Source of the DNA: Baia soyae
GTDB taxonomy: Bacteria; Bacillota; Bacilli; Thermoactinomycetales; Thermoactinomycetaceae
Length of the DNA stretch: 32,000 bases
Assembly: GCF_004341445.1 (NCBI RefSeq)
Contig: NZ_SLXV01000007.1
Location: 24,039 to 56,038, forward strand
Direction of reading: 5' to 3'
The first letter of the stretch is position 1. Every line of letters begins with the position of its first letter. Made by a program: the position numbers and the translations under genes. Positions 1 through 32,000 of this stretch are shown here, in pieces. The notes beneath the pieces are model-generated. The model was not told the DNA's origin and did no database searches. It saw nothing but the letters and a program-made list of their open reading frames with translations.

Positions 1-47
1 TGTAAACGCTGTTCTTGCTGTAAGTGAAACCCAAGTTCAAGAGCCAA
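1..47 (-). CDS. Possible 5' end of a leftward gene that leaves the window (15 codons visible); product not assignable
   Basis: On the reverse strand, GGAGG (complement of 55-59) is followed after 7 nt by TTG (47-45). The frame ALELGFHLQQEQRL then stays open to the window edge. The Leu/Gln-rich start is reminiscent of sigma-54 region I, but 15 residues cannot support that. Confidence 0.25.
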   Translation of the reverse strand, partial: MALELGFHLQQEQRL

Positions 48-244
48 TTCTCCACCTCCGAGCCATAAATGAGTTCGAGTTCGTAATATATTTGTATTCA
101 GATTATCTAGCAATGGGAATCATTACACTTCAGACAAAATGGAAAGCTATTTTCGTTATATTCATCTTATCATAAAGGGGACTTACTCGTATGTAACAAA
201 AGTTAACAGCAAAACGATCTCCTGTCACTCAAACGAAAATATTC

Positions 245-274
245 TTGTTTCTCAATAGATAGATATGATATAAT
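245..274 (+). promoter_or_regulatory. Sigma-A-type promoter for the tRNA gene
   Basis: TTGTTT (245-250), 18-nt spacer, TATAAT (269-274), with an extended -10 TG at 266-267. It ends about 18 nt upstream of the tRNA 5' end. Confidence 0.5.
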
Positions 275-291
275 TTCATTTGATTTGATGT

Positions 292-363
292 GCGCCTATA
301 GCTCAGGGGATAGAGCGTTGGTCTCCGGAACCAAGCGCCCAGGTTCGAATCCTGGTAGGCGCG
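292..363 (+). tRNA. tRNA-Arg, anticodon CCG
   Basis: Cloverleaf folded by hand. Acceptor GCGCCTA/TAGGCGC, D arm GCTC-AGGGGATA-GAGC, anticodon arm TTGGT-CTCCGGA-ACCAA (anticodon CCG). 4-nt variable loop, T arm CCAGG-TTCGAAT-CCTGG, discriminator G363. CCA is not encoded. Confidence 0.9.
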
Positions 364-373
364 TAAAATAGAA

Positions 374-426
374 TACCCTCAAACATGATATCACCAAGTG
401 TGCCAACATGTTTGAGGGTATTTTTG
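374..426 (+). terminator. Rho-independent terminator after tRNA-Arg
   Basis: A perfect 14-bp stem, TACCCTCAAACATG (374-387) with CATGTTTGAGGGTA (407-420), followed by TTTTT. Confidence 0.8.
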
Positions 427-552
427 TTATGAGGAAAATGTGGGATTTCTAACGAGTTTCTAACATCAAACTAGTCTCTATTTCCAAAAAAATCATCCTC
501 AATTTCTAATTCATCGTACAATATTCACATAAAAAACTCCTTTACTTCCTAA

Positions 553-580
553 TTGTGATTTGATAAGATGCTTTTAAAAT
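553..580 (+). promoter_or_regulatory. Candidate sigma-A promoter of the argS leader
   Basis: TTGTGA (553-558), 16-nt spacer, TAAAAT (575-580), just upstream of the T-box leader. Confidence 0.4.
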
Positions 581-589
581 TTGATACAA

Positions 590-820
590 AAAAATCAATG
601 ACCGAGAGAATAGATGTAGGGGTAGTTTTCCAGCAAGCTAGGGACGTTGCGAGCCTAGTAAACACCTTTCATTGAAGCGCACTCATGAGTTGTTACGTTG
701 AAACAAAGTAGGCGTATCCGGGGCAATCCCGTTATCATAAATGAAAGTGGCAATTTATATTGCAACTGGAGTGGTACCACGGGAAAACTCGTCTCCTTTA
801 TGGAGATGGGTTTTTTATTT
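590..820 (+). promoter_or_regulatory. T-box riboswitch leader (tRNA-sensing antiterminator/terminator) controlling argS
   Basis: Stem I has an AGAGA/GA-type motif (604-610) and AGTA (657-660). The specifier-loop-like sequence is GAAG-CGC-A (674-681). The T-box core GGAGTGGTACCACGGG lies at 767-783. A terminator follows: CTCGTCTCC (788-796) pairs with GGAGATGGG (802-810), then TTTTTT. The leader sits immediately upstream of an aminoacyl-tRNA synthetase gene. Confidence 0.85.
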
Positions 821-834
821 TTTACTTAGGAGGA

Positions 835-2520
835 ATGAAATTGGACATTAAAACGATGGTAGTTCAAGCACTCGAACAAACGTTAAAAGATCATCTAACT
901 GGCATAGAAATCACGGTGGAAAGGCCTAAAAATCCTACTTTTGGCGATTATGCAATCCCTTGTTTCAGTTGGGCTAAATCACTTAAGAAGTCTCCACAGG
1001 ATATTGCACAGAATTTAGCTACAGTGATTAAACATTCTCTTTTTTCGAAGGTCACGGCAGTTGGTCCATATATCAATGTTTTTCTAGATAAGACGTACGT
1101 TAGCAAGAAAATTACCAATCAAATTATCTCATCGAAAGAAAAATTCGGTTCTAATTCGGATGGTCAAAAGAGCAATGTAACGATTGATTTATCTGCCCCG
1201 AATATAGCAAAGCCGTTTTCTATGGGGCATCTTCGCTCTACAGTTATCGGAAATGCCATCGCAAACCTTGCAGAAAAGAACGGTTATACTCCGATCCGTA
1301 TTAACCATCTAGGCGATTGGGGTACACAGTTCGGAAAGTTGATTGTTGCCTATCTGAAATGGGGTAATGAAGAACGTGTAAAGGAACAGCCGATTTCAAA
1401 GCTTCTAAGCCTGTACATTAAATTCCATGATGAAGTTGAAAATCATCCCGAGTTAGCCGATGAGGGTCGTCGTTTCTTCAAAATGCTCGAAGATGGAGAT
1501 CCTCAAGCTCGCCACCTATGGAACTGGTTTCGGGAAGAATCCTTGAAAGAGTTCTTTCGGATCTACAATCTACTAGGAGTCTCCTTCGACCATATACAAG
1601 GTGAAGCATTTTACAACGATAAAATGGATGAAGTTATCGAGATCCTTAACAGTAAAGGACTACTTGAATTAAGTGATGGCGCACTAGTAGTAACTTTAGA
1701 TGAGTACGACTCTCCACCTTGCCTCATTCAAAAATCGGATGGAGCAACCATCTATGCGACTCGTGATCTTGCCACTGCATTATTCCGTAAGAGAAACTAT
1801 GATTTTGCACGATCTTTGTATGTGGTAGGAAGTGAACAATCTCTACATTTCAAACAAGTAAAGCTAACTCTCCAGAAAGCAGGCTTTGAGTGGGAACGGG
1901 ATATGGTTCATATCCCCTTTGGGATGATGTTGCAAGATGGCAAGAAAATGTCTACTAGAAAAGGTAGAGTTGTGTTGCTAGAAGAAGTTCTAAACGAAGC
2001 AACCGATCTCGCACATCAAATCATCAGCGAGAAGAATCCTAACCTCGAAAATAAAGAAGAAGTTGCCAAGCAAATCGGTATCGGAGCAGTTATCTTCCAA
2101 GACTTGAAAAACTTCCGAACCAACGATATTGACTTTTCTTTTGAGCAGATGCTTAATTTTGATGGGGAAACGGGACCCTATCTGCAATATACTCATGCTC
2201 GTTGCCACTCATTATTGCGTAAAGCTGGATGCTTCATCCCCAAAACAGGTTACTCTATTCGCGAGGAGGAAGCATGGCATACCATCTCCCACCTTACTCG
2301 CTTTTATGAAGTCGTAAAGCAAGCTTGGGAGGATTATGATCCGTCGAAAATTGCTCGGTATGCATTAGATCTAGCCCGTTACTTTAACAGTTACTATGCA
2401 AAGGTGCGAATTCTCGATTCAGAAGATCAAGATGCTCGTTTGTGCCTAGTGTACTCTGTTGCGATTGTAATCGAGGAGTGTCTAAGAATCTTAGGTATTC
2501 AATCCCCAAAATCAATGTAA
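835..2520 (+). CDS. argS: Arginyl-tRNA synthetase
   Basis: Class I aaRS features are present: HMGH-like SMGHLRS, MSTRKG (KMSKS-type) and a DALR-like anticodon-binding C-terminus. I moved the start to ATG 835 (AGGAGG at 829-834), because the track start at 760 would translate the T-box and terminator. Confidence 0.93.
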   Translation: MKLDIKTMVVQALEQTLKDHLTGIEITVERPKNPTFGDYAIPCFSWAKSLKKSPQDIAQNLATVIKHSLFSKVTAVGPYINVFLDKTYVSKKITNQIISSKEKFGSNSDGQKSNVTIDLSAPNIAKPFSMGHLRSTVIGNAIANLAEKNGYTPIRINHLGDWGTQFGKLIVAYLKWGNEERVKEQPISKLLSLYIKFHDEVENHPELADEGRRFFKMLEDGDPQARHLWNWFREESLKEFFRIYNLLGVSFDHIQGEAFYNDKMDEVIEILNSKGLLELSDGALVVTLDEYDSPPCLIQKSDGATIYATRDLATALFRKRNYDFARSLYVVGSEQSLHFKQVKLTLQKAGFEWERDMVHIPFGMMLQDGKKMSTRKGRVVLLEEVLNEATDLAHQIISEKNPNLENKEEVAKQIGIGAVIFQDLKNFRTNDIDFSFEQMLNFDGETGPYLQYTHARCHSLLRKAGCFIPKTGYSIREEEAWHTISHLTRFYEVVKQAWEDYDPSKIARYALDLARYFNSYYAKVRILDSEDQDARLCLVYSVAIVIEECLRILGIQSPKSM

Positions 2521-2695
2521 TAGAAGGATGCGGGCGGGATGCGTCTAGCACTTCCGAACAATAGAAGGTTATACAATCTAGATAATATACCTATGGGGAA
2601 CGGAAGAAGTACTTGGAACGATGAAGCTTCTTCAACGATTGTTACGTTAGATTAATAGGACTAACTTCAGATCGAAAATCAAGACGAACCAATAC

Positions 2696-2757
2696 GCCTC
2701 CTAATGTGTTTCGTGCTATTACCAACGAAATTTCACATTAGGGGGGCATATTTTTTT
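2696..2757 (+). terminator. Strong hairpin plus T-run, 175 nt downstream of the argS stop
   Basis: GCCTCCTAATGTG (2696-2708) pairs with CACATTAGGGGGGC (2734-2747). There is a nested TTTCGT/ACGAAA helix, then ATA plus TTTTTTT (2751-2757). Confidence 0.7.
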
Positions 2758-2902
2758 GTCTAGAAAAGGCAACACAATCTTTATGTGAAATCGATTCCTC
2801 CTTCATCTAATCTTTATCCCCCTCTTTTAAAATATTCAACAAAAAAGAAATCTCCACCATTTTTTGGGCAATACGATGTTGAGTTAAGGGGCTGGATACA
2901 CT

Positions 2903-5485
2903 ATGAAGAAACCAAAGCTATTAACTACTATGAAGAAGGGCAAGACAAGGACCCTAGAAGCACCTGTTACTCTTCCGCCTAACTCCGAACGTTTCCCTAA
3001 AAGAAAAGATCGGAGCCATTCGCGTTCTAAAGTTATAAAGAAACATGATGGTGGAAGCCGCAGTAAACATAAATGGAAAAAGATTTTGAATTGGAAGGTC
3101 ATGCTAGCTGTAGTATGCCTTCCTGTTTTATGTGGTTCGATTTACCTTGCGTATCTTGTTTCTAAAGTACCTGATAATGCAAACGCGGAACTTCAAAAGC
3201 CAGACTCCCCCTCTACACTAGTAGATCGAAAAGATAACATCATAACGAAAATTGGTGCACAGAAGATTGAACCTATCAAACTAGATGAGCTTATGAAGGT
3301 GAATCCTAAACTGCCTGCTGCCTTAGTAAAAGTAGAAGATCAACGCTTCTGGAAGCATGATGGAGTCGATTTCTGGGGTCTTACTCGGGCCGTCTTCGAT
3401 AACTTGCAAGGCCGTTCGGGGGGTGGAGGAACCATTCCCATGCAGGTCTCCCGGAACATGGTATTAGACTCGAAACAAAAAACCTTACAACGGAAGGTAA
3501 ATGAAATCGCATCAGCCCGAAAGTTAATAAAGACGCATAAGCATGAAGGGGTGTTAGAAGCATATCTAAACTATATTGACTTTGGCCCGACCATCCAAGG
3601 GGTACAAGCGGCTTCGAAATTCTACTTTGGTAAAGATTTAACCAAGACTCCATTAACAGACGAAGAGGTTGCTTTGCTTGTGGCTATTCCAAACAATCCT
3701 ACTCGACTTAATCCGAAGGGAAACGAAGAACAGAAGGTAAATGCCAAGGAGCGCCGTGATTGGGTTCTGAAGAAAAAGATGACTAGTAGCGAGGATACAC
3801 CAGCGGTCATCTCGATGGAAGATGCGGATAAGGCTATTACAAAACCTCTTCAAGTTGCGAAAGACGAGCAAAATACATTCCTAAATGAATTTAAGCTAAA
3901 GAGCCATGCAGCTTATATTGATTTAGTGCGGACTGAATTAAAAGAACGATATGGAATTTCGAAAGAAGACTTACGTACCAAAGCGTATCAGATTAAAATT
4001 GCGATTGATCCCGAGATAGATAAAACGATAGAAAATGAGACAAAGAACACTACTGGAGGAGACTCTAAGACAGGGAAAAATAATGATTTAAATAGTAGCT
4101 TTACTGTACTGGAACGTAAAACAGGGCTCGTTCTCGCTTTATCTGGTGGGAAGGATTACATATCGGGAGGTCTGAATTGGGGAGTTACAAAACAACAGCC
4201 TGGCTCCGCGATTACGCCACTTGTTGTTTATAGCCCTTATGTGGAACTACATAAAGATGAAAAACCGGACCAAAATGAATATTCTCCTTTAGGGAACGTT
4301 ACTCTTTCCCAAGCATTAGCTACTTCGTCTGGTTATGTAGCAACTAAGCTTTTCGTAGATGAAGTAAAAGTAGATCGAGGAGTTAAGTTCTTGCAAGATA
4401 AATTCCAGTTGCCTCTTGAAAAGAAAGATTTGGAATCACCGGATGCCATTGCGATCGGTGATGTAACCAAAGGCTTCTCCCCCATACAGATGGCTCAAGC
4501 TTATTCCACATTTCCTAATAACGGAAAATTTATAAAAACATACACTGTTCTAGAGGTGAAAGATAACAAACAAAATAAAATAGAACCATTGCCTAATCAG
4601 GAGATGGAAACAAATCAGAGTGGCGATCAAGCATTTTCTGCTAAAACTGCATACTATATGACACGAATGTTGAAAGAAGCAGTAGAAAGTCCTAAGGGAG
4701 ATGATAAGGGAGCGAAAATACCAGAATTTGATGTAGCTGGTATAACAGGAACCACTCAGAATAAGAGATCAGGTTGGTTTGTAGGTTTTACACCCGATTA
4801 TGTAGCATCTGCTGTAGTCTTTAATGAATATAAAGATGGGAAACAGGGCGATACAAAAGTTAGCGGTGACTCAGTAGCTGAAATGTGGGGTAAGGTCATG
4901 AAGAAAGTGGTGAAAAGTAGTGATACACGCCGCTTTGAAAAACCGTCTGGTGTCCCAGAACCGGTTCCTCCACCACGGTTAGAAAATTTTGATATCACTA
5001 TCTCAACAGAAGGAGAGAGTAAAGATATCAAGATCAACATTATCGGTGGTTCTCGTGACCCTAATGTCACTTATAGAGTAGAAAGATTGGATTCAAAAGG
5101 TCAATACGTACTGGTCACAGAAGGGACAGCAGACTCGCTAAAAGATACATTTGCACCTGTGGATTCAAACACTCCAAACCAGAAGTTTACTTATAAGATT
5201 ATTGCTAAATCAAAAGATAAATCCATTCTCCCAGCAGTCGTAGAGAAAGAGTTGACTCTTCAAAAATCGAAAGTACAATCGTCCGACAAACAGCAGAAAC
5301 AACCAGATAGTCCACCAAATCCTAAGCCAAGCAAGCCAGATAATGATCAAAGTAAACCAGAACCTAATCCAAGTAAACCAGATAAAGAACCAGACTTAGG
5401 AGATCAAAATCAAGGAAAACCGGAGCCAGAAAACAAACGTCCAGAAGGGACAAAAGAGATAAGGCCTACAAACCCGACAAATTAG
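2903..5485 (+). CDS. Class A penicillin-binding protein homologue: GT51 glycosyltransferase domain plus a degenerate transpeptidase-like domain and a Pro/Lys-rich C-terminal tail
   Basis: A basic cytoplasmic N-terminus is followed by one TM segment (VMLAVVCLPVLCGSIYLAYLV). GT51 motifs: EDQRFWKHDGVD, GGGTIPMQVSRN, RKVNEIA, VLEAYLNYIDFG, RRDWVL. The transpeptidase framework is present (QQPGSAITPLVVYSPY, AGITGTTQNKRSGWFVGFTPDY). The start at 2903 is uncertain because the SD AAGGGG lies 11 nt upstream. Confidence 0.88.
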   Translation: MKKPKLLTTMKKGKTRTLEAPVTLPPNSERFPKRKDRSHSRSKVIKKHDGGSRSKHKWKKILNWKVMLAVVCLPVLCGSIYLAYLVSKVPDNANAELQKPDSPSTLVDRKDNIITKIGAQKIEPIKLDELMKVNPKLPAALVKVEDQRFWKHDGVDFWGLTRAVFDNLQGRSGGGGTIPMQVSRNMVLDSKQKTLQRKVNEIASARKLIKTHKHEGVLEAYLNYIDFGPTIQGVQAASKFYFGKDLTKTPLTDEEVALLVAIPNNPTRLNPKGNEEQKVNAKERRDWVLKKKMTSSEDTPAVISMEDADKAITKPLQVAKDEQNTFLNEFKLKSHAAYIDLVRTELKERYGISKEDLRTKAYQIKIAIDPEIDKTIENETKNTTGGDSKTGKNNDLNSSFTVLERKTGLVLALSGGKDYISGGLNWGVTKQQPGSAITPLVVYSPYVELHKDEKPDQNEYSPLGNVTLSQALATSSGYVATKLFVDEVKVDRGVKFLQDKFQLPLEKKDLESPDAIAIGDVTKGFSPIQMAQAYSTFPNNGKFIKTYTVLEVKDNKQNKIEPLPNQEMETNQSGDQAFSAKTAYYMTRMLKEAVESPKGDDKGAKIPEFDVAGITGTTQNKRSGWFVGFTPDYVASAVVFNEYKDGKQGDTKVSGDSVAEMWGKVMKKVVKSSDTRRFEKPSGVPEPVPPPRLENFDITISTEGESKDIKINIIGGSRDPNVTYRVERLDSKGQYVLVTEGTADSLKDTFAPVDSNTPNQKFTYKIIAKSKDKSILPAVVEKELTLQKSKVQSSDKQQKQPDSPPNPKPSKPDNDQSKPEPNPSKPDKEPDLGDQNQGKPEPENKRPEGTKEIRPTNPTN

Positions 5486-5573
5486 AAGGTACATTTTCTT
5501 CTCATTATAAGTTGTACACAGAATCAAAATTACATTGATCGAATACTTATGATGAGAATGATCAAAATCATGT

Positions 5574-6185
5574 ATGGAGGCGATTTTATTGACAGGATTG
5601 ACTACAAATCCGACCGTTCTACATGACGACCCTTTGGTGTCCTATTATGAACAAGTTATAACCCCAGAGGAATGTAATCATATTATTGAAGTCGCAAAGA
5701 AACATATTATTCCTGCCCAATCTTACGGTCATGGACCAGAGCGTACATCGGATTATACTTGGCTTAATCATTACTATGATGCCGTTTTCTCGAATGTATG
5801 TGTACGTGTAGCTGTTCTTGTAAATCAGCAGCTCAACCATTCGGAACCCCTGCAAGTAGCCACCTACCAGCCCGGGGGAGAGTTCCATTTTCATCATGAT
5901 ACTTATAATGTTCATACTGAATATGGAAAGGGTCAAGTAGAAAGAGGCGGGCAACGGATGTTTACAGCAATCCTCTACCTAAACGATGTTATCGAAGGGG
6001 GAGAAACTACTTTTGACTATCTAGATCTCAAATTTACTCCTCGCCAAGGTAATTTTCTATTCTTTGAAAATTGCATAAGAGGCACCAACGTTCCAAATGA
6101 ACGTGCGATGCACGCAGGGCGCCCAGTGGTACAGGGCGATAAATGGATTGCCACACTATGGTTCCGTGAGAAACAGCAATATTAA
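5574..6185 (+). CDS. Prolyl 4-hydroxylase-like 2-oxoglutarate/Fe(II) oxygenase (P4Hc type)
   Basis: HxD...H facial triad context (FHFHHDT ... AMHAGRPV), plus LYLNDVIEGGETTF and GDKWIATLWF, as I remember them from the small bacterial P4H of Bacillus. No signal peptide. Alternative start TTG 5589, which is 8 nt after GGAGG (5576-5580). Confidence 0.85.
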   Translation: MEAILLTGLTTNPTVLHDDPLVSYYEQVITPEECNHIIEVAKKHIIPAQSYGHGPERTSDYTWLNHYYDAVFSNVCVRVAVLVNQQLNHSEPLQVATYQPGGEFHFHHDTYNVHTEYGKGQVERGGQRMFTAILYLNDVIEGGETTFDYLDLKFTPRQGNFLFFENCIRGTNVPNERAMHAGRPVVQGDKWIATLWFREKQQY

Positions 6186-6213
6186 GTAGAGTGAAGATAT
6201 CCTATTCAAAATC

Positions 6214-6265
6214 AAAAACACTACCTAGTTAACAGTTCTTAGTTAGCTCTAGGTAGTGCTTTTTC
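6214..6265. terminator. Bidirectional terminator between convergent genes
   Basis: CACTACCTAG (6219-6228) pairs with CTAGGTAGTG (6249-6258). An A-run lies to the left and TTTTT to the right. Confidence 0.75.
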
Positions 6266-6277
6266 GTATGATTTATC

Positions 6278-6991
6278 TTACTTTTTCTCAGCTAGTAGTT
6301 CGGAGACCGTCTTAAATGTGTAACCTTGCTTCCGCAAAGACTCTACGACTCCTTTTATCGATTTCAGGGATTCCTCCCTGTTCTTATACATAACATGCAG
6401 AAGGATAATCGATCCTGGCTTTACATTCTCTTTTACATGTTGAACTATTTTATCTGAATTTGAACCGATATCTGCATAGGAATCTGGTTCGATATCCCAC
6501 ATAATCGTTTTCCGGTTATGTTGGCTTAGATAGTAAGGTAGCAAGATCAGCTTTTTTCCATTTGGAGGTCTAAATAGGATCTCTTCTTGGTAACCTGCAT
6601 CTCGAATGAGTTGATCTGTTTTCTCAATTTCATTCTTAATAAAACTAGGGGACTTTAATACCATTCGAGTGTGTGAGTATGAATGATTGCCTAATTCATG
6701 ACCCGCTTGAACAATCTTTTTCCCTTCCTCTGGGTGTTGTTGTAACTCTGCTCCCGTCACAAAAAAAGTAGCTTTCACATCGGCCTCTTTGAGTACTTTT
6801 AATACTTCGTCGGTCTGCTCGGTCGGTCCATCGTCTAAGGTAAGGGCGATCACTTTCTGATTGGTATCAACCCGATCTGTTAGATCTCCAAATAGTTGGT
6901 AAGTTCTAGACTTAGAAAGCTGAAAGAGTGCATACATGATGATCAACAAAACAGCAAGGGTGAGCGTAACTCGAGTCGTCCATTTCTTCAT
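6278..6991 (-). CDS. Membrane-anchored polysaccharide deacetylase (NodB homology domain)
   Basis: NodB motifs: TLDDGP, HSYSH, FRPPNGK, IILLHV. It has an N-terminal TM anchor. I prefer the start at the second ATG (6991, MKKW...), because the first ATG-GAG-GAC supplies GGAGG 5 nt upstream of it. Confidence 0.88.
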   Translation of the reverse strand: MKKWTTRVTLTLAVLLIIMYALFQLSKSRTYQLFGDLTDRVDTNQKVIALTLDDGPTEQTDEVLKVLKEADVKATFFVTGAELQQHPEEGKKIVQAGHELGNHSYSHTRMVLKSPSFIKNEIEKTDQLIRDAGYQEEILFRPPNGKKLILLPYYLSQHNRKTIMWDIEPDSYADIGSNSDKIVQHVKENVKPGSIILLHVMYKNREESLKSIKGVVESLRKQGYTFKTVSELLAEKK

Positions 6992-7149
6992 AAAGTCCTC
7001 CATATCGTGTGAGTGGTTTTTGCCGATTAATCCACATATTTCTTTTTCAATTGATCAGCCCCTACTCCACCAATCAACATAAGTGAAAGAGGCAGGAAAA
7101 TCCCTGAAAACACGGTTGAAATTAGGTTTACACTTTTTTATTGATTTCA

Positions 7150-7179
7150 TTTGACCTTTTTTGACCTTTAGGTTATGAT
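7150..7179 (+). promoter_or_regulatory. clpP promoter overlapped by a CtsR operator
   Basis: 7150-7166 is TTTGACCTTTTTTGACC, the complement of GGTCAAA-AAA-GGTCAAA. That matches the CtsR heptad direct repeat RGTCAAANANRGTCAAA. -35 TTGACC (7151-7156), 17-nt spacer, -10 TATGAT (7174-7179). Confidence 0.8.
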
Positions 7180-7226
7180 ATATGTATTGAAATCCAATAT
7201 TTTCTTTACATAAGGAGTGGCTTCGG

Positions 7227-7817
7227 ATGAATTTAGTACCGATAGTTGTGGAACAGACATCTCGTGGAGAGCGCTCTTACGACATATATTCCCGCTTGCT
7301 AAAGGACCGCATTATCCTACTTGGGAGCCAAGTGGATGACCAAGTAGCGAATGCGATCGTAGCACAATTACTCTTCTTACAAGCGGACGATCCAGACAAA
7401 GATATTCATTTATATATCAATTCGCCTGGTGGTTCCATTACGGCAGGTATGGCGATCTATGATACGATGCAGTTTGTAAAACCTGATGTATCTACGATCT
7501 GTATCGGGATGGCGGCATCAATGGGGGCTTTCTTGCTTTCTGCTGGGGCAAAAGGTAAACGATACGCCCTCCCAAATAGTGAAGTGATGATTCACCAACC
7601 ACTTGGTGGCGCGCAAGGTCAAGCGAGTGATATCGAAATTCGAGCACGCCGAATTCTGAAGATGCGTGACCAGTTGAACCATAAACTTGCTGAGTTTACA
7701 GGTCAGCCTCTTAAAAAGATCGAGAGAGACACCGATCGCGACAACTTTATGTCTGCACAAGAAGCACTAGACTATGGATTGATCGACAAAGTGATTACTT
7801 CGACCAATCAAACGTAA
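7227..7817 (+). CDS. clpP: ATP-dependent Clp protease proteolytic subunit
   Basis: Full-length ClpP with the catalytic Ser context GMAASMGAF and His context [16 protein letters not shown] lies upstream. Confidence 0.97.
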
Positions 7818-7821
7818 GTCC

Positions 7822-7864
7822 AAAAAGAACCCTTGTACACAATCGTGCTTGGGTTCTTCTTTTC
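7822..7864. terminator. Bidirectional terminator between clpP and the crh-like gene
   Basis: AAGAACCC (7825-7832) pairs with GGGTTCTT (7851-7858). An A-run lies upstream and CTTTTC downstream. Confidence 0.7.
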
Positions 7865-7871
7865 GTCTAAT

Positions 7872-8132
7872 CTATTCCGCTTTCATGACAATCGTAGCAA
7901 GCGCCTCTACCGCTTTCTCTTCATCGATCCCCTCGGCACTGATCACAATCTCTGTACCTTTCGCAACAGCTAAGCTCATCACACCCATAATGCTCTTGGC
8001 ATTTACCTTACGACCTTCTTTTTCGATAAACACTTGAGAAGCATACTTATTCGCTTCTTGAACAAAGTAAGCCGCAGGACGCGCATGTAAGCCTGTCTCA
8101 AGTTGAACCTTTACTTTTTTCTCAACAGCCAT
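7872..8132 (-). CDS. crh: HPr-family protein of the Crh type (regulatory Ser46 site present; His15-equivalent also present)
   Basis: 86 aa. TGLHARPAAYFVQEAN and VNAKSIMGVMSLAV resemble B. subtilis Crh more closely than HPr, as far as I recall. It sits directly downstream of whiA, as crh does. SD GGGAGG. Confidence 0.85.
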   Translation of the reverse strand: MAVEKKVKVQLETGLHARPAAYFVQEANKYASQVFIEKEGRKVNAKSIMGVMSLAVAKGTEIVISAEGIDEEKAVEALATIVMKAE

Positions 8133-8154
8133 TTGTCTTTTCCTCCCTTTACCT

Positions 8155-9087
8155 TTACTCTTCTTTTAATTGTTGGGCGATTTCATCCAATTTGCGAAGA
8201 CGGTGATTTACAGCTGATTTACTTACTGGCTTAGGTAACAATTGTCCTAGTTCCGTAAGGTTTACTTCAGGATACTGTAGACGAGCCTCTGCGATCTCTC
8301 GAAGGCGATCTGGCAGCTCATCCAGTCCCATCTCTCGCTCTATCAGCTCTATGTTTTCCTTCTGTCTCATCGCCGCCAATATGGTTTTGTTTAAGTTAGC
8401 GGTTTCACAATTCACGAGTCGGTTCACTGAATTTCGCATGTCCTTTAATATTCGGATATTCTCAAAATGCAGTAGCGATGGGTGGGCCCCGATGACGTTT
8501 AAAAACTCGCCGATCTTGTCCCCTTCTTTAATATACACAACATAACCCTTTTTCCGCTCAATTAATTTCGCGTGAAGTTGAAACTCATTCATGAGTTCAC
8601 ATAAAGCTAAACTATGTTGGTAGTAGGTTGAGATAACCTCTAAGTGATAGGATGCACTATCTGGACTGTTCACAGAACCACATGCTAGAAATGCGCCTCG
8701 AAGATAGGCACGTTTGCAGCATGGATCTACAAAGAGAGCGGGCGAAATCCCTTCGATTCTCTCCCATGTATTCGGCCTCAAAATCTGTAAATCTGCTAGA
8801 ATTTCTTGAGCACGTTCTGTTACACGAACCAAATAAACATTATTCTTCTTCAAACGAACTTTTCGTTGAACCAACACTTCCGGCTGAAGATGATAAATAC
8901 TTTTGACTAACGTAAACATATAACGTGCTGTAGAAGGGTTTTCTGTGACCATGTCCATCACCAGATGCCTAGGCTTGAGATGAATCGTGCCATTCATTCG
9001 GACTAAGGCTGATAATTCCGCGCGTTTACAACAGATCTTCGACTCGACCTGTGTCAGTTCTTTTTTGGTTTCAGAGGTAAATGACAT
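8155..9087 (-). CDS. whiA: DNA-binding protein WhiA
   Basis: 310 aa. Degenerate LAGLIDADG-like core (AYLRGAFLACGSV) plus a C-terminal HTH (LGQLLPKPVSKSAVNHRLRKL). Conserved rapZ-yvcK-whiA order. Confidence 0.93.
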   Translation of the reverse strand: MSFTSETKKELTQVESKICCKRAELSALVRMNGTIHLKPRHLVMDMVTENPSTARYMFTLVKSIYHLQPEVLVQRKVRLKKNNVYLVRVTERAQEILADLQILRPNTWERIEGISPALFVDPCCKRAYLRGAFLACGSVNSPDSASYHLEVISTYYQHSLALCELMNEFQLHAKLIERKKGYVVYIKEGDKIGEFLNVIGAHPSLLHFENIRILKDMRNSVNRLVNCETANLNKTILAAMRQKENIELIEREMGLDELPDRLREIAEARLQYPEVNLTELGQLLPKPVSKSAVNHRLRKLDEIAQQLKEE

Positions 9088-9102
9088 AGTTATTCCTTCC
9101 TA

Positions 9103-10074
9103 TTAGCTCTTATCACACATGCGCTCTTGAATTAGGCGTAGAATGTGGCGGCTAATACGCTCTGCATCATGGCGCAAAACAGAGCGGTATAACAATAAGT
9201 TGTCGGCCAGTGGTTGACAGCCTAGTTGATGGACTAGCTCCAAATCTGGCAGAACCATGGTTTGATTTTGATTGGCGTATTGTTGTTGAATCACAGTAGG
9301 GGGAACTTCATTATTTAAAATGGCAACATCAAAAAAAGATTCACCCACATGGTCATAGATGGCACGAATATGATCGCTGGCGTGGAAGCCATCTGTTTCC
9401 CCTAGTTGCGTCATGATATTGCAGATGTAAATTTTTAGGGCTGGTGATTTTCGAATGGCCGTCGCCATATCTTTTACGAGTAGATTTGGAAGGATACTTG
9501 TATAAAGACTGCCTGGCCCTATTACCACCCCATCCGCTTCTAGGATTGCTTCAATCGCTTCGTCCAAAGGGAGCGGGGAAGAGGGTTCGAGATAGACTCG
9601 CCGAATGGGTTTGCCTATGTTTGGGATCTGTGATTCTCCTTTGACAACGGTTCCATCTATCATCTCAGCACATAGAGTAACATCTTGGACACTAGCAGGC
9701 AGAACTCTGCCACGGACCGAAAACACTCTACTTAGTTCTTTTACGGCCGTCGTAAAATCCCCCGTTATCTCCTTCATCGCGGCGAGCATCAAGTTCCCCA
9801 ATGTATGCCCTGCCAGTCCCTCTCCTGTTTGAAAACGATACTGAAATACACTTTCTAATAAAGGTTCTGTATCAGCAAGAGAGATTAATACATTTCGAAT
9901 ATCACCAGGTGGAGGCATTTGAAGATCCGTGCGCAGACGACCGGAACTTCCCCCATCATCAGCCACTGTCACGATCGCTGTAATATCAACCGGGAATTTC
10001 TTTAGACCACGCAATATGACCGAAAGCCCCGTTCCACCACCCATGCACACGACTTTCGGTCTTTTGGATGACAA
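9103..10074 (-). CDS. yvcK: YvcK/CofD-like gluconeogenesis factor (UPF0052)
   Basis: VVCMGGGTGLSVILRGLK N-terminus, 323 aa, adjacent to both rapZ and whiA. Confidence 0.9.
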   Translation of the reverse strand: MSSKRPKVVCMGGGTGLSVILRGLKKFPVDITAIVTVADDGGSSGRLRTDLQMPPPGDIRNVLISLADTEPLLESVFQYRFQTGEGLAGHTLGNLMLAAMKEITGDFTTAVKELSRVFSVRGRVLPASVQDVTLCAEMIDGTVVKGESQIPNIGKPIRRVYLEPSSPLPLDEAIEAILEADGVVIGPGSLYTSILPNLLVKDMATAIRKSPALKIYICNIMTQLGETDGFHASDHIRAIYDHVGESFFDVAILNNEVPPTVIQQQYANQNQTMVLPDLELVHQLGCQPLADNLLLYRSVLRHDAERISRHILRLIQERMCDKS

Positions 10075-10075
10075 T

Positions 10076-10951
10076 TTAGAAGCCGCCTTTCTCTATATCA
10101 CGATGGAGCACTTGGCAACGCTCATCCTCTTTAAAATCCTCATAAAGAGCTTCTGCCATGGCTACGGAGCGATGCTGACCACCCGTACATCCAATTCCGA
10201 CAACGAGCTGTCTCTTTCCTTCTTTTTCATACTTAGGAAGTAAAAACGTCAACATCTCTTTTAGTTGATCCAAAAAGCGATTGGTTTCTTCCCATTTCAT
10301 CACATAATCGGCCACTTCTTTTTGCTTCCCTGTCAAAGGCCGCATGGACTCAACGTAATACGGATTTGGGACAAAACGAACATCAAACACCAGATCCGCA
10401 TCAAGGGGAATCCCGTGCTTAAAACCAAATGACATAAAGCTAAGGTTTAATCCTGAATTATGTTGTTCCGAATACGTATGAACGATCTTTTCCTTTAATT
10501 CAGTGGGCTTCAAGTTACTCGTATCCAAAATTTGATGAGATCGGCCTCGCAGGTCACACAGTAGCTCCCGCTCTTGAAGAATCCCATCTAAAACCGTACC
10601 CTCTGGAGAGAGCGGATGAGTGCGACGCGTTAATTTATATCGACGAACGAGTGTTTCATCGTTTGCTTCGAGAAATAAGATTTGGTAGTTTACACCTCTT
10701 GATTCCTTTAATGATTCCAATGACTCTACTAAGGCACTAAAAAATTCACGTCCTCGTAAATCAATCACGAGTGCAACTTTCCGGAGTCCTCCATTGGTCT
10801 GCTCTAGGAGTTCAGCAAACTTGGATAACAAGATAGGGGGAAGGTTATCGATACAAAAATAGCCTAGATCCTCAAGACTCTGCACCGCAACCGTCTTCCC
10901 AGCACCGGACATACCCGTGATGACAACTAAATGTAACTCATTGCTTGGCAT
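10076..10951 (-). CDS. rapZ: RNase adapter / nucleotide-binding protein RapZ (YvcJ)
   Basis: Walker A motif GMSGAGKT, a C-terminal GCTGGQHRS motif, 291 aa. Confidence 0.93.
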   Translation of the reverse strand: MPSNELHLVVITGMSGAGKTVAVQSLEDLGYFCIDNLPPILLSKFAELLEQTNGGLRKVALVIDLRGREFFSALVESLESLKESRGVNYQILFLEANDETLVRRYKLTRRTHPLSPEGTVLDGILQERELLCDLRGRSHQILDTSNLKPTELKEKIVHTYSEQHNSGLNLSFMSFGFKHGIPLDADLVFDVRFVPNPYYVESMRPLTGKQKEVADYVMKWEETNRFLDQLKEMLTFLLPKYEKEGKRQLVVGIGCTGGQHRSVAMAEALYEDFKEDERCQVLHRDIEKGGF

Positions 10952-10982
10952 TGGTCATATCCCCCTTTGTTGTTAAGTATAC

Positions 10983-11011
10983 AAAAAAGATGCAGAGAAA
11001 GCATCTGCATC
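10983..11011 (-). terminator. Terminator after the thioredoxin-like gene
   Basis: GATGCAG (10989-10995) pairs with CTGCATC (11005-11011). The A-run at 10983-10988 is a T-run on the minus strand. Confidence 0.6.
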
Positions 11012-11036
11012 TAACTTTGGACAAGAGCGGGTCTGG

Positions 11037-11351
11037 TTATTCCAACTCTCGTAAAAAGGTAACGACTTGCTCTTTTGTCTTTGCATTGCGAGATGGGAGA
11101 CGTCCTACTTCTTTACCATTTTCAAAGACAATAAAGGTAGGGATTCCTTTTACCTGAAACTGCTGCGCAACCTCTTGGGATTCATCCACATCAATCATGG
11201 CAAAATCAAACGTAGAAGAAAACGTATTCTCAATCTCTGGAAGATCAGGCAAAATCCGTTTACAATCAATGCACCAATCTGCGCTAAATTCAACTACTTT
11301 GCGACCCGCGGTAATAAACTCAGGAAATGTATTTGTTTGAAGTTCTTTCAT
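11037..11351 (-). CDS. Thioredoxin-family protein with a CIDC active-site motif
   Basis: 104 aa. WCIDCK occupies the place of WCGPC, and the cis-Pro context GIPTFIVF is present. Confidence 0.8.
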   Translation of the reverse strand: MKELQTNTFPEFITAGRKVVEFSADWCIDCKRILPDLPEIENTFSSTFDFAMIDVDESQEVAQQFQVKGIPTFIVFENGKEVGRLPSRNAKTKEQVVTFLRELE

Positions 11352-11366
11352 TGATATAACCCCCGT

Positions 11367-13040
11367 TTACGTAATCGGATATTTGTCAAACTCCTTCATC
11401 GCCTTGGTGATAGATGAAGGGGAGATCCCGTATTTTTGAGCAACATTTGCTTTTGAAAGCGGGCGATCTAATTGGTTGGAAACCCAATACTCTAGTGCCG
11501 CTGCCCATACTTCTAATTTGCGAGCCGATTGAAGAATGATCTGCGACTTGGGCTGAGTAGACCAAGTCCTCCAAAAATCCTCCATCGCCATCACGATCGG
11601 CTCTCCAACTTCCTGCAAATGGGGCAAGCAAATCTGCCATACCTGCCCAGATAGATCTGACTCTTCGTTTTGACAATCGGACCGCACACTCCCTTGGAGA
11701 ATGACGGACAAGGCCTCATCTGGATTCATTTTCCGGACTTGCAAGATCGCAATCTCTTTTAACCAATCCGGCTCATCCGGACGCATTAAGAAGGCACGAA
11801 GAGCTCTCTCCGATTCAGCATCTTCAATCATTCCCAATGCGTAAATCACTTGCAACTTTGTATCCTCTTCGCCGTGCTTTAATCCCCATAACAGACTGGA
11901 GCGAATCAGAGGGCTTTCTTTTACCTGTTGCTGTAACTGTTTGGTATCGGTAATAGGTGCGCGCAACAACTGTTCCTCAAACGGAAGTTGCATCTGATAG
12001 CTCGCATAATGCAAGCTAGGATCTTCCCCGTCCAAGGCATTTAAAAAGAAAGAAGGAACCTCGGAATCTGGAGCCAATTGCTTTGCTTTATGCCAATATG
12101 AACGAGCACGGTCTAGCTTTCCAACACGATAGGAAGCAATCGCCGCGGCATGGTATAGTGCGGCATCTGGGCGATCTTCTAAACGAGCAATCCGGACAAA
12201 CAGTTCATACGCCACCTCATGCTCACCTAGAATTCCCATCGTGGTTGCTAGTTTGTATGCCTGATCTTTTTGCAAAGGGATCAAATTACGTAACATCTCG
12301 ATTAATTGTTCGTACTCTTCGTTCTTTCCTATATGGCTACATAGAACAGCCAAATTACAAAGAGCATGGATGTTATCTTCCTCAATCTCTAACACTTCCG
12401 TGACTGTACGGAAAGCTGAGTCCATCTGGCCCATATAGTAATAAGCTAATGCTAGATTATTCCGTGCAGGTAGAAAATCAGCATGTTCCTCTATGATCTC
12501 TTTTAACATCTCGGTTGCTTGCACAAACATACCTGTTTCTAGGAGTTGCCGTGCTGACTCATGCTTTTGGATATACGCCTCCGCAAAAAGTGGAACCACT
12601 TCTTTAGCTGGACGTCCTAATTCATAGGAAATTAGCATGAGAAGCTCTTCAGCCTCCTCTGCAAACTCACCTTCTGGATCACGTCCAAGATACTCCAACA
12701 AGTAGTCCTCAGCTAGCTCGAAATCTTCCATATTGGTAGCATTATTTGCTAGGTAAAACCAACACTCGGTGAGATTTGGATCTATTTCACGGACTACGCA
12801 CTCCAATATATCGTTAGACTCTTGAAATTTACCCATCTCCGAAAGAAGCCCTGCTAGATTACAGTGGTTAACTGGGTTTGAAGGTTCTTTTTCGGTAGCA
12901 AAACGGAAATATTTTAGAGCCTTTTCATACTGCCGTCGATCTAACATTTTTAAAGCACGTTCAAAAAAGAAGCTGGCATCTAAATTAATGCTTACTACTT
13001 TCTTGCTCGTATTATCAAATTCTACTTGTCTCTTCATCAT
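11367..13040 (-). CDS. Tetratricopeptide-repeat protein with a C-terminal HTH-like segment
   Basis: Multiple TPR-like A/Y/L repeats. C-terminal ANVAQKYGISPSSITKAMKEF. I prefer the start at ATG 13040 or 13037 (GGAGG just upstream) over the track's GTG at 13106. Confidence 0.75.
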   Translation of the reverse strand: MMKRQVEFDNTSKKVVSINLDASFFFERALKMLDRRQYEKALKYFRFATEKEPSNPVNHCNLAGLLSEMGKFQESNDILECVVREIDPNLTECWFYLANNATNMEDFELAEDYLLEYLGRDPEGEFAEEAEELLMLISYELGRPAKEVVPLFAEAYIQKHESARQLLETGMFVQATEMLKEIIEEHADFLPARNNLALAYYYMGQMDSAFRTVTEVLEIEEDNIHALCNLAVLCSHIGKNEEYEQLIEMLRNLIPLQKDQAYKLATTMGILGEHEVAYELFVRIARLEDRPDAALYHAAAIASYRVGKLDRARSYWHKAKQLAPDSEVPSFFLNALDGEDPSLHYASYQMQLPFEEQLLRAPITDTKQLQQQVKESPLIRSSLLWGLKHGEEDTKLQVIYALGMIEDAESERALRAFLMRPDEPDWLKEIAILQVRKMNPDEALSVILQGSVRSDCQNEESDLSGQVWQICLPHLQEVGEPIVMAMEDFWRTWSTQPKSQIILQSARKLEVWAAALEYWVSNQLDRPLSKANVAQKYGISPSSITKAMKEFDKYPIT

Positions 13041-13118
13041 TTTCCTCCAACCAGCATGATTCAACCACAAAAGCTGGTGGTTTGGTAGCTTGGGCAAGTA
13101 TACCACATTCTCCCTAAT

Positions 13119-14063
13119 TTACACACCAGACTCCGAACGAAACAAGGTACTGATCGATCCACCCGAGATAATAATATGAATGGCCTGTCCTAATAAAGGA
13201 GCAATCGGAATCGTTTTATACTTGTCACTGTTTGGCGTAAAGGGGATACTATCTGTCACCACTACTTCGTGAATCCCTGGATGGTTAAGGCGTTCCAAGG
13301 CATTTGCAGAAAAGAGTGGGTGCGTGGCACAAATGTAGGCGGGATTGGCTCCCTTTTCCATAAGGCCCTCTACTACACTCACAATCGTCCCCCCTGTATC
13401 GATAATATCTTCAATAATGATCGGGGTGTACCCTTGGACGTCTCCGATAATATGGGTAATCTTAGCTGAGTTATGGGAAGGTCGCTTCTTCAACATGATG
13501 GCGAACGGTGCATCTAGATAAGTAGCTAGCTTCTCAGCCATTTTCGCCCGTCCTGCATCTGGAGAAACGACAACTGGATTTTTGATATCTTTTTCTTTTA
13601 GGTATTCCGTAATGTAGTCTAACGCGGTTAAATGATCCACAGGGATATTAAAAAAGCCTTGGATAGCAGGTGCATGTAAATCGACTGTTACAACGCGATC
13701 CACCCCTACTGTTTTAAAGATATCAGCGACCATTTTCGCAGTAATCGGTTCACGAGGTGCATCTTTTTTCTCTTGACGGGCATAAGGATAATAGGGAACA
13801 ACTGCTGTCACACTTTTCGCAGATGCTCGATGTGCAGCATCTGCCATGATCAAAAGCTCCATTAGGTTTTCATGAACAGGAGCACCCATTGTCTGGATGA
13901 GGAACACATGACAATTACGAACTCCTTCTTCATAATGAACATAAATTTCCCCGCTTTTAAAACGGTTAATTCGAACCTCTCCCAGCGGTATCCCCAAATA
14001 TGTACAAATGTTTTGTGCTAGTGTAGGATTAGAGGAACCAGTAAAGATTTTCACATTCTTCAT
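13119..14063 (-). CDS. prs: Ribose-phosphate pyrophosphokinase (PRPP synthetase)
   Basis: 314 aa. PRPP-binding loop IIEDIIDTGGT, plus YARQEKK and VSPDAGRAK motifs. Confidence 0.93.
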   Translation of the reverse strand: MKNVKIFTGSSNPTLAQNICTYLGIPLGEVRINRFKSGEIYVHYEEGVRNCHVFLIQTMGAPVHENLMELLIMADAAHRASAKSVTAVVPYYPYARQEKKDAPREPITAKMVADIFKTVGVDRVVTVDLHAPAIQGFFNIPVDHLTALDYITEYLKEKDIKNPVVVSPDAGRAKMAEKLATYLDAPFAIMLKKRPSHNSAKITHIIGDVQGYTPIIIEDIIDTGGTIVSVVEGLMEKGANPAYICATHPLFSANALERLNHPGIHEVVVTDSIPFTPNSDKYKTIPIAPLLGQAIHIIISGGSISTLFRSESGV

Positions 14064-14160
14064 ATGGACAAGCAGCCCCTTTGGATGAGATCAGTCATTA
14101 TGAGTTGATTACCCCCATTATAAACTAGAACGGTTCCAGATTAAAAATAGGTGATGAAAA

Positions 14161-14868
14161 ATGTTAAAACAAATCGAGCGTATGAAGCCGTCCCTCTTTG
14201 GACTATTTACGAATCCGATCAGAGAATTTCGTTTGATTCGGGAGCAACCTCGTTTCGTTCTCTCTCTTCTCTTGCTCAGTTTCATCGTGTCGATAACATT
14301 CTATTATGTGGGAGAAACGATCGGTTCAAGCCCTGAAGCCATTGCCAATATTGAGAGACTCCAAGGACAAGCATTTCCTCCCGAAATAAAAGCCCAGGCG
14401 AATGTGTTCATGGGACTCTCTTACGGTTTCGCAGGATTCATGATTCCGTGGGTTACGTGTTTGCTAAACTCCCTTGTCCTTTTCCTACTTGTGAAGGCTT
14501 ATCAAGGAAAAGCAACCTTTAAACAACTCTATGCTTTTTCCGCCCATTTGTATCTCTTAACCACGCTATCACTGATCGCTGACTTTTTAGTTAATCGACT
14601 GGCTGGACATCCTCTTGGTGCCCCTGTTACCAGCTTGGGTGTATTGTTTCCAGACCTCTCTGGAGGATTGCTATCTTCCTTACTAAGCTATCTCTCGCTA
14701 TTTACCATTTGGTATGCAATCTGGCTCATCTCAGGCTTACAAGAGATCACTGGATTATCCAAACAACATTCTCAGATCGTCGCGATCCTGTTTCTGGTCA
14801 TCGGATTCTTTGGACTTACCAATGTGACGATTTTTTATCCAGATATCGCAACGATGCTCATTCGTTAA
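14161..14868 (+). CDS. Multi-pass membrane protein, Yip1-domain-like
   Basis: 235 aa with about 5 hydrophobic spans and an AGGTG SD 7 nt upstream. The family assignment is tentative. Confidence 0.6.
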   Translation: MLKQIERMKPSLFGLFTNPIREFRLIREQPRFVLSLLLLSFIVSITFYYVGETIGSSPEAIANIERLQGQAFPPEIKAQANVFMGLSYGFAGFMIPWVTCLLNSLVLFLLVKAYQGKATFKQLYAFSAHLYLLTTLSLIADFLVNRLAGHPLGAPVTSLGVLFPDLSGGLLSSLLSYLSLFTIWYAIWLISGLQEITGLSKQHSQIVAILFLVIGFFGLTNVTIFYPDIATMLIR

Positions 14869-14876
14869 AATAAATA

Positions 14877-14915
14877 AAGGTAGATCCAATCTCTCGGTTG
14901 GATCTACCTTTATTT
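14877..14915. terminator. Bidirectional terminator
   Basis: AAGGTAGATCCAA (14877-14889) pairs with TTGGATCTACCTT (14898-14910). An A-rich run lies to the left and TATTTT to the right, between convergent genes. Confidence 0.8.
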
Positions 14916-14922
14916 TGACAAG

Positions 14923-15546
14923 CTACTTCTCTTGTCCATTGCCTCGATATACAACTTGTGTCAAAAACTGATTCAATAGCTGTGTTCCATAAGCACCACT
15001 TTTTTCAGGATGAAACTGCATCCCGACTAAATTTCCTCTCGACACTATAGCAGGAATGGACTCCTGATAGTTTGTATAACCGACTACATCATCTTCATTT
15101 TCCGCATCTACTAAGTATGAATGGGAAAAGTAAACCTTATTTTCTTCAAGGCCTTTGTAGAGACGATGTGGATGTCTAAACTTTAGCCAATTCCATCCCT
15201 TGTGAATCACACCATCCCCTTCTAATTTCTGTACATGACCCGGTAACAGATTCAAGCCTTGGTGGTAGCCTCCCTCATCACTACTTGTAAAGAAGAGTTG
15301 CATTCCTAAATTGATCCCCAAAATAGGCTTCCCTGAAAAAAACTCTTCCTTCACTACATGGTCCAATCCTGAGCTAGCTAAACCTGCCATTCCCTCACCA
15401 AACGTGCCGTCACCCGTTAGAATGATTCCCGTTGCCATTCGAACATCTGAGGCCTCTGTCGCGACTACATACGAACCCCCTAAATCATCCAACACTTTTA
15501 ATAGGCCCTCTACATTATTTACACCGTAATCCAAGACAGCGATCAT
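14923..15546 (-). CDS. HisH-like class I glutamine amidotransferase homologue lacking the nucleophile Cys
   Basis: MIAVLDYGVNN..., GINLGMQ in place of GICLGMQ, and QFHPEKS retained. The start is set at ATG 15546 (AGGAG 9 nt upstream), the canonical HisH N-terminus. The track start at 15606 would overlap the upstream gene. Confidence 0.8.
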   Translation of the reverse strand: MIAVLDYGVNNVEGLLKVLDDLGGSYVVATEASDVRMATGIILTGDGTFGEGMAGLASSGLDHVVKEEFFSGKPILGINLGMQLFFTSSDEGGYHQGLNLLPGHVQKLEGDGVIHKGWNWLKFRHPHRLYKGLEENKVYFSHSYLVDAENEDDVVGYTNYQESIPAIVSRGNLVGMQFHPEKSGAYGTQLLNQFLTQVVYRGNGQEK

Positions 15547-15578
15547 ATCATCAAACTCCTCTCGTAACCGAACTCGAT

Positions 15579-16157
15579 CTAGTCTCTTACATTTTCTTTC
15601 ATCCAAAGAGCCATTTTATCGAGCATTTTTCGTCTATAAGAAAAGGATAATCGTTGTTCGATATCCATATCAGCCAACACTTGATTTCCACCATCAGGCA
15701 CAAAAAGGGGATCGTAAGGGAATCCTACATTGGTCAGCGAATCGGTAGTAGGGATTCCTTCGACAATGGTTCCTTTTGTCATACCGGAAAATATTTTCTT
15801 CTGACCATGCGAATACAACGCAATCGCTCCTTCAAATCGAGCGCTGCGATCTTCCCCCGCTAATAACTTCTCAATCCCGTGGTATCCGATCCGTTGAAAG
15901 ACCCGCTTCGCTAAGACCCCAGGGAATAAAGGATATGCTTGAAAAAATATACCCGCATCATCTACCATCACTCGTTGCAACTCAGGGTGAACTTGCAACA
16001 CTTGCTCTAACTTTTGCATGGCAATCTCTTGCACAGTTCCTTCATCTGGCTCTATATAATTCACTTCTAGGCCCAAAACTTGATATCCTATCGGCTCTAG
16101 GACTTGCCTTGCTTCGTTTAACTTAGATTCGTTCATAGTAGCAAAATAGATCTTCAT
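15579..16157 (-). CDS. Non-canonical purine NTP pyrophosphatase, Ham1/ITPA type
   Basis: FATMNESKLNEA (the xTxNxxKxxE motif), VDDAG, EKLLAGEDRSARF, GFPYDPLFVPDG, SYRRK. By eye it resembles the eukaryote/archaeal ITPA pattern more than RdgB. Confidence 0.8.
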   Translation of the reverse strand: MKIYFATMNESKLNEARQVLEPIGYQVLGLEVNYIEPDEGTVQEIAMQKLEQVLQVHPELQRVMVDDAGIFFQAYPLFPGVLAKRVFQRIGYHGIEKLLAGEDRSARFEGAIALYSHGQKKIFSGMTKGTIVEGIPTTDSLTNVGFPYDPLFVPDGGNQVLADMDIEQRLSFSYRRKMLDKMALWMKENVRD

Positions 16158-16258
16158 ATTCTTCGACTCCTGATGAAATTTCGTCTCGAAAGAAAAAAGC
16201 AGGCGTTTTTTCTTGCAAAATCATGTACAATGAGGATAACCAACGCACAAATGACCGA

Positions 16259-16296
16259 AAGCCTCTTGTGACCAATTATGCACGAGAGGCTTTTGT
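16259..16296 (+). promoter_or_regulatory. Terminator-like hairpin in the pyrD leader (possible attenuator)
   Basis: AAGCCTCTTGTG (16259-16270) pairs with CACGAGAGGCTT (16281-16292) using one G-U pair, then TTTTGT. It ends about 25 nt before the pyrD ATG. It contains GAGAGGCT, part of the remembered PyrR-binding consensus. Confidence 0.45.
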
Positions 16297-16320
16297 ATGA
16301 CGTAAGGAGAGGATAACCAA

Positions 16321-17412
16321 ATGTACCCAATCATGAAAAAAGTCTTATTTCGCATGGATCCTGAGGTAGCACATGAATGGACCGTTCGATCCTTACAAAC
16401 CCTTCAACGAATGTCTTACCTAGCTAAAACCATCCAACAAAAATGGGAAGTAAAACATCCTTCACTATCCTCCCAAGTAGTTGGGGTATCATTTCCAAAT
16501 CCAGTGGGGCTAGCCGCAGGTTTTGATAAACACGCCAACGTGTATCCTGCTTTGGCCCACTTGGGTTTTGGCTTTGTAGAAGTAGGCACTCTCACCCCGC
16601 GTCCTCAATCTGGAAACGATCGCCCCCGTTTGTTCCGTTTACCTGAAGACCAAGCGATTATTAATCGAATGGGCTTCAATAACCATGGGGTAGAAGATGC
16701 GGTTCGTTCTTTTCAGACGCTCTCACGTCCTACCATCCCGATCGGAATCAATCTCGGGAAAAACAAAAACACTCCCAATGAACAGGCTAGTCAGGACTAT
16801 ATCATTGGGCTTCAAACGCTCTATCTATATGGGGACTACTTCGTAATCAATATCAGTTCCCCTAATACACAGGGTTTACGAGATCTACAAGAGGCAAACG
16901 CACTTAAGAAATTGCTAACGGATATCTTGCAGACAAGAGATCACTGCATTCAATCGCATCAAGTGAAAAAGCCGATTTTCCTCAAGATCGCCCCTGATCT
17001 AACAGAGGAACAACTTACCGAAATCATAGAGATTGTTTTACATACAAACATCGACGGAATGATCGCAACCAACACTACCTTATCGCGAGAAGGGCTTCAG
17101 AATCAAGTATCCAGCCATGAAACAGGCGGATTAAGCGGACGCCCACTGACCAGTCGTTCTACTGAGTGGATCTCACAAATATACCGCATCACTCAAGGTA
17201 AGCTACCGATCATCGGCGTCGGCGGAATCTTTACCGCTGAAGATGCTTATGCCAAAATCCGCGCAGGTGCTAGTCTCGTTCAAATTTACACAGGCATGAT
17301 TTACCAAGGGCCTGCTGTGGTGAAGCAGATTAATCAAGGGCTCGTACAGTTGCTAGAAAGAGATGGCTTTCCATCGGTAGAAGATGCGGTTGGAGTGGAT
17401 GTTTCTATTTAG
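16321..17412 (+). CDS. pyrD: Dihydroorotate dehydrogenase, class 2 (quinone-dependent)
   Basis: 363 aa with the class 2 N-terminal extension. Motifs GLAAGFDK, NISSPNTQGLR (Ser catalytic base) and GVGGI. Confidence 0.9.
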   Translation: MYPIMKKVLFRMDPEVAHEWTVRSLQTLQRMSYLAKTIQQKWEVKHPSLSSQVVGVSFPNPVGLAAGFDKHANVYPALAHLGFGFVEVGTLTPRPQSGNDRPRLFRLPEDQAIINRMGFNNHGVEDAVRSFQTLSRPTIPIGINLGKNKNTPNEQASQDYIIGLQTLYLYGDYFVINISSPNTQGLRDLQEANALKKLLTDILQTRDHCIQSHQVKKPIFLKIAPDLTEEQLTEIIEIVLHTNIDGMIATNTTLSREGLQNQVSSHETGGLSGRPLTSRSTEWISQIYRITQGKLPIIGVGGIFTAEDAYAKIRAGASLVQIYTGMIYQGPAVVKQINQGLVQLLERDGFPSVEDAVGVDVSI

Positions 17413-17896
17413 AGACATCCACTTTTTTTATCTCCCTCATCGGATTCCCCACTACAAACGTATAGGCTGGCACATCCTTACTTACCACTGTCCCCGCCCC
17501 CACGACTGCCCCATCACCGATCGTCACTCCAGGTAAAATCGTTACATTGGCACCGATCATCACGTTATCTCCAATATGTACCTCGCCCAACCGATACTCA
17601 TCAATCAAATATTCATGTGTGAGAATCGTCGTATGATAGCCGATAATGGAGTTTCTCCCGATATAAATCATTTCTGGATAGAATAAATCCATCATCACTA
17701 AGAATGCTACAGCCGTCTGATCTCCTACTTTCATCCCCACTAGACGGTAAAGTCCATTCTTGATGCTCAAAAACGGCATATACCGAGCGATTAAAATCAC
17801 AATCGTTTGGCGAAATACTTTCCAGAAGGAGATGGTATCGTATTGTTGCCATAAAGAATTACTACCTGTCACTGGATATCTCTTCGTATTTCTCAC
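17405..17896 (-). CDS. Hexapeptide-repeat (left-handed beta-helix) acyl/acetyltransferase
   Basis: IGDNVMIGANVTILPGVTIGDGAVVGAGTVV hexapeptide repeats. The position next to lgt-hprK recalls B. subtilis yvoF. Confidence 0.8.
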   Translation of the reverse strand: MRNTKRYPVTGSNSLWQQYDTISFWKVFRQTIVILIARYMPFLSIKNGLYRLVGMKVGDQTAVAFLVMMDLFYPEMIYIGRNSIIGYHTTILTHEYLIDEYRLGEVHIGDNVMIGANVTILPGVTIGDGAVVGAGTVVSKDVPAYTFVVGNPMREIKKVDVSK

Positions 17897-17950
17897 TCTA
17901 GCTAAACCCCTTATAGAAAATCCCTCTCCCGTGTAGAGAGAGGGTTCTCG

Positions 17951-18871
17951 TTAACCTTCTATCGCTTGTTCTTGTTCTTGATCTCGGTACGATTCTTTCG
18001 CAGTACCTTTTACGCGACGCCAGATGATCATTAAGATAGCCCCAAGCATCAACAGCAAGCTGATGAGCTGTGCAACACGAATGTTACCAGAATCCATAGC
18101 CCCTGCTTTAAACACTACTTTCATCGGGGACCAGAGCGCATTTAAAATACCCTCCAACCAGCCCGGCCCTGTAAAGGTTAAACTGTCCGTACGTAGCCCT
18201 TCGATAAAGAAGCGGCCTAACGAATACCAAGCAAAGTATGTAAAGAAAATTTCACCACGTTTTGGATTCCAACGACGCATGAGGAGAAGAAGAACCAAGC
18301 CAGCTAGATTCCAAAGGGATTCGTATAAAAAAGTAGGGTGATAATAAGTTCCATTTATCTGCATTTGATCGATGATGAAAGTAGGAAGGTGCAAATGCTC
18401 TAAGAAAGCTCTACCTACCTCACCGCCATGGGCTTCCTGATTTAAAAAGTTCCCCCATCGCCCGATCGTTTGTCCTAAAATAATACTCGGCGCAATAATA
18501 TCTGCTACCTTTAGAAATGCTACATTTTTACGTTTCACATACCAGTATCCAACTATAATTGCTCCAATCAAACCACCGTGAATGGCTAAACCACCATTCC
18601 AAATCGCAATGATTTCACTTGGATGATCTTTATAATAACTCCATTCAAATAAAACATAATACAAGCGAGCTCCAATAATCGCCGCAGGAATGACCCAAAA
18701 TACCAAATCAATGAGATCATCCTCTTTTACACCACGGCGCTTCCCTTCTCGAACAGCAAGCAACAATCCTAATAGCACAGCAGTCCCCATAATAATTCCA
18801 TACCAATGGATTTTTAGAGGGCCGAGTTCCAATGCAACTGGATTGATTGCCGCCAAATATGAAGATAGCAT
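17951..18871 (-). CDS. lgt: Prolipoprotein diacylglyceryl transferase
   Basis: [22 protein letters not shown], multi-pass membrane protein, SD AGGAGG. Confidence 0.93.
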
Positions 18872-18974
18872 GAATCCATATTCCTCCTAACCGAATCACG
18901 AACGTTATATTTCATAACCCTATTTTACCTGAAAACCCTTGGATATTATATGGTTTTCATCAACGGCTTCTCTA

Positions 18975-19922
18975 TCAATCATAATCATCACCATCTGGAT
19001 CTTGATCATCGATTGTTTCCCCTAGTTTTTGGACAAACTGCTGGGCGGCATCATATCCCATTTGCCTTAATCTCATATTCATCGCTGCTACTTCAATAAT
19101 CACCGCTAAGTTTCGCCCAGGACGAACTGGCACAGTCAGAAGGGGTACATTGGTATCGATGATTTTCATTCGTTCCTCATCTAATCCCAGACGATCATAC
19201 TGCCGATTTGCTTGCCATGTCTCTAGCTGGATGACAAAAGAGAGACGTTTTTTATTCCGTACCGCACCAGCACCAAACAGAGTCATAACGTTAATGATCC
19301 CTAGACCGCGAATTTCAAGAAGATGACGGATCAGTTCCGGTGCACTCCCGATCAGCATATTTTCTTCAGCCTGTTTGATCTCCACTGCATCATCCGCAAC
19401 CAGCCGATGACCCCTCTTTACCAACTCTAGGGCTGTCTCACTTTTCCCAATCCCACTATCCCCCATTATGAGGACTCCCTCACCATATATATCAACTAAA
19501 ACTCCATGAACCGTCGTGGTCGGAGCTAATACTTTTTCCAGATAGTTGGTTACTTTACTAGAGAAACGAGTCGTTGCAAGCCCCGTTCGCAGAAGCGGAA
19601 CCCGGTGGCGTTTGGCAATCTGAATTAACTCTTCCGGTATCTCTATATTTCTCGTTATACAAATACAAGGAAGAAAGGGATGACAAAAACGTTCAAGCCG
19701 TTGCTTCCTAACATCAGGTGGGAGGCTTTCAATGAAGGTTAACTCCGTCTTCCCTAAAATCTGCAAACGTTCAATCGGATGATAGGTAAAAAAGCCAGAT
19801 AGCTCTAGCCCAGGGCGATACAAGTCACTTACTGTAATATTTCGATCCAATTGTTCCTCACCACAAACAATTTCCAACTGGAAATGTTGCTGTAAATTAC
19901 GGACGGACACCGTTTTCAACAT
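18975..19922 (-). CDS. hprK: HPr kinase/phosphorylase
   Basis: Walker A motif [14 protein letters not shown] plus the [11 protein letters not shown] signature. I prefer the start at ATG 19922 (MLKTVSV...) by comparison with the usual HprK N-terminus. The track start at 19961 has no SD. Confidence 0.9.
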
Positions 19923-19985
19923 TGAAATGAGTCCTTTCTGCGTAGCAAACGACCGATCCATTGATCAGTCGCCAGCTATTTTCAT

Positions 19986-21095
19986 TTATACAACCGCTTC
20001 TTCGGTTTCTTTATCGAAAATATAAACTTGATCCATCTTCACTGATAGTGTCAACTGAGAACCCAAACGATATTCAGACGGCGACTTCACACGAGCTGTC
20101 ATGCCACCCCGGCCCACACCTTTCAGGTAAAGGGTCATCTCGGAGCCTGTATGTTCCATCATCTCAATCTCTGCCTTAAAGGTGTTCGGTCGGCTTGGTG
20201 ACTCCGGTTCATCCTGAAGCGCCTCGGGACGAAATCCTAAGATGATGCTTTTTCCAATGTATCCTTTTTCTCGAAGGCTACTTGCCTTTTCAGCTGGGAT
20301 TTTCCATCTCGCACCTTCTGCTATGAAGAAGAGTAAACCATCCTCTTCGGAAAGAATTCCATCTAGTACATTCATCGTTGGGGAACCCATAAATCGTGCT
20401 ACAAATAGGTTAGCAGGATGGTGATATAGTTCGTTTGGTATAGCAACTTGTTGAATGACCCCATCCTTCATCACCACAACGCGATCACCCATCGTCATCG
20501 CCTCTGTTTGATCGTGAGTCACATAGATCGTCGTGGTTCCTAATCGTTGATGTAACTTTCGAATTTCTGTTCGCATATGTACTCGTAGCGTTGCATCCAG
20601 ATTAGAAAGAGGCTCGTCCAGCAAAAACAGCTCTGGCTCACGTACCATAGCACGACCAAGAGCCACCCGTTGATGCTGCCCGCCTGAGAGTGTCTTCGGC
20701 CTCTGATCTAGATAAGATTCCATATCTAACATCTGCGCCGCATGACGCACTCGCTGATCGATCTCTTTTTCATCCATTTTCTTCATTTTTAAACCAAATG
20801 CTATATTTTCATACACCGTCATATGTGGATAGAGGGCATGGTTTTGAAACACCATTGCGATATTACGGTCTTTAGGCTCTACATGATTCATGGTGCGATC
20901 ATCAATGGATACAGTTCCATCCGAAATCTCTTCTAATCCAGCTATCATACGAAGAGTCGTCGACTTCCCACAGCCAGATGGACCTACTATTACGAGAAAC
21001 TCCTTATCATGAATCTCGAGATGAAAATCTTGAATCGTTGGTTTATTATCTGAAGGATATTGTTTATAAATATGTTCAAGAACTACCTTGGCCAT
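19986..21095 (-). CDS. msmX: MsmX/MalK-type sugar ABC transporter ATP-binding protein
   Basis: GPSGCGKST, LSGGQ, LLDEPLSNLD, and a C-terminal MalK-like regulatory domain. No permease or binding-protein gene is adjacent. Confidence 0.88.
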   Translation of the reverse strand: MAKVVLEHIYKQYPSDNKPTIQDFHLEIHDKEFLVIVGPSGCGKSTTLRMIAGLEEISDGTVSIDDRTMNHVEPKDRNIAMVFQNHALYPHMTVYENIAFGLKMKKMDEKEIDQRVRHAAQMLDMESYLDQRPKTLSGGQHQRVALGRAMVREPELFLLDEPLSNLDATLRVHMRTEIRKLHQRLGTTTIYVTHDQTEAMTMGDRVVVMKDGVIQQVAIPNELYHHPANLFVARFMGSPTMNVLDGILSEEDGLLFFIAEGARWKIPAEKASSLREKGYIGKSIILGFRPEALQDEPESPSRPNTFKAEIEMMEHTGSEMTLYLKGVGRGGMTARVKSPSEYRLGSQLTLSVKMDQVYIFDKETEEAVV

Positions 21096-21156
21096 GTGGT
21101 CCGCAAACCCCTTTTCGCTTTTGTAGTACGCTTCTATTCTACTCTACCTTGACCAT

Positions 21157-21198
21157 AAAAAAAATAACGCAGATGAGCACCTAACGGGCAACATCTGC
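21157..21198 (-). terminator. Terminator overlapping the 3' end of the PucR-like gene
   Basis: GCAGATG (21169-21175) pairs with CATCTGC (21192-21198). The plus-strand A-run at 21157-21164 is a T-run on the minus strand. Confidence 0.6.
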
Positions 21199-21978
21199 TT
21201 TTCGACGGAGGATGAACTGCATAAGCTTCACCATCATCGCATCATCAAAAACACGTAAATCATAGCCAATCTCTTCGCGAATCTTTTCTAGGCGATAAAG
21301 TAACGTATTTCGATGAATATATAATTTACGAGCCGTCTCACTCACATTTAGATCTTCTTCCAGAAAGCACTGGATCGTCTTCATCATCTCTCCATCACTC
21401 CATAAAGGAGTTGTCGGGATCACAGCGCAAACTTGGTCTAGTTGATGCACTTGAAGACTATGAATGAGTTCATATAAAAAAGTGTTCCATGTCGTGACAA
21501 TGGCTTGATCCGGATCGATCTTATATGACATTTTCTCTGCTCTTTTCATTCGATCCATCTCTTCAAACAGCGCTTCAGACGATACTACCTTTTCACCCAC
21601 AATGATTCGTGCTTCTCCGCCTAACTCAGTTCGCACCCTTTCTAAAAAACCTCGCGCCTTTGAAAGCAACTCATTCCGCTGCGCCGTACGATCCCTCTGA
21701 TCCAATTCACGATCTGGCTGCATCACAAGCCACTGTTCATAAGCAACTTCTACGAGAAGTAAATCTAGATCTACAAAATAGCTTTGTAGAAACTTCTCCC
21801 AATCCACTTCCATCTGCTCTCCGTGGATAGGTGCATCTACTTGAACATAGAACAAACACCATTTCTCTATTTTCTTAAAGAAATCGTGAGAAAGAGAGTT
21901 CCGAACTCCTTGTTGCCAAAACAGGACGACGCTATCTGAGTTAGAACAAGTTTGGGTTAATTCTTGAGATTTAGTCAT
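21181..21978 (-). CDS. PucR/CdaR-family transcriptional regulator (C-terminal HTH)
   Basis: C-terminal VSETARKLYIHRNTLLYRLEKIREEIG is the PucR-type HTH. It is divergent from the first surface-protein gene. Confidence 0.8.
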   Translation of the reverse strand: MTKSQELTQTCSNSDSVVLFWQQGVRNSLSHDFFKKIEKWCLFYVQVDAPIHGEQMEVDWEKFLQSYFVDLDLLLVEVAYEQWLVMQPDRELDQRDRTAQRNELLSKARGFLERVRTELGGEARIIVGEKVVSSEALFEEMDRMKRAEKMSYKIDPDQAIVTTWNTFLYELIHSLQVHQLDQVCAVIPTTPLWSDGEMMKTIQCFLEEDLNVSETARKLYIHRNTLLYRLEKIREEIGYDLRVFDDAMMVKLMQFILRRKADVAR

Positions 21979-22208
21979 TTATTATATAGAGAGCGTCTCA
22001 TGTTTCTGCTAGATACACTCGCTCTCTCTCCCCTTCCTCTCACATTCCACTATCAAAATAGCCTACCATTTTTCAACACCATTCTCATATCTATTCACTC
22101 ATACCAATACCGCAAAACATATGGGAAATCCTGCTACATTATCCTATCATCTTGCAATAAAAAATCGCAGTCTATTACAGACCCTATCTTAACTTTTTAT
22201 CATATTAA

Positions 22209-22277
22209 TATGAACAAAATGTGAAATTACCAAAACCACATCAAATCAGGACACAAAAACCAAGTTTATTTCGATAT
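22209..22277 (+). promoter_or_regulatory. Conserved upstream module of paralog 1
   Basis: TATGAA-caaaa-TGTGAA (22209-22225). GACAC (22250-22254), 17 nt, CGATAT (22272-22277). Then AGGAGATGACCATTC-ATG. Confidence 0.55.
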
Positions 22278-22325
22278 AGAGTATGAAAGAAATAATTATT
22301 TCTAGTTAATAGGAGATGACCATTC

Positions 22326-23435
22326 ATGGTACGTATGACGAAACCGTTCGCAGTACTTGCGACACTAGCACTTTCCGTAACCGCTTTCCAAGGCGTTGTA
22401 GCGGCTCACGATGAAACAAAACCAACTACTAACCCAACCGCTACTACTGAGCAAAAACCGGCTGATAAAAAAGTAGAAGGTAACGCTGATACTAAAGTCG
22501 AGGATAAAAAAATAGAAAGCAAAATCGATGCTAAAGTTGAAGATAAAAAAGCAACTGAAGGCAAAACAACTACTCCTGCCGCTGAAAAAGGCAAGGTAGC
22601 TGATAAAAAAGAAGTAAAGAAAGTGGAAATCGGGGTAACTGAAACCGGATCAGTTCTAAAAGCGGAACTTAAGGGCACTAAAGAAGCAAAAGGTACCTGG
22701 AAGTTCTTTATTGGCAATAAAGAGGTCTTCTCTACACAAGGTGGAGCTTCTTTTGAATTTGACTTCTCAAATCCAGACCTCGCAAAGAAATTCATTGAAG
22801 CGAGTGCTGAAGCGAGTGCTGGATATGCTGTAATCCAATTTGAAGGAACTTCTAATGGAACTCCTATCAAAGGACAAGTTAGAAATGATTTGGCTAATGA
22901 ACTTACTACAACAGCAACAGTAAAAAATAGTACTCTCACTGTGACTGGTAAACTCAATGGCGCTAAAAAAGCAAAAGGTACTTGGGTTGCTATAGTAAAT
23001 ACCAATATTCAGTTCTTTAAAAACGGAGAGCCTAATGAAACCATTGTTGATCACGAAATGATTGAAAACGGTGGCCTCTCAAGTAAATTTGCCTTCAAAG
23101 ATCTAAAACCTGGTACTTACTTTGTACTTGTAGCTTTTGAAGGTACTGTTGACGGCAAAGATACAGATACTTATGACGTTATGAAAGTTGTAGTAAAAAA
23201 AGCAGGTAAAGCTGATTCGGGTAAGGATTCTGTAGAAGTTACTCCAGTTAAAAAGCCTGTTACAAAAGAAGCGACCAAGCAAGAAACGAAAAAAGCCATT
23301 GAAGATGCAAAAGGTGGTAAGTTACCAAAAACCTCTACTAGCTACCCAATCGCGACTGTTGCGGGTGCAGCTGTTCTGATGGTGGGAGCAGGTCTCTTCT
23401 TCGTAGCTCGTCGTCGCAAACAAAAACAACAATAA
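22326..23435 (+). CDS. Sortase-anchored surface protein, paralog 1 (two-module form)
   Basis: Signal peptide MVRMTKPFAVLATLALSVTAFQGVVAA. K/E/D-rich stalk. Two modules carrying the AKGTW ... FEGT signature. LPKTS (23322-23336), then a hydrophobic span and RRRKQKQQ. Confidence 0.9.
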   Translation: MVRMTKPFAVLATLALSVTAFQGVVAAHDETKPTTNPTATTEQKPADKKVEGNADTKVEDKKIESKIDAKVEDKKATEGKTTTPAAEKGKVADKKEVKKVEIGVTETGSVLKAELKGTKEAKGTWKFFIGNKEVFSTQGGASFEFDFSNPDLAKKFIEASAEASAGYAVIQFEGTSNGTPIKGQVRNDLANELTTTATVKNSTLTVTGKLNGAKKAKGTWVAIVNTNIQFFKNGEPNETIVDHEMIENGGLSSKFAFKDLKPGTYFVLVAFEGTVDGKDTDTYDVMKVVVKKAGKADSGKDSVEVTPVKKPVTKEATKQETKKAIEDAKGGKLPKTSTSYPIATVAGAAVLMVGAGLFFVARRRKQKQQ

Positions 23436-23451
23436 TCTTTTTTAAGTAGAA

Positions 23452-23480
23452 AGCATACCTAACGTGGGTATGCTTTTTTA
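23452..23480 (+). terminator. Terminator of paralog 1
   Basis: AGCATACC (23452-23459) pairs with GGTATGCT (23467-23474), then TTTTTT. Confidence 0.75.
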
Positions 23481-23486
23481 TTTGAA

Positions 23487-23556
23487 TGTGAATAAACAAT
23501 GAATTCTATTTAAATTAATTGATTTTAGACACTAAAAAATAAGATGATTTCGATAT
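23487..23556 (+). promoter_or_regulatory. Conserved upstream module of paralog 2
   Basis: TGTGAA-taaac-AATGAA (23487-23503). GACAC (23528-23532), 18 nt, CGATAT (23551-23556). Confidence 0.5.
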
Positions 23557-23603
23557 ATATTGTGTAAGCCTATTATTTGAAAGTACATAGGAGATGACCA
23601 TTC

Positions 23604-24677
23604 ATGAAACGTATGACAAAACCATTCGCAGTACTTGCGACACTAGCCCTTTCTGTAACTGCTTTTCAAGGCGTTGTAGCAGCGAACGAAACAAAGCCTG
23701 CTAATCCAACTGCTCCGGTCTCCACCGAGCAAAAGCCAGTCGATAAAAAAGTGGAAGGCACAATGGACTCTAAAGTCACAGACAACAAAAAGGATGGGAA
23801 AGCTACCAACACAACTCCTCCTCCAGCTAATGAAAAAAATAACAAACCAGCTAAAAACAAAGCACAAAAAGAAGTAGAAATCGACCTTACAGATACAGAA
23901 AAGGGTATCAAAGCTCAATTGAAAGGGGTAAAGGAAGCAAAAGGGACTTGGACATTGCTTGTTGGTGGTCAAGTAATCATCTCTGCACAAGGTGGAGCTT
24001 CTCACGAATTCGACCTCACTGATCCGAAAGTGGAAGCAAAACTAGCGGCTATCGACGAGCTCGCATGTTTGGAAGTTCAATTTGAAGGGACGACTACCGG
24101 AACTCCTGTAAAAGGGAACGGAAAGGATGAATCACCAGCTGATATTCCGGTTATCTCTGTCAAAACAGAAGTAAAAGATAGCACTCTTACTCTCAACACA
24201 AAAATCAAAGATGCAAAAGAAGCCAAAGGTCAATGGGTTGCTGTGGTAAGCAAAACTCGTGAGTTCAACAATAACGACCTCGTTGGTCATAAAAAAGAAG
24301 AGGGCGGGGCTTCTAAAACATTTACCTTTAAAGATTTGAAGCCAGGCACTTACTTTGTACTCCTTACCTTTAAAGGTACTGTGGATGGTAAAGAGAAAGA
24401 AACATGTACCGTTGTCAAAGTGGATGTCCCTAAGGGCGGAACACCTAGTACTGGTACCGGTACTGGCACCAATCCCTCTACTCCTGTAGAGCCTAAACCA
24501 GTTAGTAAGCCTGTTACAAAAGAACAAGCGAAAAAAGCGGTTGAAAAGGCAGAAGGTGGCCAGCTACCAAAAACGGCTACCAGCTATCCAATCGCTACCG
24601 TGGCGGGTGCGGCTATTCTAATGATAGGTGCAGGACTCTTCTTCGTAGCTCGTCGTCGTAAGCAAAAACAACAGTAG
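23604..24677 (+). CDS. Sortase-anchored surface protein, paralog 2 (two-module form)
   Basis: Same signal peptide (MKRMTKPFAVLATLALSVTAFQGVVAA). Two modules (KEAKGTW..., AKEAKGQW...FKDLKPGTYFVLLTFKGTVDGK). LPKTATSYPIATVAGAAILMIGAGLFFVARRRKQKQQ. Confidence 0.9.
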   Translation: MKRMTKPFAVLATLALSVTAFQGVVAANETKPANPTAPVSTEQKPVDKKVEGTMDSKVTDNKKDGKATNTTPPPANEKNNKPAKNKAQKEVEIDLTDTEKGIKAQLKGVKEAKGTWTLLVGGQVIISAQGGASHEFDLTDPKVEAKLAAIDELACLEVQFEGTTTGTPVKGNGKDESPADIPVISVKTEVKDSTLTLNTKIKDAKEAKGQWVAVVSKTREFNNNDLVGHKKEEGGASKTFTFKDLKPGTYFVLLTFKGTVDGKEKETCTVVKVDVPKGGTPSTGTGTGTNPSTPVEPKPVSKPVTKEQAKKAVEKAEGGQLPKTATSYPIATVAGAAILMIGAGLFFVARRRKQKQQ

Positions 24678-24690
24678 TACTTGATAAAAA

Positions 24691-24718
24691 AGCATGCCTA
24701 AGTCAGGTGTGCTTTTTC
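24691..24718 (+). terminator. Terminator of paralog 2
   Basis: AGCATGCCT pairs with AGGTGTGCT (with G-U pairs), then TTTTT. It is homologous to the terminators of paralogs 1 and 3. Confidence 0.65.
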
Positions 24719-24781
24719 TTTCACTAGACAATCGATATAAAAATACATAACATAGAAAAAAACCACATAGAAAATGAGGGA

Positions 24782-25417
24782 GTGGTCATAATTCGAATAT
24801 TATCTTGGTTATTAATCATAGCAGGAACTGTCGTTTTGGGATGGAACGCATATAATTGGTGGAGTGAAAGTGCTTCTTCCGTGCCCTATGAAGAGGCTAC
24901 CATGAGCAAGATTGATAAAAAAGGAGACGATACTTCTCCACAACCAGCTCTTGCGAAAGGAATTCCATCCGATCTCAAACATAATAGGGGAGATATGATC
25001 GCTACTCTAAGCATTCACCGTTTAAAAAAGAATCTTGAAGTTGTGTATGGTGCAGACGCCGATTCACTTGAAAAAGGCGTGGGGAGCTATATAGAAGATA
25101 ACGATCCTCAGACTAAAGATAAGACTGTAAAACCAGGTGAAACCGGACATGTTGTTCTATCTGGTCATCGTGATACCAAGTTCAAAGGGATGGGCGAACT
25201 AAAAGTCGGAGACCGATTAATTATTGACTACAACAATCACTACTTTATCTATCAGGTACGAAAGACGTGGGTAACACCCAAAGAAGACCGAAAGGTTATC
25301 GTCACAAAAGATAAACCAATCCTTACCTTAGTTACTTGTTATCCATTTAATATGCTAGGCAGTGCACCTAAACGATATATTATCGAATCTGAGTTAATCG
25401 AGATTCAAAATAAATAA
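24782..25417 (+). CDS. Sortase, YhcS/SrtD-like (class D type)
   Basis: N-terminal TM segment. Motifs GADADSLEKGVGSY, VLSGHRD (His), TLVTCYP (Cys), APKRYIIES (Arg). No C-terminal TM. GTG start with the SD unusually close. Confidence 0.88.
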   Translation: MVIIRILSWLLIIAGTVVLGWNAYNWWSESASSVPYEEATMSKIDKKGDDTSPQPALAKGIPSDLKHNRGDMIATLSIHRLKKNLEVVYGADADSLEKGVGSYIEDNDPQTKDKTVKPGETGHVVLSGHRDTKFKGMGELKVGDRLIIDYNNHYFIYQVRKTWVTPKEDRKVIVTKDKPILTLVTCYPFNMLGSAPKRYIIESELIEIQNK

Positions 25418-25448
25418 CAAAAGAGATTTCCTGCACTCCGTTGATATG

Positions 25449-25506
25449 CTCCCTAAAAGGTAGACAGTTGAAATAATAAAAACTGTTACCGAAGGGGAGT
25501 TTTTTC
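25449..25506 (+). terminator. Terminator of the sortase gene
   Basis: Composite hairpin: CTCCC/GGGAG (25449-53 / 25495-99), GGTA/TACC and ACAGTT/AACTGT, followed by TTTTTT. Confidence 0.7.
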
Positions 25507-25568
25507 ATGAGAAAAGGAATCCTTTTTTATAATATGGGACGCATTTATGTAATAAATTGGTCCATTAA

Positions 25569-25638
25569 TGTGAACAAAATGTGAAATTAACTAAAATGAC
25601 TCATTTTATGACACAAAAAAAGAAAAGTGTTTCGATAT
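25569..25638 (+). promoter_or_regulatory. Conserved upstream module of paralog 3 (best-formed copy)
   Basis: TGTGAA-caaaa-TGTGAA (25569-25585). TAAAAT (25592-25597). Palindrome AAAATGACTCATTTT (25593-25607). GACAC (25610-25614), 18 nt, CGATAT (25633-25638). Confidence 0.55.
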
Positions 25639-25687
25639 AAACTATGTAGAACTCATTTTATACATAATTCTTAGGAGATGACCATTC

Positions 25688-26623
25688 ATGGCACGTATGA
25701 CGAAACCGTTCGCAGTACTTGCGACACTAGCCCTTTCTGTTACCGCTTTTCAAGGCGTTGTAGCAGCAGAAGAAACAAAACCAGCCCCTACCACCCCACC
25801 TACTGAGCAAAAAACAACAGCTCCTGAAACCAAAGTAGAAGTGAAAGTGGAAGATAAAAAAGGTACAGAAGCTGATAAAAAAGCGGAAGTTAAACCAGAA
25901 GACAAAAAAGCAACCGAAACTGGTAATAAAACAGATGAAAAAACAGGTGACAAAGCGGACGGCAAAACAGATGGGAAGACGGATGGTAAAACAGGTGAAA
26001 CACCTAATACCAATCCTTCAACACCTGGAACAAATAAACCAGCTGATAAAAAAGAAGACGAAGAAGAAGCTAAAGGACCTTACCTATATGCAGAAGCTTC
26101 ATTGAAAAATGGGACTCTTACCATAACCGCTACCATTAAAAATGCAAAACATATTAAAGGTCTTTGGTATGCAGACGGATTCAAATCAGGTACAGAAAAG
26201 CGCGTATTTACAGATGAAATACAGAGTAAAAATGGTTTCTCTCAAACCTTTACCTTTAAAAATGTAAAGCCTGGTGTCTATAATTTGAATGTAGGCTTTA
26301 TCGGAACAGTTGACGAGTTCCAGGCAGATGAAAGAAACTCCGTTCTACTAGAAATCGATACGAGAAAAGGCGGAGCTACAAAGCCAGCTAAGAAAGAAAC
26401 TGCTGTTAAAAAAGCACCAGCCAAGAAAGAAGCTACTACAGAAAAAACCACCACTGATAAAAAAGAAACCCAAAAAGCAAAAGCTACAACAGATAGCAAA
26501 GGTGGTAACCTACCAAAAACCGCTACTAGCTACCCAATCGCTACCGCTGCGGGCGCGGCTGTCTTGATGGCAGGAGCAGGTCTATTCTTCATAGCACGTC
26601 GTCGTAAGCAAAACCAATCATAA
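25688..26623 (+). CDS. Sortase-anchored surface protein, paralog 3 (one-module form)
   Basis: Same signal peptide. Long K/E/D/T-rich stalk with DGKT x3. One module (LKNGTLTITATIKNAKHIKGLW ... FTFKNVKPGVYNLNVGFIGTVD). LPKTATSYPIATAAGAAVLMAGAGLFFIARRRKQNQS. Confidence 0.9.
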   Translation: MARMTKPFAVLATLALSVTAFQGVVAAEETKPAPTTPPTEQKTTAPETKVEVKVEDKKGTEADKKAEVKPEDKKATETGNKTDEKTGDKADGKTDGKTDGKTGETPNTNPSTPGTNKPADKKEDEEEAKGPYLYAEASLKNGTLTITATIKNAKHIKGLWYADGFKSGTEKRVFTDEIQSKNGFSQTFTFKNVKPGVYNLNVGFIGTVDEFQADERNSVLLEIDTRKGGATKPAKKETAVKKAPAKKEATTEKTTTDKKETQKAKATTDSKGGNLPKTATSYPIATAAGAAVLMAGAGLFFIARRRKQNQS

Positions 26624-26637
26624 TATGAGATATGAAA

Positions 26638-26664
26638 GCATGCCTATACTAGGTGTGCTTTTTC
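26638..26664 (+). terminator. Terminator of paralog 3
   Basis: AGCATGCCTA pairs with TAGGTGTGCT, then TTTTT. Confidence 0.65.
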
Positions 26665-26755
26665 TTACACTCGACACGTAAAGAAAAATGAATTAAACCG
26701 GCATTTTCTTATATCAAACCAAAGAATTCCGGTTTTAATAAAGTTGTCATTCTTT

Positions 26756-26825
26756 ATTGAACGAACTGTGAAAGGAGCTAAAATGGCTCATTTTGAGACA
26801 CAAAAAAAGAGAGTCCATCCGATAT
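26756..26825 (+). promoter_or_regulatory. Conserved upstream module of paralog 4
   Basis: ATTGAA-cgaac-TGTGAA (26756-26772). TAAAAT (26779-26784). AAAATGgctCATTTT (26780-26794). GACAC (26797-26801), 18 nt, CGATAT (26820-26825). Confidence 0.55.
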
Positions 26826-26880
26826 TAAATATGAGTAACGAAAAAACAAACGATTAATAACTAACTGGAGATGACTATTC

Positions 26881-27822
26881 ATGAAACGTATGACGAAACC
26901 ATTCGCAGTACTTGCGACACTAGCACTTTCTGTTACTGCTTTTCAAGGCGTTGTAGCAGCCGCTGAACCTCAAGTTAATCCTACACCGACTACCTCTACT
27001 ACAGAGCAAAAAGCAACTCCTGAAACCAAGATTGATACAAAAGTAAACGACAAAACCAGTGAAAAAATGGACAGTAAAACAACTGACAAAAAAGAGAACC
27101 AAAATGACGGTAAAACCGCTGACAAAAAGGATGAACCAAAAGGGGATAAAGCGGATGGGAAGACAGGTGGACAACCTAACACCAACCCTCCAGCCGCTGG
27201 AACAAATAAGCCAGCTGACAAGAACGAAACAGTCAAAGAGCCGAAATTCCAAACATCCGCTGTAGTGAAAAATGGCACTCTTACTGTAACTGAAACCATT
27301 AAAAATGCAAAACATGCTAAAGGAGATTGGTACGTAATCGTATCAAAAGACTCTGAGCCAGATTGGAGCAAAGCAACACACAAGACTTCGAAAATGAACC
27401 GCAGTGGACTTACCCAGACATTCACATTTAAAAATGTAAAGCCGGGTCATTACAATGTGTTTGTTGGCTTCGTTGGAACGGTTGATGGTATAACCGGAGA
27501 AGGCTACTCTGAAGTGGCAATTGAAGTGAAAGGCGGAGCTGTCAAACAAGTTAAGAAGCAAACTAAGACACAAACTAAAAAACAAGCTACTGTAAAAAAA
27601 TCTACAACTAAAACAAAAGTAAAAAGCACCACTACTAAAAAAGCAACGACTAAAGCTCCTACCAACGAAAAAACAACAAAACCAACTGTAAACGGCCAAG
27701 GGGGTAAATTACCGAAAACCGCGACTAGCTATCCAATCGCTACCGTCGCGGGGGCGGCTGTTCTAATGGCGGGGGCGGGTCTCTTCCTCGTAGCGCGTCG
27801 TCGTAAGCAAAATCAATCTTAG
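26881..27822 (+). CDS. Sortase-anchored surface protein, paralog 4 (one-module form)
   Basis: Same signal peptide. One module (VKNGTLTVTETIKNAKHAKGDW ... FTFKNVKPGHYNVFVGFVGTVDG). A K/T-rich linker. LPKTATSYPIATVAGAAVLMAGAGLFLVARRRKQNQS. Confidence 0.9.
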   Translation: MKRMTKPFAVLATLALSVTAFQGVVAAAEPQVNPTPTTSTTEQKATPETKIDTKVNDKTSEKMDSKTTDKKENQNDGKTADKKDEPKGDKADGKTGGQPNTNPPAAGTNKPADKNETVKEPKFQTSAVVKNGTLTVTETIKNAKHAKGDWYVIVSKDSEPDWSKATHKTSKMNRSGLTQTFTFKNVKPGHYNVFVGFVGTVDGITGEGYSEVAIEVKGGAVKQVKKQTKTQTKKQATVKKSTTKTKVKSTTTKKATTKAPTNEKTTKPTVNGQGGKLPKTATSYPIATVAGAAVLMAGAGLFLVARRRKQNQS

Positions 27823-27831
27823 TCACAAAAC

Positions 27832-27874
27832 AAAACAGGAGTCCTCGCTCAAAGCGGGAGTCCTGTTTTGTTTT
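27832..27874. terminator. Bidirectional terminator between paralog 4 and yvlD
   Basis: AACAGGA (27834-27840) pairs with TCCTGTT (27861-27867), with an inner TCGC/GCGG helix. A-rich run to the left and TTTTGTTTT to the right. Confidence 0.7.
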
Positions 27875-28209
27875 CAATCTAATATAAGGCCAATGACCCA
27901 AGAAGTTACACTGATAATCAACGATGCTATTACAGCAGAGATAAAGTTTTGAATCTCAAATCCATCAACTAAAAATGCAGTTACGTATAACATCCCTACA
28001 TTAATTAGTAAGGTAAACAAACCTAATGTTAAGATTTGAATTGGTAACGATAAAAATGAGATAATGGGACGAATGAAGATATTAGCCAGTCCCAAAACAA
28101 TCGCTACCACTAATGCCGTTCCAGCTCCGCTGACGCTAATACCAGGCACATAGTGGGCGATGAGAAAGATCACAACGGCATTTAACACAAGCCTGAAAAT
28201 CCAAGTCAT
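27874..28209 (-). CDS. yvlD: YvlD-like small membrane protein (4-TM, phage holin family IV-like)
   Basis: 111 aa, four hydrophobic spans. The sequence pattern NAVVIFLIAHYVPGI ... LVDGFEI matches what I recall for YvlD/PF04020-type proteins. Confidence 0.7.
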   Translation of the reverse strand: MTWIFRLVLNAVVIFLIAHYVPGISVSGAGTALVVAIVLGLANIFIRPIISFLSLPIQILTLGLFTLLINVGMLYVTAFLVDGFEIQNFISAVIASLIISVTSWVIGLILD

Positions 28210-28356
28210 AATACATACCCCATTTCATAGTGCTTGTATAGTTTTAAGGAAAAAGCAGACTCTATATAGAAGTACACTTCTTCTTTTTCCTACTTTTATG
28301 TTACTCTCTAATAATAAATGTTTCCATACATGAAATCGATTATGAGGTGAACGATT

Positions 28357-29256
28357 ATGCAATTAGGAATGATTGGTCTTGGTAAGATGGGTTACAACTT
28401 AGTACGAAATATGTTAAGTCATCGTCATGAAGTAGTTGCTTACGATGTATCGCCAGAGCCTGCAAAGGAGTTAGCAAACTATGGTGCAGTCCCTGCTACT
28501 ACGATTGAAGAACTCGTAAGCAAACTACACAAACCACGCACCGTTTGGATGATGGTTCCTGCTGGTAAGATCGTGGATCAAGTGATTGATCAAGTAATTC
28601 CTCATCTAGAACCAGGTGATATCGTCATCGATGGTGGTAACTCTCACTACAAAGACACCTTAGCACGGGGAGAACGGCTTCAAGCAAAAGGGATTCACTA
28701 CATGGATGCAGGTACCTCCGGGGGCACCTCTGGCGCTCTAGAGGGCGGCTGTTTCATGATTGGAGGCTCTCCAGAAGCATGGGATCATGTAAAAGACATG
28801 TTCCACGATTTATCGGTTGAGAAAGGGTACTTATATACCGGAAAAGTAGGTAGCGGTCACTTCCTCAAAATGATACATAACGGAATTGAGTACGGCATGA
28901 TGCAAGCCATTGCAGAAGGCTTTGAAATCCTAGACAAAAGCCAATTTGATTATAACTTTGAAGAAGTATCACGAGTATGGGCCAATGGTTCCGTCATACG
29001 TGGATGGCTGATGGATCTCATGGAAAACGCCTTCTCCAAAGATCCAAAACTAGACCAAATTCGCGGCGTAATGAACGCTTCCGGTGAAGGGCAATGGACA
29101 GTGGAAACCGCCCTTGACCTAAAAGCAAACGCCCCTGTCATTGCCCTATCCATGTTCATGCGCTTTCGCTCCCTTGAAGACGATACCTTCCACGGAAAAG
29201 TAGTCGCCGCCCTTCGCAACGAATTCGGTGGTCACGCAGTAGTCCGCAAGGAATAG
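28357..29256 (+). CDS. Short-form 6-phosphogluconate dehydrogenase (decarboxylating)-like NAD(P) oxidoreductase
   Basis: Rossmann N-terminus MIGLGKMGYNLVRNM. Motifs GGNSHYKDT, DAGTSGG, GSGHFLKMIHNGIEYGMMQ. About 300 aa, like the YqeC/Gnd short form. Confidence 0.85.
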   Translation: MQLGMIGLGKMGYNLVRNMLSHRHEVVAYDVSPEPAKELANYGAVPATTIEELVSKLHKPRTVWMMVPAGKIVDQVIDQVIPHLEPGDIVIDGGNSHYKDTLARGERLQAKGIHYMDAGTSGGTSGALEGGCFMIGGSPEAWDHVKDMFHDLSVEKGYLYTGKVGSGHFLKMIHNGIEYGMMQAIAEGFEILDKSQFDYNFEEVSRVWANGSVIRGWLMDLMENAFSKDPKLDQIRGVMNASGEGQWTVETALDLKANAPVIALSMFMRFRSLEDDTFHGKVVAALRNEFGGHAVVRKE

Positions 29257-29273
29257 ATACATCAAAAATACTA

Positions 29274-29311
29274 ACACCCCTATGATTAATCTCGATCATA
29301 GGGGTGTTTTC
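29274..29311. terminator. Terminator between gnd-like and uvrA (convergent)
   Basis: ACACCCCTATGAT (29274-29286) pairs with ATCATAGGGGTGT (29295-29307), then TTTT. An A-rich run lies on the other side. Confidence 0.75.
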
Positions 29312-29372
29312 TATGAGAAGGCCTGATTACAGGTAAGGAACATTCTAGGGACAATGTATCTGTCCCGTATTC

Positions 29373-32000
29373 TCATGACAACGCAACCGCAGTCTCATCT
29401 TGCGTAGCCCGCTCATTCTTCTCTTGCTCCATCCGCTCTCGATCACGCCGCAATATTGGCTCTAGATACTGTCCAGTATAAGAACCCTTCACCTTCACTA
29501 CTTCCTCAGGAGTCCCTTTCGCGATGATCTTACCACCACCGCTCCCCCCTTCTGGACCTAGATCAATAATATAATCGGCTGTTTTAATCACATCCAGATT
29601 ATGCTCAATCACAAGCACGGAATCCCCATTTTGGCAGAGCCGTTGTAGCACAACCAGCAAGCGAGCAATATCATCGATATGAAGACCCGTTGTAGGCTCA
29701 TCTAAAATATACAAGGTTCGTCCGGTACTCCGTTTATATAACTCAGAAGCTAACTTCACCCGCTGTGCTTCCCCACCCGATAAAGTAGTAGCTGGCTGGC
29801 CAAGCTTCATATAACCTAAGCCCACATCAAACAACGTTTGTAACTTCCTCTTGATACGAGGAATATTTTCAAAGAAAGTAAGCGCATCTTCAATCGTCAT
29901 ATCGAGGACGTCCGATACATTTTTCCCTTTATACTTGATCTCCAGCGTATCGCGATTATAACGCTTCCCTTTACACTCTTCACACGGAACATAGACATCG
30001 GGTAGGAAATGCATCTCAATTTTAATAATCCCGTCCCCACGACAAGCTTCACAACGTCCACCTTTTACGTTAAAACTAAAGCGTCCCTTCTGGTAGCCAC
30101 GTACTTTGGCCTCTTGTGTAGCCGCAAATACATCCCTCACATCATCAAACACGCCTGTGTACGTAGCCGGATTGCTTCGTGGAGTACGACCAATAGGCGA
30201 TTGGTCAATATTAATCACTTTATCCAGCTGTTTTAAACCCTTGATTTCTTTATACTGACCCGGAACCACCCTAGAACGATGTAGTTCGCGTGACAACGAT
30301 TTCAGCAAGATCTCATTTATTAAGGTACTTTTTCCAGAGCCTGAAACCCCTGTGACAGCAGTAAACACACCAAGTGGAATTTTCACAGAGACATTACGCA
30401 AATTATTTTCACTTGCTCCTTTTATCTCTAACCACTTATCGCCCGTTTCTCTACGCTCCTCAGGTAAGGGGATAAACTTACGACCACTTAAATAAGCTCC
30501 TGTCAATGATTCAGGATTCTCCATCACTTCCTGGGGAGTCCCCTCGGCCGTTACGACGCCCCCATGGACTCCTGCACCTGGTCCAATATCGAGGATGTAA
30601 TCAGCGGCTAGCATCGTATCTTCATCGTGTTCTACCACGATCAGCGTATTACCTAAGTCGCGCATCCTTTTTAAAGTCTCGATCAAACGGGTATTATCCC
30701 GTTGATGCAGTCCAATACTAGGCTCATCGAGAATATAGAGGACTCCCATCAAACTGGAACCGATCTGTGTAGCTAACCGGATTCGTTGTGCCTCTCCACC
30801 TGATAGAGTCCCGGCCGCACGATTTAAGGTTAAGTAATTTAATCCTACATTGACCAAGAAGCCAAGGCGATCCTTGATTTCTTTCATTACTTGACGGGCA
30901 ATCTGCGTATCTTTCTCTGATAATTGCAGTTGATCAAAGAACTCCCACGCATCAGCGATCGACAAAGCGCCTACATAATGAATATTTTCTCCGCCAACGG
31001 TTACATGGAGGATTTCTTGACGAAGCCGCGCACCTTTACAGGTTGGACAAGGTTTCGTTGTCATATAAGACTCTAACTGTTCTCGAACCATTTCGGAGGA
31101 TGTCTCTCGATAGCGGCGTTGCATATTCGTGATGACACCTTCGAAACGAGCGTCCATTTCCCGGGACATGCCCATCTCATTTTGATAGAGGAAGCGGAAT
31201 TTCTCTTTTGATCCATATAAGATTAGATCTTGATGCTTTTTACTCAATTTCTCAAAAGCAATATCCATATTGATACCAAATGCCTCACAGGCTGCTGTTA
31301 ACAACTTCTCGTAATAAGAATTCGGAGAGGAGTACCAAGGTTCAATAGCCCCTTCGCTCAGGGACAAGGAACGATCTGGAATCATGAGGTCTGGATCAAT
31401 CTCCATTCGATTCCCCAATCCATCACAGGTAGTACAAGCCCCAAAAGGACTGTTAAAAGAAAACATTCTAGGCGATAACTCGTCCATACTAAATCCACAG
31501 GTAGGACAAGCCAGATTCTGACTAAACATTAATTCCTCGCCATCGATCACATCAATGAGTACTTCCCCATCTGATAATTGAAGCGCAGTCTCAATGGAAT
31601 CTGTTAGCCTTGTTTCAATGCCTTCTTTGATCACAATACGATCCACAACCACTTCAATGGAGTGCTTTTTGTTTTTCTCCAGTTGAATTTCCTCGGAAAT
31701 TTCCATCAGCTCTCCATTGACTCGTACCCTTACAAATCCCTGGCGCCCCACCTCTTGCAGGAGTTTGACATGCTCCCCTTTACGCCCTTTTACAATCGGC
31801 GCTAAAATTTGGATCCGTGTCCGCTCAGCTAGTTCCATAATTCGATCTACCATCATCGGTACGGTTTGGGAAGCAATTTCAATGCCGTGCTCAGGACAAT
31901 GCGGATGGCCTACACGGGCAAAGAGAAGCCTTAGATAGTCGTAGATCTCCGTCACAGTCCCGACTGTAGAACGAGGGTTTCGACTGGTCGTTTTCTGGTC
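29373..32000 (-). CDS. uvrA: Excinuclease ABC subunit A, 5'-truncated by the window edge
   Basis: Two ABC modules ([17 protein letters not shown] x2) and zinc-finger Cys clusters. The frame stays open upstream of the track's GTG at 31955, reading [31 protein letters not shown], which is internal UvrA sequence. The gene therefore continues beyond 32000. Confidence 0.95.

Follow-up and report, generated by a model that had tools for sequence, protein, structure and literature searches.

A class D sortase gene flanked by four duplicated cassettes encoding candidate wall-anchored Ig-like proteins in Baia soyae

Five open reading frames (ORFs), all on the forward strand, were verified in a 32-kb window (the whole stretch analysed, to which all coordinates refer) of DNA from Baia soyae, a soil bacterium of the Thermoactinomycetaceae. 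Four of them encode the paralogous proteins P1 (22326-23435, 369 aa), P2 (23604-24677, 357 aa), P3 (25688-26623, 311 aa) and P4 (26881-27822, 313 aa), and the fifth, located between P2 and P3, encodes a 211-aa sortase with a GTG start codon (24782-25417). A gene for a PucR-type (HTH_30) transcription regulator (PF13556, E 6.7e-19) lies on the reverse strand at 21181-21978, divergent from the array. No mobile-element genes were found in the window, so that an earlier note on this DNA was right about both the divergent regulator and the lack of a flanking transposase or integrase. Likewise, the window contains no further ORFs with a sortase-type C-terminal signal beyond P1-P4. P1 comprises a signal peptide (residues 1-27), a disordered K/E/T linker (28-98), modules A (22620-22901) and B (22902-23207), and a C-linker followed by a sorting signal that begins LPKTSTS (23322-23432). 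P2, identical in sequence to a Baia soyae protein, also has two modules (A, 23871-24143; B, 24144-24440) and an LPKTATS signal from 24564. A single module is present in P3 (26075-26374) and in P4 (27238-27537), with LPKTATS starting at 26510 and 27709, respectively; the N-linker of P3 is long and disordered, and contains a threefold DGKT repeat.

Similarity among the paralogs is highest at their ends. Residues 3-27 (RMTKPFAVLATLALSVTAFQGVVAA) are identical in P1-P4, and this 25-residue signal peptide is 100% conserved in 11 out of 13 paralogs from four genomes, the other two differing at one or two residues. The C-terminal ~38 residues (GGxLPKT[AS]TSYPIAT[VA]AGAA..LM.GAGLF..ARRRKQ) are 82-89% identical among the four proteins; their centres are only ~43% identical. 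Judged from the sequences, such common ends cannot be due to chance, and both coordinates and alignment bear out the initial description of four ORFs sharing a signal peptide and an LPKT(A/S) terminus. The signal reads LPKTS in P1 and LPKTA in P2, P3 and P4. All four C-termini passed the generic LPXTG-anchor models (PF00746, ~31 bits versus a cut-off of 20; TIGR01167, 24-26 versus 15.9), and scored 26.2, 30.7, 30.1 and 28.5 bits, respectively, with NF058670, the LPxTATN sorting signal model, whose cut-off is 32; they end in TATS (TSTS in P1), not in TATN. An exact LPKTATN is found in the P3 orthologue of Thermoactinomyces sp. DSM 45891. Family-wide, [LMIV]PxT was detected near the C-terminus of 61 of the 68 proteins bearing the module, the residue after Thr in these recognisable signals being Ala (50), Ser (8) or, in only three, Gly. 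Ala or Ser at this position fits the substrates of class D sortases (PMC8225981; PMC3617157), as had been expected. TIGR04383 (processed acidic surface protein, acidic_w_LPXTA) was rejected as an assignment: the match reached 20-21 bits versus 50, was confined to the C-terminal ~45 residues, and the mature proteins are basic.

The scores slightly under the LPxTATN cut-off, as well as the presence of the sortase without adjacent substrates in other genera, would be compatible with unprocessed signals, with the proteins staying in the membrane as C-terminally anchored type I proteins and the sortase serving other substrates. This we consider very unlikely. (L/M)PxTA(T) has been kept in 67 diverged clusters, always in the canonical order of GG-LPKTAT, then hydrophobic span, then basic tail, which argues for selection for sortase recognition, and the adjacency of sortase and substrate recurs in five genomes.

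On its profile scores, the enzyme is a standard class D sortase and not a class A one, in line with the class-D-like identity first proposed. It scored 195.6 bits with NF058671 ("class D sortase, LPxTATN-specific"; cut-off 140) and 157.4 bits with the generic class D model NF033746, slightly under its cut-off of 165, while the models for class E (88.5 bits), class C (63.3 bits, cut-off 160) and class F (24.4 bits) all remained far under their cut-offs. It also matched PF04203 (E 6.5e-23), and among solved structures it is nearest to B. anthracis SrtC (2LN7, E 6.4e-40), with whose motifs the catalytic His ~130 (LSGHRD), Cys ~186 (TLVTCYP) and Arg ~198 (KRYII) align. Residues ~3-22 (IIRILSWLLIIAGTVVLGW) are hydrophobic and, read directly from the sequence, would form an N-terminal membrane anchor with type II topology. 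The orthologues from four genomes are 85-92% identical. A sortase grouping with housekeeping class A enzymes, combined with many LPKT(A/S) substrates elsewhere in the genome, was not found in the part of the Baia genome covered here, beyond which other sortases, such as one of class A, or other substrates may exist. Several paralogous Ig-like substrates beside a sortase do give the locus the superficial look of a pilus island, where the paralogs would be pilin subunits polymerised into a pilus or fibre. Nevertheless, this is scarcely credible for a class D rather than a class C enzyme, with no YPKN-type motif ([WYF]PK[NGDSA]) or E-box in any of the four paralogs, each of which is monocistronic, and with the sortase standing alone in distant relatives.

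Every paralog was found to possess its own promoter-like module and terminator (four out of four in both cases), confirming what the earlier note had described. The conserved promoter-like motif of the paralogs, GACAC-N18-CGATAT, is of a non-σA type, and GACA-N18-20-CGATAT occurs at exactly four sites in the 32-kb window (both strands), one 5' of each paralog. Upstream of P1 it forms part of a cassette (22204-22277) in which a TGTGAA-type direct repeat precedes GACACAAAAA-N-CGATAT (22250-22277), and the GACAC-N-CGATAT motifs of P2, P3 and P4 are located at 23528-23556, 25610-25638 and 26797-26825, all on the forward strand. Invariant blocks stand out when 10 such upstream regions, taken from three genera, are aligned, and no σA-type promoter was called upstream of P1. 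Each paralog is followed, on the same strand, by an intrinsic terminator, a hairpin plus T-run with dG -12 to -25 kcal/mol: 23449-23477 for P1 (-15.3 kcal/mol), 24689-24715 for P2 (-12.5), 26636-26660 for P3 (-12.4) and 27831-27870 for P4 (-24.8). The P2 terminator, directly 5' of the sortase leader, is conserved in three genera, and the strong P4 terminator lies between P4 and a convergent YvlD-like gene and is thus probably bidirectional.

To our knowledge, GACAC...CGATAT matches no sporulation sigma consensus. The sortase leader contains AC-N16-CATAnnnTA, the sole such match in the window and largely kept in three genera, which resembles the consensus of σK-type mother-cell promoters. Thermoactinomycetaceae form endospores, and this σK-like motif is one reason to ask whether sortase and substrates act in endospore formation, decorating forespore or spore peptidoglycan instead of vegetative hyphae, possibly through the same anchoring chemistry. 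Further points in this direction are that in Bacillus, class D sortases have a link with sporulation (PMC8225981), and that B. anthracis SrtC, the model for such a role with its substrates BasH and BasI, has the nearest solved structure. However, the paralogs carry a different motif, and the σK-like match is short and degenerate and falls in a stretch that close relatives conserve as a whole; the DNA preceding the sortase of two distant relatives (loci L003 and L004) lacks it. Moreover, the substrates of B. subtilis YhcS are not spore proteins. A function in the spore envelope is possible but rather unlikely.

The paralog centres consist of one or two copies of a ~100-aa module, predicted as a seven-strand β-sandwich with a pLDDT of 94.4 and flanked by K/E/T-rich linkers predicted to be disordered (pLDDT < 50). 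Neither Pfam nor NCBIfam has a model for the module, in agreement with the view that it belongs to no named family, and neither profile nor fold searches related it to a characterised adhesin or S-layer family. An exhaustive profile search yielded 67 clusters out of 1.84 billion, with all named members in Thermoactinomycetaceae genera. The family signature is KG-x-W ... KPG-x-Y ... F-x-G-x-VDG; Gly, Trp, Tyr and Phe residues of the core make up its invariant positions, and no conserved surface or catalytic residues were seen in the alignment, so that the module may be an adhesin or a pure spacer. Seven of 59 relatives matched Big_3_5 (PF16640) weakly, the best with 29.4 bits versus a gathering threshold of 35.5, and three matched Filamin, all under the gathering thresholds; the window's own paralogs showed no match to either. 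Fold searches against the PDB and viral structures gave no match with E < 0.001, the best (E 0.013, TM ~0.5) belonging to a set of non-specific β-sandwich matches that includes TapA and BslA (TM 0.54, E 0.023, a generic likeness). The original statement that the centres could not be placed in any domain family thus needs amending, given the confident Ig-like β-sandwich and the weak Big_3_5 matches of relatives. The models point to an undescribed Ig-like domain, confidently so as regards the fold, that appears limited to Thermoactinomycetaceae. In relatives, the head is a functional or enzymatic one, with YkuD plus SH3 or with a TapA-like domain, and the modules separate it from the anchor, an order that supports a role as wall-proximal display scaffold.

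Confinement of the module to a mycelial family would be accounted for if the proteins built a hyphal morphogenetic coat, conditioning the mycelial surface (substrate or aerial) as a Firmicute counterpart of the Streptomyces class E sortase/chaplin system. Indeed, all named family members belong to this lineage, sortase-dependent hydrophobic proteins drive actinomycete morphogenesis (PMC13251363; PMC8225981), BslA and TapA are among the generic fold matches, and in one relative the module comes with a TapA-like domain in a single protein. Yet these fold matches are non-specific, lineage restriction alone is weak evidence, and the mature paralogs have a strongly hydrophilic, basic character (GRAVY -0.7 to -1.2, pI 8.9-9.8), unlike chaplins or BslA, which makes such a coat improbable. 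Hydrophobic coat proteins of the chaplin/BslA type were discarded as candidates on this GRAVY range and on contents of ~15% Lys and ~13% Thr.

The substrate genes are syntenic with the sortase gene in four close genomes, and adjacency was also found in Hazenella (five genomes in total). In distant Thermoactinomycetaceae, the sortase occupies the corresponding chromosomal slot with either no substrate gene beside it (L003, L004) or just one (L005), and members of the module family are encoded elsewhere in those genomes, ~160 kb away in Staphylospora; Thermoactinomyces sp. DSM 45891 carries an extra paralog on another contig. Synteny thus places the sortase as ancestral at its chromosomal position. 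Since few or no substrates adjoin it in distant relatives and family members lie elsewhere, the array represents a local expansion, and the substrate set is not strictly "private", as had been claimed. The PucR-type regulator adjoins the sortase in L001-L004, even without adjacent substrates, and is absent in L005; its persistence beside the sortase in the absence of an array indicates that its presence does not depend on the paralogs.

Altogether, we favour, with a probability of roughly 0.8, a locus in which an ancestral gene for a class D (LPxTA/LPxTATN-type) sortase is now flanked by four duplicated substrate cassettes whose products are wall-bound. On the gene evidence, the four paralogs are most likely anchored to the cell wall by the neighbouring sortase. 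Each would be transcribed singly from the non-σA promoter GACAC-N18-CGATAT, presumably by an alternative sigma factor, up to its own terminator, and exported via Sec, with the signal peptide predicted to be removed at the invariant ...GVVA|A site. The hydrophobic span and RRRKQ tail at the C-terminus would then hold the protein in the membrane until the sortase Cys cuts, putatively, between Thr and Ala/Ser in LPKT|A(S)TS. By analogy with B. anthracis SrtC, where LPNTA is cleaved at Thr and joined to diaminopimelate (DAP) (PMC8225981), the DAP amine of a peptidoglycan precursor would resolve the acyl-enzyme, leaving the protein in covalent linkage with the wall. In the mature protein, a flexible C-terminal linker would span the wall and carry the Ig-like modules (one or two), beyond which the long N-tail, K/E/T-rich and disordered, would point outward; together, such proteins may form a surface coat or adhesin layer specific to this lineage. 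It could even be a dedicated surface organelle of Thermoactinomycetaceae, in which the invariant signal peptide and the shared alternative-sigma promoter, which drives the sortase itself in distant relatives, would deposit a brush, rich in lysine and covalently attached to the wall, at particular places (hyphal tips, septa or the sporulating compartment) and so contribute to the biology of the mycelium or the spore surface in the sole Bacillales family that forms a mycelium. This extension, likened to the YSIRK signal peptides of cocci and to the class E sortase/chaplin system of Streptomyces, seems unlikely.

The locus can no longer be called the least explainable block of the window. Curated models cover the sortase/signal pairing (NF058671 and NF058670), LPXTA-sortase D systems have been published, and the anchoring machinery is textbook; the passenger module alone is new. 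This lineage-specific Ig-like module deserves its own domain model, and ~67 clusters annotated as "hypothetical" or generic "LPXTG anchor" can be redefined as class D sortase substrates with a defined Ig-like module. The locus also provides a natural example of sortase regulon growth, in which a stand-alone ancestral sortase gained complete promoter-gene-terminator cassettes, the duplicates keeping homogeneous targeting ends while their passenger modules diverged. Should the proteins shape the hyphal or spore surface, they would give molecular access, for the first time, to envelope differentiation in a mycelial Firmicute family that has been little studied, and would supply protein-display engineering with sortase/tag pairs specific for LPKTAT.

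Among known systems, B. anthracis SrtC (2LN7) with BasH and BasI (LPNTA) shares the LPxTA-type signal and the expected Thr-to-DAP transpeptidation (PMC8225981), but its substrates are unrelated in sequence to the four clustered Ig-like paralogs with LPKTAT(S) found here. In B. subtilis, likewise, the class D sortase YhcS (SrtD) is encoded beside a substrate and Ser or Ala follows Thr (YhcR, LPDTS; YfkN, LPDTA; PMC8225981); there, however, the substrates are large enzymes (nuclease, nucleotidase), whereas the Baia proteins are small, non-enzymatic and composed of β-sandwich and disordered regions. The LPXTAT(N/S) proteins of B. cellulosilyticus and their sortase D subfamily 4 (PMC3617157) display an equal extended signal, hydrophobic span and basic tail, but those substrates are dispersed carbohydrases, and in the present family X is almost always Lys and a conserved GG precedes the signal. 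Finally, the likeness of the module to Big_3_5 (PF16640), Filamin (PF00630) and E-set β-sandwiches is at fold level only; in contrast to these bacterial Ig-like domains, the module family has a signature of its own and is limited to one bacterial family.

The five open reading frames of the array lie on the forward (+) strand, with coordinates coinciding exactly with those given in the earlier note, whose anatomical description was also accurate. Two of the four paralogous LPKT(A/S)-anchored surface proteins, P1 (22326-23435, 369 aa) and P2 (23604-24677, 357 aa), precede the sortase gene (24782-25417, 211 aa, GTG start), and the other two, P3 (25688-26623, 311 aa) and P4 (26881-27822, 313 aa), follow it. 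The C-termini of P1-P4 score above the generic LPXTG-anchor models PF00746 and TIGR01167, and a sortase-type C-terminal signal was absent from every other ORF of the 32-kb window. In each paralog, the signal peptide is followed by a K/E/T/D-rich linker of 70-100 residues, one (P3, P4) or two (P1, P2) Ig-like modules of about 100 aa each, a K/T/P-rich linker, and an anchor in which GG-x-LPKT(A/S)TS leads into a hydrophobic span with RRRKQ behind it. BLASTP shows homology between the two modules of P1 (E 4e-5). P2 matches a Baia soyae protein at every residue, and a Logan-assembly protein has the sortase sequence unchanged; hence the window derives from Baia soyae (Thermoactinomycetaceae, Bacillales) or from a strain identical to it. 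P2 and the sortase were returned by protein-database searches, and P1, P3 and P4 were not. The mature paralogs are basic (pI 8.9-9.8), their GRAVY values of -0.7 to -1.2 mark them as hydrophilic, and Cys is absent from two of them. This hydrophilic character disfavours a chaplin-like hyphal coat, a role that we regard as improbable, and a hydrophobin reading was rejected.

Residues 3-27 (RMTKPFAVLATLALSVTAFQGVVAA) are identical across P1-P4, the signal peptides of the Baia paralogs being 100% identical as protein, and the last 38 residues (GG-x-LPKT[A/S]TSYPIAT...RRRKQ) share 82-89% identity, with only about 43-46% in the central regions. Among 13 paralogs from four genomes, 11 have the same signal peptide and two differ from it by one or two residues. 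Recent gene conversion was rejected as the sole cause of this identity, because third codon positions differ by 16-32% and the peptide is invariant across genera. We read this pattern as a sign of strong purifying selection acting on the targeting sequences. The 5' cassette has probably also undergone some concerted evolution, since third-position identity in codons for identical residues reaches 0.77 in the signal region versus 0.54 in the modules.

The module represents a previously undescribed Ig-like domain limited to one bacterial family. AlphaFold2 modelled module B as a confident seven-strand β-sandwich (pLDDT 94.4); in the full-length model, module A bears a helical insertion (residues 150-162), and pLDDT falls below 50 at residues 1-93 (signal peptide and N-terminal linker) and 294-321. 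Neither Pfam nor NCBIfam has a model for the module, and Foldseek searches of the PDB and of a set of viral structures retrieved only generic Ig-like/FnIII-like sandwiches (best E 0.013, TM ~0.5). Word-indexed searching detected only three relatives, and nothing at E ≤ 0.001 when a 33-sequence module alignment was used. When 1.84 billion cluster representatives were searched exhaustively with a HMMER profile, 67 were recovered at E ≤ 1e-3 (25 of them at E ≤ 1e-10), with one to five modules apiece. An organism name was present for 13 of the 20 representatives looked up, and all 13 belong to the Thermoactinomycetaceae. The genera named are Shimazuella, Desmospora, Polycladomyces, Seinonella, Melghirimyces, Staphylospora, Salinithrix, Marininema, Paludifilum and Mechercharimyces, and the proteins are annotated only as "hypothetical" or "LPXTG anchor". 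A candidate relative from outside the family, at a locus of an Oscillospiraceae MAG (L010), was discarded: the protein is of pilin type with LPETG, its sortase is class C-like, and the module HMM did not match it. Weak sub-threshold matches to Big_3_5 (7 of 59 family members) and Filamin (three members) indicate that the module is a divergent Ig-like domain. The positions that it conserves (G, W, Y, F, G) belong to the core or to turns, and nothing points to catalysis or a conserved ligand site.

A [LMIV]PxT motif was found near the C-terminus of 61 of 68 module-family proteins, and the residue after Thr is A in 50 of them, S in 8 and G in 3. K fills the X position in 43 and T the +2 position in 45, so that the module is tightly coupled to a class D-type signal. 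In some relatives functional heads precede the modules, suggesting that the module acts as a display scaffold close to the wall. The family protein P0171 has a YkuD L,D-transpeptidase and an SH3 head ahead of two modules and an LPKTAS anchor, and in P0178 a TapA-like domain (TIGR04087, 85 bits, cut-off 80) precedes a single module and an MPKTS anchor. Anchoring by a sortase would be unusual for a TapA-like protein.

Alignment of ten paralog 5' regions from three genera revealed as invariant blocks a TGTGAA-type direct repeat, GACACAAAAA and, after 18 nt, T(T/C)CGATAT, together with an invariant ribosome-binding site (GGAGATGA). The pattern GACA-N18-20-CGATAT occurs exactly four times in the window with both strands counted, once per paralog (promoter-like elements at 22250, 23528, 25610 and 26797), and the related loci have it once for each substrate gene. 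A σ70 consensus scan found no convincing σA promoter 5' of the paralogs, and a σD/σ28 reading of the CGATAT element was rejected because the -35 TAAA is off the required spacing; the sigma-factor assignments, made by comparison with consensus sequences, are tentative. The paralog element has the form TGACACAAAA...CGATAT, and a nearly identical TGACACAAAA-N13-CGAATA lies 5' of the sortase gene in Thermoactinomyces sp. (L003, ~6870-6900) and in Staphylospora marina (L004, ~6880-6915). This distribution suggests that sortase and paralogs may share an alternative, perhaps ECF-like sigma promoter, which would serve the sortase regulon across the family. The exact GACAC...CGATAT was not found 5' of dispersed family members in Staphylospora and Desmospora, where only looser GACA...TCGAA resemblances were seen.

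Behind every paralog, ViennaRNA computed a strong hairpin followed by a T-run (dG -12 to -25 kcal/mol), indicating that each paralog forms a transcription unit of its own. The hairpins of P1, P2 and P3 (23449-23477, 24689-24715 and 26636-26660) are alike (AAAGCAT[AG]CCTA...GG[GT][TG]ATGCTTTT), which fits duplication of whole promoter-gene-terminator cassettes. The sortase gene has a different conserved leader (24716-24781), located behind the terminator of P2. This leader contains TAGACAATCGATAT, which looks like a paralog promoter with a collapsed spacer, and, after it, AC-N16-CATAACATA, the only match to the σK-like AC-N16/17-CATAnnnTA in the window. The latter resembles a σK-type promoter, a weak lead; a sporulation-specific role for the system, for which the evidence is likewise weak, seems unlikely. 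The GTG start of the sortase abuts a GAGGGAG Shine-Dalgarno sequence, which makes this start codon a tentative one. An Rfam scan of 21000-28500 at E ≤ 1 gave two chance-level matches only and no known RNA element in the leaders.

The locus is in the core chromosome, flanked upstream by whiA, prs, lgt, hprK, msmX and an HTH_30 regulator and downstream by a YvlD-like gene, gnd and uvrA, and neither transposase nor integrase was found in the window around it. In the same slot, Croceifilum oryzae has two substrates, the sortase and two further substrates, Thermoactinomyces sp. DSM 45891 and DSM 45892 each have one substrate on either side of the sortase, and Thermoactinomyces sp. (L003) and Staphylospora marina (L004) have a sortase without adjacent substrate. 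The Hazenella slot (L005) holds one apparently frameshifted substrate gene and then the sortase. In that genome (Hazenella coriacea, L005:6171-6985), the substrate gene 5' of the sortase is read in two frames, a module-A-like fragment and then VRGNG...LPHTATT, the result of a sequencing error or of a frameshift in a pseudogene. The synteny of the slot, including sortases without substrates, indicates that the sortase is ancestral here and that the array arose by local expansion within the Baia/Croceifilum clade. Identity between orthologues is 85-92% for the sortase versus 58-73% for the modules; the passengers therefore change more quickly than the sortase does.

Substrates need not adjoin the sortase, as module proteins away from the locus demonstrate. 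DSM 45891 has a further P2-like paralog on a separate contig, among unrelated genes, and Staphylospora marina (CP034118) has a tandem pair of module proteins, with one and three modules, ~160 kb from its sortase (L011:1741-4191). The final 35 residues of this pair are identical (GGKLPKTATTHPTGAAAGLALLIGGLALLKLRRTA). In the wider module family, signal peptides vary between genera and paralogs of one genome share termini, and homogenisation of sorting signals within genomes seems to extend throughout the family. Beside the off-locus paralog of DSM 45891 (L009), a 539-aa secreted/membrane protein (3854-5473, - strand) and a 175-aa ORF (3343-3870, - strand) have a layout reminiscent of a polymorphic toxin and immunity pair.

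The PucR-type HTH_30 regulator (21181-21978) is kept beside the sortase even without the array and is absent in Hazenella, so that its link to the paralogs is unproven. It is 265 aa long in the Baia/Croceifilum/DSM 45891 clade and 320-337 aa in more distant relatives; the array-bearing clade has a shortened regulator (compare L003:5768-6730 and L004:5206-6219).

The sortase is a plain class D enzyme, as the earlier note had correctly called it. Against NCBIfam NF058671 (cut-off 140), the model named "class D sortase, LPxTATN-specific", it scored 195.6 bits, and on the generic class D model 157.4 bits, slightly below the cut-off of 165. Scores with the models for classes E, C and F were 88, 63 and 24 bits. 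Among solved structures, 2LN7 of the B. anthracis class D sortase is nearest (E 6.4e-40), with alignment of the motifs around His (LSGHRD), Cys (TLVTCYP) and Arg (KRYII), and the second-best structure match is thirty orders of magnitude weaker. Among 661 homologues, those named by NCBI are mostly "class D sortase" from Thermoactinomycetaceae and Bacillaceae. Because the sortase belongs to class D and pilin motifs are absent, a pilus is excluded, and we consider its probability negligible.

To the observed anatomy, classification, distribution and synteny of the locus, the class D paradigm would add a sortase chemistry and a biological role for the paralogs. On the most likely reading, the paralogs would be exported by Sec with cleavage of the signal peptide and retained by the C-terminal anchor; the sortase would then cut LPKT|A(S) and transfer them to peptidoglycan DAP. 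The product would be a covalently bound hydrophilic layer of linker, Ig-like modules and disordered lysine-rich tail.

The literature searched yielded no mention of sortases in Thermoactinomycetaceae. The pairing of sortase and signal is known, and curated models for it exist already. With the sortase standing alone in some genomes and substrates located elsewhere, the description of the block as private and dedicated was overstated, and so was its ranking as the least explainable of the window. Class D sortases cut LPxTA-type signals after Thr and join the protein to diaminopimelate cross-bridges, as described for B. anthracis SrtC with BasH and BasI and for B. subtilis YhcS with YhcR (LPDTS) and YfkN (LPDTA) (PMC8225981). 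In B. cellulosilyticus, 23-27 LPXTAT(N/S) proteins occur alongside sortase D enzymes (PMC3617157). On the partner model NF058670 (cut-off 32), the window signals LPKTATS and LPKTSTS reach 26-31 bits, and the P3 orthologue in DSM 45891 reads LPKTATN.
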